Made by a program: the position numbers and the translations under genes. The notes below the pieces were generated by a model, which was not told the DNA's origin, ran no database searches, and saw only the letters and a program-made list of their open reading frames with translations. A DNA stretch of 64,000 nt from assembly GCA_037442365.1 (NCBI GenBank), contig JBBIQK010000003.1, forward strand, positions 40,526 to 104,525. Reading direction: 5' to 3'. Positions 1 to 64,000 of this stretch are shown here, one piece after another (positions within the stretch are counted from its first letter, which is position 1; each line of letters begins with the position of its first letter). Source of the DNA: Armatimonadota bacterium. Lineage in GTDB: Bacteria; Armatimonadota; Fimbriimonadia; Fimbriimonadales; GBS-DC.

Positions 1-1
1 C

Positions 2-157
2 GGTTTGCTCGCGGCGCTGCGCGGCGTCGAGATTGTCGCCGTGCCGCTGGACGACGCCTTGCAAGCGCCCAAACTGGTACCCTACGAGCTTTATGAGGAG
101 GCGCGGCAGATTTTCCAGCGCGTGGCGCTACAGCCACAGCGCAGCGGAGCGGGTTAA
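2..157 (+). CDS. pfkA: 6-phosphofructokinase, C-terminal fragment (gene starts before the window)
   Basis: Frame 2 reads GLLAALRGVEIVAVPLDDALQAPKLVPYELYEEARQIF..., resembling PfkA C-termini; TAA at 155-157. Confidence 0.65.
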   Translation, partial: GLLAALRGVEIVAVPLDDALQAPKLVPYELYEEARQIFQRVALQPQRSGAG

Positions 158-784
158 CGCCTGCAGATTGCCCAGTGCGCGCTGGTGAATCTCGCCGAGA
201 ATCGCCTGCACCACCATCGGATGATAACGCGCGCCGGCGCCCTGCTTGAGGACCGACGAGGCGGTATCGGCGTCGGCACTCTCGGCGATGCGGGTCCAAT
301 CGTCGAGCGCGCTCAGAATATGGGCGCTGAGCGGCGCGTCGGGCTGCTCGCTGTAGACCACATGGTGCAGACGCACAATCGGAGCGACTTGCCAGAGTCC
401 CGGAATCTGTTCTGTGATGGAGGCGCTGATTTCGGCATGACGGGCGATTAGCTCGAGTTCCGCTTGTGTAAACGGCGTCTGCTTGTTCAGCACCGGGTAG
501 GGGATGGCGACCATCCCGATGTCGCGCAGGTAGACCGCCAGCTCCATCCGCCGGCGTTCGTGTAGGGGGACGCCAAGCCGCTGGGCGACGGCGCTTGCCA
601 GTTCCGCCAGCGGTTCGGCGCTCGTGTAGCGTCCCTGCGTGCGCAACTCGATGAGTCGAGCAAAGGCGCGCAGCCCCTCACAGCGCCAGCGATGAATCCG
701 TGCAGGCAACACCACGAACGCATAGTACGCCAGCGCCGCGATCGATGCGACTGTTATCCCAAATGCCCACCAGACGCCTTGCAT
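128..784 (-). CDS. Degenerate HD-GYP domain protein with one N-terminal TM helix
   Basis: ATG 784 directly after upstream stop; LRDIG replaces LHDIG, ILNK-like VLNK and HH kept, GYP loop absent. Confidence 0.8.
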   Translation of the reverse strand: MQGVWWAFGITVASIAALAYYAFVVLPARIHRWRCEGLRAFARLIELRTQGRYTSAEPLAELASAVAQRLGVPLHERRRMELAVYLRDIGMVAIPYPVLNKQTPFTQAELELIARHAEISASITEQIPGLWQVAPIVRLHHVVYSEQPDAPLSAHILSALDDWTRIAESADADTASSVLKQGAGARYHPMVVQAILGEIHQRALGNLQALTRSAALWL

Positions 785-785
785 C

Positions 786-2093
786 CTACAAAGTTGCCCC
801 CGCTTCGCGCTTTCTGCGCCAGTCCTGCACCACTTTCGTAAACACCTGAACCACCTGCGCATCGAACTGCGTCCCTGCCGCGCGCTCCAACTCCGCAATC
901 GCTTCATCGAGGGTCAGGGGACGCTTGTGCGGGCGCCGCTGATTCGGCGCTTCGCCGCCAATCATCGCATCGAACGCATCGACCACAGCAATCACACGCG
1001 CCTCCACAGGAATCTGCTCGCCTTTTAGACCGAAAGGATACCCTGTACCGTCTGGACGCTCATGGTGCATCGCAATCCAGGGGATAATCGGCGCGAGGAA
1101 GGGGGTGTCCCGGAGAATCTCCGCGCCGAGCTGGGGATGTTTCCGAATCTCTGCCCACTCCTCCGGGGCGAGCCGAGCAGGCTTGTTGAGTATCTGCTCA
1201 TCCAGCACAGTTTTGCCGAGGTCATGCAGCAGCGCGGCTTCATAGACCAGCTCGCATCGGTCAGGCGGCAGTCCCAACTTTTCCGCGACGCGGCGCGCCC
1301 ACAACGAGACGCGCTGCAGATGCCCCCCAGTATAGGGATGCGCCCGTTGCACCAGAAAGCCCAGACTGCGGATCGTCTGATGGTAGAGTTCCTGCTGGCG
1401 CCGCGCGAGGATGAACGCCTGACGCAACGCCAGATACGGCGCCAGCACGCCGAGCAGTCCGACGGCCCCATACGCCTGGAGCGCCGCCATTGCCAGAAAG
1501 GAAATCGGGGTCATCAACGCCACATCACGGGGCAGGCTCAGAACCGTCTGCGCCAGCACCCAGCGCGCACGCACGCCTTCCGCCAGCGCCACCGTTATAC
1601 TCATCAACACGGCGTTGATGAGCATGTAGGTCGCTAACCCCAGCATTAACGCGCCCAGCGCCTGGAGGCTCCACACCCCCGATTCGGGGTTGAACACCGC
1701 CGCCGTCGCTATGCCAGCGCCCGATGCGCTCAGGACGCTCTGGAAAGTATTGATCGCGACCCACCGCGGATGCGTCGCGCGCGACGACACCATCACAGCG
1801 CCTGCAACGAGGGTCGTCAATGCATCCAGCCAGACACCGAACTGTGCCCCATACACCAGCATGACGGCAATCACAATCGGCATGCTGACACTGAGCCAGA
1901 CGCCCCGATCGTTGTATTCAGGGCGAAGAGGGTAGCGTATCAACAGCAACTCGGCGGCTATTGCCAGCAACGCCACAGTGCCAAGCGCACCCAGCAGGTG
2001 CTCCCGAATCAGCGGCGCGCCCGCCAGCGCCAGTGCGCCCGTGGCAGCCACGCCTGAAATGACCATCCAGACTCCGATCCGCTTCCGTCGCAT
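786..2093 (-). CDS. Multi-TM HD-GYP phosphodiesterase
   Basis: About 7 hydrophobic segments, then YTGGH, LLHDLGK, HHERPDGTGYP, VVDAFDAM; start uncertain. Confidence 0.9.
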   Translation of the reverse strand: MRRKRIGVWMVISGVAATGALALAGAPLIREHLLGALGTVALLAIAAELLLIRYPLRPEYNDRGVWLSVSMPIVIAVMLVYGAQFGVWLDALTTLVAGAVMVSSRATHPRWVAINTFQSVLSASGAGIATAAVFNPESGVWSLQALGALMLGLATYMLINAVLMSITVALAEGVRARWVLAQTVLSLPRDVALMTPISFLAMAALQAYGAVGLLGVLAPYLALRQAFILARRQQELYHQTIRSLGFLVQRAHPYTGGHLQRVSLWARRVAEKLGLPPDRCELVYEAALLHDLGKTVLDEQILNKPARLAPEEWAEIRKHPQLGAEILRDTPFLAPIIPWIAMHHERPDGTGYPFGLKGEQIPVEARVIAVVDAFDAMIGGEAPNQRRPHKRPLTLDEAIAELERAAGTQFDAQVVQVFTKVVQDWRRKREAGATL

Positions 2094-2143
2094 ACAATTC
2101 CAGAAGGGGCAAGGCAAGCGTCCCTACCCAGTGCCTCAAAGGA

Positions 2144-2275
2144 TTACGGAACCTGCACGACCTCAGGCGTGCGCTCCACAGGGTCGTCCCAGCGATGCGG
2201 ATAGTACACCCGCTTCGCACTGGCAACAGACAGCATCGCCACGACCATTGCCATCAGAATGAGCCACCGTTTCAT
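2144..2275 (-). CDS. Small secreted peptide, 43 aa (MKRWLILMAMVVAMLSVASAKRVYYPHRWDDPVERTPEVVQVP), not in ORF track
   Basis: AGGAGGG RBS 7 nt before ATG; Sec-type signal peptide ending A-S-A; co-oriented within operon. Confidence 0.75.
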   Translation of the reverse strand: MKRWLILMAMVVAMLSVASAKRVYYPHRWDDPVERTPEVVQVP

Positions 2276-2354
2276 CGACTGTCCCTCCTATAGTGAGAAT
2301 GGTCAGCCGCTCGTGGTCGCTCCGCTCGTGCTTGCCTTGCCCATGGGGTGCGCT

Positions 2355-3071
2355 TCAGGCGCGCCCCAAATCGTTTTCTGTGCTTGCCGCCGTGGGTTCA
2401 CTGAGCTGTGCCACGGCGGTCGCCTCCATATCGGTCGGGAACGCGGACACGCGCCGATTCACAGCGTCCAGCGTCGCCAGCCCGACAGCGCGCAGGGTGT
2501 CCTGGCGGATCAGCGCGCTCCCGACCAGCAGGTCCTCGCCCTGTTCGCGCACCGCGCTCACCAGCACAATCGCGACGGGATAGCTGCCGACGGTCGCTGT
2601 GGTGGACACATCCTCCAGCCCGAACCGCTCGCACAGCCCGTGCGCCGCTTCCACGGCGCGCAGCGTCGCTGAGGCGACCAGACGCGGAATTTGCGTGCTG
2701 GCGCGCACCCCAGACGCTACGCCGCGATAGACCGTGCCGTTGCGCTCCAACAAGACCGCAACGACCGCGCGCGTCCCCTCATGGGTAATTTGAACATCCA
2801 GCCAGCGCAGGCGATTGGGGTCAGCAAGCTTCGAGGCGCTCCCCTTCTGAGCAACACTTACCTTCCGATGATCGACATGAATCCCGAAATGCGCCAGGAG
2901 CGCGGACTCCACATCGCGCACGGCTTGCTTCGGATTGCGCTCGGCTTCCACCAGCAAATGAATCTCCTGGATCAGACCGTTCTCGTCCGCGACAACCCGT
3001 GCGCCGCATACGCCGCGCAACTCCCTCAGCACACTCTCTATCTGTGTGGCGCTGTGTCTGCGATCCGGCAT
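2355..3071 (-). CDS. Conserved hypothetical cytoplasmic protein
   Basis: GGAGGAG RBS before MPDRR; IQEIHLL...RNPKQAVRDVES motif; two A(T/S)LxA(V)-type helical repeats. Confidence 0.75.
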   Translation of the reverse strand: MPDRRHSATQIESVLRELRGVCGARVVADENGLIQEIHLLVEAERNPKQAVRDVESALLAHFGIHVDHRKVSVAQKGSASKLADPNRLRWLDVQITHEGTRAVVAVLLERNGTVYRGVASGVRASTQIPRLVASATLRAVEAAHGLCERFGLEDVSTTATVGSYPVAIVLVSAVREQGEDLLVGSALIRQDTLRAVGLATLDAVNRRVSAFPTDMEATAVAQLSEPTAASTENDLGRA

Positions 3072-3301
3072 GACTCTCTCCTCCACCGCCGAAAGCCGAC
3101 CTATTCCTCACCCTCGCGAGTCATGCCTTCAAGATGCTGAGGAATTATACTCCCTACGCCATGCGATTCCTGCAAGAATTTCGGGGAATTTCGGGTTAAA
3201 TTCCCGTAAAACTGCGTGTAGGGACGACTTTAACCGACCGTTAATGCGTTTTTACCTGCCCTTAAACTTGCGCGAAGTAGACTTTTGCTCGGAGGTACGC
3301 C

Positions 3302-4180
3302 ATGCGCAAAAACGGTTTTACACTGATTGAACTGCTGGTTGTTATCGCGATTATCGCCATTCTTGCGGCGATTCTGTTCCCTGTGTTCGCTCAGGCGCGC
3401 GAGAGCGCACGCAAGTCGTCCTGTCTGTCCAACGCGCGTCAGATTGGGTTGGCGGGAATGATGTACGCCCAGGATTGGGATGAGATCCTGCCAGAGACGG
3501 GCTGGGTCGGTCCCTGCAGCAGCCCGACGCCGAACGCCAGCGGTGTTTACGCCATCGGCGACGACTACTTCAGCGGCGTGTTCTCGTTCCCCATCGCTAG
3601 CGGACCCTACATTAAGAATTGGAACATCTTCCAATGCCCCAGCGATCCCGACAAAGGCGGGTTCAACAAGCTGAATTCGTTCTGCTACGAGGCGCAGCTG
3701 CTGGCGGTGCGCATGCCGGGCGCGTATGCGGGCATGCGCAGCGTGGTCAATGCAATGCGCAGTGTATTCCCGCTCTCCTACGCGGGCAACTACTTCCTGA
3801 GCCGAACCTACGATCCCGGTTTCGACCGCAACAACTATCGCGGCGAAAAGATGCGCCCGCTGGCGGGCATCAACTTCCCCTCGAACACCTTCTTTATTGC
3901 CGATGTAGGCAGCAACATCGCCTCGAACGGCAACGCCTTCGCCGCGTGGTACATCGCGCCGGGCTACGGCAACAATCAGGGCGACACGCGCTGGCGCAAG
4001 GGACGCCGCCACCAGGAAGGACGCAACTGGACCTTCTGCGACGGACACGCCAAGTTCTACAAAGACCCTGCCTTCGAGATCAATGGCGCGCCGCGCTCGC
4101 AACTGGAGATTACCTACGAGTACCAGGCGCGCGGCATCTACACTTTCCCCGAAACCACCGGTCCCGACTACCGTCGATAA
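3302..4180 (+). CDS. Prepilin-type N-terminal cleavage/methylation protein (DUF1559-like, C-terminal H-X9-DG motif)
   Basis: [30 protein letters not shown]; [13 protein letters not shown]. Confidence 0.92.
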
Positions 4181-4199
4181 TCTACAGACCTCCTTTACT

Positions 4200-4230
4200 C
4201 AAGGCGTCCGCCTGCCCCGCGGACGCCTTG
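4200..4230. terminator. Hairpin between convergent genes
   Basis: CAAGGCGTCCGC / GCGGACGCCTTG inverted repeat. Confidence 0.7.
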
Positions 4231-4233
4231 GTG

Positions 4234-5025
4234 TTATTCTGGCTCGCGCTCAACCAGCGCGCCCCGCTTGTAGAGTTCCCACACGCGAAACACCGAGTTT
4301 TTGTGCGGGCGGATTTTGCAATGTTCGTCCTCGTTGCGCTTCTCATCGCAGTAGCCCAGCGGCACGCACTTGGGTACCAGCAGCCTGCCAAAGTACGGAT
4401 CTGCCGCCATCACCTCTTTGCGAATCAGCTTGAACAGCTGCCGAATCTCCCACTGCGCTAAGGTACACAGGCGTAGCCCCGCCATGTGCAGCAGTTGGCG
4501 TAGGTTCACCGTCATAATCAGGTTCGTGGTCACGGCGTTGGGGAAGATGAACCGCGCGTCTTCGGCGGGAATGCCCTGCTCCAGGAAGCGGTGGTAAATC
4601 TCCTCGCTCACATCTCGGAACCGCTCAAACTCCTGAAGGGCGTCAGGGTTCGCTTCGATGCTGGGCGGGGTCACATATTGCGGCTCTTTGTATTTCACAT
4701 AGCGCTGGCTCTGCTGGTCGAACGCCACACCGATGCGATGGCGCACCAGCTGGTGGCTCAGCGCGCGGCTCACCCCCGCAATCGCGAAGGTGAAGCTGAT
4801 ATGCTCGATGGTGCTGTGATGCCCCGAATCGACCACATGCTCAATCAAGCGCATCACCCGTTCTGGGGGCGTTTTCTCACTGACGAATTCGTCCCAGATT
4901 TGCTGGGGCGTTTTTTCGCTGTAGCAGGTGCGCGCCGCCAGATAGATCAGCCCGCGATAATACTTGCGAATCGTCTCCGCTTCGGGGAACACCAGCGAGA
5001 CCTCCATCACGCCGCGTTTTGCCAT
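4234..5025 (-). CDS. thyX: FAD-dependent thymidylate synthase
   Basis: GHHSTIEH, HQLVRHR, QQSQRY, AQWEIR motifs. Confidence 0.95.
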   Translation of the reverse strand: MAKRGVMEVSLVFPEAETIRKYYRGLIYLAARTCYSEKTPQQIWDEFVSEKTPPERVMRLIEHVVDSGHHSTIEHISFTFAIAGVSRALSHQLVRHRIGVAFDQQSQRYVKYKEPQYVTPPSIEANPDALQEFERFRDVSEEIYHRFLEQGIPAEDARFIFPNAVTTNLIMTVNLRQLLHMAGLRLCTLAQWEIRQLFKLIRKEVMAADPYFGRLLVPKCVPLGYCDEKRNEDEHCKIRPHKNSVFRVWELYKRGALVEREPE

Positions 5026-5156
5026 ACTGCTTGTTTTCGTCGGCGACGATGAATCTCCTGCTCTCGCATGAACCGTAAGGGGGGTGTTGCATTTTTCCGC
5101 AAATTTTGTGCATTCGCGCCATTGCGGTGTATAGTAAACGCATGGAGGTCAGACCG

Positions 5157-6890
5157 ATGAAACGCGCTTTTGTGCTTGGGTTTGTGATTGCGCTGGCGCT
5201 TCTGTGCGTCAGCCCTGTCGTCGCGCAACCGTTCACCTATCAGGGCGTCCTCAGACAAAACGGGCAACCCGTGAACGGCACGCGCAGCATCAGCTTCAAA
5301 CTCTTCACCGCGCCCACAGACGGCTCCCAGGTGGGCAGTACCCTCACCCAGAATGTAAATGTGCAGAACGGGCTGTTTACCGTAGAACTGAACTTTGGGA
5401 ATGTGTGGGACGGCTCGGATCGCTACCTGGAGATTAGCGTCGGTTCCACCACGCTTTCGCCCCGTGTGAAAATCAACCCGACGCCGTATGCCAGTTATGC
5501 AGGGACTGCTTTCTTCGCCCAGCGTCCGTGGCAGACTGCAGGGAGCAACATCTTCTACAACGCGGGCAATGTAGGGATTGGTACAGGTAGTCCCAGCGAA
5601 CGCCTGCATGTCAACGGCAATATCCGCCTTGCGGACGACCGCAGCATCTTCGGGCTGGATCAGCTGGTGGGTTTCAACGACCTGTGCCTGTATGGCGATG
5701 CGATGGGTGGTCCCGATGTCTACATCGCTGCCAACGGCAATGTCGGGATTGGCACAACTAGCCCGTCGGCGCGCCTGTCGCTGGGAGGCGGCATCGCCAC
5801 CAACACGAAGCTCGCCCTCTGGGACGGGGGCGCGTCAGGCGTGATGGGGTTTGGCGTGGGACCCTCCCAGTTTCGCATTCACCTGCCCAGCCCCAGCAAT
5901 CGCTTCTCGTTTCTGGACGCGCCTGCAGGCAACGAAATCCTCACCATTCAGGGCAGTGGCAATGTAGGGATTGGAATTATCAGTCCACAGGCGCGCTTGC
6001 ATGTGAACGGTGGTGACGCCTTTTTCACGAACAACAACACCATGCTCCAGGTGCTGCCTGGCAATCTGCTGGGGCAGAGTCGGGTGGGCGCTGCCACGCT
6101 GGAGATCCCTGGCGATGGCACGATTGGTGTGTGGGATAACATGACCGTTTCGGGCACGCTGCGCGCCTACGGCAACCTGCATGTCGGGGGCAACTACTTC
6201 ACGCTCGGAGGCGGTACTGACCCAACATGGAGACGCGTTTATATGAGCGTACCAGATAGAGGCGGCGGTGCCTATGTAGGATTTTTGGAAGTACTCGGAG
6301 CGAATGGGCACGGTAACGCCAAGCTTTCAAATCTGACCGACTATCCCGATCATGGTGCCGTGACGGTTCATGATAGCAGTGGTACCGAGAGGGCAAAAAT
6401 CTATATTTCCAGCAGAGGGAGAGGCACTCTCGTTGCGGAGGATAAATTCTTCCGTGAGCCAGACCCTGACGACCCCACGCGCGACATCTGGTACGGCTGT
6501 ATCGAGGGTCCCGAACTCGCGATGTATGTGCGCGGCACGGCGCGGCTCGTCAACGGGCGCGCCCGCGTCGAACTGCCCGACCACTTCCGCAAACTCGCCG
6601 ACGAACAGGGCATGACCGTGCAGCTGACCCCTCTCTCGCCTGAGTCTAAAGGCTTGTGCGTTGTGCGCAAGGGGCTGGATGGGATTGAAGTTGCGGAGCT
6701 GCTGAACGGGCGGGGCAACTACGAGTTTGACTGGGAAGTGAAAGCCGTGCGCAAAGACCATCGCGACTTCCGCGTGTACCGCCCGTGGGATGAAGTCCTG
6801 ATTGCAGGCGACGACCCCGCGCAGGCGTGGGAAGCGCGCCTGAAGTCCATCGAAGCGCGCAAAGCCCGACAACAGGAGGTGAATCCATGA
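5157..6890 (+). CDS. Secreted fibre-like protein with GNVGIG repeats and a C-terminal intramolecular chaperone (S74-like) region
   Basis: Signal peptide, FTYQG N-domain, three GNVGIG repeats, KFFREPDP...WYGCIEGPE...RGTARL tail; GGAGG RBS. Confidence 0.75.
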   Translation: MKRAFVLGFVIALALLCVSPVVAQPFTYQGVLRQNGQPVNGTRSISFKLFTAPTDGSQVGSTLTQNVNVQNGLFTVELNFGNVWDGSDRYLEISVGSTTLSPRVKINPTPYASYAGTAFFAQRPWQTAGSNIFYNAGNVGIGTGSPSERLHVNGNIRLADDRSIFGLDQLVGFNDLCLYGDAMGGPDVYIAANGNVGIGTTSPSARLSLGGGIATNTKLALWDGGASGVMGFGVGPSQFRIHLPSPSNRFSFLDAPAGNEILTIQGSGNVGIGIISPQARLHVNGGDAFFTNNNTMLQVLPGNLLGQSRVGAATLEIPGDGTIGVWDNMTVSGTLRAYGNLHVGGNYFTLGGGTDPTWRRVYMSVPDRGGGAYVGFLEVLGANGHGNAKLSNLTDYPDHGAVTVHDSSGTERAKIYISSRGRGTLVAEDKFFREPDPDDPTRDIWYGCIEGPELAMYVRGTARLVNGRARVELPDHFRKLADEQGMTVQLTPLSPESKGLCVVRKGLDGIEVAELLNGRGNYEFDWEVKAVRKDHRDFRVYRPWDEVLIAGDDPAQAWEARLKSIEARKARQQEVNP

Positions 6891-7291
6891 GAACCCTGAT
6901 GCTGTGTGCGATTCTTGCGACACTGATAGGCGTCGCCTGCGCCCAGTCAGGCGGCGGCTACGACCTGAGCTGGTGGACGATTGACGGCGGCGGGGTCACC
7001 TTCGCCACAGGCGGCAGCTTCAACATGGGCGGCACGGTCGGTCAGCCCGACGCGAGCAGTGCGCTTACGGGGGGCAGCTACAGCCTCACGGGGGGCTTCT
7101 GGTTCGCGCCCGCGTGTGTGCCTACCAACGGCGATGTGGACGGCAGCGGCTGCGTGGACGACGCCGACCTATTGCAGGTGCTGTTCGCCTTCGGCGCGAC
7201 AGGCGCCAACCCCGCCGATGTGAACTGCGACGCCTCTGTCGACGACGCCGACCTGCTGATTGTGCTGTTCAACTTCGGTAGTGGCTGTTGA
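6887..7291 (+). CDS. Small secreted protein: YDLSWWTIDGGG domain plus dockerin-like C-terminus
   Basis: ATGA overlap with upstream gene; AGGAGG RBS; two DDADLLxVLFxFG repeats ending GC. Confidence 0.85.
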   Translation: MRTLMLCAILATLIGVACAQSGGGYDLSWWTIDGGGVTFATGGSFNMGGTVGQPDASSALTGGSYSLTGGFWFAPACVPTNGDVDGSGCVDDADLLQVLFAFGATGANPADVNCDASVDDADLLIVLFNFGSGC

Positions 7292-8581
7292 AAAGCGCCC
7301 CAGCACACGCCGGCGCCAGACCGCCGCGTGAGTCGCCCGCGACGCGCTGAACCGCTGGAGTCGGAGCCGCCACGCCTGCGCCTCCGACTCCAGCCCACAC
7401 TGGCACAGTACGCGCACCCACACCAGCGATTTATTAATGCACTGCTGGACGCGCTGCTCTTCGGGATCTGCCAGCACGGGATTGTCCTGCAGCACGCGCA
7501 GCGCCTGCTCGCTATGTCCGAGATTCGCCAGCACCAGCGCGTCGGAGAGGAGGATGTTCGGGTCTTCGTCGAGCCAGGGGCGGCTGCGTTGCTGGGCGGT
7601 GGCGTGGGCGTCGTGCGCCTCGCGTCGATAGCGCGAGAAGCTCAGGTACTCCGTGATGTTGCGCCAGAACCATGCGGCGTGTTCGGGGGCGTACCGCTCG
7701 GCGTGGGGGAGCCAGCGGCGCAGAATCTCGACGCCCTCCAGCGGCGCGAGGCGCGTCCCGCATTCCGACGCGCCTTTCGCCTGCGCGTGGATGATGTAGA
7801 ACCACTGGGGCGGCATCGGCTCCGTAGAGTCCATCAGTCGCAGGGCGCGGTAGACCGACGCTTGCGCGTCCTGCACACGCGCCTGCTCCACCAGGTAGCC
7901 GCAGTGGTAGGCGAAGGCGTCGATGAGCAGGCGCTTCGGTGCGCGGTTCGAACGCACCATCTGCCACAATCGTCCCTGAATGCCGCGATAGAGCAGGTCG
8001 GTTAGCTCCGGGGCGATGACGACCTCGTGGCGGCTGAGCGCCGTCAGCAGTTCGGCGATGTCGGCAGGCGACGAGGCTTCGATGGGCAGCCACACCAGCA
8101 CGCCCTGCCCGCCCTGCAGCGCCTGATGCTCTTCGGGGCTTGCGCCCAGCGCCTCGCAGAGCCGCGCCAGCTGCTCCGTGGAGGGCCAGCTCTCGGAACG
8201 CTCCCAGCGGCTCACCGTGCTGACCGTCACGCCCAGATGCAGCGCGACTCGCTCCTGAGTCCAGCCGCGGCGTTCCCGCAGCGCGTGCAACAGTTCGCCC
8301 CCCATCGGCGCTGTGCCGTCCAGCAGGGAGCCGCCGTTCACAGCGCCCGCCGCCAGCGGCGCGGCGCGTGGGGCGTTCAGCAACTGCCACGCACAGGCGC
8401 GCTCGTGCCCCCGCGCCTGCAGGGCGTTTAACACCGCCTCCAGCTCGTACACGCGCGGCAGAGTCGCGCCCGACTCCCAGCGGCTCAGAGTCGAGGCGCT
8501 CACTCTCGAAGCGCGCGCCAGCTGGCGCAACGACAGTCCCCTCGACGCACGCAGGCGACGCAAATGCTCTGCCAGACCCAT
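7169..8581 (-). CDS. XRE-family regulator with two HTH domains and a helical C-terminal region
   Basis: LSLRQLA...TLSRWESG and WTQERVA...TVSRWERS. Confidence 0.85.
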   Translation of the reverse strand: MGLAEHLRRLRASRGLSLRQLARASRVSASTLSRWESGATLPRVYELEAVLNALQARGHERACAWQLLNAPRAAPLAAGAVNGGSLLDGTAPMGGELLHALRERRGWTQERVALHLGVTVSTVSRWERSESWPSTEQLARLCEALGASPEEHQALQGGQGVLVWLPIEASSPADIAELLTALSRHEVVIAPELTDLLYRGIQGRLWQMVRSNRAPKRLLIDAFAYHCGYLVEQARVQDAQASVYRALRLMDSTEPMPPQWFYIIHAQAKGASECGTRLAPLEGVEILRRWLPHAERYAPEHAAWFWRNITEYLSFSRYRREAHDAHATAQQRSRPWLDEDPNILLSDALVLANLGHSEQALRVLQDNPVLADPEEQRVQQCINKSLVWVRVLCQCGLESEAQAWRLRLQRFSASRATHAAVWRRRVLGRFSTATTEVEQHNQQVGVVDRGVAVHIGGVGACRAEGEQHLQ

Positions 8582-8646
8582 GCGCGTACTCCCCAGTAGT
8601 ATTATAACACACTTCTGCAGAAGGCTCTCTCAGGTACACTTCGATT

Positions 8647-9108
8647 ATGCCACAAATACGCCGGGAAAGTCGAGAGCCAACGCCACAACAGCTGCGCCAG
8701 CTGGAACAGCGCGTCCATCGGCTGATTAACGAGCAGCGCACGCGCGCGAAACTGCCCGCGCTGGTCTGGCACGAACAGGTCGCTCAGGCGGCGCGCGACC
8801 ACAGCAAAAACATGGCGGAGCGCAACTTTTTTGACCATCACGACCCACGCATGGGCAATGTGGATCGGCGATTGAATCGGTTCCGTATCGCATGGCGCGC
8901 CTGCGGCGAGAATATTTTTATGCTTTCGGGCTACAGCAACCCCGCGCAGGTCGCCGTCGAGGGGTGGATGGACAGTCCGGGACATCGCGCCAACATCCTG
9001 TATCGGGAGTTCACCCACGCAGGGGTGGGAATCTACTATCGCCCGCGCGACAGGTGTTATTACCTGACTCAAATCTTTATCCGCCCGCCTGAGGGAACCA
9101 GACGCTAA
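8647..9108 (+). CDS. CAP (SCP-like) domain protein
   Basis: AARDHSKNM, GENI, WMDSPGHRANIL. Confidence 0.93.
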   Translation: MPQIRRESREPTPQQLRQLEQRVHRLINEQRTRAKLPALVWHEQVAQAARDHSKNMAERNFFDHHDPRMGNVDRRLNRFRIAWRACGENIFMLSGYSNPAQVAVEGWMDSPGHRANILYREFTHAGVGIYYRPRDRCYYLTQIFIRPPEGTRR

Positions 9109-9192
9109 TCAATCGGGTATCATCATGCAGAGCCTTCCCTGCTGGGGCGACACGAGCCGTGAAGCGTTCGTCGTTCTGGAGGGCAGCACGCG

Positions 9193-9657
9193 ATGCAGGA
9201 GCGTTCCGAGCGTCTCTCGCAGGCAATCGCGCAGGCGTTAGGATGGCTGCGTGTACGCGACCTTTCGACATATGAGCTGGCGCGCCGATTAGCCGCCAGA
9301 GGATATGCCGAGTCGGAAATCAGCGAAGCGACCGAGTGGCTTTGCGCGGAGGGCTACCTGTCGGATGAACGGTTGCAGCAACGCCTGACCGAACGGTTCA
9401 CTGTGGAACAGCCTTCGGGACGCCTGCGGATCGAGCAGGAGTTCGTCCGTCGTGGACTGAACCCGCCTGCACTGGAGGGCGATGAAGAGAGCCGCGCTGT
9501 GCAGGCGCTGCGCCTGCGCTTTGGCGAGCCGCCTGCCGTCTGGGTGCCGCGCCAGACCGCGCGCTGGTTCCGATTCCTGCTCCAGCGCGGCTTCGAACCC
9601 GAAGTCGCCCAGAACGCCCTGCGCCGCTGGAACCCGCGCCTGAACGACGAACTGTAG
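9193..9657 (+). CDS. recX: Regulatory protein RecX
   Basis: L-R--STYEL---L--RGY, GYLSD, FLLQRGF; upstream of rny. Confidence 0.85.
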   Translation: MQERSERLSQAIAQALGWLRVRDLSTYELARRLAARGYAESEISEATEWLCAEGYLSDERLQQRLTERFTVEQPSGRLRIEQEFVRRGLNPPALEGDEESRAVQALRLRFGEPPAVWVPRQTARWFRFLLQRGFEPEVAQNALRRWNPRLNDEL

Positions 9658-9684
9658 CCATCATCACGCTCAAGGAGGTTTTCT

Positions 9685-11277
9685 ATGGAAATTATCTACT
9701 GGGTTTTAACGGTCGTTCTCGCGCTGGTCGCCGCAAGCGCAGGGTACTTTCTTGCGACGCGACGCGCCCAGCAATCACTTACAACACAATCCAGTGCGGC
9801 AAATGCGGAGGCGCAGCGTGCGCTGGAGGCGGCGCGCCGCGAAACCGAGCAGCTCCTCCAGCAACGGACGCAACTGGAACGCGAATGCGAGACTCTGCGC
9901 CGTGAGGCGAGTCTGCAGGCGCGCGAAGAGGCGCACAAAATCCTCGAACTCGCCGAACAAGAAGCCCGCGAAAAACGCGCCGAAATCCTCAAACTCGAAC
10001 AACGCCTGCTCCAGCGTGAGGAACTGCTCGAACACCGATTCGAGCTACTGGAACAGAAGGAGCATACGCTGATGGAGCGCGAGGCGCTACTCACCAAAAA
10101 GCAGGGCGAACTGCGCGAGCTGATGCATCAGCGACGATTCGAACTGGAGCGCATCAGCGGTATGAGCGCGGAACAGGCGCGCGAAATCCTGCTCAAGGAG
10201 GTGCGCGACGAACTCGAACACGAAGCGGCGATTCTGGCGCGCCAGATTGAAGAAGACGCCCGACGCGACGCCGAACGACGCGCCCGCGAGGTGATTCTGG
10301 ACACCGTACAGCGATGCGTGGTCGAGCATGTCTCGCAGAACACTATCACGGTCATCCACCTGCCCAGCGAGGACATCAAGGGGCGTATCATCGGGCGCGA
10401 GGGACGCAACATCCGCCATTTCGAACACATTACGGGCGTCGATGTGATTATCGACGACACGCCCGAAGCGGTGGTGCTGTCGTCGTTTGAACCCATCCGT
10501 CGCGAGATTGCCCGCATCACGCTGCTGAACCTGATTCACGACGGGCGCATTCACCCGACGCGCATCGAGGAGGAGTACGAACGCGCCAAAGGCGAGGTGG
10601 AGCGGCGCATCTGGCAGACGGGCGGAGAGGCGGTGCTTCAGGTCGGGCTGACGGGCGTCCATCCCGAAATCGTGCGCACGCTCGGCAAGCTCCGCTACCG
10701 CACCAGCTACGCCCAGAATGTGCTGGATCACTCCATCGAGGTGGCGACCTTAGCTGGGCTGCTGGCGTCGGAGCTGAAGCTGGACACGCGGGTGGTCAAA
10801 CGCGCCGCACTGTTCCACGACATCGGCAAGGCGCTGGAGAACACCACCGAAGGACCGCACGCGGTTGTCGGGATGGAGTTCCTGCGCCGATGCGGGGAGA
10901 GCGAGATTGTGTGCCACGCAGTCGGCGCCCACCACCACGACATTATGCCCGCCAGTCTTGAGGCGCATGTGGTGATTATCGCCGATTCTATCTCGGCGGC
11001 GCGCCCGGGCGCACGGCGCGAGTCGCTTCAGCAGTACCTGCGTCGTCTGCAGGAGCTGGAGCGTATCGCCATGAGCTTCGACGGCGTGGAGAAGGTGTAC
11101 GCCATTCAGGCGGGGCGCGAAGTGCGCGTACTGGTCAAGCCGAACGAGGTGGACGACCTGCGCGCACACCAGCTCGCCCGCGAAATCGCGCACAAAATCC
11201 AGTCCGAGCTGGAGTACCCGGGGCAGGTCAAGGTCACGGTGATCCGCGAGGTGCGCGCCCACCATGTGGCGCATTGA
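9685..11277 (+). CDS. rny: Ribonuclease Y
   Basis: TM plus coiled coil, KH motif KGRIIGREGRNIR, HD motif FHDIGK. Confidence 0.97.
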   Translation: MEIIYWVLTVVLALVAASAGYFLATRRAQQSLTTQSSAANAEAQRALEAARRETEQLLQQRTQLERECETLRREASLQAREEAHKILELAEQEAREKRAEILKLEQRLLQREELLEHRFELLEQKEHTLMEREALLTKKQGELRELMHQRRFELERISGMSAEQAREILLKEVRDELEHEAAILARQIEEDARRDAERRAREVILDTVQRCVVEHVSQNTITVIHLPSEDIKGRIIGREGRNIRHFEHITGVDVIIDDTPEAVVLSSFEPIRREIARITLLNLIHDGRIHPTRIEEEYERAKGEVERRIWQTGGEAVLQVGLTGVHPEIVRTLGKLRYRTSYAQNVLDHSIEVATLAGLLASELKLDTRVVKRAALFHDIGKALENTTEGPHAVVGMEFLRRCGESEIVCHAVGAHHHDIMPASLEAHVVIIADSISAARPGARRESLQQYLRRLQELERIAMSFDGVEKVYAIQAGREVRVLVKPNEVDDLRAHQLAREIAHKIQSELEYPGQVKVTVIREVRAHHVAH

Positions 11278-11304
11278 CGGTCAAGTGTGGCTGGCGGAGC
11301 GTCT

Positions 11305-12468
11305 TCATAGAGGCTCCGCGCCTTCACTCAGGATCTTGAGGTACTCGTCATACGCGAAGACTCGGTCGCGCTTGCGCCCCGTAATCTCGCGCGCAATCCC
11401 AAGCGAAACCAGGGTCTTCATACCTTTCGCCACTGTAGGGAAGGTGATCCCCGTCTGCTGCGACACTCCGCTTAGAGTCAGCAACGGGCGCTGACAGAGA
11501 CAGTGGAACACCCGGAGCGCCGTGCTTGCCGACCGCCCTGCGTGTTGAAGCTTCTGGGCATCTGTGGTGAACAGGGCAACGAGCCGCTGGGCGGTTTCCA
11601 CAGCGTTTTGCGCCGTTAAGACGACGCCCTCAAGGAAGAAATCGAGCCAGGCTTCCCAGTCGCCCTCCAGGCGCACCAGATTCAGCAGCCGATAATACTC
11701 CTGCCGGTACCGCTTGAAGTAGAGACTGAGATACAGCAACGGGCGCTGCAGCACCCCTTCGTGATGCAAAACGAACGCTATCAACAGTCTCCCAATTCGT
11801 CCGTTTCCGTCCAGAAAGGGGTGAATGGTCTCAAACTGCACATGCGCCAGCGCCGCGCGCACAAGAGCAGGGTATGGAATCTGCGGGTCGTGCAGGAATT
11901 GCTCCAGTTCCGCCATGCATCGGTTGACCTCTTCGGGCGGCGGCTGGACAAAGTACGCGTTGCCCGGTCGCGTGCCGCCAATCCAATTCTGGGAGCGTCG
12001 AAACTCACCCGGTTGCTTCTCACTGCCTCGCCCGCGCGAAAGCAAAATCGCATGCATCTCGCGAATCAGGCGATTGCTCAGCGGGAACCCCTCACTGAGC
12101 CGTGCCAGACCGTGATTCAGCGCCGCGACATAGTTGGAAACCTCAATCACATCTTCTACAGGGGCGCCAGGCGCTTCATCCACCTCGAATAGCAGCAGGT
12201 CAGAGAGCGAGGATTGCGTGCCCTCGATTTGGGACGAAAGCACCGCCTCACGCCGCACATAGGCGTACAGAAAAATGTCGGGGTCAGGCAGCAGAAGCGC
12301 GACGCTGTCGAGCCTTCCCAGCGCGAGCGTCGCCCGCTCCAGCAAGCGCATGCGCTCGCCCGTAAGCTCCAGCGGCGGCTCTGGAGGCAGCGGGTGAGGC
12401 ACAAAGGCGCGTACCTCCTCGCCACCGACACGCGTCGTGTGATAGTACCCGGTCAGCCCGCGTTTCAT
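11305..12468 (-). CDS. Fic family protein with C-terminal wHTH
   Basis: HPFLDGNGRIGR catalytic motif; SSQIEG inhibitory motif. Confidence 0.95.
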   Translation of the reverse strand: MKRGLTGYYHTTRVGGEEVRAFVPHPLPPEPPLELTGERMRLLERATLALGRLDSVALLLPDPDIFLYAYVRREAVLSSQIEGTQSSLSDLLLFEVDEAPGAPVEDVIEVSNYVAALNHGLARLSEGFPLSNRLIREMHAILLSRGRGSEKQPGEFRRSQNWIGGTRPGNAYFVQPPPEEVNRCMAELEQFLHDPQIPYPALVRAALAHVQFETIHPFLDGNGRIGRLLIAFVLHHEGVLQRPLLYLSLYFKRYRQEYYRLLNLVRLEGDWEAWLDFFLEGVVLTAQNAVETAQRLVALFTTDAQKLQHAGRSASTALRVFHCLCQRPLLTLSGVSQQTGITFPTVAKGMKTLVSLGIAREITGRKRDRVFAYDEYLKILSEGAEPL

Positions 12469-12481
12469 CGTCAGATTCCGC

Positions 12482-12542
12482 TATTAAACGATCGTTGAAT
12501 AACGCGCCCGCTTATTAAACGATCAGGGCGCATCGTTTAATA
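12482..12542. promoter_or_regulatory. Operator-like inverted repeats upstream of fic
   Basis: Four TATTAAACGA(T) half-sites arranged as two inverted pairs. Confidence 0.6.
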
Positions 12543-12548
12543 TACCTG

Positions 12549-12578
12549 AGGCGCGGCGTAAACCCATACGCCGCGCCT
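12549..12578 (-). terminator. Hairpin after redoxin/monooxygenase gene
   Basis: AGGCGCGGCGTA / TACGCCGCGCCT. Confidence 0.7.
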
Positions 12579-12582
12579 GCGC

Positions 12583-14376
12583 TCATAAGCTCGCGGGGAT
12601 CAGGTACGAACTCCTCGCTCTGGGATCGTGGATTGCCAGGAAGATGTAGAACATCTCATCGTAGGTGCCCTCGCCGTAGCGTACCTCGCGCGGCGGGTTG
12701 CTGGGGTTGTTCGGGTTGTCCGACGAGTTGTCATACCAGCCGACGCACTCCACCACCGTGCCGGGCGGCAGCTCGATGGGCTTCTCATAGAAGTACGCCT
12801 GCTGCCAGTTGAAGTCGTAGTCTTTGATTTGCAGCAGCGGGATGGTGCGCCCGTCGGGTGTTTTGGCAATCACTTCCGTGCCGCGCGCAATCAGGTGCAT
12901 GTGCGCCATGATGCTCAGCGCGTACACAGGTCGGTCGCTCGGCGTCGTCCATCGGGCATAGACGCGGTAGTTCTTCTCGCCTGCGGGGATAGTGATTCGC
13001 GTGTTGCCAATCACCGCGAGTTGCACAGGCTTGACCTGCTCCGTGCGGTCGGCGAGGTACAGCCCGATGCGCGTGCGGTCGGTCTCGCGTTTGCCGCGCT
13101 TGAAGTAATGCACCTGCATTACGAGGTCGAATTTGCGCGGCAGGACGACTGCGACTCCGTCTTCCAGTCGGATGGGGCGCATGCCGGGCACCCATCCGCC
13201 GAGCATCATCGCGGGCACGAAGCCCGTGCCGCCGAAGTTGGCGTAGCCCGGTTTGGGGTCGGCGGCGTCCAGCTGGCGCGCCCGCCCCGAAGTGTCCACA
13301 AACATATTCGCGTGATGCACCACCTCGCGGTTGCCCGGCTGGATGTCGATGCCCACAATCACTTTGTTTTCGGGCAGCTCGACGGGGATGACAAAGTAGC
13401 GGTACTCGTCGCCGCCCACGCCGTCCAGCTCATAGGGTTCGGGCATCTCCACCACGAGGTCAGGTTCGCCATAGAACCAGCCCTTGCTGAAGGTTGGCGG
13501 CTTGGGCGCTTTGCTCAAATCGCCCGCGGGCGCGCCCGAATCGACCCAGCGGGCAATCAGCGCAATCTCCTCGTCGGTCAGGTAAAACTCGTTTTTGAAC
13601 TTCGCGAAGCCCGGCGTCGGCTTCCACGGGGGCATCAGCCGCTTCTCGGTGTAATACTTAATCTCCTTTGCCCAGCGTCGCGCGTCGTTATAGGTCTGCA
13701 GCGGGAACGGACCGATGTCGCCCGGATGATGGCAGCTGGTGCATTTCGCGTACAGGATGGGCGCGATGTGTTCCGCGAAGGTGACGGGCGCCTTTTCCAG
13801 CGCCTCCTCCGATTCGGGCAGGGTCAGGAAGCACCCGACGACCTGCGTGCGGGCGCGTGCGACCTGCTTACCCGCCAGCACCGCGTTCAGCGCGTCGCGC
13901 AGGTACTGATGCTGGGCGACCTCGCGCTTGGTCACACTGTCAATCGCGCCGCTGTAGACCACCTCGCCCCGGCGGTTCAGCACGAACGCCTGGGGCACAT
14001 GCGTCGCGCCCACCGCACGCGCAATCGACGCCGCCCCCTGACGCACGACAGGGAACTGGAAGCCCAGCTGCCGCGCATGGGCGCGAACGCCCTCCAGTGT
14101 TTCGTCCGCTTCGGGGTAGACGCCGTAGAACGCCACGCCGCGCATGCGATAGGTCGCATACAGCGCGTTCAGGCGGGGCGCGTAGCGCGGCACCGCCGGG
14201 CAGCGAGTCGACAGCGTGATGAACACTACCGCCTTCGAATCGCGCAGGTCGCTCAGCCGCACCGTCGCGCCGTCAAGCGTCCGCCACTGCAGCGGGGTCG
14301 GCGCAATCTCATGCTGCCAGCCCGCCCACAGCACCAGTCCACTCAAACCTAAAGTCGTTATGCTCCATCGCATCAT
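12583..14376 (-). CDS. Redoxin + CxxCH + copper type II monooxygenase-like fusion protein
   Basis: Signal peptide; STRCP thioredoxin-like region; CTSCH; VVHH, AHMH and DEM copper-ligand motifs. Confidence 0.85.
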   Translation of the reverse strand: MMRWSITTLGLSGLVLWAGWQHEIAPTPLQWRTLDGATVRLSDLRDSKAVVFITLSTRCPAVPRYAPRLNALYATYRMRGVAFYGVYPEADETLEGVRAHARQLGFQFPVVRQGAASIARAVGATHVPQAFVLNRRGEVVYSGAIDSVTKREVAQHQYLRDALNAVLAGKQVARARTQVVGCFLTLPESEEALEKAPVTFAEHIAPILYAKCTSCHHPGDIGPFPLQTYNDARRWAKEIKYYTEKRLMPPWKPTPGFAKFKNEFYLTDEEIALIARWVDSGAPAGDLSKAPKPPTFSKGWFYGEPDLVVEMPEPYELDGVGGDEYRYFVIPVELPENKVIVGIDIQPGNREVVHHANMFVDTSGRARQLDAADPKPGYANFGGTGFVPAMMLGGWVPGMRPIRLEDGVAVVLPRKFDLVMQVHYFKRGKRETDRTRIGLYLADRTEQVKPVQLAVIGNTRITIPAGEKNYRVYARWTTPSDRPVYALSIMAHMHLIARGTEVIAKTPDGRTIPLLQIKDYDFNWQQAYFYEKPIELPPGTVVECVGWYDNSSDNPNNPSNPPREVRYGEGTYDEMFYIFLAIHDPRARSSYLIPASL

Positions 14377-14494
14377 CGCTCTCACCTGTGATAACCATAC
14401 CCGATTTGTCAAGAGATTCCTGCGAAGTTTTTGCGAACACGGCTCTCTGGGGTATCCTCTCGATAGTTGTGGGCGAAGTTGAGGGAAAAACGCC

Positions 14495-15637
14495 ATGCCG
14501 AAACGCCACCCGCTCTCGCCGATACTGTTTCTGGTGCGCAATCCGGGGCGCAGCCTACCCCTGACGCTGGTGCTGGCGCTGGCGGTGCTGACCATTGCCA
14601 GCGTGGTCGCGCTGCTCAACTCCATCGACCGCACGATTCTGAAGATTTATGACTACAACCGCTACTTTGCCGCCATCACGCCGCGTGGCTCTAATCGCCT
14701 CAAGCCTGAACTGGCAGCGCGCATCGAACGCGCGCCCTACTACGCCGCCTCCTATGAGACGGTCGTGTGCTTTATGAACGCGGAGACTATCGTGGGCAAG
14801 ATGCCGTTCGTGATATTCGGGCTGGCGCAGGAACAGATGGCGCCGCTGGCGGCGCGCTGCAGGCTCTCGCTCCGCGAGGGGCGATACCCCCTGCCCGGCG
14901 AGGCGGGCGTCGCGCTCTCGGAGCCGCTGATGCGCAACAAGAACCTCAAACTCGGCGATGTGGTGCTGTCGCCGCTAATCCCCGACCAGTACGCGCCTGT
15001 GCCCGTGCGCGTGGTGGGCGTGCTGCACGGCGACACATGGCTGGCGATTGGCTCGCTGGAGTTCATTCGCGACAACTTTTTCCCGCCGACGCGCAACCTG
15101 CTGATTTTCGCAACCCAGCCGCGCTATCAGCCCCGCCTCGATGCGTGGCTTCGCGACGCGCTCAAGGGCGAGCAGGCGCGCGTGTGGACCTACGCCGAAC
15201 TGCAGGAAGAGACGCACCGCGCCTTCCGCAATCTCTACTTCATCACGGGCATCGTGGTCACGGTGGTCGCCGTGATGCTGGCGACGATGACGGGACTGCT
15301 GGCGAATATCTACTTCCAGCAGCGGCTGGTGGAGTTCGGGCTGCTGCAGGCGATTGGCTTCACACGGCGCGGGTTGCTGATGCGCGTGTCGCTGGAGACC
15401 ATCACCGTCGTCGCGCTGGGGTGGGCGCTGGGCGTATTGTGCGCGATGGGCATCCTGCTTTGGGCGAAGGTGCACATTATGGAGCCGCGCGGGCTGTATA
15501 TCGAGCCGTTTGACCCGATTGCGTATCAATACACGCTGCCCGTGCCGTTGATGGTGCTGGCGTTCGCGCTGTTCACGATTGGCTGGCGTTTGCGCACTTT
15601 CGATCCTGTCGCGATTGTGGAACGGCGGATTGTATGA
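14495..15637 (+). CDS. FtsX/MacB-like ABC transporter permease
   Basis: N-terminal TM, large extracytoplasmic domain, R--EFGLLQAIG, three C-terminal TMs. Confidence 0.88.
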   Translation: MPKRHPLSPILFLVRNPGRSLPLTLVLALAVLTIASVVALLNSIDRTILKIYDYNRYFAAITPRGSNRLKPELAARIERAPYYAASYETVVCFMNAETIVGKMPFVIFGLAQEQMAPLAARCRLSLREGRYPLPGEAGVALSEPLMRNKNLKLGDVVLSPLIPDQYAPVPVRVVGVLHGDTWLAIGSLEFIRDNFFPPTRNLLIFATQPRYQPRLDAWLRDALKGEQARVWTYAELQEETHRAFRNLYFITGIVVTVVAVMLATMTGLLANIYFQQRLVEFGLLQAIGFTRRGLLMRVSLETITVVALGWALGVLCAMGILLWAKVHIMEPRGLYIEPFDPIAYQYTLPVPLMVLAFALFTIGWRLRTFDPVAIVERRIV

Positions 15638-15739
15638 ATCGGCGCGTATCTGACTGTGGCGGCATGGCGCGAACGATCCCTGAGGCGACGAAGCGTGCGT
15701 CGAGGGCAAGCGCCGGGCGCGCTGCTGCATAAAAATGAA

Positions 15740-15768
15740 CCCCCCTCCCGAAGCTTCGAGAGAGGGGA
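15740..15768. terminator. Probable terminator hairpin between convergent genes
   Basis: CCCCTCCCGAAG / CTTCGAGAGAGGGG imperfect stem. Confidence 0.45.
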
Positions 15769-15792
15769 ACAAGGGAATGAGAGTCGGTCCGC

Positions 15793-16431
15793 TTACTTCT
15801 TGCGGCGGCGCAGCCCCAGCAGCCCTGCCAGACCCGCGCCCAGCGCGACCATGCTCGCAGGCTCCGGCACTGCCAGCACCTCAATCGCGAAGTTCGCGAC
15901 AGGGTTGCCGCCGAAGGAGAAGTACTCGTTGGCATCGATGATGCCGCTGCTGTTCTGATCAAAGGCGAACAGATCCTGGCTGGAGCCAACGGTCGGGTTC
16001 GGGTTGGGCGAGAGAACCATACCCGCCTGCGCTGCGTTCGCCGACAGACCAATCCACAGAGTCTGCAGCCCGCCGCCGATATTCGGCGTGCCGAACTGGA
16101 GCTGGAACAGGCCGCTCGGGATGTTCTGAATGGTCGATGTGAAGAGCAGGTTGCCTACCGCGCCGCCTGCGCCCGTCGCGTCGTACACATACAGCGTCGC
16201 ATCAACATTGAACTGGTTGGCGTTGAAAAACGCGATGTTAATCTGCTTGATGAGTGCGCCAGCAGGATTCGCGCGGGTCACATCGTCCAGGACTTGCAGG
16301 TTCACGCCGACAGGAACATAGAACTGGTACCCGCCGCCAGGATCGTTATCGAAGTCGACGATGTTCGCCTGCGCCTGCAGCGTCAGCGCGCTCAGCACGC
16401 CCAGAAGAGCCATCACTCGTTTCATCAGCAT
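15793..16431 (-). CDS. PEP-CTERM sorting domain protein
   Basis: Signal peptide; VPEPASMVALGAGLAGLLGLRRRKK; AGGAGG RBS. Confidence 0.95.
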   Translation of the reverse strand: MLMKRVMALLGVLSALTLQAQANIVDFDNDPGGGYQFYVPVGVNLQVLDDVTRANPAGALIKQINIAFFNANQFNVDATLYVYDATGAGGAVGNLLFTSTIQNIPSGLFQLQFGTPNIGGGLQTLWIGLSANAAQAGMVLSPNPNPTVGSSQDLFAFDQNSSGIIDANEYFSFGGNPVANFAIEVLAVPEPASMVALGAGLAGLLGLRRRKK

Positions 16432-16681
16432 AGACCTCCTATGATTGGTTTTGCGAAGCCTCAAGCGGCTTCATACAATTAGACTCGAAAGTCGCCCAAA
16501 AGCGGACAAGGGCACGAGAGAATGCTTCAGGCTCCTTTCGCTCCTATTATAACACGGAAATTGTTGCACTAACGCCAGTAAAAATGCGAGTTTTGGGGGT
16601 GGATTGGGTGCTTCTGGGGGGTATACGAACGCTACCGCACAAACAACGCCTCCGTGAGCGGCGTCAGACAGAAACGCCCCG

Positions 16682-17665
16682 CTACGCGCTCAGTGCGAAC
16701 TCCCGAATGGATAGCAGCACTTCGGGGCTGATGTCGGTCGGCACGGAGCAGCCGGGCGCGAGGATGAACCCCTGCCTGCCAACGCTATCCCGCGCGTCCT
16801 GCGCCTGCTGGAACACTCGCTCGCGGCACATCGTGGGCAGCTCGCGCTCGTTCAGCCCGCCCATCACGCAGCGGTCGAACAGCCGCTTACCCTCCGCGAG
16901 GCTCAGCGTCGTGCTGCGGTCGCTCCAGCAGACTATCGCCGCGGGCGCGTCCACCAGCAAATCCGCGTACAGTTCGCCGTAGCCGTGCAGGTGCAGCACA
17001 TTGTAGCGCCCCTCAGCGATCGACTCCAGCAGCGCGTGGTCGAGCGGCGCGAAGTGTTCCGTGTAAACCGCGCGCGGGGCGGCGTCTGCGCCCACACCGT
17101 TCACTGCGTAGTAAATCCCGTCGCACACGGTCAGCGCGTACCGCGCGTACAGCTGCAGGTTCGCCTGAATCGTGCGCACGCCCGCCATCACCGCGTCGGG
17201 CGCGAGCGCGAGATGCTCCAGCAGCTTGCCCTCGCAGAGCTTGTTCGCGTAGTAGAAAGCGTTGAACACGGTCTCGATAATCGGCGTGTCGTGGGGAACC
17301 ATCGCTCGCAGGCGGCGCAGCATCTCAATCTGTGCGCCGAAGTGTCCCCTATCGGGCGGCAGGGGGGTGAGTTTCGCCCAGTCGTCGGCATGGCGCACGC
17401 AAGGCAACCCGTCGGGCGTCTCGTAGGGGATGTCGTGCATCACCTTCAGCAGGTCGGGCTGGTAGCGTCGCCAGAACTCGTAGGTCGCGTGGCTCATGCC
17501 CTCGATATAGTGCTGCAGCACGGCTTCGCTGACGGGCGCGCGGTACTCGGCGTGCAACGCCTGCGGGAACCACGCTTCCGTGCGGAAGTGGTACCAGAAG
17601 CAGTAGGGCAGCCGATCCACTGCGCCGCCGACGATTGCCTGCTCGATGCGCTCACGCGAGGTCAT
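16682..17665 (-). CDS. Uroporphyrinogen decarboxylase (URO-D/MtaA) family protein
   Basis: MTSRERI...DRLP..FWYHF; LHLHG; FILAPGC. Confidence 0.85.
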   Translation of the reverse strand: MTSRERIEQAIVGGAVDRLPYCFWYHFRTEAWFPQALHAEYRAPVSEAVLQHYIEGMSHATYEFWRRYQPDLLKVMHDIPYETPDGLPCVRHADDWAKLTPLPPDRGHFGAQIEMLRRLRAMVPHDTPIIETVFNAFYYANKLCEGKLLEHLALAPDAVMAGVRTIQANLQLYARYALTVCDGIYYAVNGVGADAAPRAVYTEHFAPLDHALLESIAEGRYNVLHLHGYGELYADLLVDAPAAIVCWSDRSTTLSLAEGKRLFDRCVMGGLNERELPTMCRERVFQQAQDARDSVGRQGFILAPGCSVPTDISPEVLLSIREFALSA

Positions 17666-17698
17666 AGCGAAGGTATTGTACCACAGCGGCGAGGGCGT

Positions 17699-19096
17699 TC
17701 ACGAAGACGCCCCGCGCGCCTCCCGAAGGTACGCCTCCGCCAGACGCAGGGCATGCTCGGCGTCGTCGGGCTGGAGCGCGCCCTCGATTACCTGCTCTTC
17801 CAGATGGCGCTTGATCTGCCCCACCAGCGGGCTGGGTTTCAGCCCGAAGTGGCGCATGATTTGCTCGCCTGTGAGGGGACTGCGCCAGCGTGTGGGCGAT
17901 TGCGCCGCCTGTACCTGCGCGATACGCGTGCGCAATGCGGCGATGTCGGCATGCACCACATCGTGTCGCTGCGCTCCGATGTCCGCCTCCACCAGGCGCA
18001 GCAGCGGCTCCAGCAGCTCGCCCGCGTCGCGGATGAGACGCCGCACTGCCGCGTCGCTCCACTGGGGCGTGTAAAAGCCCGGACGCATGTGCATGCGCAC
18101 CAGTTTGCGGACGCGCTCGAGGGTCGCCGTCGGGTAGCGCAGGGCGCGCAGCCAGTTGCGGGCTATCTCCGCGCCCACGCGGTCATGTTCGTAAAAATGC
18201 ACCGCGCCGTCGGCGTCCACCGTGCGCGTGGCGGGCTTACCGACATCGTGCAAAAGCGCCGCGAGCCGCAGCTCCCACGCGGGCATCGCCAGCCCTGTCG
18301 GGTCGACGCCCTCCACCGTCTTCAGGCTGTGCCCCCACACATCGTAAAGGTGATAGTCGTTCTGCGTGCAGCCGACCATCGGCAGGAGCGGCTCGGCGAA
18401 CTGCGCCAGTAGCCCCATCTCCAGCAACATCTGCAGTCCTGCCGCTGCTGCAGGGGAGTCCATCAGGCGCGTGAACTCGGTCTGGATGCGCTCGATGCTC
18501 ACGATGCGGAGTCGTTCAGCTTGCTCGCGGATGGCGTCTGCGGCAACAGGCTCCAGCGTGAAGCCGAGTTGCACGGCGAATCGCACGGCGCGCAGCATCC
18601 GCAGCGGGTCTTCGTAGAAGGTCTCGCGCGGGTCGCGCGGGGTGCGCAGGCGTTTCGCCTGCAGGTCCTGCAGCCCGACGCCCAGCGGGTCGACAATCTC
18701 GCCTGTGTGCAGGTTCTCCAGCAGGGTGTTGACCGTGAAGTCGCGGCGCAGGGCGTCTTCGTAGAGGGTGGCAGGCTGTACCTGCGCGGGTTTGCGGCTG
18801 GTATCGTGATACGACTCTGCGCGGGCGGTCACCAGCTCTACCGCGAGGTCGTCGACATGCACCATCGTCGTGCCGAAGCGGGGGAAGGTCACGGGCGGAT
18901 GGCTGGCGACGCCCCGCTCATATAAAAACTGCGCGAGCGCCAGCGCGTCGCCTTCCAGCACGAGGTCTACATCGCTGGGCAGGGGGCGTCCCAGCAACTT
19001 ATCGCGCACATACCCCCCCACGAGGTAGACTTTGCCTTCGTAGGGGGTGTCGGCTAATCCATCGCGCAATCGCTGCAGGGCGCGCTCGAGATTCAC
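17699..19096 (-). CDS. CCA tRNA nucleotidyltransferase / poly(A) polymerase family with HD domain
   Basis: VGGYVRD, DVD, RRDFTVN, EDPLRMLRA, LLHDVGK. Confidence 0.93.
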   Translation of the reverse strand: MNLERALQRLRDGLADTPYEGKVYLVGGYVRDKLLGRPLPSDVDLVLEGDALALAQFLYERGVASHPPVTFPRFGTTMVHVDDLAVELVTARAESYHDTSRKPAQVQPATLYEDALRRDFTVNTLLENLHTGEIVDPLGVGLQDLQAKRLRTPRDPRETFYEDPLRMLRAVRFAVQLGFTLEPVAADAIREQAERLRIVSIERIQTEFTRLMDSPAAAAGLQMLLEMGLLAQFAEPLLPMVGCTQNDYHLYDVWGHSLKTVEGVDPTGLAMPAWELRLAALLHDVGKPATRTVDADGAVHFYEHDRVGAEIARNWLRALRYPTATLERVRKLVRMHMRPGFYTPQWSDAAVRRLIRDAGELLEPLLRLVEADIGAQRHDVVHADIAALRTRIAQVQAAQSPTRWRSPLTGEQIMRHFGLKPSPLVGQIKRHLEEQVIEGALQPDDAEHALRLAEAYLREARGASS

Positions 19097-19845
19097 AGCC
19101 GCTTCAGGTAGGGTTCCAGCTGGTCTGGCGGGAGCAGGCGGAATCGGTTCTCGCGCAGGGTCTGGCGTTCCAGGATGCCGACCTCCACCTGCGCCTCGCC
19201 GAGCATCTCACGCAGGCGATTGCGCGCGGCGTCTTCCGAGACGGCGTCGACATCCTCCTGCTGGGCGGCTTCGTAGGCGATGCCCCACGCGGTGAGTGCA
19301 ATCGGCAGGGCAGTCTCCAGTGTTGGGGGGCGCGTGAGCTGCGCCTCCAGGTAGCGCGTCGTTTGCTCTTCGGCATGCGGCGCGCCGCCAATCACGGCAA
19401 ATCGCTCGTAAGGCAAAAACTCGCCGTCGTAGTTGAGCGTGTAGAACTGATCGCGTTCGGGCGCGTCGTGCAGCTCGGCGAACAGCGCGCGCGCCACAAA
19501 CGGGGTCGTGAGCGGGTCGCCGAACGCCTTTTTGAGCGCGGGCGAGAGCGCAAACCCCACCACGCGCTGGATGGTCACATCGTCGGGGCTGCGCACGAAG
19601 CCCTCCTGATGCGCGAAATCGATCGCCGCCAGACGCAGGTTCTCCACATCCGCCTGATTGCCAATCGCGGAGAACATCAGGCGGTCATAGATTTCGTACA
19701 CCTTGCGCCCACGCCGCTTGAGCGCAAGCAGCAGCACGCCGTTATCGTAGCTGATTCCTATCACGGGGCTGCCCGCGCGCAGGCGATTGCGGATATACTG
19801 CGCCCGCTGCTGCAGATTCTCCTGAAAGTCGTAAGGGGTCAGCAT
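19093..19845 (-). CDS. prcA: Proteasome alpha subunit
   Basis: KVYEIYDR, follows beta subunit. Confidence 0.92.
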   Translation of the reverse strand: MLTPYDFQENLQQRAQYIRNRLRAGSPVIGISYDNGVLLLALKRRGRKVYEIYDRLMFSAIGNQADVENLRLAAIDFAHQEGFVRSPDDVTIQRVVGFALSPALKKAFGDPLTTPFVARALFAELHDAPERDQFYTLNYDGEFLPYERFAVIGGAPHAEEQTTRYLEAQLTRPPTLETALPIALTAWGIAYEAAQQEDVDAVSEDAARNRLREMLGEAQVEVGILERQTLRENRFRLLPPDQLEPYLKRL

Positions 19846-20648
19846 CAGCCGTTGCCTCCATTGCGAATCGACTGCACGATGTCGCGGATGGTCGCTTCGG
19901 GCACTTCGAACACGCCCTCGCGGTTCACATAGCGCGCGGTCGGCAGCACTTTATCGATGCCGCCCGTCGCCGCGTCCAGGTCGGCGGCGATGTCGAGCAG
20001 CAGAATCGCCTCGCGCAGCGCCTCTTCCAGCGGGCGCTGGCTGAACGGTCCGTGCGTTTTGGTGATGTAGTCGAACACGCCGCGAATGCGCTCCGAGCCA
20101 GAGCCTGCCGCGCCGTATTCGGGGGTCTCGAACCGCGCGCCGCTCACATCGTAGAAGAAGATGCGCCCACTGTCCCGATCGGGGTCGTAGACGCTGAGGA
20201 TAGGGATAAACAGCCCGATTCCGCCCAGCGCGTTGGGCAGGTTCGCTGACAGCGCGCGCGAGACCTCCTGCAGTTTGCCGTCGAGGCTCATGGGCTGGAG
20301 CTGGCTGCGGGCGTAGTATTTGAACGAGTGGCGCAGGTAGCGCACGACCTCCATCGCGCGCCCATACGCGCCCGCGATGGCGACCAGCGTGTAGTCGTCG
20401 AGGGGGATGATTTTGTCGGCGCGGTCATACATCACGGCGTTGGCGGCGGTGGCGCGTCGGTCGCCCACATTCAGCACGCCGCCCTGAAACTTGAGCGCAA
20501 TCACGGTCGTGCCATGCACTTCCAGCGCAGCGTTGAGCGCGGGGTTCGGCGCGTCGATGGGACTGAGCAACGGCACGCGCACGCCCGACTGCGCCTGATA
20601 CCGCTGAAGCAGTTCATAAAAGTCGCCCGAATAGGTCTGTGTTATCAT
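19845..20648 (-). CDS. prcB: Proteasome beta subunit with propeptide
   Basis: HG/TTV processing site, GDRRAT, GSGS. Confidence 0.93.
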   Translation of the reverse strand: MITQTYSGDFYELLQRYQAQSGVRVPLLSPIDAPNPALNAALEVHGTTVIALKFQGGVLNVGDRRATAANAVMYDRADKIIPLDDYTLVAIAGAYGRAMEVVRYLRHSFKYYARSQLQPMSLDGKLQEVSRALSANLPNALGGIGLFIPILSVYDPDRDSGRIFFYDVSGARFETPEYGAAGSGSERIRGVFDYITKTHGPFSQRPLEEALREAILLLDIAADLDAATGGIDKVLPTARYVNREGVFEVPEATIRDIVQSIRNGGNG

Positions 20649-20732
20649 AGTCGTTCGCTCAGATTCGGTTGCTTGCGGACGCCCGCAGGCGATGCAGGCG
20701 TCCCCCTGGGTTTGGCGTGAAGCGCTGGTCGC

Positions 20733-20921
20733 TTACTGTCCGCTGCGCTGTCGGTAGCGGCGCGCCTGCTCCGGGTCGATTCGGCGCATGCGCTTGAGCA
20801 GCTCGTTCGTGTCGGGGCGCTTCACATCGGGCTTGCTGGGTCCGTCCCCGTCGCCGCCCGGTCGGGTCAGCGGCTCGGTCGGCACAGGGCGCCGAATACG
20901 CTCCTCCGCTCGTATCATCAT
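20733..20921 (-). CDS. ubact: Ubiquitin-like protein UBact
   Basis: 62 aa, ends RYRQRSGQ (R[ST]G[EQ] signature), lies between Dop-like gene and proteasome subunits. Confidence 0.9.
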   Translation of the reverse strand: MMIRAEERIRRPVPTEPLTRPGGDGDGPSKPDVKRPDTNELLKRMRRIDPEQARRYRQRSGQ

Positions 20922-22447
20922 TGCGGTTCCTCCTGTTTGGGTTCGCTCGCCCTGTGGGGCGCACGCAACAGTTCCACGAATTCCGTAATCGTCGCTGCCG
21001 TCGTCAGACGACGGTTCAAATCGGTTGTCTCATCCACCAGCTGGCTCATGTCCAGGCGCACGGTCTGGTCGTCGGTGCGCAGCACGATGCGCTCCCAGTT
21101 GATGCTTTCCACCTGCGCGGCGTAGCGCTGCACGCACAGCCCGCGAATGGCGGCGCGGGTATCGCGCGGCGGATTCTGCATCGCCAGGGCGATCGCCTCG
21201 GGGCTGACCAGCGTCTGCATCCGCCCCTGCTCGACCAGCGCGTAATACAGTCCCTCCGCGGGGTCTATATCATGATACGCTAAATCGAGGGCAATCATCG
21301 CAGGGGCGTCCAGGGGGACGCCTTCCGATTCGGCGAACAGGCTCAGCAACTGGCGTTTGGCGACCCAGTCCAGTCGGTCGCCCAGCGCGTCGGGGTCGGT
21401 CTCCAGCAGGTTCAGGGCGGTCTCCCACTCGCGCAACACCCAGTCGGTTTCGGCGTCGCGCCCTGCGAAGTGGTGGGCGGCGGCGCTGAGGTAATAGCGT
21501 TGCACATCAATCGCGCTCCAGACGCCCTCGCTGGTGTCCACAAGCCATTTGCCGTCGGGGTCGCGCGAGATGCGTTGCGCCGCCGCGACGGGGTCTATGA
21601 GAAACAGATTTGCCGCCCAGCCTGCCTCCAGCAGGTCCAGCACGAGCGCGGTCGCGCCGATTTTGAGCGCGGCGGCGTACTCGCTCATGTTCGCGTCGCC
21701 GCAGATGACATGCAGGCGTCGATAGGCGCGCATCTGGGCATGCGGCTCATCGCGGGTGTTGAAAATCGGGCGGCGATAGAGCGTCTCCACATTCATCGTG
21801 TCCATGTAGAAATCAGCGCGCTGGCTGATCTGATAGGGCACGCGCGGGTTCGGCGCCGCCTCCACGCCGACCTTGCCTGCCCCCGCGTAAATCATGCGCG
21901 TGGTCAGAAACGGCATCATCGTGGACGCCAGAGTATCGAACGGGATGTCGCGGCGGAGCGCGTAGCTCTCGTGCGCGCCGTAGCTGCTGCCGTGATAGTC
22001 GGTGTTGTTTTTGTAGAGCTTGACCGTCGCGCCGACGCGCTTCTGGTACGCCTGCGCGCATGCCAGCAGAATCCGTTCGCCCGCCTTGTCGTGCGCGATG
22101 AGGTCTAACAGGCGTCGGCACTCGGGCGTGGCGTATTCGGGGTGCGCGTGGTCATTATACAGGCGCGCGCCGTTCGTTAGCACATGGTCACTGCGCACCT
22201 CGCGCTCGGAGAGGCTAATCGGGTGTTCGCGCTCGATTTGCGCGTCGTTGGGGTCAACAGCTAAATGGTCCACACGGAAGCCGCGCATGTCGCGCCTGGG
22301 GTCTTCGAGCCGATAGTCCCAGCAGCCCTTCACAGCGGGGAACGGGCAGCTGCGCAGCACGCCAACGGCTTCCATCACCTGGTCTGCGACGCCACGCCCC
22401 TCCACATACAGCCCATATTCAGTTTCTATGCCTATCAGGCGGTTCAC
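20918..22447 (-). CDS. dop: Proteasome accessory factor PafA2/Dop-like deamidase
   Basis: GIETEYG, NGARLYNDHAHPEY, YKNNTD, NTRDEPH, RLHVICGD; GTG start. Confidence 0.85.
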   Translation of the reverse strand: MNRLIGIETEYGLYVEGRGVADQVMEAVGVLRSCPFPAVKGCWDYRLEDPRRDMRGFRVDHLAVDPNDAQIEREHPISLSEREVRSDHVLTNGARLYNDHAHPEYATPECRRLLDLIAHDKAGERILLACAQAYQKRVGATVKLYKNNTDYHGSSYGAHESYALRRDIPFDTLASTMMPFLTTRMIYAGAGKVGVEAAPNPRVPYQISQRADFYMDTMNVETLYRRPIFNTRDEPHAQMRAYRRLHVICGDANMSEYAAALKIGATALVLDLLEAGWAANLFLIDPVAAAQRISRDPDGKWLVDTSEGVWSAIDVQRYYLSAAAHHFAGRDAETDWVLREWETALNLLETDPDALGDRLDWVAKRQLLSLFAESEGVPLDAPAMIALDLAYHDIDPAEGLYYALVEQGRMQTLVSPEAIALAMQNPPRDTRAAIRGLCVQRYAAQVESINWERIVLRTDDQTVRLDMSQLVDETTDLNRRLTTAATITEFVELLRAPHRASEPKQEEPQ

Positions 22448-22497
22448 GGGGGAATTATACTCCAATTCACCCCGTGAGTGCAGTAGGTACAATTCGC

Positions 22498-23280
22498 ATG
22501 GTGGAACTCCTCGAAAGCTGGATGCCTGCGCATCCCATCGCGCAGGGGCTGGTCGCAGGCGTGTTTATTGTGGCGTTGAACATGGCGGGCGCGCTGCTGG
22601 TGCTGTTGTTGCGCCAGCCGTCGGAGCGCGTGCTGGATACGCTGCTGGGGTTTGCCGCAGGCGTGATGCTCGCTGCCAGCTTCACCAGCCTGATTCTGCC
22701 TGCGATCGAGCGGGGCGGCGTCGTACCTGCGCTGCTGGGCGTGGCGCTGGGCGCGCTGGCGATGGACGCCGCGGATCATCTCATTCCGCACAAGCACCGC
22801 TTCATCGGGCGCGAGGGGCTGGATGGGCGTCGTATCCGCGCGGTGCTGCTGTTCGTGATTGCGATTACGCTGCATAACGCGCCTGAGGGGCTGGCGGTCG
22901 GCGTGGCGTTCGGCGGGGGGCACTTCCGCGAGGGCGTGCTGCTGATGCTTGCCATCGGCGCGCAGAACATCCCCGAGGGGATGGCAGTCGCCTTCGCCGC
23001 GCTGGCGGCGGGGTTCGGCAGACGCTTCTACGCGGCGTTCGTGGGCGTGCGCTCAGGGCTGGTCGAGTTGCCGATGGCGGCGCTGGGCGCGACGCTGGTC
23101 TACTATCTCGCGCCGCTGGTACCCTACGCGATGGGCTTTGCGGCAGGCGCGATGCTCTATATCATCAGCGACGAAATCGTGCCCGAAACGCACCGCAAGG
23201 GACACGAACGCTGGGCGACCTTCGGATTGATAGCGGGTCTTATTGTGATGCTCTTTCTCGATGTCGCGCTGGAGGGGTAG
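22498..23280 (+). CDS. ZIP family metal transporter (GufA-like)
   Basis: HNAPEG, QNIPEG, EIVPE. Confidence 0.93.
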   Translation: MVELLESWMPAHPIAQGLVAGVFIVALNMAGALLVLLLRQPSERVLDTLLGFAAGVMLAASFTSLILPAIERGGVVPALLGVALGALAMDAADHLIPHKHRFIGREGLDGRRIRAVLLFVIAITLHNAPEGLAVGVAFGGGHFREGVLLMLAIGAQNIPEGMAVAFAALAAGFGRRFYAAFVGVRSGLVELPMAALGATLVYYLAPLVPYAMGFAAGAMLYIISDEIVPETHRKGHERWATFGLIAGLIVMLFLDVALEG

Positions 23281-23401
23281 CGCCAATCCGTCTGACAGGC
23301 TGGAGGCGCAGCTGCACTCAGTCTACGATATCGCGCTTGCCGCAGGCAGTCTCCTGGGCGCCCCGCAAGCAGAGAATCCGTCTTCTGGAAGAGCAGGCGT
23401 G

Positions 23402-23426
23402 AGGGGCAAGAGAGCGCCTTGCCCCT
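23402..23426. terminator. Hairpin between convergent genes
   Basis: AGGGGCAAG / CTTGCCCCT. Confidence 0.6.
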
Positions 23427-23437
23427 TGTGCAACGCC

Positions 23438-24475
23438 TTACCCGCGTTCGAAGGCGGCGTCGAACGCCACGCGCGACGGCTCAAAGTCGAGATGGCGCAC
23501 AAACTGGCACGCCTCGCGCGCGCCGTGTTCCCGATCCATGCCGCTATCTTCCCACTCCACCGAGAGCGGACCCTGATAGCCAATCTCGTTGAGGGCGCGG
23601 ATAATCTCCTCGAAGTCGATCGAGCCGCGTCCGGGCGAGCGGAAGTCCCAGTAGCGGCGCGAGTCTCCGAAGTTCAGATGCCCGCCAAACACACCCGACA
23701 GACGCGGCGTGTCCGACCACCAGACATCCTTCACATGCATATGGAAGATACGGTCGCGGAAGTGGCGAATGAACGCCACATAGTCCACGCCCTGATAGCC
23801 CAGATGGCTGGGGTCATAGTTGAAGCCGAAGCGCGGATGCCCGTTCACTGCCTGGATGGCGCGCTCCGCCGTCACGATATCGTAGGCAATCTCCGTCGGG
23901 TGAACCTCCAGTGCGAAGTAGACATCCTCCTGCGCGAACACATCCAAGATGGGCTTCCAGCGCGCGGCGAAGTCAGCGAAGCCCTTCTCCACAAGGTCTG
24001 GCGGGTTGGGCGGGAACGAATAGAGATAGTACCAGATGCTGCTTCCCGTGAAGCCGTTGACCACCACGCGCGTCAGCTGGCGTTTCACCTCGTCGGGCGC
24101 GGCGTTGAAGAACTTGCGGGCGGCGCGGGCGGTGTGTTGCATCTCCTCCGCCGCGCGCTGGCGCACACCTTCAGGCGAGCCGTCGCCCCACACCCGCGGC
24201 GGCAGAATCGCCTTGTGCCGCTCGTCAATCTGGTCGCAGACGGCTTGCCCCACCAGGTGGTTGCTAATCGCGAAGCACTTCAAACCGTATCGCCCCAGAA
24301 TCTCCCAGCGCGATTCGCAGTAGCCGTCCTGTGTGAGGGCTTTCTCAACATCGAAGTGGTCGCCCCAGCACGCCAACTCCAGTCCATCGTAACCGAATTC
24401 TTTCGCCTTTTGCGCCATCGTCTCAAGGGGCAAATCTGCCCACTGTCCCGTGAACAAGGTCACTGGTCGCGCCAT
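23438..24475 (-). CDS. Sugar phosphate isomerase/epimerase (xylose isomerase-like TIM barrel)
   Basis: [26 protein letters not shown]. Confidence 0.9.
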
Positions 24476-24576
24476 CGTCGCATTACCTCCAGAGTGAAAT
24501 TTCCCCGCGTCGCGCCTGTTTCCTGCCAGACGCCTTGAATTGCACGCACGCATGGTATAATAGGGGCGTGGAGGCG

Positions 24577-25092
24577 ATGATGAAACGGTACCTATTACCG
24601 CTGGCATTGTTGGGAGTCGCGGCGTTCCTGTTTGCGACGATGCCGTCCAGCGCGCAGCTGCGCGTGGGGCAGAAGATGCCTGAGATGACTTTCAAAGACC
24701 TCAACGGCAAGGAGGTCAAACTGGGCGGCAAGCAGGACAAGGTGTACCTGGTGGACTTCTGGGCGACATGGTGCGGTCCGTGCCGCGCCGCCATCCCCTA
24801 CTTGCAGGAACTGCACGATAAGTACAGCAGCCGCGGGCTGGTGGTGGTGGGCGTCGCGCTCGATTCGGGCACGCCAGACGAGGTGCGCGCATTCGTCGAA
24901 CAGAACAAGATGACCTACCCGATTGTGACTCCGCCGAACGAGGATGAAGTCATGCGCCGCGCTCGTGTGAAAGCCTTCCCCACGATGTATATCGTGGATA
25001 AGAAAGGGATTATCCGCTACGCCGAGGAAGGCTTCGCCCCTGAGGTGATGGAGGATATCCTCCGCGTGCTCGGTCAGACGCTGATTGAGTAG
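24577..25092 (+). CDS. TlpA-family thiol-disulfide oxidoreductase
   Basis: Signal peptide; [10 protein letters not shown]. Confidence 0.93.
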
Positions 25093-25118
25093 ACCATCAA
25101 AGCGAGGGTGAGGAAGCC

Positions 25119-25781
25119 ATTCAGAAGGAACTGAGAATCAACAACCGAATCCGCGCCCGTGAGGTGCGGGTCATCGATTCGGACGGCAAGCAATTGGGCG
25201 TGATGCCCACGCGCCGCGCGCTGAAAATTGCCCAGGAGCAGGGCTTGGACCTGGTGGAAGTCGCGCCGACCGCGAACCCGCCCGTGTGTAAGATTCTGGA
25301 CTACGGGCGATACCGGTACGAGCAGGAAAAACTGGCAAAGGAAGCCAAGAAGAAACAGAAGGGTGGCGATATCAAAACCATCCGCCTGCGCCCTGCCATC
25401 GGCGCGCACGACATCGAGACCAAGATTCGCAACGCAATCGAGTTTTTGCAGGAAGGCGATAAGGTAAAATTCGTGGTCATTTTCCGCAGCCGCGAATTCG
25501 GGCGCCCGCAAGCGGGCGAGGCGCTTCTGCGGAAAATCGCCGAGAGCGTACAGGAGTATGGCGCGATCGACAAGCCGCCCGGGATGGAAGGCAGGCAAAT
25601 GACGATGGTCATTACGCCCACCAGAAAGCCCGCGGCGAAACCGAAAACGCCGCCTGCAGAAGGAGGTTCTGCCAATGCCAAAAATGAAGACGAGCAAGAC
25701 AGCCGCCAAGCGCTTCAAGCGCACAGCGACGGGCAAACTGATGCACAAGAAAGCCGGGAACAGCCATCTGTTCCTGAGTAA
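25119..25781 (+). CDS. infC: Translation initiation factor IF-3 (ATT start)
   Basis: In-frame ATT after SD-like GAGGGTGAGG gives IQKELRINNRIRAREVRVID; DLVEV, CKILDYG. Confidence 0.95.
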   Translation: MQKELRINNRIRAREVRVIDSDGKQLGVMPTRRALKIAQEQGLDLVEVAPTANPPVCKILDYGRYRYEQEKLAKEAKKKQKGGDIKTIRLRPAIGAHDIETKIRNAIEFLQEGDKVKFVVIFRSREFGRPQAGEALLRKIAESVQEYGAIDKPPGMEGRQMTMVITPTRKPAAKPKTPPAEGGSANAKNEDEQDSRQALQAHSDGQTDAQESREQPSVPE

Positions 25782-25872
25782 ATCGCCCGCACGCAAACGC
25801 CGACTCGACCAGGAGGGTGAACTCTTCGAGGGCGAGTATCGGCGAATCAATCGCCTGCTGGCAGGCAATTAA
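25675..25872 (+). CDS. rpmI: 50S ribosomal protein L35
   Basis: MPKMKTSKTAAKRFK. Confidence 0.97.
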   Translation: MPKMKTSKTAAKRFKRTATGKLMHKKAGNSHLFLSKSPARKRRLDQEGELFEGEYRRINRLLAGN

Positions 25873-25886
25873 GGAGGTAAGAAACT

Positions 25887-26240
25887 ATGGCGCGTGTGAA
25901 AGGCGGCGCGGCAACCCGCCGTCGCCATAAGAAGGTTCTGAAACTGGCGGAAGGCTACTACGGCGCGAAAAGCCGCCTGTTCCGCAAAGCAAACGAACAG
26001 GTGATGAAGTCGCTGCAGTACGCCTATCGCGACCGACGCCAGCGCAAACGCGATTTCCGACGCCTGTGGATTACGCGCATCAACGCCGCATGCCGCATGC
26101 ACGGCATGCGCTACCACGAGTTCATTCACGCGCTGACCGAGCGCGGCATCGAAGTGAACCGCAAACAACTCGCGGAGATGGCAGTGCGCGATCCCGAAGC
26201 GTTCGAAATGCTCGTGCAGTCGGTACGCCCAACCTCGTAG
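25887..26240 (+). CDS. rplT: 50S ribosomal protein L20
   Basis: [23 protein letters not shown]. Confidence 0.98.
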
Positions 26241-26247
26241 CCCCGCT

Positions 26248-27252
26248 GTGGAGACGATACAGCAGCTGCTGGAGGAAGCCGAGCGCGCAATCGCAAGCGC
26301 CCAGTCCACCACCGACCTGCAGGTGGTAGAGACGCACTATCTGGGACGCAAAGGCGCGATTGGCAATCTGCTGCGACAACTGGGCGCGCTGCCGCCGGAA
26401 CAGCGCCCCCAGTTCGGGCAGCAGGTGAACGCCGCCCGTGAGCAGCTGGAGCGACTCGTCGCCGAGCGGCGCACGGCGTTGGAACAGGCGGAACTCGCCC
26501 AGCGCATCGAAGCCGAGCGATTAGACATCACCCTGCCCGGCGCGCCCCTGCGCCCCGCACGCCTGCACCCGCTGACGCTGACCATGCAGCGGGTCAAGCG
26601 CGCGCTCATTGGGCTGGGCTTCGAATTTGTGGACGGATACGACCTGGAGCGATTCGAATACAACTTCGGCGCGTTGAACTATCCCGACGACCACCCTGCA
26701 ATGGACGAGCAGAACTCGTTTCACATCGCGCCGGGCTACCTGATGCGCACCCAGACCACCTCGATTCAGGGGCGCATCTTCGAGCAACTCCAGCGCGGGG
26801 AGCGCGCCCTGCCGATTCGAATCGCGACGATAGGGCGGTGCTACCGCTACGAGAATGTGGACGCCACCCACTCGCACACCTTCCATCAGGTGGACGCCTT
26901 CATGGTGGATGAGGGGGTGAGCATGGCGCACTTGAAAGGCGTGCTGACCCAGTTTGCGCAGCTGATGTTCGGCGCGGAGGTGCGCGTGCGCTTCCGACCC
27001 GACTTTTTCCCGTTCGTGGAGCCGGGCGTCGACTTCGCCATCTCGTGGAAGGGCGGCTGGCTCGAACTCGGCGGCGCGGGACTGATTCACCCCAACATTC
27101 TGGAACATTACGGCATCGATACGGAACGCTATAGCGGCTTCGCCTTCGGGCTGGGCATCGAGCGCATTCCGATGCTGCAGTACGGCGTGGACGACCTGCG
27201 CCTGTTTCTGGAGAACGATTTGCGCTTTCTGGAGCAGTTTCCACTGCTGTAA
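26248..27252 (+). CDS. pheS: Phenylalanine--tRNA ligase alpha subunit
   Basis: HPA, DATHS--FHQ, FPFVEP, GFAFGLGIER. Confidence 0.97.
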   Translation: METIQQLLEEAERAIASAQSTTDLQVVETHYLGRKGAIGNLLRQLGALPPEQRPQFGQQVNAAREQLERLVAERRTALEQAELAQRIEAERLDITLPGAPLRPARLHPLTLTMQRVKRALIGLGFEFVDGYDLERFEYNFGALNYPDDHPAMDEQNSFHIAPGYLMRTQTTSIQGRIFEQLQRGERALPIRIATIGRCYRYENVDATHSHTFHQVDAFMVDEGVSMAHLKGVLTQFAQLMFGAEVRVRFRPDFFPFVEPGVDFAISWKGGWLELGGAGLIHPNILEHYGIDTERYSGFAFGLGIERIPMLQYGVDDLRLFLENDLRFLEQFPLL

Positions 27253-27302
27253 GCGTCGGGCATGCCCCCGACCGAGACATTACAATCAGGGAGGTAATTA
27301 CG

Positions 27303-28229
27303 ATGAAGGTAGGAATCGTTGGCGGCGGTGGGCGCGTCGGCTCGAACGCCGCGTTCACTTTGCAACTCATTGGCGCGGTTTCAGAAGTGGTATTGCTGGA
27401 TGTGAACCGCGACGCCGCGGAAGGCGAAGCGTTAGACCTGCGGCACGGCGCGGCGTATTCGCAGCCAGTTCGATTTCGCGCGGGCGACTACGCCGACCTG
27501 AACGGCGCGCACATGGTGATTATCACCGCAGGCTTGAGACGCCGACCCGATGAGAGCCGACTGGAGCTGATTAACCGCAATGTCGGGCTGTTCCGCGAGA
27601 TTCTGGGCAACATCAAGGGCGTTTCGCTCGCCGACGACGCGATTATTCTGGTGGTTTCGAACCCGGTAGACATTCTGACCTATCTGGCGGTCAAGGAGTC
27701 GGGGCTGCCCGCCGAGCGCGTGATTGGGCTGGGCACGGTGCTGGACACCTGTCGCTTCCGCTCGTTCCTTGCGGAGCATTTCGGCGTGGCGGCGACCGAT
27801 GTGGACGCGCTGATTCTGGGCGAACACGGCGATTCGATGGTGCCGGCGTGGAGTTGCGCGACGATTGCAGGCGTGCCTATCAAAGACTACCCCGGCTACA
27901 GCAAAGAGGCGATGGACGCCGTGTTCGAGCGCACGCGCAACTCAGGCGCGGAGGCGATTCGGCTCAAGGGCGGCGCGGGCTACGCGGTGGGCGTCTCCAT
28001 CGCGCAGGTGGTGAACGCGATTGCGCTCGACACGCGCCAGATTCTGCCCGTGTCGACCCTGCAGACGGGCGCGCTGGGCGTGAGCGATGTGTGCTTCTCG
28101 CTGCCCACGCGCGTCGGACGCAACGGCGTGCAAGCGGTGATCGAAATCGGCGTCTCCGATGAGGAGCGCACTGCCCTGCAGACCTCTGCGAGCGTTCTGA
28201 AGGAGACGCTGCAGAAGGTGATGGGCTGA
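27303..28229 (+). CDS. Lactate/malate dehydrogenase family protein, probably malate-specific
   Basis: Rossmann motif, NPVD, GEHGDS; Arg at the specificity position (TAGLRRRP). Confidence 0.88.
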   Translation: MKVGIVGGGGRVGSNAAFTLQLIGAVSEVVLLDVNRDAAEGEALDLRHGAAYSQPVRFRAGDYADLNGAHMVIITAGLRRRPDESRLELINRNVGLFREILGNIKGVSLADDAIILVVSNPVDILTYLAVKESGLPAERVIGLGTVLDTCRFRSFLAEHFGVAATDVDALILGEHGDSMVPAWSCATIAGVPIKDYPGYSKEAMDAVFERTRNSGAEAIRLKGGAGYAVGVSIAQVVNAIALDTRQILPVSTLQTGALGVSDVCFSLPTRVGRNGVQAVIEIGVSDEERTALQTSASVLKETLQKVMG

Positions 28230-28558
28230 TGCCGCTGTACGAATATCGCTGCCTGAAGTGTCGGAAGCGGTTCACGCGCCTGCGGACGATTGCCCAGCGC
28301 GATGAACCCCAGCCGTGTCCCGCGTGCGGCGCGACAGAGTCGAAGCGGCTCGTCTCGCGCGTCGCACGCCTGCGCTCCGAAGACCAGATGCTCGACGACC
28401 TCGCCGACAGCATGGAGTTCGCGGGCGACCCCGACGACCCGCAGACCATGCGCCGCTTCATGCGCGAGATGAGCGCGGCGATGGACGAAGACCCCCACGA
28501 GATGGAGGAATTCTTCGAGGAGGAGCTTGCCGCCGAATCGGCTGGAGGCGACGAATGA
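28229..28558 (+). CDS. FmdB-family zinc ribbon protein
   Basis: MPLYEYRC--C...CPACG. Confidence 0.9.
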   Translation: MPLYEYRCLKCRKRFTRLRTIAQRDEPQPCPACGATESKRLVSRVARLRSEDQMLDDLADSMEFAGDPDDPQTMRRFMREMSAAMDEDPHEMEEFFEEELAAESAGGDE

Positions 28559-28962
28559 GTCTTTCCCCTGAAACGCAGGCGTTGATACGTGCGGCGCGCG
28601 AGGCGCGGGCGTACGCCTATGCGCCCTATTCGGGCTATGCGGTCGGCGCGGCGGTGCTGACGGAGGACGGGCGCGTGTTCGCGGGCTGCAATGTGGAGAA
28701 CGCGAGCTACGGTTTGAGCGTGTGCGCCGAGCGCGTGGCGGTCTTTGGCGCGGCGGCGGCAGGCGCACAGCAGCTTGTAGCCGCGGCGGTCTGCACTCCC
28801 GACGGCGGAACCCCCTGCGGCGCATGCCGACAGGTACTGCTGGAGTTCGCCGCCGCGCCCGACCAGTTCACCGTGTGGGTCGTCTCGCCCGACCGTGTGA
28901 TTGCCCGCTACACACTGGCGGAACTGCTGCCTCACGGCTTCCAGCTGCCGCGCGGGGAATAA
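28555..28962 (+). CDS. cdd: Cytidine deaminase
   Basis: AYAPYS, NVENASY, CAER, PCGACRQ; ATGA overlap. Confidence 0.95.
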   Translation: MSLSPETQALIRAAREARAYAYAPYSGYAVGAAVLTEDGRVFAGCNVENASYGLSVCAERVAVFGAAAAGAQQLVAAAVCTPDGGTPCGACRQVLLEFAAAPDQFTVWVVSPDRVIARYTLAELLPHGFQLPRGE

Positions 28963-29049
28963 TCCCGATTGGCGGGACAGAGTTCGTAATTATCGTGAAC
29001 CTGCAACGCGAGGCAGATGCCCGCGCAGTCTGACTTGATCTTTGGTATC
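28962..29049. repeat. Degenerate, internally deleted copy of the MITE-like element at 58891
   Basis: ATCCCGATTGGCGGGACAGAGTTCGTAATT resembles its left end; TCTGAC...TTGGTAT resembles its right end. Confidence 0.55.
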
Positions 29050-29082
29050 AGGCGCGCGACAGTGGAGCCGTCCCGCCCTATC

Positions 29083-29829
29083 TCAGTTCGTCAGGTGATA
29101 GTAGACAATCCCGCTCTGCTCGCTCTCGCTGGCATGCCGTTCCAGCACGAGGCGTTCCAGCAGGGTGCGCGCCTCGTGGAGCGGTATCTGGGCGACCATA
29201 CTCGCTTCGGCGACGGTGATACGCCCACCATGCTGCAGGGCATGTGCAACTACTGCGCGCTCACGAATCGCCTGCAGCGCGCCTTCGCGCTCCTTGCGCC
29301 CCGTCCAGAACAGCCACCCGCCGAGCGCGGTCATGCCCCACAGGAGAACCGTCTGGCTCAGGAACTGCCCCCACGCAGGGCGAGGCCACCAGCCGCCGTG
29401 CGCCTGGCGCGTGAGCCATGCAGAGGCGTAGTCCGCCAGCACGCCGCTCCAGATGATGACGGCAATCGCGCCCACCACTGCCAGCGCGCCGCCCAGCACC
29501 TGCTTCCATAGATACACAGGCATCATCTCCTGCGCGGCAATCGCAGGCGCCAGGTCGCGTTGCGCCTGATACGAGCGCGCCATCGCCGCATACATACTCA
29601 CACAGTGATATAACGCCACGAGAATCGCCACCAGGGAATAGGGCGTCCCGCCCCCGTGAATCCCCTCCAGCAGGCTCATGTAGAGCAGGAACCACAGCGT
29701 CAGCGCGCCCATCAGCCACAGCGCGCCGCGGAACGGCATCCGCTGCAAAAAGTGTCCCAAGCCCGGCGCCACCAGCGACGCAAACCCATAGACCTGATGC
29801 GCGGGCATCTGCAAACTCTGTACCTGCAT
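29083..29829 (-). CDS. Hypothetical membrane protein with probable C-terminal wHTH
   Basis: PGLGHF TM motif, 4-5 TMs, GGRITVAEA...EARTLLE...YYH. Confidence 0.7.
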   Translation of the reverse strand: MQVQSLQMPAHQVYGFASLVAPGLGHFLQRMPFRGALWLMGALTLWFLLYMSLLEGIHGGGTPYSLVAILVALYHCVSMYAAMARSYQAQRDLAPAIAAQEMMPVYLWKQVLGGALAVVGAIAVIIWSGVLADYASAWLTRQAHGGWWPRPAWGQFLSQTVLLWGMTALGGWLFWTGRKEREGALQAIRERAVVAHALQHGGRITVAEASMVAQIPLHEARTLLERLVLERHASESEQSGIVYYHLTN

Positions 29830-29910
29830 CGTCAGCGTCCCCCTATGGTACTTTTTATTCTACCCCATCCTGCTGATTCCTGCCAGCATGCCTCCGATTC
29901 ACCCAGAATT

Positions 29911-29992
29911 GTACCAACTGTGCGTTCATAGATCGTTCCACCCCTCCGTAAGGTTCCCTCCGCAGGCAAGGAGAACCTTATGGAGAGGGTAT
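29911..29992. repeat. Diverged copy of the MITE-like palindromic element
   Basis: GTACCAACTGTGCG...CCCCTCCGTAAGGTTCCC...GAACCTTATGGAG aligns to the reverse complement of 58997-59069. Confidence 0.7.
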
Positions 29993-30128
29993 TTACGCCT
30001 GTGAGCGCGCAAGTGATAGAACTCCGCAGGTTCCTTTCACGAAGAAGGGTACGCCCTGCATTTACCACTGCGACTGCCGATAATCCTCTCGGGCGATCGG
30101 TGTCGCTCACTTTCAGAGGAGGATTGTT

Positions 30129-31223
30129 ATGCACAGTCAACGGATTCTGAGTGCGCTCAGCGCATGCGTTTTGTTCGCTCTCTCGTGGATTCTCAGCGGC
30201 TGCGGCGGCGGCTCGACTCCTGCTACCGGCGGGACGCTCACAGGCTCAGCGGCGGTCAGCAGCTCCGCTGTCTCCCGCGTCGGACGCGCCAGCATCGGAA
30301 GCTTGCAGGAGCAGCTGAACCGCATCCGTCCCCCACAGGGTTCGCCCCTGAGCCGCTCGCGTGGGCGACAGGGACTGGACTTCGACGCGGAGCTGGGGCT
30401 TTACTACCGCTATCGCGTCGGTAGCTCAGGCGTGTGGATTGAGCTGTTCGAAGACTCGGCGGGACAACGCCCTGCCGGTGAGATTGTCTGCAAAGAGGAC
30501 GACAGCGCCTACGAGACCATCGTCAGCGTCGGCGAAGGCGCCCAGCAGCAGCGCGCCTACTTCCGCATCGTGGAGACCAGCAACCCCGAGCGCTTCAAGC
30601 TCCGCGCCCGCTACGAAGACCCACGCACCGGCGAACGACAGAGCATCGAGGGCGACCTGATTGTCGAGCCGAGCAATCGTCCCACCAACGAAGAGGAGAA
30701 TTCTGCAGAGGACTGGACCGAAGAGTTCGAGTGGTGGGAGAATGACGGCTACTGCGGCGACGACTACTTCGGCGGCGAGGACGAATTTTTCGGCGAGGAA
30801 GAATACTTCGACTGCCCCGACGAAGCGGAGAACGACAATTACGAGAGTGTGGACGACTTCGTGGTGGTTGGTTTCGAGGGAACGATTACCTACGAAGGCT
30901 GCGGCGCGACGGTATCGATTACCTGCACACTGGACTACACAACGGGCGTTCTGTCGGGCGAGGTCGCGATTGACGAAACCATCACAGGCAGCGTCGAGTG
31001 CGATTACGACACGAACCAGGGGCAGATGACCCTCGACACGCCGCAGGGTCAGGTGCAGGTGGTGTTCAACGGCGATGTGATCGAGGTGCGGTATCCGAAC
31101 GGGCGCATCGAACGGGTCAATCCCACCCAGTGGGCGAACCCGTGCGCGGGCGTCTCCCAGGCGCAAGCGATTTCTCGCACCGCGCGATTCGACGCATTTA
31201 GAGAACGGCGTCGACCAAGCTAA
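30129..31223 (+). CDS. Lipoprotein of unknown function with an acidic tract
   Basis: LSGC lipobox followed by GGG; D/E-rich segment; GAGGAGG RBS. Confidence 0.75.
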   Translation: MHSQRILSALSACVLFALSWILSGCGGGSTPATGGTLTGSAAVSSSAVSRVGRASIGSLQEQLNRIRPPQGSPLSRSRGRQGLDFDAELGLYYRYRVGSSGVWIELFEDSAGQRPAGEIVCKEDDSAYETIVSVGEGAQQQRAYFRIVETSNPERFKLRARYEDPRTGERQSIEGDLIVEPSNRPTNEEENSAEDWTEEFEWWENDGYCGDDYFGGEDEFFGEEEYFDCPDEAENDNYESVDDFVVVGFEGTITYEGCGATVSITCTLDYTTGVLSGEVAIDETITGSVECDYDTNQGQMTLDTPQGQVQVVFNGDVIEVRYPNGRIERVNPTQWANPCAGVSQAQAISRTARFDAFRERRRPS

Positions 31224-31279
31224 CCCAATTGCATCGGCGGGCAGAGTGGATTGCCCGCCGATTTTTTGCATCCGACGAC

Positions 31280-32419
31280 TCAGCCGCGCTGGTCGATAGG
31301 GGTAAAGGGCAGGTCGCGGGGACCATTGTAGTCGCTGCGCGGACGGATGAGACGGTTGTTGTCGTGCTGTTCGATGATGTGCGCCGACCAGCCCACAATC
31401 CGCGCCGCCGCAAAAATGGGCGTGTAGAGCGGGATGGGGATGCCCATCATATAGTAAATCGCCGCCGCGGGGAAGTCCACATTCGGGTACAGGTTCTTCT
31501 CACGCAGCATCACGCGCTCCATCGTCTCCTGAATCTGGTAGAGGTCGGCGCGTCGCGTCTGCTCGGCGACCTGACGCACATAGTCTTTGAGGATGACCGC
31601 GCGGATGTCGCCTGTTTTATATTCCCGATGCCCGAAGCCCATGATGCGCGCTTTCTGGGCGAGTTTCTCCATCACCCACGATTCGGCGCGTTCAGGCGCG
31701 CCGATGTCGAGCATCGCCTCCATCGCGGCTTCGTTCGCGCCGCCATGCAACGCCCCGCGCAGCGCGCCAATCGCCCCCGTCACTGCCGAATACATATCCG
31801 CCAGCGTGGAGGCAATCACCCGCGCCGTGAAGGTGGATGCGTTGTAGCCGTGTTCGGTGTAGAGGATGAAGGTGAGGTTCATCACCTGCGCGTGCAGCGG
31901 CTCTGGCTCGCGGTCAAAGAGCATATACAGGAAGTTCGCCGCATGTCCCAGGTTGGGGTTCGGCTTCACAGGCTCCTGCCCCTGCAGGATGCGATAGCCG
32001 TTGGCGACCAGCGTCGCCATGCTGGCGGTGAGCCGAATCGCCTTTTTGAGGTTGGCGTCGTGCGAGTGGTCGTCGGCGTGGGGGTCGAGCATGCCGAGCG
32101 CGGCGACGCCCGCCTGCAACGCCGCCATCAAATTGCCGTCCCGTGGCAGGGCGCGTAGTACCGCGTAGACTTCGGCAGGCAGCTCGCGGTGGGCAACCAG
32201 CTCTGCCCGGAACGCCTCCAGTTGCGCGCGAGTCGGCAGCGCACCCATCAGCACCAGATAGGCGACCTCTTCGAACGAGCAGTGCTGCGCCAGGTCGCGA
32301 ATGTCGTAGCCGCGATAGATCAGTCGGTTCTCGGCGGCAATCACATCCGAAATCGCGCTAATGCCCGCCGTCACGCCTTCCAAGCCCGGACGATAGGGAA
32401 TAATCTCTTTATCGCTCAT
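31280..32419 (-). CDS. Citrate / 2-methylcitrate synthase
   Basis: GLEGV, EHGYNASTF, LHGGAN, GFGHR, PNVDF. Confidence 0.95.
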   Translation of the reverse strand: MSDKEIIPYRPGLEGVTAGISAISDVIAAENRLIYRGYDIRDLAQHCSFEEVAYLVLMGALPTRAQLEAFRAELVAHRELPAEVYAVLRALPRDGNLMAALQAGVAALGMLDPHADDHSHDANLKKAIRLTASMATLVANGYRILQGQEPVKPNPNLGHAANFLYMLFDREPEPLHAQVMNLTFILYTEHGYNASTFTARVIASTLADMYSAVTGAIGALRGALHGGANEAAMEAMLDIGAPERAESWVMEKLAQKARIMGFGHREYKTGDIRAVILKDYVRQVAEQTRRADLYQIQETMERVMLREKNLYPNVDFPAAAIYYMMGIPIPLYTPIFAAARIVGWSAHIIEQHDNNRLIRPRSDYNGPRDLPFTPIDQRG

Positions 32420-32472
32420 CGTTGCCTCCAGATTCTGTGGCGACATTGCCTGCGTCGCGCCTATAGGATACC

Positions 32473-34152
32473 CTACTGGCATCCCGCGCCGAAATAGAAC
32501 AGCACCTCCAGCAGGTCTGAATCGTCCACCGTGCCGTCGCCGTTGATATCCGAGTTGAGCATGAACGCAGTTCGCCCGAAGTCGAACAGCACCTGCAGCA
32601 GATCGGTGTCGTCCACACAGCCGTTACGATCCACATCGGCGCGCAGGAGCGACTGCGCGGTGTTCAGCGCATAGGCGACGCGCACTGTCGCAGAAGCAAA
32701 AGGTTGCATCTCCAGCGTCCACTGATACGCGCCCGTGAAATCGCCCTCAAACGGCAATTCGCCGTCCGCAAGGTTATCGGCGTTCGTGTCTGTCAACAAG
32801 TCGATAACCTGCGGATAGGGTGCCGCTTGCCAGTGCGTGTACGGGGCGAGCGGAACAAGGCGACACAGGTCGCTTTGCGTCTCCACCCGAATCTGCTCTG
32901 GGCTGCCGTTGGCTTGGTTGGTCGTCGCGCCGCTCAGATCGATGTCTGCGTAGTGATACAGATGGATTGTTCGGGGGGTAAACTGGAAGTTAATTGCCAG
33001 CACATCGGCGTACAGAACGCTCCCGCCGTCGGCAGTCGCACGGAGTTCGTATTGCACAGCGAGGATCAGTCCCTCTTCCATGTACGCCATCACCACATGG
33101 TCGGGGGTTGCCTGGTCGTAGTAATAAAAGTTGCTGATGGTTCGCTCGCGTGTATGGGTCTCCTGCACTCGATACCACCAGCCCATCGTGTAGAAGTGGT
33201 CGGCGCCGTTGTGGAGCCAGTCGGCGTTGTTGAAGGGGAACCGTGTGGGACTGCCCGCGAGGTCGCGCAGGCGGAACTCGGCGTTCGCGCTTTGCAACAC
33301 TATCTCGGTCGGCAAGGGCGCGCTCACCCGCAGGCGATAGTAGCCGCCCCAGAAGGCGTAGCCACGCACAAACACATAGTAGGTTCCGCGCGGCGCGAGC
33401 GGTATCTGCACCTCCGACGCGCCCGGACTCATGGGATCCCATGCCGACTCGTCATTCTCGTAGACCTGTCCATCGGGCGCGACGACGCGGATAAGCGTGT
33501 CCACATAGGTCTGGGTGCGGATGGTGAGCGTCTGCCCCGTGTTGTCCAGCTCGAAGCGGTACCCATCGACATCGCCGCCGCCGTAGTTCAAGAAGCGGAA
33601 ATCTTGCGTGATCAGTTCGCCGCCAGAGAGTCGCCCCAGATTGATGGCTTGCTCGGTGGTGTCGTTCGGCTCGGTGGGGTCATAGTCGGGCGCAGTCGTA
33701 CCAGGAAAGGCTCGCAGGGCATAGCGCGCGCGTCCCAAATTGAAGTAGTAAGCGACTTCCACAGTGTAGGTTCCCTCGCTGAGGGTCACTGTGACGCCCG
33801 ACGCGAGTCGGTTCAGGCGCATGTCGGGGTTGCCGTCGTTGTCGTTCTCGGCAATCAGCGCGCCGCTGGCGTCGTAGAGGCGCAGCACGGTATCGAGATT
33901 CGTGTCTACCCGTAGCGAGTAGATTCCTGCCTGTGCGACCTGGAACCGATAAAAATCGCGATCGCCGACGGGCAGCAGGGTCGCGTCCCAGACGAAAAAC
34001 CCCTTCGCACCATTCACCGGCGTGTCGATGACCTGTGGCGTGGTCAGGCTGTTGTTCGGTTCCCGATCTTGGTAGGGCGTCATCTGAATTTGCGCCAGTG
34101 CGCAACCAAGGGTCGCTCCAATCACTGCCAGCAAGCCTGCCTTTCTAAACAT
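32473..34152 (-). CDS. Secreted protein with two PPC-like domains and dockerin-like C-terminus
   Basis: EPNN/EPND, D-DFY-F, DT-L-L, ENDN repeats; DDxDLLxVLFxFG twice. Confidence 0.8.
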   Translation of the reverse strand: MFRKAGLLAVIGATLGCALAQIQMTPYQDREPNNSLTTPQVIDTPVNGAKGFFVWDATLLPVGDRDFYRFQVAQAGIYSLRVDTNLDTVLRLYDASGALIAENDNDGNPDMRLNRLASGVTVTLSEGTYTVEVAYYFNLGRARYALRAFPGTTAPDYDPTEPNDTTEQAINLGRLSGGELITQDFRFLNYGGGDVDGYRFELDNTGQTLTIRTQTYVDTLIRVVAPDGQVYENDESAWDPMSPGASEVQIPLAPRGTYYVFVRGYAFWGGYYRLRVSAPLPTEIVLQSANAEFRLRDLAGSPTRFPFNNADWLHNGADHFYTMGWWYRVQETHTRERTISNFYYYDQATPDHVVMAYMEEGLILAVQYELRATADGGSVLYADVLAINFQFTPRTIHLYHYADIDLSGATTNQANGSPEQIRVETQSDLCRLVPLAPYTHWQAAPYPQVIDLLTDTNADNLADGELPFEGDFTGAYQWTLEMQPFASATVRVAYALNTAQSLLRADVDRNGCVDDTDLLQVLFDFGRTAFMLNSDINGDGTVDDSDLLEVLFYFGAGCQ

Positions 34153-34218
34153 AGCACACCTCAGAGGTAGAGCGTGCTGGGTGCGCCGACGCGGAGCACC
34201 CAGCATGTCGATGATACC

Positions 34219-35784
34219 CTATGAGGCGCGTTCGCGCTCCTGCTGCACCAGCACGCGCCGCAAGATTTTACCCGACGGCGATTTGGGGATTTGCTCCACG
34301 AACTCGAGGCGTCGGAGTTTTTTGAACGGGGCGACGCGCGCGCTCACATACTCCATCAGCTCCTCGGCGGTCGCCGCGCCCTTCAACACCACGAACGCTT
34401 TGGGAACCTCGCCCGCTTCGGGGTCGGGGCTGGGAATGACCGCCGCGTCCGCAACCGCGGGATGCGTCAACAGCACCGCCTCCAGCTCCGCAGGAGCTAT
34501 CTGCAGCCCCTTGTACTTAATCATCTCTTTCACGCGGTCGACGATGTAGAAGTAGCCGTCTTCGTCCACATAGCCGACATCGCCCGTGCGCAGCCAGCCG
34601 TCGGGCGTAAGCGTCTGCGCGGTCGCGTCGGGGTTATTGAGGTAGCCCTTCATCACCTGCGGTCCGCGGATCCAGATTTCGCCCTCCTCGCGCACGCCGA
34701 GCGGGTTGCCCGTCTCCAGACTCACAATCGCGCATTCGGTGCTGGCGATGGGTACGCCTGCCGAACCGAGCTTGATACGCGCGGGGTCTTCGGGGTTCAC
34801 ATGCGTCACGGGGCTGGTCTCGGTCAGCCCATAGCCCTGCAGCACGATACAGCCGAGCCGTTCGGCGCACGCCTGCGCCAGCTCCGCGCTCAACGGCGCC
34901 GCGCCCGACATGATAATCTTCAGATGCGAGAGGTCGTAGTGGTCCACAAGCGGGTGCTTCGCCAGCGCGAGGATAATCGGCGGCACGAGGTTCGCCCGCG
35001 TAATCTGGTAGTCCTGCAGAATCTTGAGGAACTGCTCCAGATCGAACCGCGCCATCGTGACGATGGTCATCCCCTTATACAGGCACAGGTTCAAAATCAC
35101 CAGCATCCCGTAGATGTGATAGAAGGGCAACACGCCAATCACGCGCTCGTCGCGCTGGAGGTTCACGCCCGACGCCAGCACCTGTACCATGTTGGCGACG
35201 AGGTTACGATGAGTGAGCATGACGCCCTTGGGCAAGCCGGTTGTGCCGCTGGAATAGGGCAGCACCACCAGGTCTTCGGCGGGGTTGAGCGCGACTTCGG
35301 GCGGCTCGGCGTCGGCGAGCAGTTCGGTGAAGGGCGTCGCGCCTTCGCCCTCGCCCATCACGAACACCTCCTGCACGCCCGCCTGCTGCGCCGCAGGGAT
35401 CGCCTTCTCCAGCAGGGGTCCGACCGTAATCAGGAACTTTGCGCCCGAATCGCGCAGCTGATACGCCAGCTCGTCGGCGGTATAGAGCGGGTTCGCTGTC
35501 GTGACCACGCCGCCTGCCAGCGCGACGCCGTGATACGCCAGCGGGTATTCGGGCAGGTTTGGACTGTAAATTCCGACCACTTCGCCCTTGCGTAGCCCGC
35601 GCTTCGCCAGATTGCCTGCCACGCGCCGCACACCCCCATAGAGCTGTGCGTAGGTGAGCGTGCGCCCTGTGTGCCCGTCAATCATCGCGGGCTTGTCGCC
35701 ATAGTCCAACGCATGCTGATAGACCATCTGCGCGACCCCCACTTCGGGTATCGCCACATCCGCATAAGGACTCCTGAACACCAT
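34219..35784 (-). CDS. 4-coumarate--CoA ligase-like AMP-binding enzyme
   Basis: YSSGTTGLPKG, QGYGLTE, GEIWIRG, SGKILRR. Confidence 0.92.
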   Translation of the reverse strand: MVFRSPYADVAIPEVGVAQMVYQHALDYGDKPAMIDGHTGRTLTYAQLYGGVRRVAGNLAKRGLRKGEVVGIYSPNLPEYPLAYHGVALAGGVVTTANPLYTADELAYQLRDSGAKFLITVGPLLEKAIPAAQQAGVQEVFVMGEGEGATPFTELLADAEPPEVALNPAEDLVVLPYSSGTTGLPKGVMLTHRNLVANMVQVLASGVNLQRDERVIGVLPFYHIYGMLVILNLCLYKGMTIVTMARFDLEQFLKILQDYQITRANLVPPIILALAKHPLVDHYDLSHLKIIMSGAAPLSAELAQACAERLGCIVLQGYGLTETSPVTHVNPEDPARIKLGSAGVPIASTECAIVSLETGNPLGVREEGEIWIRGPQVMKGYLNNPDATAQTLTPDGWLRTGDVGYVDEDGYFYIVDRVKEMIKYKGLQIAPAELEAVLLTHPAVADAAVIPSPDPEAGEVPKAFVVLKGAATAEELMEYVSARVAPFKKLRRLEFVEQIPKSPSGKILRRVLVQQERERAS

Positions 35785-35853
35785 CGTTGCGCCTCCAGAG
35801 GGAATATATGCGTTTTGTGAAAAAATTCCTGCCGCGCGGTACAATTGGCGTGT

Positions 35854-36837
35854 ATGCTCCTGGTGATTGGCGGCGCGGGCTACATCGGCTCGCACATGGT
35901 GAAGTACCTGCTCCACAAAGGCGAGTCAGTCGTTGTCTTCGATAATTTCGCAACGGGGCATCGCGGCGCGCTCACGGGCGGCTTCCTCGAACAGGGCGAC
36001 CTGCGCGACATGGAGACCCTGCTCGGCGTGTTCCGCAAGTATCCGATTGAGTGCGTGCTGCATTTCGCCGCGTATATCTTTGCGGGCGAGTCGATGCGCG
36101 ACCCTGCGAAGTATTACGACAACAATGTGCTGGGTTGCCTGCGCCTGATGGAGGCGATGCGCCTCGCGGGTGTGTCGCAGATAATCTTTTCCTCAACGGC
36201 GGCGGTGTACGGCGAGCCTGAACAGGTTCCCATCCCCGAGACGCACCGCCTCGCGCCCACGAACACCTACGGTGAGACGAAGCGCGTGATGGAGGGCATG
36301 CTCCACTGGTACGGGCAGGCGTATGGGATTCGCTCGATTGCGCTTCGCTATTTCAACGCGGCGGGCGCTGACCCCGAGGGTGAACTGGGCGAAGACCACC
36401 GCCCCGAAGAGCATCTCATCCCGCTCACGCTGTTTGCGGCGCTGGGCAAACGCGAATCCATTTCGGTGTTCGGCACGGATTACGACACGCCTGATGGCTC
36501 CTGCGTTCGCGACTATGTGCATGTGTGGGATTTGTGCGAGGCGCACTATCTGGCGCTACAGCAGTTGCGGGCAGGCGCGCCGAGCAATGTGTACAATCTC
36601 GGCAACGGGCAGGGCTACTCGGTGCTGGAGGTGATTCGGGCGGCGGAGCAGGTGGTCGGCGCGCCGATTCCGACGGTGTACGCGCCGCGTCGGGCGGGCG
36701 ACCCCGCGCGGCTGGTCGCCTCGTCCGAGAAAGCGAAACGCGAGCTTGGCTGGCAGCCGCGCTACCCCGCGCTGGAGACCATGATTGAACACGCCTACCG
36801 CTGGTTCCGAACGCACCCGCAGGGGTATGGCGTCTGA
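35854..36837 (+). CDS. galE: UDP-glucose 4-epimerase
   Basis: GGAGYIGSH, FSSTAAVYG, YGETK, LRYFN. Confidence 0.95.
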   Translation: MLLVIGGAGYIGSHMVKYLLHKGESVVVFDNFATGHRGALTGGFLEQGDLRDMETLLGVFRKYPIECVLHFAAYIFAGESMRDPAKYYDNNVLGCLRLMEAMRLAGVSQIIFSSTAAVYGEPEQVPIPETHRLAPTNTYGETKRVMEGMLHWYGQAYGIRSIALRYFNAAGADPEGELGEDHRPEEHLIPLTLFAALGKRESISVFGTDYDTPDGSCVRDYVHVWDLCEAHYLALQQLRAGAPSNVYNLGNGQGYSVLEVIRAAEQVVGAPIPTVYAPRRAGDPARLVASSEKAKRELGWQPRYPALETMIEHAYRWFRTHPQGYGV

Positions 36838-36843
36838 GACCGC

Positions 36844-38784
36844 CTACAGCTCGTAGTTGCTCGCCGTGAGGGTGAACTCCAGCCGTTTGCCCGCCCGCTC
36901 GACGGTGAGTTTGAGCGGGCGTCCCACGCGCGTGTAGGAGAGCCGCTCCACGAGCTGCTTCTCGCTCCAGCGGGCGGGCGACTGCCCGTCGATCAGCACG
37001 ATTTTGTCGCCCGCTTTGACGCCCGCCATGTCCGCGTCGGACATGGGCATCACCCAGCGCACGATGAGGTCCTTGCCCTGCTTGCGCCACCAGATGCCGT
37101 AGCCCGCGTTGTCGGCGGCGCGCTCCGAATCCGTGTTCGGCTGCCACACCATCGCCTCGCGGAAGTAGTTGTAGGTCACCTTATAATGGCGCATAATCGG
37201 CACGCCCAGCAGCCCGTGGCGCGTCATCAGCGCGGTCACCGAATCGGAACGCGCATTCTCCGAGAGCTTGTGGTAGGCGTACACCGAGTTGAACTGCAGC
37301 GGACCCAGCCGCATGCGGTTGATTCGGTACACGCGCAGGTCGCCCGTGAAGAAGCTATACTCGTCACCCTCAAAAAACTCGCCCAGCCGCTTGTACCACT
37401 GCTCGATGGTCATCGCGGGTCCGTCGCTCTTGTCGTGCTTGTAGGCGGGCGGTAGCAGGTTCGTGGACGCGCCCGTGTCCACAATCATGCGGATGGGCTG
37501 CTCCTTTTGCCCGACGGTCATTGTGACCATGATGTGGTCGCCCGCCATCTCGAAGGGGATGACCACGCCGTCGGGCATGGGGGCGTCGTGCGGTTCGAAG
37601 GTGATGGTGCGCTCGGCGAAGTTGACAGTCGTCTGGAACGCGGCGATGGTCTCGCGCCCCAGCAGTCCTATCACGCGCTTGCCCTCGATGGCGTCGTCGC
37701 CCAGAGGCGTGCGCCACACCGCGCCGCCGCTAATCACAATATCGCGCACTTCCGCCTCGCCCACCTTGAGGCTCTTGACCCGCACGCGATAGGACGGGAA
37801 CGCCCCGTACACCATCGTCGCCCAGTAGTCGCTGTTGGGAATCTTCTCCAGCCCCGCCTCTTTAACGATGGAGTCGTCGATCCATGTGCTGGACGCGCCC
37901 GTGTCGTAGATAATCCAGTAGGGTCCCTTGCCGTTCAGCCAGACCTGCACATAGAGCGAGTTGGTGCTGAACTTGAAAGGCACTTTGACGGGCAGGTTGT
38001 CGCGCACGGCGGGTGAGGTTCCATGCGGCGGTCGCTGGAAGAGTGTGTCGGCAAGCTCGGTCTGCGCATCAACGGCGGTCATCACATAGGTCGCCACATG
38101 CCTGCCGTCCACATACATGCGCGTCTCGAGGGGCATCTGCACCTCGCCCTGCGGGGTGGGCACAGCGCGCTGCCCATGATAGACCACCCCCACACGGCTG
38201 ACTTTGTCTGTCTCGTAGTCCACCTCCTGGTACTCCATGCCGACAATCTGGTTCTGCTCGTTGAGGAAGCAGTGCAGTTTGTTGTCGGGTTTTTTGGGCA
38301 GGCTCCGCTGGTGGTCGGGTTCGGGCAGCTGCACGGTGATTCGGTAGGCGGGGCGTCCATCGGGCAGCTGGCTCTGCTCGCCGCCGACCAGCGTTCCCAC
38401 AGACAGCCACTGCGGAATCAGCACAAAGTGGGTGTAGAGCGTGTCCTTGATGGCGAACTCGTCTTCCTGCGCAATGCTGGAGCTGAGGTACTCGTTTTTG
38501 CGCCAGCCTTTGTCGCCGTCGAAGCCCGTGATGAACTCGTCGTCGCCGTAGCGGATTTCGGTGAGCCGTTTGGTGTTTTTGATGTGCAGCGTACGTTTCG
38601 CCGCGCTTTTCCCACCGTACTCGCTGGTGATGTCGTAGTCGATTTTGACGCCGCGCGCGGCGAGGGCGCGATAGGCGTCGCCGCCGTGTCGCTGAATCGC
38701 CTGTTCGAAGCGAGTCGCGGCGTCGTCGCCGAACGCGCATGCGAGCATCAACAGGAACCCAAGAACCCCAGAAAGCCGATACAT
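36844..38784 (-). CDS. Secreted tandem retropepsin-like aspartyl protease with PDZ domain
   Basis: Two DTGAS motifs, each followed by GLLG; C-terminal AGVKAGDKIV PDZ. Confidence 0.87.
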   Translation of the reverse strand: MYRLSGVLGFLLMLACAFGDDAATRFEQAIQRHGGDAYRALAARGVKIDYDITSEYGGKSAAKRTLHIKNTKRLTEIRYGDDEFITGFDGDKGWRKNEYLSSSIAQEDEFAIKDTLYTHFVLIPQWLSVGTLVGGEQSQLPDGRPAYRITVQLPEPDHQRSLPKKPDNKLHCFLNEQNQIVGMEYQEVDYETDKVSRVGVVYHGQRAVPTPQGEVQMPLETRMYVDGRHVATYVMTAVDAQTELADTLFQRPPHGTSPAVRDNLPVKVPFKFSTNSLYVQVWLNGKGPYWIIYDTGASSTWIDDSIVKEAGLEKIPNSDYWATMVYGAFPSYRVRVKSLKVGEAEVRDIVISGGAVWRTPLGDDAIEGKRVIGLLGRETIAAFQTTVNFAERTITFEPHDAPMPDGVVIPFEMAGDHIMVTMTVGQKEQPIRMIVDTGASTNLLPPAYKHDKSDGPAMTIEQWYKRLGEFFEGDEYSFFTGDLRVYRINRMRLGPLQFNSVYAYHKLSENARSDSVTALMTRHGLLGVPIMRHYKVTYNYFREAMVWQPNTDSERAADNAGYGIWWRKQGKDLIVRWVMPMSDADMAGVKAGDKIVLIDGQSPARWSEKQLVERLSYTRVGRPLKLTVERAGKRLEFTLTASNYEL

Positions 38785-38874
38785 CGCAAGACCTCCGCTG
38801 CTTAAAATACTACCCAGACACGCCGATTCCTGTCAGGAGGGGCTATTTTGAGGCAGTTTGGTATAATTTGCGCA

Positions 38875-40083
38875 ATGCCCATCTTCCGCTATGTTGCGCA
38901 GACGCCCGAAGGGCGTGAGGTGCGCGGCACGGTACAGGCGCGCACGCGCCTGGAGGCGACCGACGCTGTGCGCCAGCAGGGCTACTGGCTGCTGGAGCTG
39001 TACGCCGAGCCAGAGCCGACCACGCCGATACACGCTGCACGCCAGGGCGTCTGGCAGCCCCTGTTCGGCGGCGTGCCCCTCAAGACGCTGGCGCTCTTCT
39101 TCCGACAGTTCGCGACGATGCTGGCGGCGGGCGTGCCGATGTACCAATCGCTGGAGACGCTGGGCAATCAGCGCGGGGGCAACGCGCGCCTGCGCCGTAC
39201 CCTCCACGAGATTCGCGACTCGATTCTCGCGGGCGAGCGGCTCGCCGACGCCTTCGACAAGCACCCCGCCGTCTTCTCGCCGATTATCCGCGCCATGATT
39301 CGCGTGGGCGAGACCAGCGGCGCGCTGGAAGCCATCCTGCGCAAAATCGCCGAGTATCTGGAGAACGAGCTGGAGCTGCGCCGCCTGCTGAGCCGCGTGA
39401 CCTTCTACCCCAAGACTGTGCTGTTTTTCGCGATTGTGATTCCGCAGCTCATTCCCGCGCTGATTACGCTGGTGGGGGCGCAGGGAGGCGCGCCTGTGAG
39501 TCAGGCGTTGATGGGCATCGCGCTCACCTTCGCGAAAATCCTGCTGGCGATTTTCGTCGTCTGGGCAGTGTTTCGGCTGGCGATGCAGGCGCAGGGGTTC
39601 CGCTGGGGCTGGGGGCTGTTCACAGTGAGCCTGCCGTGGATCGGGTTCACCGTGCGTCAGCTCGCGCTGGCGCGGTTCGCCCGTGCGCTGAGCGCACTCT
39701 ATGGCGCGGGACTGCCCCTCTCGCAAGCCATCCGCTACGCCGCCGACGCCACCGGCAACGAGTACCTGCGCAGCCGCATCCAGCCCGCAGGCTCGAAACT
39801 GGAGTCGGGGCAGAGCATCACGCAGACCTTTCTCAGCACAGGCGTCTTCCCGCCGATGGTGATGGATATGGTCGCCACGGGCGAGAACACGGGCGAGCTG
39901 GGTTTTATGATGGACAAGGTCGCCGAGTATTACGAGGAGGAAGGCAAACTCCGTTCGCGACAGGCGGGCTACATTCTGGGCGTGGCGGTCTACATCGGCG
40001 TGGCGATTTATGTGGCAATCATTCTGATCCAGTTTTACTCAGGCTATTTTGGCGCGATTTTCAACGCGGCGGGCGAACGCTGA
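38875..40083 (+). CDS. Type II secretion F / PilC family inner membrane protein
   Basis: RQFATML-AGVP, GETSGAL, GENTGEL. Confidence 0.92.
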   Translation: MPIFRYVAQTPEGREVRGTVQARTRLEATDAVRQQGYWLLELYAEPEPTTPIHAARQGVWQPLFGGVPLKTLALFFRQFATMLAAGVPMYQSLETLGNQRGGNARLRRTLHEIRDSILAGERLADAFDKHPAVFSPIIRAMIRVGETSGALEAILRKIAEYLENELELRRLLSRVTFYPKTVLFFAIVIPQLIPALITLVGAQGGAPVSQALMGIALTFAKILLAIFVVWAVFRLAMQAQGFRWGWGLFTVSLPWIGFTVRQLALARFARALSALYGAGLPLSQAIRYAADATGNEYLRSRIQPAGSKLESGQSITQTFLSTGVFPPMVMDMVATGENTGELGFMMDKVAEYYEEEGKLRSRQAGYILGVAVYIGVAIYVAIILIQFYSGYFGAIFNAAGER

Positions 40084-40086
40084 GCC

Positions 40087-41190
40087 ATGCAGAACCACTA
40101 CGAGGTGCTGGGGCTATCGATACACGCGACGCAGGAGGCAGTACGGCGGCGCTATCGCGAGCTGGTGCGCCAGTACCATCCTGATGTGAACCCGTCGCCA
40201 CAGGCGAAGGAGCGATTCCTGCGCATTCAGGAGGCGTATCAGGTGCTGTCGGACCCGGAGCGTCGGCGGCACTACGATGCGCTGCTGCGGCTGCAGCTGG
40301 GCGAGCCGCCGAGCGCACGCTACAGCCAGCCGCGCACGCAACCCTCACGCCCCGCCGCGCCGAGCCAACCGCGCGCCGCTGTCAGCGATGAGCTGCGTCG
40401 CGCGATTTTGCAGGCGGAGCGCGCCTTCCTGCAGGGGCGTATGCAGGACGCGCTCTACTGGGCGAAGCAGGCGACGCGCCTCGCCCCGCGCCATCCCAAA
40501 GGGCACGAGATTATCGGCGATGTGTACCGCACGCAGGGACACTACGACGCCGCGCTGAACGCCTACACCTACGCCATCCAGTTAGACCCCAACAACCCCG
40601 ATTTACAACGCAAGCTGGACGCGACACTGGCGCGCACACAGACGCCGTCCGCATCGCCGCCGTCACCCCTGCTGCGCAACCTGCCCGCGCTGAAGTTGCC
40701 TCCTGAGTGGAAACTCTACGCCGCGCAATCGCTGGGCTGGGGCGCGGTACTGTTCTTGCTGGCGCTGGCTTACACCGTACCCGGCAACCCGCTGATACTG
40801 GGGTGGAGCGTGAACCTGCTGGTGTATCTGGGGCTGGCAGGGTTCCTGACAGGGTTCCTGATGGCGATCAGTCGCTGGGTCGCGCCGATTGGCGATGCGT
40901 TTCCATGGCGTCGGCGTGGGGGACAGATTTCGGCGGGAGGCGCGCTGGTCGGGCTGAGCGCGTTCTGTTTCCCGCTGGCGGTGCTGCTGTATACGCTGCT
41001 CGCGCTCACGCAGGGCGGGCTGAGCCAGTCGGTGGCGCGTGTGTTCGGCGTCGGCGGCGCGCTCACGCTGGGATTCGCGCTGCTCTACCCACACGACATG
41101 CTCTACACTATGCTGTTCGGCGGCAACCTGCTGTTCCTTGCGCTGATGGGCGGTTGGTATCTGGCGGATAACCTGCGCCTGTCGCCTTAA
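40087..41190 (+). CDS. DnaJ-domain, TPR and membrane protein
   Basis: YHPD J-domain, TPR pair, about 6 C-terminal TMs. Confidence 0.88.
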   Translation: MQNHYEVLGLSIHATQEAVRRRYRELVRQYHPDVNPSPQAKERFLRIQEAYQVLSDPERRRHYDALLRLQLGEPPSARYSQPRTQPSRPAAPSQPRAAVSDELRRAILQAERAFLQGRMQDALYWAKQATRLAPRHPKGHEIIGDVYRTQGHYDAALNAYTYAIQLDPNNPDLQRKLDATLARTQTPSASPPSPLLRNLPALKLPPEWKLYAAQSLGWGAVLFLLALAYTVPGNPLILGWSVNLLVYLGLAGFLTGFLMAISRWVAPIGDAFPWRRRGGQISAGGALVGLSAFCFPLAVLLYTLLALTQGGLSQSVARVFGVGGALTLGFALLYPHDMLYTMLFGGNLLFLALMGGWYLADNLRLSP

Positions 41191-41209
41191 CGGGTATCTT
41201 TATATCACT

Positions 41210-42280
41210 ATGCGTGGTGAGAGACGAAGGCGCACTGCCCGCAGGCGCGACCATGACAGTCCGTGGAAGGAGATTATCACGCTCTTCTTCCCGCAGCTGA
41301 TTCAGCTCATCCATCCCCAGTTCTATGCGATGATTGACTGGGAGCGCGGCTACCAGTTTCTGGACTCGGAGCTGCGCAAGATTGCGCCGCGCAGCCGCAC
41401 AGGACGCCAGACGGTGGACAAACTGGTGCAGGTCTTCCTGCGCAACGGCGACGAATACTGGATACTCATCCATATCGAGGCGCAATCCTACCCCGACCCC
41501 AACTTCGAGGCGCGGATGTTCACCTATTACGCGACGCTGTGGATTTACTATCGGCGTCCGATTGTGAGCATCGCGATTCTGGCGGACGACGACCCGAACT
41601 GGAAGCCCAGCAGTTTCCGCCAGTCGCTGGGCGGCTGCCGCGTGGAGTTCGAGTTCTATACTGTGAAGCTACTGGAGATGGATGAACAGCAGCTCCTGAA
41701 CGACCCGAACCCGTGCGCGTTGCTGCTACTGGCGTTCCGTCGCGCCCAAGCGTCTGACGACGCCGAGTTTCTGCTCCAGTCCCGTCTCGAACTCGTCCGC
41801 CTTGCACTGGGTCGAGGGTATACTGAAGAGCAGATCGGACACCTGATTCGCTTGCTGGAGTGGGTTATGGTACTGCCAGATGTGTTCGAAGAGCGCTACG
41901 AGGAGCTGCTGGAAGAGGTGAAGCGCGAGCAGGGCACGCCGTACCTGTCCGTGCTGGAGCGCAAGGCGCTGCGCGAAGGCTGGGAACAGGGCATCCAGAA
42001 AGGCTTGCAGGAAGGGCGCGAGCAGGGCTTGCAGCAGGGCTTGCAGCAGGGCTTGCAACAGGGCTTGCAGCAGGGCTTGCAGCAGGGCTTGCAACAGGGC
42101 TTACAGGACGGCTTGATCCGCCTCCTGCAGACGCTGTACGGCGAGATTCCCGAATCGCTGGAGGTTCAGCTGCGCGCCATTCGGGACGCCGAGACGCTGA
42201 AAGCGCTGTATTCGCTCGCCGTTGCCGCTGGGAGCCTCGAGAATTTCGCGCAGCAGCTGGGGCAACCGCCGCGTGGCTAA
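41210..42280 (+). CDS. Rpn-like PD-(D/E)XK nuclease family protein
   Basis: DSPWKE, VDKLV, HIEAQ, RMF-Y, GLQQ repeats, short C-terminal helical domain. Confidence 0.88.
   Translation: MRGERRRRTARRRDHDSPWKEIITLFFPQLIQLIHPQFYAMIDWERGYQFLDSELRKIAPRSRTGRQTVDKLVQVFLRNGDEYWILIHIEAQSYPDPNFEARMFTYYATLWIYYRRPIVSIAILADDDPNWKPSSFRQSLGGCRVEFEFYTVKLLEMDEQQLLNDPNPCALLLLAFRRAQASDDAEFLLQSRLELVRLALGRGYTEEQIGHLIRLLEWVMVLPDVFEERYEELLEEVKREQGTPYLSVLERKALREGWEQGIQKGLQEGREQGLQQGLQQGLQQGLQQGLQQGLQQGLQDGLIRLLQTLYGEIPESLEVQLRAIRDAETLKALYSLAVAAGSLENFAQQLGQPPRG
42023..42106 (+). repeat. 12-bp tandem repeat x7 (CAGGGCTTGCAR)
   Basis: Encodes (QGLQ)7; G,G,A end pattern occurs twice, giving a 36-bp higher-order unit. 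Confidence 0.95.
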
Positions 42281-42293
42281 TGCCCGCAAAGGC

Positions 42294-42323
42294 TTGCATT
42301 TCGCTTCCGCGCTGGGGTATACT
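42294..42323 (+). promoter_or_regulatory. Sigma70 promoter of tRNA-Glu
   Basis: TTGCAT-N18-TATACT, 10 nt upstream of the tRNA. Confidence 0.7.
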
Positions 42324-42333
42324 TGGAGCGGCT

Positions 42334-42410
42334 GGCCCCATGGTCTAGCGGTCCAGGACGCCTGGTTTTCAGCCAGGAGGACGGGGGTTCGAATCCCCCT
42401 GGGGTCACCA
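42334..42410 (+). tRNA. tRNA-Glu (TTC)
   Basis: GGCCCCA/TGGGGTC acceptor stem, CCTGG-TTTTCAG-CCAGG anticodon arm, GTTCGAATC, encoded CCA. Confidence 0.96.
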
Positions 42411-42415
42411 TTCCT

Positions 42416-43762
42416 CTATTTCGCGCCTTTCACGGTCTCGTCCAGCCACTTGCGAATCGTCTCCAGCGCGTCGGGATTGAAGGTCTCTTCAATCTGGGCG
42501 TATTCGGGAATCAGTCCCGTTTTCGCCTTCTGGAAGAGGTGATTGAGCCCGGACATCCGACGCGCCGTGAACCGCTTGTTGCCCCCCTCGCGCAGGGCGC
42601 GCTCAATCGCAGGCAGGTTCTGTTCAGGGTCTACCTGCAAATCCAGCTCGCCGTTGAGCGCAAGCACGGGACAGCGCACCTTGCGCAGATAGGGCGCAGG
42701 GTCAAGCGTCACGAAGGTGCGGAACCATGGCGAGGCGTAGTTCGCCGCCTGTGCGCGGAGCGCGCTCTTCTGGCTTTCGGGCAGGTTCGCGCCTGTCCCC
42801 AGCGACTGCACCAGCGCCTCGTAGATGGCTTCCTGCGCTTTCGTGTCGTCGCGCTCGCGTTTGAGAACCTCGAACACACGCTGCTGGAGCGCGCGGTTGC
42901 GCTCGATGAGCGAATCTGCAACCCCCGATTTGCGAGCAATCAGTTCCGCTTGACGATACAGAATCTGCTCGCCGGGCACGCCTGTGCCCGCCAGCATAAT
43001 CAGGAAGGCAATCTCGCGCGGGGCTTTCGAAGCGGCGATGGCGCCCACCAGCGCGCCCTCGCTGTGTCCCAACACGCCGATGCGTTTACGGTCAACCTCC
43101 CGCCGCGTTTGCAGGTAGCGCACGCCCGCCAGCAAGTCTTCCGCGAAGTCGAGCGTGGTCGCCGTGCGCAACTCGCCGCCCGATCCGCCCACGCCGCGGT
43201 CATCCATCCGCAGGGTCGCATAGCCCGCGCGGGTCAGGTAGTCCGCCAGCACCAGAAACGGCTTGTGCCCGAAAATCTCCTCGTCGCGGTTCTGTGCGCC
43301 CGACCCCGTGAAAAACACAACCGCGGGGAACGGCGGCTTGCCTTCGGGCAGGGTGAGCGTGCCTGCCAGTTCGAACCGCCCCTTGCGCTGCGGGACACGC
43401 ACCTCTTCCGTGCGGTAGGGGAACGGCGGTTTCGGCTCCTGCGGGCGTCTGGGGGCAGGCGGCTCGCCGCGCGTCAGCACAAGCCGCAGCTCCTGTCCGC
43501 CCTGTTTCCAGACGCCCGTGAGTTGCCTGCCATCCGCCGACAACTCACCCACAAACTCGCCCTGCACCGCGTCCGAGCGCAGGCGGAGCGTGTTGCCCTC
43601 GACGGTAATCTCGCTGATGGGGATGCCCGTTGCGCCCTGATCGGGGCTGTCGATAACGCCCTGCCACTTGCCCGCGGCGTCGCGTTGCAGGCGGAACACG
43701 ATTCGCAGCCGTTGCCCTCCCGCTTCCAGCACGCCCGACCAGACGCCCTCGAAGCCCTGCAT
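42416..43762 (-). CDS. Alpha/beta hydrolase with N-terminal beta domain
   Basis: GSGAQNRD, DDRGVG, GHSEG, DLQV, NHLFQ. Confidence 0.9.
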   Translation of the reverse strand: MQGFEGVWSGVLEAGGQRLRIVFRLQRDAAGKWQGVIDSPDQGATGIPISEITVEGNTLRLRSDAVQGEFVGELSADGRQLTGVWKQGGQELRLVLTRGEPPAPRRPQEPKPPFPYRTEEVRVPQRKGRFELAGTLTLPEGKPPFPAVVFFTGSGAQNRDEEIFGHKPFLVLADYLTRAGYATLRMDDRGVGGSGGELRTATTLDFAEDLLAGVRYLQTRREVDRKRIGVLGHSEGALVGAIAASKAPREIAFLIMLAGTGVPGEQILYRQAELIARKSGVADSLIERNRALQQRVFEVLKRERDDTKAQEAIYEALVQSLGTGANLPESQKSALRAQAANYASPWFRTFVTLDPAPYLRKVRCPVLALNGELDLQVDPEQNLPAIERALREGGNKRFTARRMSGLNHLFQKAKTGLIPEYAQIEETFNPDALETIRKWLDETVKGAK

Positions 43763-43767
43763 GCGTC

Positions 43768-46174
<2,407 letters not shown>

Positions 46175-46177
46175 GGC

Positions 46178-46858
46178 TCACAAAGGCTGGTACTCGAAGC
46201 GGCTGATAATCACCTCTACCTCGCGTCCGTTGGTAGGCGGCTCGCCGCCCAGCAGCCACAGGTTGATGCGCGGGTTTTCGTCGCCGGGCGGCGGCACGAA
46301 GTTGCCCGTATAAGTCCACTCGGCGACGATGGCGCTCGCGCTGGACGGCTGCGGGCGATGCCCCCGCACACTGCGGAAATAGAGACGCCCCGGCTCCCAG
46401 CGGAACCAGTGTACCGACTGGCGGATGTTCGCGGGCCACTGGAAGGTGTGCTGGGGATGTCCCGCATCGTGCGGGCGGATGGTGTAGTAGCCGTTCGGTC
46501 CCGCAGGTCCTTGAAACCGCGCGAACTCGATGTCGATTTCGCGGTAGCCGAAATCGCGCGTGTCGCTCCAGGTGAACAGCCCCAGCACAATCTTCGGGTC
46601 GAGGTTATGCACCTCGCTGTCGAGGTAGAAGCGATAGGTTCCGTAGCCCAGCGAGCGTGTGCAGATGACCTCGGCGCAGTCCCAGCGGCTGCCCGTGCGC
46701 GTGATTTTCATATGCAATCGCCCGCGCGCGTCCAGCCACACATTGCACTCCGCGTCCGAGAAGTAGTTCGGTCCCGGTCCGACGGGCGTCGTGTGCCGCT
46801 TGACGCGCCAGGTGTAGCCGGAGAAGTTGATGGTCCGAGAGTATTGCATCGCGCTCAT
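46178..46858 (-). CDS. GH16-like glycoside hydrolase
   Basis: GYGTY, GLFTW, EIDIE catalytic-type motif; no signal peptide seen. Confidence 0.75.
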
Positions 46859-47682
46859 CGGATATTCGGGTTGTTCTCGTCGGGGTTGTCGCCGCCGAGT
46901 TGCCAGTGCCACGGGATTTTGACGGCGCCGCGCCGCATGGCTTTCACATGTCCATCTGCCCAGACCAGCACGGCGACCTTGCCGCCGTGTCGGTAGCGCA
47001 CCTGGAAGGCGGCGTTCAGATTCGCGCCCAGCCCGTTGAAGTCGCGGTCGATGCGATCCCACTCGGCGTCGGTGCGCGCGGGTTGCCCGCCCCAGCCGTT
47101 AATCAGTCCGGGCGTCCACCAGTAGAGCGCGCCGCAGTTGCCCGACCACTCCTGATTCTGCGTGCCGTCGCCGTACACGATGGTCTCCGCCGGGTGCGTC
47201 AACAACGCCAGCGGCGCAGGCGTGCAGGGGTTCAGGTTGTTGGAACACTGCCAGCGGACATTGTTCGCGCTCAGCACGGTACCGTTGCCGCCGACGCGCT
47301 CGCTCATGCTGTACGCCAGCGCGTTGCGATAGGTCGCCGACGGGCAACTGCGCACCTGCGGCGCGGGACGCTGCCCGTTCGCGCCATCCGCGTAGGTTTC
47401 GAACCTGCCCTCGCCCATGTACGGCGAAATCAGGAAGTGCCAGATAATCTCGCGCCCCAGCGTGCTGAAGGCGTTCAGGTAGCCAATCGGGAAGGTCTCG
47501 TCGTAATCCTGCAGGTACATATTCGTCGCCAGCCCGACCTGTCGCGCGTTGGAGGCGCACTGGGTCTGGCGCGCCTTCTCACGCGCCTGCGCAAATACCG
47601 GGAACAGAATCGCCGCCAGAATCGCGATAATCGCAATCACCACCAGCAGTTCAATCAGTGTAAAACCGTTGCGCTTCATCAT
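46855..47682 (-). CDS. Prepilin-type DUF1559-like protein
   Basis: [10 protein letters not shown]...; [15 protein letters not shown]. Confidence 0.92.
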
Positions 47683-47705
47683 AGAACCCTCCATCGGTTA
47701 TGAGA

Positions 47706-47734
47706 ACGGGGCGCGTTGCGTTGCCGCGCCCCGT
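47706..47734 (-). other. Intercistronic stem-loop
   Basis: ACGGGGCGCG / CGCGCCCCGT, no long U tract. Confidence 0.65.
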
Positions 47735-47740
47735 GTATGA

Positions 47741-48670
47741 TTAGCTGCCCGCGCCGAAGTTGAACAGCACCGCCAGCAGGTCGGCGTCGTCCACCGTGCC
47801 GTCGCCGTTCACATCCTCATCGAGGCAGTCGCCGCTGCTGCCAAATGCAAACAATACTGCCAGCAGGTCGGCGTCGTCCACAATCGCGTTGGCGTCGACA
47901 TCGCCCACAGGCAGCACGGGCAGGTTCGTTTCGAAGTAATCGAACTCGAACGGTTGCGCCAGCCCGCATCCGCAGGCGTTGTCTGTGTAGACGCCAATCC
48001 GCGCGCCCTGCGACAGCATGTTCATGATGTGCTGATAGAAGCCGCTATCGGGGTAGTAGCGCCCGCCGTTGAAGCCATCGTACTCGATCCAGCCGCTGGT
48101 GCTGGAGTTGCGGAACTGCACGACGATATGCGGGTCTTCACCGCCCACGCGGGCGATGCGCACACCCACCCAGCCGCCGTCGGGCGTCCAGGGATTGGTC
48201 ACCCGCTCGCCCCAAGCAAATGTGTCGTCCGTCTCAGAGTTCGTAGACCCATTGATGGTGTCGGTCTGGTCCGTGGCGTTGCGCGTAATCAGCACCTGGA
48301 AGTAGTTTTGTGCGCCTGTGGTAATCAGAATGCCCACCTGCGTGTAGTTGTTGACTGGTACGGTACTCCAGTCGGTGCGGAAGACGGTCTCGATGTACCA
48401 CTCGTTGGGGATGTCGCCGCTGACGCGCAGGGTGGGCACATTTTTGTGCGAGTTGAACGCCTGAAACATCCCGCCGTCGCGCGTGGTGATGGTCATCGAG
48501 CTGCCGCCGAACGAAACGGCGTTATCGAACAGGGTACAGAACGGGTCGTTGTTGGGGAGTTTCCAGCTCCACTGCAGGCTAAAGCCGCCGTTGAACTCAT
48601 CGCGCGTTTGCACATACGCCGTGCTGAGCAGCGTAATCGCCGCCAGTAGGGATACGAGTGTTCGCTTCAT
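47741..48670 (-). CDS. Secreted ConA-like beta-sandwich protein with dockerin-like C-terminus
   Basis: Signal peptide, DEFNG...WSW, WYIET, QVGI, FDYF; DDADLLAVLFxFG twice. Confidence 0.78.
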   Translation of the reverse strand: MKRTLVSLLAAITLLSTAYVQTRDEFNGGFSLQWSWKLPNNDPFCTLFDNAVSFGGSSMTITTRDGGMFQAFNSHKNVPTLRVSGDIPNEWYIETVFRTDWSTVPVNNYTQVGILITTGAQNYFQVLITRNATDQTDTINGSTNSETDDTFAWGERVTNPWTPDGGWVGVRIARVGGEDPHIVVQFRNSSTSGWIEYDGFNGGRYYPDSGFYQHIMNMLSQGARIGVYTDNACGCGLAQPFEFDYFETNLPVLPVGDVDANAIVDDADLLAVLFAFGSSGDCLDEDVNGDGTVDDADLLAVLFNFGAGS

Positions 48671-49767
48671 TGTTTTGAACCTCCTTCGGTTGAGAATGCA
48701 GGCTGGAGAGTCGCTGGGGATGCGAGGGCATACGCAGGCGCCACGCTGTGGCGCACCACCAGCGCGCCGTTGATGAGGATGCGTTGCGGGTGCGTGTCGC
48801 CCGTTTCTATCTGGTGCAGGAGTTGCTGCGCCGCGAGGTAGCCCACCTGATAGCGGTCATGGCGGACGGTCGTGAGGGGGATGCCCATGCGCTCCGCCCA
48901 CGACGAGTCGTCGAAGCCCGTGACGGAGAGGCGCTCGGGCACGGCGATTTCCAGCGTGCGACACTGTTGCAGGAAGCCTATCGCCATGTCGTCGTTTGCA
49001 GCCATCACGACCGTCGGCAGTTCGGACTGGCGCAGGAGTTGTTCCGCCGCACGCGCGCCCGATTCGGGACCGTAGTCGCCCTGCAACACCCACTCCTCGC
49101 GGATGGGGACGCCATAGCGATCGAGGACTCGTCGAAACGCCTGCTCGCGCTGATGCGCGCTCCAGTGCAGCGGGTGCCCCTTGATGTACCCAATCGCGCG
49201 ATGTCCCTGCTGGATGACCCACTCGACCAGCATCGTCATCGCGCTGGTATTGTCGATGTCGATGTGCGACAGGCGGTACTCATCGGGCAGTGTGCTGCCG
49301 ACCGCAACCGCAGGCAGGCTCGAATAGTGGCGCCATTCCAGCAGCGGCGACCCCATCACAGGCGCAATCAGCACCACGCCATCGATGGAGCCGTTGTCAA
49401 TCCGTCGCCAGACCGCGGCGGGGTCGCTCGTGCGCGGGGTAATCAGACGGATGTCGTAGTCGCGCGGCTCCAGAAACGCCAGGATGCCGTCCAGCACATC
49501 GTGGGCGTAGAGGTTATGGGTCAGGCGGGCATGCTGCGGGTCCAGCACGACGCCAATCGTCGCGGTGCGACGACGCGCCAGACTGCGCGCGATAGAGTTC
49601 GGGCGGTAGCCCAGCTCCTGCGCCGCGCGCATCACCTGATGCACCATATCCTCGCGGTACAGATGGCTGCGTCCCTGCAGAATGTTCGAGACGGTGGTAA
49701 TCGAACATCCGGCGCGCTCTGCCACATCGCGTAGCGTCGGTTTGCCTCGCATCGTTTCAGACTCCAT
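48667..49767 (-). CDS. LacI-family transcriptional regulator
   Basis: TLRDVAERAGCSITTVS, YRPN--ARSL, TGFDD. Confidence 0.95.
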   Translation of the reverse strand: MESETMRGKPTLRDVAERAGCSITTVSNILQGRSHLYREDMVHQVMRAAQELGYRPNSIARSLARRRTATIGVVLDPQHARLTHNLYAHDVLDGILAFLEPRDYDIRLITPRTSDPAAVWRRIDNGSIDGVVLIAPVMGSPLLEWRHYSSLPAVAVGSTLPDEYRLSHIDIDNTSAMTMLVEWVIQQGHRAIGYIKGHPLHWSAHQREQAFRRVLDRYGVPIREEWVLQGDYGPESGARAAEQLLRQSELPTVVMAANDDMAIGFLQQCRTLEIAVPERLSVTGFDDSSWAERMGIPLTTVRHDRYQVGYLAAQQLLHQIETGDTHPQRILINGALVVRHSVAPAYALASPATLQPAFSTEGGSKQ

Positions 49768-49776
49768 CGCCTGCTA

Positions 49777-49885
49777 TGGAAACGCTTCTAAAATGCGTCC
49801 CTGCACAAGTTCGAAACTACCCTCTCTGGCTATGGAAGCGTTTCCAAGCATCCCTATTATAGCACACTTTCGGCGCAGATGTCAA
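49777..49885 (-). promoter_or_regulatory. Consensus sigma70 promoter plus two LacI-type operators
   Basis: Minus strand TTGACA-N18-TATAAT with TG extension; TGGAAACGCTTCTA (49777) and TGGAAGCGTTTCCA (49833). Confidence 0.85.
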
Positions 49886-50009
49886 GGGGGCAAACCGAAA
49901 ATGCCCGGAAAATCACCCTTCGGATGCCAGCGGGGGTAAAAACAGCAGAAGCTGTTTCAGATTTTTTATCGTTGATCGGGTATAATTATGTGTGGTTGGG
50001 AGGGCTCTT

Positions 50010-52820
50010 ATGAACTACAAGCTACTGAAACCATTTGCGCTCCGAGGGGTGGGTCTCGTAGCGCCGATTCTTCTGCTGGCATTGCCTCGCCTCTCCTGGG
50101 GGTTCTCGATGGGCTATCACTACGACCTGATACGGGAATCCATGCGACGGGAAGGGTTCTCCAGAGATGCCTACTGCGTGGCGCTGGCAGCGAACTCGTA
50201 CACCGATATCTTTCAGCGAGACGCGCTGGGAGCGGTAAAACTGATTATCGACGATGACTTCTGTGGCGACTCCAGCCGACTGATAGAAGCCCTGCATTTC
50301 GATGCCTTAAAAGACCGTCAGCAAATTGACCGCTACTGGCGTCAGCTGATCCACAATACCCACCGGTCAATTGTGGAAAAGGCAAACGCCGGCGATCGGA
50401 TGGGCATTCTGATGACGGTGGGTATCACCCTGCATATCGTGCAGGATTTCTACGCTCACTCGAACTGGACAGAACTGGACATCCCTCGACGCGCGGGAAT
50501 CAAGGACGCCACCTACTTTGACCTATCCCCTGCTGCTTTAGACCGGGCGATTGGCGGAAGCACGGTATACGGACGGCGTGGGCTATTTACGCACGGGGCA
50601 GGCGGACTCGAACACGGCGCACTGCATAAAGACCATGCAGGGAGACCCTACTTCGATTCCGCCTATCGCTGTGCATACAGGGCATCGCTTCAGTGGTTGC
50701 GTCTTATTCGCAAGTGGATTGTGGACGATTTGCGCCGGGCGGATCTGTGGAACAGTTTGTTGAGTTATCAATACACTGGCAATAGAGGGCATCTGTACAC
50801 GCTGACCAGCTTCGACGAAGGGACGATACGCTGGCTGTGCACCTACGGCGGCGCATGGAAAACGCCCCGACGGTGGAGCGAAACAGATATCATAGCTGAC
50901 GATATGCCGAATGTGCCTGGTATCGGCGTCACGGAGCAGCTATATGGTCTTCCCTTTCTGGGCACCGAGTGGTTTGCCAACTGTGCCGCCATCGCGACTG
51001 GTATGTTTGAAGCCAAATCGGGTGGCGGTTTCCTCTTGGTGGAACGGGTGGATGCGGCGCGCCGTGAGGTACGGCATGCGGATGTGGCATCGATACCCCC
51101 TCTGGACACCCCTGTCATTCAACAGGCGTTCAATTTCCTGCCAGGGTGCTTGCCAGACTATGATTCGGTTCGGTGGCTTCGGGTGCGTATCCCCGAGGCG
51201 ATGGATCTGGATACCGGCGAGGGTGTATTTGATGTCAACAACGAAGAGGTGGGCGGTACCAGCGACTACTGGGTGATGTTCATCGTAAACGGCGAGACAG
51301 AGTATCCCTACACCGAAGCTGAATATGTGGATAGCAGCAATCCCCTGACTGTATGGGGCGTGATGAAACCGCTGTGGGATCGCCGCCCCGTGCGTCTGGA
51401 GGTTCGGATGTTCGAGAGCGACCCCACCGACCACAAAGACGAGGAGATGGACATCCGCCCCGGCGCGGGCAAAGCCCTCACCTTTGAGTTTGACCCCACC
51501 ACAGGCAGTTATGGCGCCCCCTCTGGTTGCCGTGTCTGGACTATCCCGGGCGGGTTCTTCATCCAGAGCGATGGAGAAGGAGACCTCCGCGCCAGAGTCT
51601 ATGTCAAGGTGTGGATGATGGACGACTTCCCGCAGGTGCCGGGCTATCCGCTGCTGTACGCAGACAGGCGATACGATGGATTGTGCTTGCCCGTTCTGAA
51701 TGATCGCGCCAACCTTTCGGTGAACGGGTTCAACGACCGCGCCTCTTCCTTCTGGTTGCCTCCGGTGGGCTGGGCGCTGGATGTGTATGAACACCCGGAC
51801 TATCGTGGCAATCGGCTATCTCTGGCACACTGCCGGGAAAATCTGCACGACGAGGGGTGGGAGGATCGAATCTCTTCAGTGCGCGTAACGCAGCGCCCCT
51901 CAGGTGTGCGCTACGGACCCGTGCTGTGGACGGATAGAAACCATAAAGGCTCCGCCCTGCAACTCTTCACAGAGCTGCCCGATTCGTCTGCCTGCGGCTT
52001 CTATACTGATCTGTCGCGGTTCAACTTCAACGACAAAGCCTCCTCGCTCGAGGTACCAGACGGCTACATCGTGGAGGTGTATGAACATCCCCATCTCGGC
52101 GGGCAATCACGACAGTTCACCAGCAGTGTTCTCGACCTGCATGCGATAGGATGGGAGGACAGGATTTCGTCGGTTCGAGTGATTCCCCCGACGAGCCGTG
52201 CGGTGCGTTCCGAGCGAGATGAGCGCCAGGCGATTCTTCATGCGTTGCGCGAATCGGTCAAGCGTTTTCCCGACGAAGACCCCCTGCGCATGGGGTTCCG
52301 TTATCTGCGAGAGGATGTGCGGTTCCCATCCGATATCGAACTCGCCTTCGCCGTGACGCACCTCGCGTGGAGAGAGGACTGGGCGTGGGTTGAGGTCACC
52401 GCAGAAAACTATGTGGCGGAACTCGCCGCCCTGTTGCACAAAGAAGACAACCGATGGCAGGTGAAAGGGATTGTTAATCCTGCCTATGTGCGTTGCCCAG
52501 ACGAAACCGCGAGCCTCGATGTGCTGGCGTACCTGTATCGTCTCTTTCAGGCGAAGGTGAGCGAGGCGCCGCGCGAAATATTCCCCAGCGTACACCCGGA
52601 ACGCGAGGCGATTCTTCGCGTGCTGCGCAAATCTATCCCTGTGGAGCAGACCGTGCTTCTGGTCAAGGCGTTCAAGGTCGAGGGCAATCGGGCAACGCTG
52701 ACGGTACACCCGCGCAGCGTGGACGGCTTGAATCAGTACGAGCCTATCACGGCAGTGATGCGCAAAGAGGGCAACCAGTGGAAGGTTGAGAAACTAAACA
52801 CCGAAGCGGAGGATGAGTGA
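50010..52820 (+). CDS. Secreted multidomain protein: HET-C / Zn-phospholipase C-like domain, two beta/gamma-crystallin domains, duplicated C-terminal domain
   Basis: HFD, LHIVQDFYAHSNW; FND-ASS...YEHP...WEDRISSVRV twice; ER-AIL--LR twice. Confidence 0.72.
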   Translation: MNYKLLKPFALRGVGLVAPILLLALPRLSWGFSMGYHYDLIRESMRREGFSRDAYCVALAANSYTDIFQRDALGAVKLIIDDDFCGDSSRLIEALHFDALKDRQQIDRYWRQLIHNTHRSIVEKANAGDRMGILMTVGITLHIVQDFYAHSNWTELDIPRRAGIKDATYFDLSPAALDRAIGGSTVYGRRGLFTHGAGGLEHGALHKDHAGRPYFDSAYRCAYRASLQWLRLIRKWIVDDLRRADLWNSLLSYQYTGNRGHLYTLTSFDEGTIRWLCTYGGAWKTPRRWSETDIIADDMPNVPGIGVTEQLYGLPFLGTEWFANCAAIATGMFEAKSGGGFLLVERVDAARREVRHADVASIPPLDTPVIQQAFNFLPGCLPDYDSVRWLRVRIPEAMDLDTGEGVFDVNNEEVGGTSDYWVMFIVNGETEYPYTEAEYVDSSNPLTVWGVMKPLWDRRPVRLEVRMFESDPTDHKDEEMDIRPGAGKALTFEFDPTTGSYGAPSGCRVWTIPGGFFIQSDGEGDLRARVYVKVWMMDDFPQVPGYPLLYADRRYDGLCLPVLNDRANLSVNGFNDRASSFWLPPVGWALDVYEHPDYRGNRLSLAHCRENLHDEGWEDRISSVRVTQRPSGVRYGPVLWTDRNHKGSALQLFTELPDSSACGFYTDLSRFNFNDKASSLEVPDGYIVEVYEHPHLGGQSRQFTSSVLDLHAIGWEDRISSVRVIPPTSRAVRSERDERQAILHALRESVKRFPDEDPLRMGFRYLREDVRFPSDIELAFAVTHLAWREDWAWVEVTAENYVAELAALLHKEDNRWQVKGIVNPAYVRCPDETASLDVLAYLYRLFQAKVSEAPREIFPSVHPEREAILRVLRKSIPVEQTVLLVKAFKVEGNRATLTVHPRSVDGLNQYEPITAVMRKEGNQWKVEKLNTEAEDE

Positions 52821-52925
52821 GTGATGTGCAAGCTGACGGGGCGCCTGCGTGCGTTCACACGGCGCGCTCCGTCTACAGGAATCTCATTCGAACCCGCGAA
52901 TCGAATACGCGGCAGGTGAACACTT

Positions 52926-54245
52926 ATGGAACCCATCACACGGCGCGCATTTCTGGAACGGTCCGGGCGGATGGCAATCGGCGCGGCAGCAGGGCTGACG
53001 GTGCTGCGCGGCTGGAGTCACAGCCCGAATGATACCATCGGCGTCGCTATCGTCGGACTGAACGGGCAGGGCAAAACGCATATGCGCCACTTCAGCGAAA
53101 TCGAGGGCGTGCGCATCGTCGCCCTGTGCGATGTCGACGAGCGCGTGCTGCAACAGGCAGGCGCGATGGTCGAGCAGCGCACAGGCACACGCCCCAAACT
53201 CTACACCGACCTGCGCCAGCTGCTGGAAGATAGCGAGGTGGACGCCGTCTCGACGGCTACGCCGAACCACTGGCACGCGCTGCTCACAATCTGGGCGTGT
53301 CAGGCGGGCAAGGATGTCTATGTCGAAAAGCCCGCCTGCTGGAGCTTCGAAGAGGGCGAGGCGATGATTCAAGCAGCGCGCAAATACAACCGTATCGTGC
53401 AGGTCGGACATCAGACGCGCTCGGACCCCGTGACGCGCCTTGCCGTGCAGCGCGCGTGGGCGGGCGAAATCGGCAGAGTCTACATGTCGCGTGGGCTGTG
53501 CTATAAGCCGCGCGGACCCATCGGCGTTCGGCAAGACGCCGACCCGCCGCCCTGGCTGAACTGGGAACTCTGGCAGGGACCCGCCACCCGACGCCCCTTC
53601 AATCCGAACTATGTGCATTACAACTGGCACTGGTTCTGGAACTATGGCAACGGCGATATTGGCAATCAGGGCGTGCATCAGGTGGATGTGGCGCGGTGGT
53701 TTCTGAACAAGCGCTACCCCGTCAAGGTGCATTCGGTGGGCGGGCGCTACGGCTACGAAGATCAGGGCGAGACGCCCAACACGCAGGTGGCGACCTTCGA
53801 ATACGAAGACGGCGCGCTGCTGGTGTTCGAGGTGCGCGGGCTGTTCACCAACGACGAGCAGGGCGCGAAGATTGGCAATCTGGTGTACGGCGCGTCGGGC
53901 TACATGTCGTCGGGCGACGGCTATCAACCGCGTCGCGGTCCGCAGGAGACGCTGCCCGAACGGGAGAACCCGCAGCGTCCTGAACTCGGCGGCACGGGCG
54001 AGCCGAGCCACTACCGCAACTTCATTCAGGCGGTGCGCTCCCGCCGCGTGAGCGACCTGCACTGCGATGTGGAAGAGGGCGTCATCTCGGCGCAGCTGGT
54101 GCATCTGGCGAACATTTCGTATCGACTGGGGCGCGCGCTGCGGTTCGACCCCGCACGCAAGCAGTTTGTGAACGACCGCGAGGCGAACGCGATCCTGCGC
54201 CGCCAGAATCAGCCCAGAGGCTTCGAAATCCCGATGCGCGTGTGA
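52926..54245 (+). CDS. Tat-exported Gfo/Idh/MocA oxidoreductase
   Basis: TRRAFL, TPNHWH, VYVEKP, GVHQVD. Confidence 0.93.
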   Translation: MEPITRRAFLERSGRMAIGAAAGLTVLRGWSHSPNDTIGVAIVGLNGQGKTHMRHFSEIEGVRIVALCDVDERVLQQAGAMVEQRTGTRPKLYTDLRQLLEDSEVDAVSTATPNHWHALLTIWACQAGKDVYVEKPACWSFEEGEAMIQAARKYNRIVQVGHQTRSDPVTRLAVQRAWAGEIGRVYMSRGLCYKPRGPIGVRQDADPPPWLNWELWQGPATRRPFNPNYVHYNWHWFWNYGNGDIGNQGVHQVDVARWFLNKRYPVKVHSVGGRYGYEDQGETPNTQVATFEYEDGALLVFEVRGLFTNDEQGAKIGNLVYGASGYMSSGDGYQPRRGPQETLPERENPQRPELGGTGEPSHYRNFIQAVRSRRVSDLHCDVEEGVISAQLVHLANISYRLGRALRFDPARKQFVNDREANAILRRQNQPRGFEIPMRV

Positions 54246-54255
54246 AGGTACGCGC

Positions 54256-55512
54256 TCAACAGCCGCTACCGAAGTGGAGCAGCACCTGCAGGAGGTCGCT
54301 ATCATCGACGCGACCGTCCCAGTTCAGGTCTTCGTTGCGGTAGCCTGCGGCGCCGAAGCGGTTGAGCACCCGCACCAGGTCGGCGTCGTTCACGCAGCCA
54401 TCGCGCGTAACATCGCCCGGGCGCGGGAATCCCGTATCCAGCAGGAACGCCTCCATGCGCCCCGTGGCGGCGTTGTAGCCACGTCCCACGATGTAGCGAC
54501 CGTTCGGCGAAACATCAAACGCCTCCACCATCTCAGAACCCGGGCTGAGCAGGTGGTAGAACATCATATTCAGATCCTCTATGCGTCCCGCTGGGTAGCT
54601 CCAGCGGACTGCGCGCCAGTTTCCTGCAGGGTGCTGTGCTGAGCCGACGATGAGGTTCCCGTCGCTGGAGGCGCTCCATGCGAGGCTCTCTGCGCCGCCC
54701 AGCGTGCTGAGCGTTTGCAGGCTACCCGTGCTGAGAATCCATCGGAAGGCGCGCCACGCACCGGAGCTGGTGCGCGAAAATCCCACAACGACGCTACCGT
54801 CTCCCGCCGTGCCCAGCGCTACCGCCTCCCCACCACTGAACGCACCCAAATCACGCATACTGCCTGTCGTGGCTGACCATCGAAACGCGCGGAATCCCTG
54901 CCAGTCTGTGTAGCATGAGTGCCCAACTACCGAATTGCCCGCGGCATCGACGGCGTAGGCGACACTCCACTGGCGTCCCGAAAGCATCCCCAGAGAGCGC
55001 ATCCCACTCGAGGCAGTCCAGCGAAATGCGTTGTAGTTCTGCTCGGCGTCCATCGCCCACCCGACAACAGTATTCCCGTCGGCTGAGACGCCCAGGGCCG
55101 CGCTGTGGGAACCGTCTAAAGTGCCGAGGTTTTGCATCATGCCGTCCGCCGCGTTCCAGCGGTAGGCGCGCCATAGCCCGCTGGCGTACCGCGCCGCGCC
55201 CACAATCACGTTCCCATCTGCCGACACATCCCACGCCTCGCTTTCGTTGCCGCCCAGTGTGCCGAGACTTTGTATGCCCGTCTCGTCGCTCCACCGAAAT
55301 GCGCGGAGCGTCCCCTGAGCGCTCTGTCCAATCCCGACAACAACGCTGCCGTCCGCGGAGACCCCCATCGCCTGACTGGAACGCTGACCAGGCAACACGC
55401 CAAGCCATCTCAAACTCTGCGTCCAGCCCGTCGACACACAATACCCTACACAGATACAGACCGCAGATGTCCGTAGCAAGCACTTTCTGCTGACTATTCT
55501 CATCGCGTTCAC
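54256..55512 (-). CDS. HAF-repeat extracellular protein with dockerin-like C-terminus
   Basis: Repeated A--VSADG-VVVG / RAFRW / LGTLGG; DxDLxxVL-xFG twice ending GC. Confidence 0.88.
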   Translation of the reverse strand: MNAMRIVSRKCLLRTSAVCICVGYCVSTGWTQSLRWLGVLPGQRSSQAMGVSADGSVVVGIGQSAQGTLRAFRWSDETGIQSLGTLGGNESEAWDVSADGNVIVGAARYASGLWRAYRWNAADGMMQNLGTLDGSHSAALGVSADGNTVVGWAMDAEQNYNAFRWTASSGMRSLGMLSGRQWSVAYAVDAAGNSVVGHSCYTDWQGFRAFRWSATTGSMRDLGAFSGGEAVALGTAGDGSVVVGFSRTSSGAWRAFRWILSTGSLQTLSTLGGAESLAWSASSDGNLIVGSAQHPAGNWRAVRWSYPAGRIEDLNMMFYHLLSPGSEMVEAFDVSPNGRYIVGRGYNAATGRMEAFLLDTGFPRPGDVTRDGCVNDADLVRVLNRFGAAGYRNEDLNWDGRVDDSDLLQVLLHFGSGC

Positions 55513-55657
55513 CTCTTCAGTTGCTTCTACAATCTATTATACCTCAGATGCGAAAAACGCAAATATGAATCGCAAACTAGCATGCCGCTCTCTCCCAATG
55601 CACCACTAACCGACCCGAAGCAGGAACCGTATCGATTCTGGCGAATCGGTGCGCGCT

Positions 55658-57097
55658 ATGCGGACGGCGCTGGTTGTGGGGCTACTGTGTTGGGCGGCGG
55701 CGTGGAGCCAGTCGCCCGTGTCGCGCGCGGATCTGGCGGTGCGCCTGATTGAGATGGAATCGTGCTGGGAGGCACATCGCGAGTCGGCGGAGGCGCGCAT
55801 GCGTGCGACGCGCCCGCTCTCGGAGGGGCTGACCGCCTTCTTTTCGGGCAGGTTCGACGCGCTGGCGCGCAACCTGACGCTGACCTGCGCCGCGCTGCGC
55901 TCCGACGCGCCCGCAACGCCCGAAATGCTCTACGCGGGCGCGCTGGGCGTGCGCATGCCGCATGTGGTGGATAGAGACTCGCTGGAGCGCGGCGAGACCG
56001 TCCTCCGTTTCCAGCTGTTTGCCTACTACACCGCCGAGAAGCCCGAATCGCCCCTCCAGCTCCGCTGGCAGGTCGTGCGCCGCGGCGAGACGCGCCCGAT
56101 TAGTGAAGGGACGCTGGACGCCCCCGAACCCGGCGCGGCGGCGACGCTGCTTGCCCGCGCGCCCGAAGGCGACTACGAAGCGCGATTCGAACTCCGACAC
56201 GGCGGGCAGACCCTGCGCCAGTGGCGGCAGACCTTCAGCGTGATTGCACAGCTGGAATCCCGACTGGAGGCGCTGAGCCAGGCGGCTGAGTCGCACGATG
56301 ACGCCGCGCCCGTGGAGCGCATGACCGTGCTGAACGCGCGGGATGTGCTGCGCGAGGCGATCAAAGGCAACAGCCCCGAAACCTTCTACCCGCTGCTGCG
56401 CCTGCTGCAACTGGCGGAACAGCTCGCCGCTGGGTGGGAAACGGGCAATTCGGGCTGGCGCGCAGCTGCAGGCGACTACTGGATGGCAACGCTGCACCGC
56501 GAGCGCAAGATCGCCTTTCGGTTGTATATTCCTAAGTTCCAGCCAGACCATCCGATGCCCCTGGTGGTCGCGTTGCATGGCGCGGGCGGCAACGAGCATC
56601 TCTTTTTCGAGGGCTACGGGCTGGGGATTGTGCTGAAGGAGGCGGAGAAGCGCGGCTGGGCGGTGATTGCCCCGCGCGCCGAGATGGGGCTGGCGCATAT
56701 TGGTGGCGCGCTGGAGGCGGCGCAGAAACTGCTGCCCATCGACCCGACGCGCGTCTACTTGATGGGACACTCGATGGGCGGCGCGCACAGCTTCGCCGCG
56801 ATTGCGCAGTATCCCGACCGATTCCGCGCCGTCGCCATCTTCGCGGGCGCAGGGCAACCGACGCAGGTTCCCCCCGACCTGCCGATTCTGATGACCGTCG
56901 GCGAGCAGGAGCTGAGCATGCTCAAGACCAACATCGAGAACGCCTACCGCCGCCTGCAGGGGCAGAACCTGAAGACGCTGGACTACAAGCGGTACGACGG
57001 GTGCGACCATCTGATGATTGTGCGCGAGGCGATGCCCGACGCCTTTGCGTTTTTTGACCGCGCGCCCCAGCGAACGCCGACACTTTCGAAGCCCTGA
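55658..57097 (+). CDS. Secreted alpha/beta hydrolase (esterase-like)
   Basis: Signal peptide, PLVVALHGAGG, GHSMGG, C-terminal His. Confidence 0.85.
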   Translation: MRTALVVGLLCWAAAWSQSPVSRADLAVRLIEMESCWEAHRESAEARMRATRPLSEGLTAFFSGRFDALARNLTLTCAALRSDAPATPEMLYAGALGVRMPHVVDRDSLERGETVLRFQLFAYYTAEKPESPLQLRWQVVRRGETRPISEGTLDAPEPGAAATLLARAPEGDYEARFELRHGGQTLRQWRQTFSVIAQLESRLEALSQAAESHDDAAPVERMTVLNARDVLREAIKGNSPETFYPLLRLLQLAEQLAAGWETGNSGWRAAAGDYWMATLHRERKIAFRLYIPKFQPDHPMPLVVALHGAGGNEHLFFEGYGLGIVLKEAEKRGWAVIAPRAEMGLAHIGGALEAAQKLLPIDPTRVYLMGHSMGGAHSFAAIAQYPDRFRAVAIFAGAGQPTQVPPDLPILMTVGEQELSMLKTNIENAYRRLQGQNLKTLDYKRYDGCDHLMIVREAMPDAFAFFDRAPQRTPTLSKP

Positions 57098-57130
57098 ACC
57101 GTCGGGTAGACTCAGAAGCGGGGAGTGCCT

Positions 57131-58237
57131 ATGTCGAAGCGACCGTCGATACAGCAAGAGTACCAGCGCCAGCTCATGCTCCGCTGGATTACGACCGTCA
57201 CCCAGTGGCTGATGAGCGTGGGCGCGATCCTGTTTGTGCTGGGGTTGGTCTATCTGCTGTACGCGCTGGTGTTCGCCAATCTCGATTCGCAGAGTTTCTC
57301 GGCGCAGGATCAGGCGCGCATTCGGGATAATCTGGGGCTGGCGGGGAATGCGCTGCTGCTGGGCGCGGGCTTCATCGTGATTGGGCTGGCGTGGAACTAT
57401 CTGGAGGAGCCGCTGGTGGGCGTTGCGCTGCTGGTCGCCGCCGCGCTGTTCTACTGGGGGCTGTCCTTTCTAATCGGGCAGTTCGGGACGCTGCCGACGC
57501 CGGGCGGGTTGGGCGATTTCGCGCTCTCGCGTGTGCGCAACGCCGCGTGGGTACTGTTCCCGCCGGGGCTGGTGCTGACGGTGTTCGTGAGCCTGTCGCA
57601 CGCCATTAAACGGCTGCGCTACGGCGCGAGCATGGATCAGTCGCTCAAGCTCGGCGCGGAGGTGAGCAAGCAGCAGGTGCCGCAGCGGTTTCTGGGCAAG
57701 TGCTGGCAACTGCCCTACTGCCGCGACTATGTGCGCGAGCGCTGCCCGATTTATCACGCGCGGCGCACCTGCTGGCGGGAGGGTGTCGGCTGCATGTGCG
57801 AGGAGAAGAACATCGCGCTCGCGCTCAAAGATGTGCGCGTCAGCGACGACCCCGAAAAGAACGCCAAATACATCCCCCACAACACGACGCTCAGCAAGTG
57901 GGAGCTGAAGCAGCGCTGCAACGAGTGCGTGATTTACAACGAACACCAGCGCCAGAAGTACCAGCTGTTTGCGCCGCTGACGGTGGGTACAGTGCTGGGC
58001 GTCGCCTACTTTTTCCGCGCGTCGTTGCAGGCGCAGGTGCTGAACCTGCTGGGCGCGATTGACGCGGCGCTGGCGCGCTTCACGCTGATGCCCAGCGAGG
58101 CGCGTGAGGGCGTGCTGAAAGCCGCTGCGCAGACCAGCGAAGCCGCCGCGCTCGTGCTTTACATCGCGCTGGTGATTGTCGTGCTGAGCTATGCGCTGCG
58201 CACGGTAGAGACGGTGGTGTTCAAATGGAAATGGTGA
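57131..58237 (+). CDS. Membrane protein with Cys-rich central domain
   Basis: 4+2 TMs; CWQLPYC...CPIY...CWREGVGCMC...CNEC. Confidence 0.75.
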   Translation: MSKRPSIQQEYQRQLMLRWITTVTQWLMSVGAILFVLGLVYLLYALVFANLDSQSFSAQDQARIRDNLGLAGNALLLGAGFIVIGLAWNYLEEPLVGVALLVAAALFYWGLSFLIGQFGTLPTPGGLGDFALSRVRNAAWVLFPPGLVLTVFVSLSHAIKRLRYGASMDQSLKLGAEVSKQQVPQRFLGKCWQLPYCRDYVRERCPIYHARRTCWREGVGCMCEEKNIALALKDVRVSDDPEKNAKYIPHNTTLSKWELKQRCNECVIYNEHQRQKYQLFAPLTVGTVLGVAYFFRASLQAQVLNLLGAIDAALARFTLMPSEAREGVLKAAAQTSEAAALVLYIALVIVVLSYALRTVETVVFKWKW

Positions 58238-58692
58238 ACGAGGTACTGGAGCAGGTGGAGCAGCTGGCGCAGCTGATGGCGCAGCACGGGGCGACCCGTC
58301 TGGAGCTGGGCGACGCGACGCAACGGATTACGCTGGCGCGCGCCTCTGGGGCGAGCGCGCCGTCTGCCCACGACGAGGCGATGCCCCCACTCTTTCTGAG
58401 CGACTACGCGGCGTCCGAAGCGACGCCCGACGCCGAGCCAGAGAGCCTGTGGCAGCCGCCCGCGCTGCTGGAGGTGCGCTCCGAGTTCGTGGGCTACTGC
58501 ATGCTCGCGCCCCTGCCCATCGGCGCGGCGGTCGAACGCGGGCAGGCGCTGGCGACCGTCGAGGTGCTGGGCATCCCCAACGAAGTGGTTGCGCCGCTGC
58601 CCGCCGTGCTGGAAGGCTGGGCGGTCGAATCGGGTCAGCCCGTGCAGTACGGGCAGCCCATCGCCTACCTGCGCCCCCTGAGCGAGGAGTAG
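58231..58692 (+). CDS. Biotin carboxyl carrier-like protein lacking the biotinylation lysine
   Basis: AccB layout (VRSEFVG, V--GQ, GQPVQYGQP) but EVLGI in place of EAMKM. Confidence 0.75.
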   Translation: MVNEVLEQVEQLAQLMAQHGATRLELGDATQRITLARASGASAPSAHDEAMPPLFLSDYAASEATPDAEPESLWQPPALLEVRSEFVGYCMLAPLPIGAAVERGQALATVEVLGIPNEVVAPLPAVLEGWAVESGQPVQYGQPIAYLRPLSEE

Positions 58693-58794
58693 GGAGCTTA
58701 GAGGGGTAGGTTTTTTAAGAGAGGCGCTGTCTTCGAGCCTGTGCCCTGACGGCTGAAGCTGCTCTGTCGCAAAGAATAAGAGAGCTGGGCAACA

Positions 58795-58849
58795 GGACGC
58801 GGGAACCGCGTCCGTACCGGCATGAGTAGGGGCGTGGTCGCCGCGTCCT
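58795..58849. repeat. Pair of REP-like palindromes
   Basis: GGACGCGGGAACCGCGTCC-GTAC and GTAG-GGGCGTGGTCGCCGCGTCC in opposite orientation. Confidence 0.45.
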
Positions 58850-58890
58850 GTGGGGCGAAGTGGGCTGTGTCAGAAGACGAAACAAGCATC

Positions 58891-59069
58891 GTTATACCAA
58901 TCGGCGGGTCAGCGTTCGTTAATTGAGGCTGGATTGCGTAGATGAACCGAACCCCCTCCTTAAGGTTCCCCCTGCGTGCAGGGGGAACCGAGTCTTGGTT
59001 CCCCTCGCTTGCGGGGGGAACCTTACGGAGGGGGGTATTAACGAACTCTGACAGCGCAATTGGTATTAC
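58891..59069. mobile_element. MITE-like non-coding element with nested inverted repeats
   Basis: Outer GTTATACCAAT/ATTGGTATTAC; inner GTCAGCGTTCGTTAAT/ATTAACGAACTCTGAC; internal GGTTCCCC...GGGGAACC hairpins. Confidence 0.75.
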
Positions 59070-59104
59070 AACAGAGCAGCTCAATTCGATAAGGAAAGCA
59101 CATC

Positions 59105-59635
59105 TCACGAGATTAGTTCGCGCAGTGCAGCTTCGTTGACTGTCAGGTTCTCTGTATGGACAAAGAGAATTCGCTCCTCCACCTGAGAGCCTATCTCCCT
59201 GTCATAGAGGTTTATGCTCAACTGAGCGCTATCGCCCAGATGAACCTCTATGTACCCATCCCCCTCGCAAGTGGCGACTCTCAAACTATTCGCGTTGAGT
59301 TCGATCTCTGCTATCGCAGGATAGGACGCTTCTGCGGGAACCTGATCAATCACATCACGAAACCCGATTATCTCAATCACAATCAGGTAGAGCGGAGACC
59401 TTGATTGCGCATAAAACGGCGGAATACGCAGGGTGGTCGTCAACTCCGAGTTTCGGTGGAATGCAATTAAGATATTCAGTTTGTTGTCAGAGACCGTAAT
59501 CCGAAGGAGATGAGCGTCTCCCTCCGACATGTATCTCTGCAAGTCATCAGGACATAGTTGCTGCCTCAAGCAGTCTGCCATTTTGGTTGCGTTTTCAGGC
59601 TGGGAGTTTAATACGACCTCAACAACGCATTCCCC
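59105..59635 (-). pseudogene. 5'-truncated hypothetical (immunity-like) gene joined to an RHS remnant
   Basis: Lower-GC open frame; upstream part of the 238-aa ORF is out-of-frame RHS sequence. Confidence 0.45.
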
Positions 59636-59778
59636 TGTAAAAACCGCCCAATCGTGGGGTAATACCAGCGCACGCCCACCTTCTGCGACCCGCCCGTGAG
59701 CGCCCCGTTCTGATACCCCCACGCACCGTTCCAGTTGTAGGTCGCCCGCACGCCATTCACTGTATCGCGGAATGCATT
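59636..59778 (-). pseudogene. RHS core remnant
   Basis: [22 protein letters not shown]...[16 protein letters not shown]. Confidence 0.85.
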
Positions 59779-59817
59779 CATAATCAAGACGAACAATATC
59801 GGCTGTTGAACTCATCG

Positions 59818-60069
59818 TCAAAATTCATCGTTATACGAGCGATAAGCCAGGTACGCAAACCCCAACCCCATAAAAAACAAAAACGCTGGCTCGGAAAACG
59901 CCACAAAGTGTGCCGGGTATTCTGCTTCACCGCCTTTGTGCTGAGCCACTACCATGCCCTCTTCGTCCGCTTTACTGAAGGTATCAAGCGAACTGATAGC
60001 CGCCACTATTGAGCCGATCATAATGATTGCTGACAGTGTCATGGCGAGTATGTATTGTGCTTTGCTCAT
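59818..60069 (-). CDS. Small two-TM protein, possible orphan immunity protein
   Basis: AGGAGG RBS, two hydrophobic helices, follows RHS remnant. Confidence 0.6.
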   Translation of the reverse strand: MSKAQYILAMTLSAIIMIGSIVAAISSLDTFSKADEEGMVVAQHKGGEAEYPAHFVAFSEPAFLFFMGLGFAYLAYRSYNDEF

Positions 60070-60095
60070 AATCGCCTCCTATCGCAGGTTGTGTA

Positions 60096-60227
60096 CTATC
60101 CGCCCAGTCGCTGAATGCCCCCCGTGAGCAGCGTAGCCATGTCGCTGCGTAGGCTCCAGTGCATAGACTCCGTTCTCGCGCCGAGCGATTGGACGTACAT
60201 TGTCGTGATATGACAGAAGTATACCCA
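60096..60227 (-). pseudogene. Highly degenerate, internally deleted RHS core remnant
   Basis: WVY...MY-Q...HWSLRSDMA joined directly to LTGGIQRLG. Confidence 0.75.
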
Positions 60228-60229
60228 CC

Positions 60230-60619
60230 TCAAGGATTTTTTGAATACGGCTGGAGGGTCTGCAAGTCGCCTATGCATCGATAGTGGCGCGTATTGAAAG
60301 TGCAGAGAACCCCATCACGCACCACACAGACGCTCCCGATAATTGCATCGATGATGCTCAACCGACATCGCAGGTAGTTCGCTTGAAAAAGCCTCAGAGC
60401 CTGCTGCATCTCTTCCTCGCCTGGATACCAGACGCCCAGCGGCGCTATCAGCTGCTCGACCACGGCAAGCTCCTGACGATTGCGACAGCCCTGAACCAGC
60501 TCCATCACAGACAGCGAGACCACCACAGGTTGTTCTTCAAGTGTCGCGAGCCATTCAACTGCAGGCGCATAGCCCCGCAGGATATCGATGAGAATATCGG
60601 TATCCAATACGCACTTCAT
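60230..60619 (-). CDS. PIN domain (VapC) toxin
   Basis: LDTDILID, MELVQG, DAIIG, TFNTRHY. Confidence 0.92.
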   Translation of the reverse strand: MKCVLDTDILIDILRGYAPAVEWLATLEEQPVVVSLSVMELVQGCRNRQELAVVEQLIAPLGVWYPGEEEMQQALRLFQANYLRCRLSIIDAIIGSVCVVRDGVLCTFNTRHYRCIGDLQTLQPYSKNP

Positions 60620-60867
60620 CGGATGCGCTGGTTCGCTTTGCGCCGCAGCTGACGCGCCCAGCGCGCGCTGGCGGTTTTCGGCTTGCGGTGCGCCCACGCG
60701 CCAATCACCCCTGCGGCGCGCCATGCCGCCACTACCTGTTGCCCAGCAGGCGCCTCAAGCGGCTCGATGGTCACGCGCACGCGCTGCCCTTCAGGCAGGT
60801 CCAGGGGCTGCTCCAGCACAAGGTGTTGCCCTTCGTAGCGTGCTTCCACAGTTGTAATCATGGTCAT
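60616..60867 (-). CDS. AF2212/DUF104-like antitoxin
   Basis: VEARYEG--L-L--PLDLPEGQRVRVTI; ATGA overlap with PIN gene. Confidence 0.82.
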   Translation of the reverse strand: MTMITTVEARYEGQHLVLEQPLDLPEGQRVRVTIEPLEAPAGQQVVAAWRAAGVIGAWAHRKPKTASARWARQLRRKANQRIR

Positions 60868-60924
60868 CCCTTCTTTGTAGGATACCTCAGAGGGCACAGG
60901 CGTATCTATAAGCGCGAGGTCTGT

Positions 60925-61146
60925 TCACTGGTGCGGTTGCAGTAGGGATGGGGCGTAAAGCATCGCCGCCTGCAGGTCTTCGCGCTCCAGGTCGGGATAG
61001 TCGCGCAGAATCTCTTCAGGCGTCATCCCGCTGGCGAGCCACTCCAGCACGGTCGCCACAGGGTAGCGCAGCCCACGAATGACAGGCTTGCCGTGGCAGA
61101 TGTTCGAATCGCGCGTGATTCGGCGCAGCAGACTGTTCGCTTCCAT
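60925..61146 (-). CDS. DUF433 domain protein
   Basis: ICHGKPVIRGLR, GMTPEEILRDYPDLEREDL. Confidence 0.92.
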   Translation of the reverse strand: MEANSLLRRITRDSNICHGKPVIRGLRYPVATVLEWLASGMTPEEILRDYPDLEREDLQAAMLYAPSLLQPHQ

Positions 61147-61260
61147 CAGGGAGAGTATACCTGTGCTGGAGGGAGGCGCCTCTCGCGTCGCCTCGTGATG
61201 GGAACGCATCCAATCGCTAGCTACGCGCGCTTCGGCGTTCGCTGGAGGTTAAGTCGCCGC

Positions 61261-61385
61261 GTGAACAGCCTTAGGTTCCTGCTGGACACCGATACGATGA
61301 TCTACTTTTTCAAGGGGGGAAGGGTGCGTGGCGGACAACCTGCTGCAAACGCCGCCAGCGGCAATCGCCCTTTCTTCAGTGATGT
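61261..61385 (+). pseudogene. VapC N-terminal remnant
   Basis: FLLDTDTMIYFFKG, frameshift in a G6 run, then EGCVADNLLQTPPAAIALSSV, truncated. Confidence 0.75.
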
Positions 61386-61396
61386 TAGATTCCATT

Positions 61397-61684
61397 CTAT
61401 TTATATATAAAGAATAATATCCATGTAATTATTGAAAATAAAGCTCCGACGAGAAGAAACGAGAAGCCAATCTCACCGAGAAAGTCATGTTTGCTCCAAA
61501 GAGTTGCCATCACGATTAGTGAAAAACCTGCCAGCAGTGATGCTGCAGATAAAAAGCCCACCACAAAAACGGGACGCGCCCGAACCACTGCCCTTTTGCT
61601 CTTTACCAGGTAATGATAAGTTAGCATCATCACCAGGCTTCCTACCCATGCAATCAGCGCACCTATCAGTTTGCTGTCAGGCAT
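61397..61684 (-). CDS. Small low-GC three-TM protein, possible orphan immunity protein
   Basis: Hydrophobic 95 aa, GAGGA RBS, downstream of RHS remnant. Confidence 0.6.
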   Translation of the reverse strand: MPDSKLIGALIAWVGSLVMMLTYHYLVKSKRAVVRARPVFVVGFLSAASLLAGFSLIVMATLWSKHDFLGEIGFSFLLVGALFSIITWILFFIYK

Positions 61685-61736
61685 AGCTTTTCCTCAATAG
61701 GTTCAGGGATGTCTCTAGACCTGTTGCGACTGTATC

Positions 61737-62021
61737 TCAAGCAGGAGCGGTACCTACCGCAGGGTCGTACCCGCACACGCCCACCTTCTGCAATCCGCCC
61801 GTGAGCGCCTCGTTCCGATACCCCCACGCGCCGTTCCAGTCGTAGGTCGCCCGCACGCCGCTCACTGTGTCACCAAAGGCGTTGGTGAGGGGCGCAGGCA
61901 GATACGCGCCGCTGAAGGTAGACTTCGCGGCTAAGTCGCCGCGCAGACTCCAGTGCGTATACTCCGTTCCCGCGCTACTGACCTGCTGGTACATCGCTGC
62001 CCCGTAGCTGGAGTATACCCA
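61737..62021 (-). pseudogene. RHS core remnant without toxin tip
   Basis: [13 protein letters not shown]...HWSLRGDL...[10 protein letters not shown]...YDPAVG then diverges; close DNA match to about 63340-63611. Confidence 0.88.
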
Positions 62022-62107
62022 GTTACCGTTAGTGCGCTCGGCAACCAGCCAAGTTAGGAACGACAAGCGGTCTTTAGCAACACACTACACTCCAGTTGAG
62101 CGATATA

Positions 62108-62917
62108 TCACTTTTCTCTAATTGGCTCCCATAGAGTTGCCGGGTAAGAGGGATGAGCCCGCTTCGCTTCTTCTATCAAGTTGTTGGCTTCTTTAATGTT
62201 TCCACGAATCAAGGCGATATTTGCCAACGCTTCTAAAGCCTTTGCCTTATCTCGCGGTTCGCTCGCCAAGGATAAAGCCTCCTGAAACCAGCGCTCGGCT
62301 TTACCCCACTCCTGCTGTCGCGAGTAAACGATTGCTATTCCATATGCAGCGGAACTAAGTTGCTTGTCAGCTTTCAGGGCAAAACGGTAAGCCTTTAGTG
62401 CTTGTGTAAGAGAGGTTTTTCGTCCTTCTATTGAGTGCCAGTCAAGATACAGATTTCCAAGTCCCATAAAAGCGTCTGCACGCTGTGAAGGGGTATAAGC
62501 GAGTTTTACCAGAGTTTCATAAGTTTGCTCAGCCAACATCCACTGAGGGGGTTCAGAATATCTATATGATTCTGCTAACCCAAAATATGCTGAAACGAAC
62601 AGAGGGTCTTTTTCTACGCATTTTTTAAAAAAAGGAACAGCGTCGGCAAAACGGCGGCGTGCGTGCAACGTTCGCCCCATTTCATAATGAGCGGTTGCAC
62701 TGGTGGGGTATTGGCTGATTAAGGTAGCAGCCGTATTCTCTTCAATAATTGGTCGGATATCTAATGGGGGAGCGATAAAGACTCTCGGCTCCATTCGCGA
62801 GGGTGTTGTGGGCTTGCTACTTGGCTGGCAAGCACACAGGAGTAGTAAAACGCCCCCAATGCCGATTGCATTAACCCATGCCCTCTTACCAGTAGCGCCA
62901 AATGGATTCATCAGCAT
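62108..62917 (-). CDS. TPR-repeat lipoprotein, candidate cognate immunity or partner protein
   Basis: GGGAGG RBS, LLCAC lipobox-like motif, several TPRs, overlaps RHS stop. Confidence 0.72.
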
Positions 62918-63584
62918 CCCCCTCCCGAACATCAGGAAGTGTCGTTCCTGGTGTCCAGTCTGGTTGATTATGCTTCCGTTGGTCATCAGGACGGAGATTC
63001 CCCCAAGTAGGTGGAGTGGTTTCAGGGTTTTCCTGGTATCTTTTTCGGTCTTCGTTCATCTTATCACGAAACTCTTGTGCGTTCTTAGCCTCGTGACAGC
63101 CGTGTAGAACTTCACCCAATACCACGGTACCTCCTATACCAAGTCCACTGATCAATCTACTCCCAAACCTTCCAAGCCTCGCGACAAAGCCTCCTATGGC
63201 GTTAATTCCATTGCGTATAGCAGATAAGATACACCCACTCGGATCCACCAGTTGCAGTGGGTCATTCACGCAGTACCCATACCCATTCAGCGTTCTCGGC
63301 GCGTAGACAGACCCCAGCCACGGATCTACCTGCAAGAACCGACCCACCGACGGGTCATACCAGCGCACGCCCACCTTCTGCAAACCGCCTGTGAGCGCCT
63401 CGTTCCGATACCCCCACGCCCCGTTCCAATCGTAAGCCTCCCGTGCGCCGTTTACCAAGTCCCCAAACGCATCCGTGACGGGCGCAGGCAAGTACCCTCC
63501 ACTGGGAGTGGACTTCGCGGCTAAGTCGCCGCGCACACTCCAGTGCTTATACTCGGTTCCCGCGCTGCTGACCTGCTGGTACAT
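62886..63584 (-). CDS. Short RHS repeat-associated core protein with unrecognised C-terminal tip
   Basis: [33 protein letters not shown] then about 115 aa; start placed at MYQQ (ORF is open to 63743). Confidence 0.85.
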
Positions 63585-63755
63585 CGCTGCCCCGTAGCTG
63601 GAGTATACCCAATCTTTGCGACTTGTTGGCGAGCCACTCCAACACAGTCGCCACAGGATAGCGCAGCCCGCGAATGACAGGCTCGCCGTGGCAGATGGTC
63701 GGGTCGCGTGTGATACGGCTGAGTAATCACTCTGTTCCTTCATAGTTTTATCAAA

Positions 63756-64000
63756 TCATTTAGAATGTTCCATATCTAACTGATACAATCCCACTGATCT
63801 ACTAACCGTGTCCTGATTTATACCGAAAACGCGTATAATCCCTTCCCAATCCACTTCAATCCATTGCCCCCCCCACCCCAGATATACACTCAGGCAAGGG
63901 TCATATTTAGCAAGCACACCTGTTGGTCCGTTCAACTCAATCTGCCAGTCTAAACGCCCGTTCATATCACTTCGTGCAATCCAACTGCTGCTCAGCACAA
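63756..64000 (-). CDS. Hypothetical low-GC protein, 3' part only
   Basis: Open frame running off the window edge within the RHS island. Confidence 0.45.
   Translation of the reverse strand, partial: VLSSSWIARSDMNGRLDWQIELNGPTGVLAKYDPCLSVYLGWGGQWIEVDWEGIIRVFGINQDTVSRSVGLYQLDMEHSK

Follow-up and report, generated by a model that had tools for sequence, protein, structure and literature searches.

A putative internal promoter within the RHS core of an orphan rhs array in Fimbriimonadales (Armatimonadota)

The rhs genes of Salmonella Typhimurium, both main and orphan, possess active internal promoters, P2A and P2B, within their shared core, and 5'-RACE and reporters placed the transcription start sites 89 nt upstream of the stretch that encodes PxxxxDPxGL (Starsta et al., 2020; PMC7043789). 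In the excerpts of that study used here, the internal transcripts are described as covering both toxin tip and immunity gene and as independent of the main gene's promoter. Orphan rhs-CT/rhsI modules are described, in the sections drawn on here, as displaced fragments, usually without initiation signals, that can recombine with the main gene through their core homology (Koskiniemi et al., 2014; PMC3967940). The locus reported here resembles these modules in having, downstream of a main rhs gene, core fragments of varying length with tip and (here candidate) immunity gene. A literature search on Armatimonadota and Rhs found nothing related.

The array lies at the end of the window (the whole 64,000-nucleotide stretch of DNA analysed) and on the minus strand. 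The main rhs gene, upstream of the array, spans two contigs of this genome (G000): the sequence of C84 stops at core codon -26, and the gene resumes at +32 at the end of C3 (codons numbered from the motif described below). Contig C84 is 87.5% identical, over codons -400 to -26, to the core of a full-length homologue in the related genome G012, in which a profile search identified PF05593 (RHS_repeat) in six stretches (2.5e-38) and also TIGR01643. With TIGR03696 (cut-off 32.5), orphan A scored 52 bits and the main tip 56.9 bits, and the demarcation text is PLQLVDPSG, without the L after G of the PxxxxDPxGL type. The array is syntenic with that of G012, with 193 nt of downstream flank being 99% identical. 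It is rather probable that the locus is the tail of a Fimbriimonadales rhs locus comprising four displaced core fragments and immunity-like genes, with an inserted DUF433-VapBC module and a likely internal promoter in the core.

The main rhs tip is followed by a 323-aa ORF, a candidate immunity protein for the main toxin; its 3' end occupies 63756..64000, the rest of the ORF lies beyond the window, and a Pfam search of it found no family. A truncated DUF433 gene fragment (63627..63719), detected as a direct repeat and 89% identical to positions 61032-61124 of the intact DUF433 gene, abuts orphan A (62886..63626). By TIGR03696 and alignment, orphan A was found to consist of an RHS core fragment, with the Rhs_assc_core domain at aa 47-126 counted from W, followed by the demarcation VDPSG and an intact, variable C-terminal tip of 115 aa. 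Next comes a TPR-repeat protein (62108..62917; Pfam TPR families, hydropathy), the candidate immunity protein for tip A, which has a signal-like hydrophobic N-terminal stretch with a Cys-containing, lipobox-like end (LLLLCAC) and shares 24% identity with a G012 TPR ORF, collinear from the lipobox. Remnant B (61737..62049) covers core codons ~-9 to +89 without a toxin tip and precedes a 95-aa candidate orphan immunity protein (61397..61684) with several hydrophobic stretches by hydropathy and no family in a Pfam search. The intact DUF433 gene (60925..61161, ATG at 61146; PF04255 at 1.1e-26) follows, and AF2212-like antitoxin (60616-60897, PF01954) and VapC-like PIN-domain (60230-60619, PF01850) ORFs sit as an insert within the array. 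Remnant C (60096..60227), which is decayed and tipless, starts 2 nt after the vapC stop and contains codons 0 to ~33 before jumping to an LTGGxQ segment. The 83-aa candidate orphan immunity protein after it (59818..60069) has one scored N-terminal hydrophobic stretch by hydropathy and its own GGAGG ribosome-binding site. Remnant D (59602..59796) covers core codons ~+31/+44 to +104 without the motif and is followed by a 158-aa ORF (59105..59581), also a candidate immunity gene, for which a family search gave no match. The copies differ in their tips and are followed by small membrane or TPR ORFs (candidate toxin/immunity pairs); B and C encode relics of 85 and 34 aa, and toxin is absent from both. 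A search for terminator-like sites between the cassettes found none.

The window contains exactly three copies of TGGGTATACT, always on the minus strand, in orphan A (63602..63611), remnant B (62021-62012) and remnant C (60227-60218), and in each case ATGTAC follows 17 nt after TATACT, with the ATG at 63584-63582, 61994 and 60200, respectively. Three occurrences of TATACT-N17-ATGTAC were observed in the window versus 0.00 expected, and TGGGTATACT with up to one mismatch gave six matches versus 0.73 expected, a number reached by none of 100 shuffles. Within the motif, remnant C is identical to A and B at 16/16 positions, compared with 5/17 in the spacer and 50/89 elsewhere. These results uphold the preliminary description, which had noted the shared motif and its spacing, its retention in the decayed 60.2-kb copy despite a diverged spacer, and the different gene downstream of each of the three copies. 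Rather than a joint, TGGGTATACT-N17-ATGTAC is a set of conserved RHS core codons, W-V-Y…M-Y (W-V-Y-(S) in copy A), located ~118 codons before the PxxxxDPxG demarcation. Relatives carry TGGGTATACT within their full-length rhs genes, where the open frame upstream of it measures 1059, 1140, and 771 aa. Among the W-V-Y-type copies 18/20 carry GGTATACT; the other two (L067 and L069) carry a synonymous TAC-to-TAT variant, TGGGTATATT, an 8-mer with only 24 copies genome-wide, and the site is therefore not invariant.

Motif statistics identify GGTATA[AC]T as the housekeeping -10 of this Fimbriimonadales genome; it is of the extended type and lacks a -35 signal. There are 244 copies of GGTATACT and 243 of GGTATAAT in 2.8 Mb; 128/487 of these are followed at 6-9 nt by the start of a long ORF, and a strict variant ends 9-19 nt upstream of 25/47 tRNA genes. 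As had been pointed out previously, GGTATACT also matches the sites at tRNA-Glu, where it ends 10 nt before the gene at 42334, and at DUF433, where it lies at 61161-61154, 7 nt 5' of the ATG in a leaderless-type layout. Between 59000 and 64000 there are exactly four strict motifs (A, B, C, and DUF433), all on the gene strand. An E. coli-type two-hexamer scan returned 6 sites versus 3.9 expected, which is uninformative for a promoter type lacking a -35, and flagged only copy C (TTCAAA-16-TATACT). A test for avoidance of the -10 in genes by synonymous-codon shuffling (56 observed versus 11.1 expected) was confounded and was dropped, since most matches fell close to the ends of genes or in the 5' extensions that stop-to-stop frames include. 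The -10 consensus and the heavy use of leaderless transcripts should be useful in annotating Armatimonadota genomes.

Because the W-V-Y codons spell this -35-independent extended -10, the core most likely holds an internal promoter for the tip and the immunity gene, and the motif probably keeps the neighbouring immunity-like genes expressed. Such a promoter would transcribe the toxin tip together with the downstream immunity gene, and fragments keeping the motif would stay expressed, which would explain its retention in toxin-less, decayed remnants. In the rhs arrays of this genome and its relatives (73.7 kb), 33 motifs are in the sense and one in the antisense orientation, with 10.6 expected per strand. 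Orphan 3 of G012 has lost its reading frame and has GGTACAAT at the motif site. In three orphans of G022 the corresponding codons are occupied by GTGTATAAT-type motifs; ATGTA lies 17 nt downstream in two of them and has decayed in the third (L042). In a 301-aa, immunity-like TPR lipoprotein homologue of G012, the RHS-derived ATG following TGGGTATACT-N17 is the sole start codon. A G021 subfamily, from a single genome, carries GGTACAAT at codon +50 in 7/7 copies covering that codon. An internal -10 general to all core subfamilies was rejected, as the strict motif is absent from the last 200 codons in two of the four, namely the C46 type and, in G022, the WVVQ type.

That absence counts against the promoter, as does the lack of a strict motif between -150 and +90 nt of the 5' end in 68/81 orphans. 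Both would fit a rather unlikely alternative in which W-V-Y is conserved for the sake of the protein, the codons are inherited among paralogues, the -10 match is functionless and the array is transcribed by read-through or other promoters. The motif is read in frame as part of the core, and as it has only two synonymous positions and the copies are paralogues, its conservation may be inherited or protein-driven; nucleotide-level conservation was accordingly taken as weak evidence, with the TAC-to-TAT change in 2/20 copies pointing the same way. Read-through from the main gene might also express the cassettes, since terminator-like sites are lacking between them. Against this alternative stand the choice of GTA, a rare Val codon in the genome (8.1%), the intact motif of the non-coding remnant C, the different consensus -10 variants that take the motif's place in frame-broken or diverged copies, the 33:1 strand bias, and the location of the 8-mer genome-wide, mostly in promoter positions. 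The preliminary description had proposed a promoter plus start codon, and the promoter part stands on computed grounds, the motif being equal to the genome's -10, kept in decayed remnants and placed at the head of the G012 ORF; the start codon part fared worse. As proposed for Salmonella, internal transcripts might be translated from the ATG (MYQQ…) into a truncated core-plus-toxin protein, toxin-antitoxin-like with the immunity protein. The ATG 17 nt after the -10 is conserved in all W-V-Y copies, a G-rich stretch lies 5 nt 5' of it, it is the only start of the G012 lipoprotein ORF, and a CTG-initiated internal product is described as toxic in Salmonella (PMC7043789). However, ATG TAC is also present in full-length genes as core codons M-Y, a 17-nt gap is found in only 3/364 motif copies having a downstream long-ORF start (versus 128 at 6-9 nt), and the relics of B and C contain no toxin. 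In addition, membrane- or lipoprotein-type immunity candidates would point to an envelope-acting toxin, leaving a cytoplasmic product without an obvious role. Such a protein is considered improbable, and the ATG a possible but less likely translation start in the window's copies.

The preliminary description had also taken the motif as one exact boundary at which three remnants begin, with unrelated DNA upstream, and had suggested site-specific recombination at the GTATAC palindrome. The boundary holds for C, the sole local copy starting at the motif (0-2 nt of RHS homology upstream), but not for B, whose homology to a congener's full-length rhs extends 28 nt upstream of the motif (TGGG) with 12 residues read in frame, nor for A, which keeps ~12-15 nt of RHS-derived sequence before the truncated DUF433 fragment. 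The 5' ends of the four fragments lie at ~-9, -5, 0, and +31/+44 codons, variable as in other orphan arrays, and those of 81 non-redundant orphans from this and related genomes fall anywhere between codons -143 and +102, counted from the motif, a scatter that the preliminary description had itself named first among findings against its proposal. Non-RHS DNA does occur 0-15 nt from the motif in three copies of this locus and in one from G012, and W-V-Y orphan ends are denser at -10 to 0 codons (~7/20), although this bin was chosen post hoc and the copies are related. Uninterrupted full-length genes nevertheless contain the motif, and the local ends differ (-28, about -13, and 0 nt). No inverted or direct repeats marking the ends were found flanking the cassettes, and no recombinase was found among the array ORFs, which are DUF433, AF2212-like, PIN, TPR or of no family. 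A role for GTATAC as a recombinase crossover moving RHS/immunity cassettes with one exact 5' boundary is thus extremely improbable, and a cassette system with one common crossover site was rejected, being contradicted by the scattered ends and by the motif within intact genes. The fragments instead arose by the usual displacement, truncation, and deletion, and their 5' ends are variable. The only trace of a mobile element was an IS4/5 transposase fragment in G012.

The internal promoter may have a wider role, which is put forward tentatively. The RHS core of this Fimbriimonadales lineage could carry a portable -35-independent promoter, with a usable ATG, ~118 codons before the demarcation, making each displaced tip an autonomous cassette for its immunity gene, and selection for the promoter could decide which truncations survive. 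The 5' ends would then cluster a short way upstream of the -10, toxin-less remnants would retain the promoter and broken copies would re-evolve other consensus variants. In the sister genome the element would have undergone exaptation, serving an immunity lipoprotein as both promoter and start codon, and the whole would be convergent with Salmonella P2.

Colicin structural genes hold constitutive promoters for their immunity genes, and immunity is expressed independently of toxin induction. The likeness to the present locus is one of logic only, in that a promoter lies within the 3' part of a toxin gene, as colicins are plasmid bacteriocins of an unrelated protein family; a literature search on colicin immunity promoters gave nothing of direct relevance. 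The array differs from the orphan modules in the sections of Koskiniemi et al. (2014) used here in that 3/4 remnants bear a consensus -10 and that nothing of the toxin tip is left in B and C. With the Salmonella P2A/P2B promoters, as far as the excerpts of that study extend, the locus shares a core-embedded (here putative) promoter upstream of the demarcation in both main and orphan genes. The -10 described here, known from motif statistics, ends ~340 nt upstream of the PLQLVDPSG codons, compared with 89 nt in Salmonella, and the immunity candidates are of membrane or lipoprotein type. As it is an extended -10 without a -35, in another phylum and in a different core segment, the Armatimonadota element is not homologous to that of Salmonella. 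Should the -10 be active, a signal in the toxin core would keep the immunity genes of orphans expressed in an uncultured hot-spring phylum, which would help to explain the persistence of toxin-less remnants. The Salmonella finding would then extend to a distant lineage via a non-homologous site, suggesting that self-expression of tips is a general, convergent property of rhs loci and not an enterobacterial oddity. Internal rhs promoters are already known from Salmonella (PMC7043789), to which the Fimbriimonadales site would probably add a further case.

The sequence TGGGTATACT was found by exact search at 63611, 62021 and 60227 on the minus strand, within three orphan RHS core copies or remnants (A, B and C, respectively), and is absent from the rest of the window, in agreement with the preliminary description. 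With up to one mismatch allowed, the window contains six matches compared with an expectation of 0.73. In all three copies ATGTAC follows TATACT after 17 nt, as had been reported, and this arrangement (TATACT-N17-ATGTAC) was observed three times with none expected. Copies A and B have an identity of 99/105 from the motif onward, and the decayed copy C agrees with them at 16 of 16 positions in the motif, 5 of 17 in the spacer and 50 of 89 elsewhere, so that both motifs are indeed kept where the spacer has diverged. Each copy is followed by a different gene of membrane or lipoprotein type, again as described earlier, namely, for A, a TPR protein whose N-terminal end is lipobox-like; for B, a protein of 95 aa containing several hydrophobic stretches; and for C, one of 83 aa in which a single hydrophobic stretch was scored.

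Read in frame, the motif encodes W-V-Y-(S/Y)…M-Y. Membership of the RHS family is secure because orphan A matches TIGR03696 above its cut-off and the main gene of the congener G012 matches RHS_repeat, TIGR01643 and DUF6531. The combination TGGGTATACT…ATGTAC occurs at the same place in full-length rhs genes of relatives, with core sequence ahead of it and open frames upstream of 1059, 1140 and 771 aa (two in the complete genome of G012 and one in the relative G017). Among 20 distinct copies of the W-V-Y type from eight genomes, GGTATACT is present in 18 and GGTATATT in two, and the motif lies approximately 118 codons before PLQLVDPSG, the demarcation before the variable toxin tip. A fifth RHS copy is cut by the end of the window's contig (C3). 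Because contig C84 stops at core codon -26 (numbered from the W) and C3 starts at +32, the main rhs gene runs across an assembly gap which hides its own W site. The tip of this gene (C3:104803-105486, beyond the window) gave weak matches to DUF4329 and Prok-JAB, below cut-offs, and is followed by a 323-aa ORF with no family match.

The suggestion that the cassettes share one exact 5' boundary was not borne out. Upstream of the W, copy B reads on as LVAERTNGN and its DNA matches the G012 rhs genes for 28 nt upstream of TGGG, while in copy A the upstream 12–15 nt resemble the matching stretch of G012 orphan 3, which has recognisable core sequence ahead of it. Only copy C starts at the motif, with the vapC stop codon 2 nt before it. 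When queries from four core subfamilies were aligned against all fetched loci and the genome containing the window (G000), the 5' ends of 81 non-redundant orphan copies were spread from -143 to +102 codons. Those of the W-V-Y type show a modest concentration between -10 and 0 codons (about 7 of 20), in a bin which was picked post hoc and among copies which are related. Flanking repeats were looked for at the cassette ends and none was found. Site-specific recombination at the GTATAC palindrome, also put forward earlier, was rejected on the grounds that the 5' ends are scattered, the local ends are unequal and the cassettes have no flanking repeats; scattered breakpoints, one half of what the preliminary description had itself set against its proposal, are thus what was found.

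Truncated DUF433 pieces adjoin RHS remnants. Upstream of the 12–15 nt in copy A is a 5' piece (63627-63719), which shares 89% identity with the intact gene over 61032-61124, and a 3' piece is fused at the motif in the G012 rhs array (locus L031, 4440-4545), directly beside an N-terminal fragment of an IS4/5-family transposase (DUF4096, 1.1e-21; L031 4547-4741). A DUF433/AF2212-like/PIN (VapBC-like) module is situated inside the window's RHS array (60230-61161). Just downstream of the array (58891-59069) are nested GC-rich inverted repeats, with 41-nt arms of 83% complementarity inside a 33-nt pair, which resemble a REP-type element or a terminator.

The 2.8 Mb of G000 contain 244 copies of GGTATACT and 243 of GGTATAAT, far more than of related words, and no -35 signal was found upstream of these copies. 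For 128 of the 487 copies of GGTATA[AC]T (about one quarter; e.g., 61161-61146 in the window), a long, high-GC3 ORF has its start codon 6–9 nt downstream. This layout is leaderless, and it follows that leaderless transcription is apparently very common in the present Fimbriimonadales genome. The strict form GGTA[TC]A[AC]T ends 9–19 nt before the mature 5' end in 25 of 47 tRNA genes; the remainder, whose upstream sequences were read by eye, are mostly inner cluster members or have near-variants. The resemblance to a -10 box at tRNA-Glu and DUF433 was confirmed, with GGTATACT ending 10 nt before the former and positioned 7 nt before the ATG of the latter. Judged by its sequence context, the 8-mer is the housekeeping -10 element of G000.

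An internal promoter in the RHS core, for which a direct precedent is known, is plausible and is the reading towards which we lean modestly. Exactly four strict motifs occur in 59000-64000, all on the gene strand, heading A, B, C and DUF433-VapBC (one each), and 73.7 kb of rhs arrays from G000 and relatives contain 33 sense motifs and one antisense (10.6 expected per strand). Copies B and C are relics of 85 and 34 codons without a toxin tip, and each keeps the motif upstream of an immunity-like gene. In G012 orphan 3 the reading frame is lost across the site and the sequence there is GGTACAAT, which ranks third in frequency among the -10 words of G000. Three orphans of the relative G022 have GTGTATAAT at the same codons (V-Y-N), followed after 17 nt by ATGTA in two, that part being decayed in the third (L042). 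Also in G012, the motif and N17-ATG adjoin the truncated DUF433 3' end and open a 301-aa ORF. Its first 16 residues are RHS-derived, and the remainder, a TPR lipoprotein, aligns collinearly with the TPR protein of the window from the lipobox onward (24% identity); this ORF has no other in-frame start codon before the signal peptide.

Several observations weigh against the promoter and start codon. The strict motif is absent from the last 200 codons in two of the four core subfamilies, and from near the 5' end in 68 of the 81 orphans. A synonymous TAT variant is found in two copies, only two synonymous sites exist within the motif, and the copies are related as paralogues. In the genome-wide distribution of -10-to-start distances, the 17-nt gap to the ATG occupies the trough (it is the distance in 3 of the 364 motif copies that have a long-ORF start downstream), and ATG TAC are ordinary core codons. 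It is also possible that the cassettes are expressed by read-through, since no terminator-like sites were found between them. Of the promoter plus start codon first proposed, the promoter stands as plausible, and the case for the ATG as start codon in the window's own copies is weak.

The second rhs locus of G000 (C46) has a core without the W-site motif. In this locus GGTATACT precedes the stop codon of the main toxin tip by 78 nt (C46:16344) and GGTACAAT precedes an orphan's 5' end by 7 nt (C46:19532); both look like other solutions for driving downstream genes. In a core subfamily of one genome, G021 (L044, L050, L059, and L065), GGTACAAT is present at codon +50 in all seven covering copies, possibly as a second embedded -10 element.

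Orphans are described by Koskiniemi et al. (2014; PMC3967940) as displaced fragments, usually without initiation signals. A literature search on Armatimonadota and Rhs found nothing on internal rhs promoters. According to Starsta et al. (2020; PMC7043789), main as well as orphan rhs genes of Salmonella have active internal promoters in common, with a transcription start site 89 nt upstream of the sequence that codes for PxxxxDPxGL and transcripts comprising tip and immunity genes. Although the Fimbriimonadales site is ~340 nt upstream of the demarcation codons rather than 89 nt, has no -35 signal and belongs to a different phylum, the logic would be the same as that of the Salmonella internal promoters.
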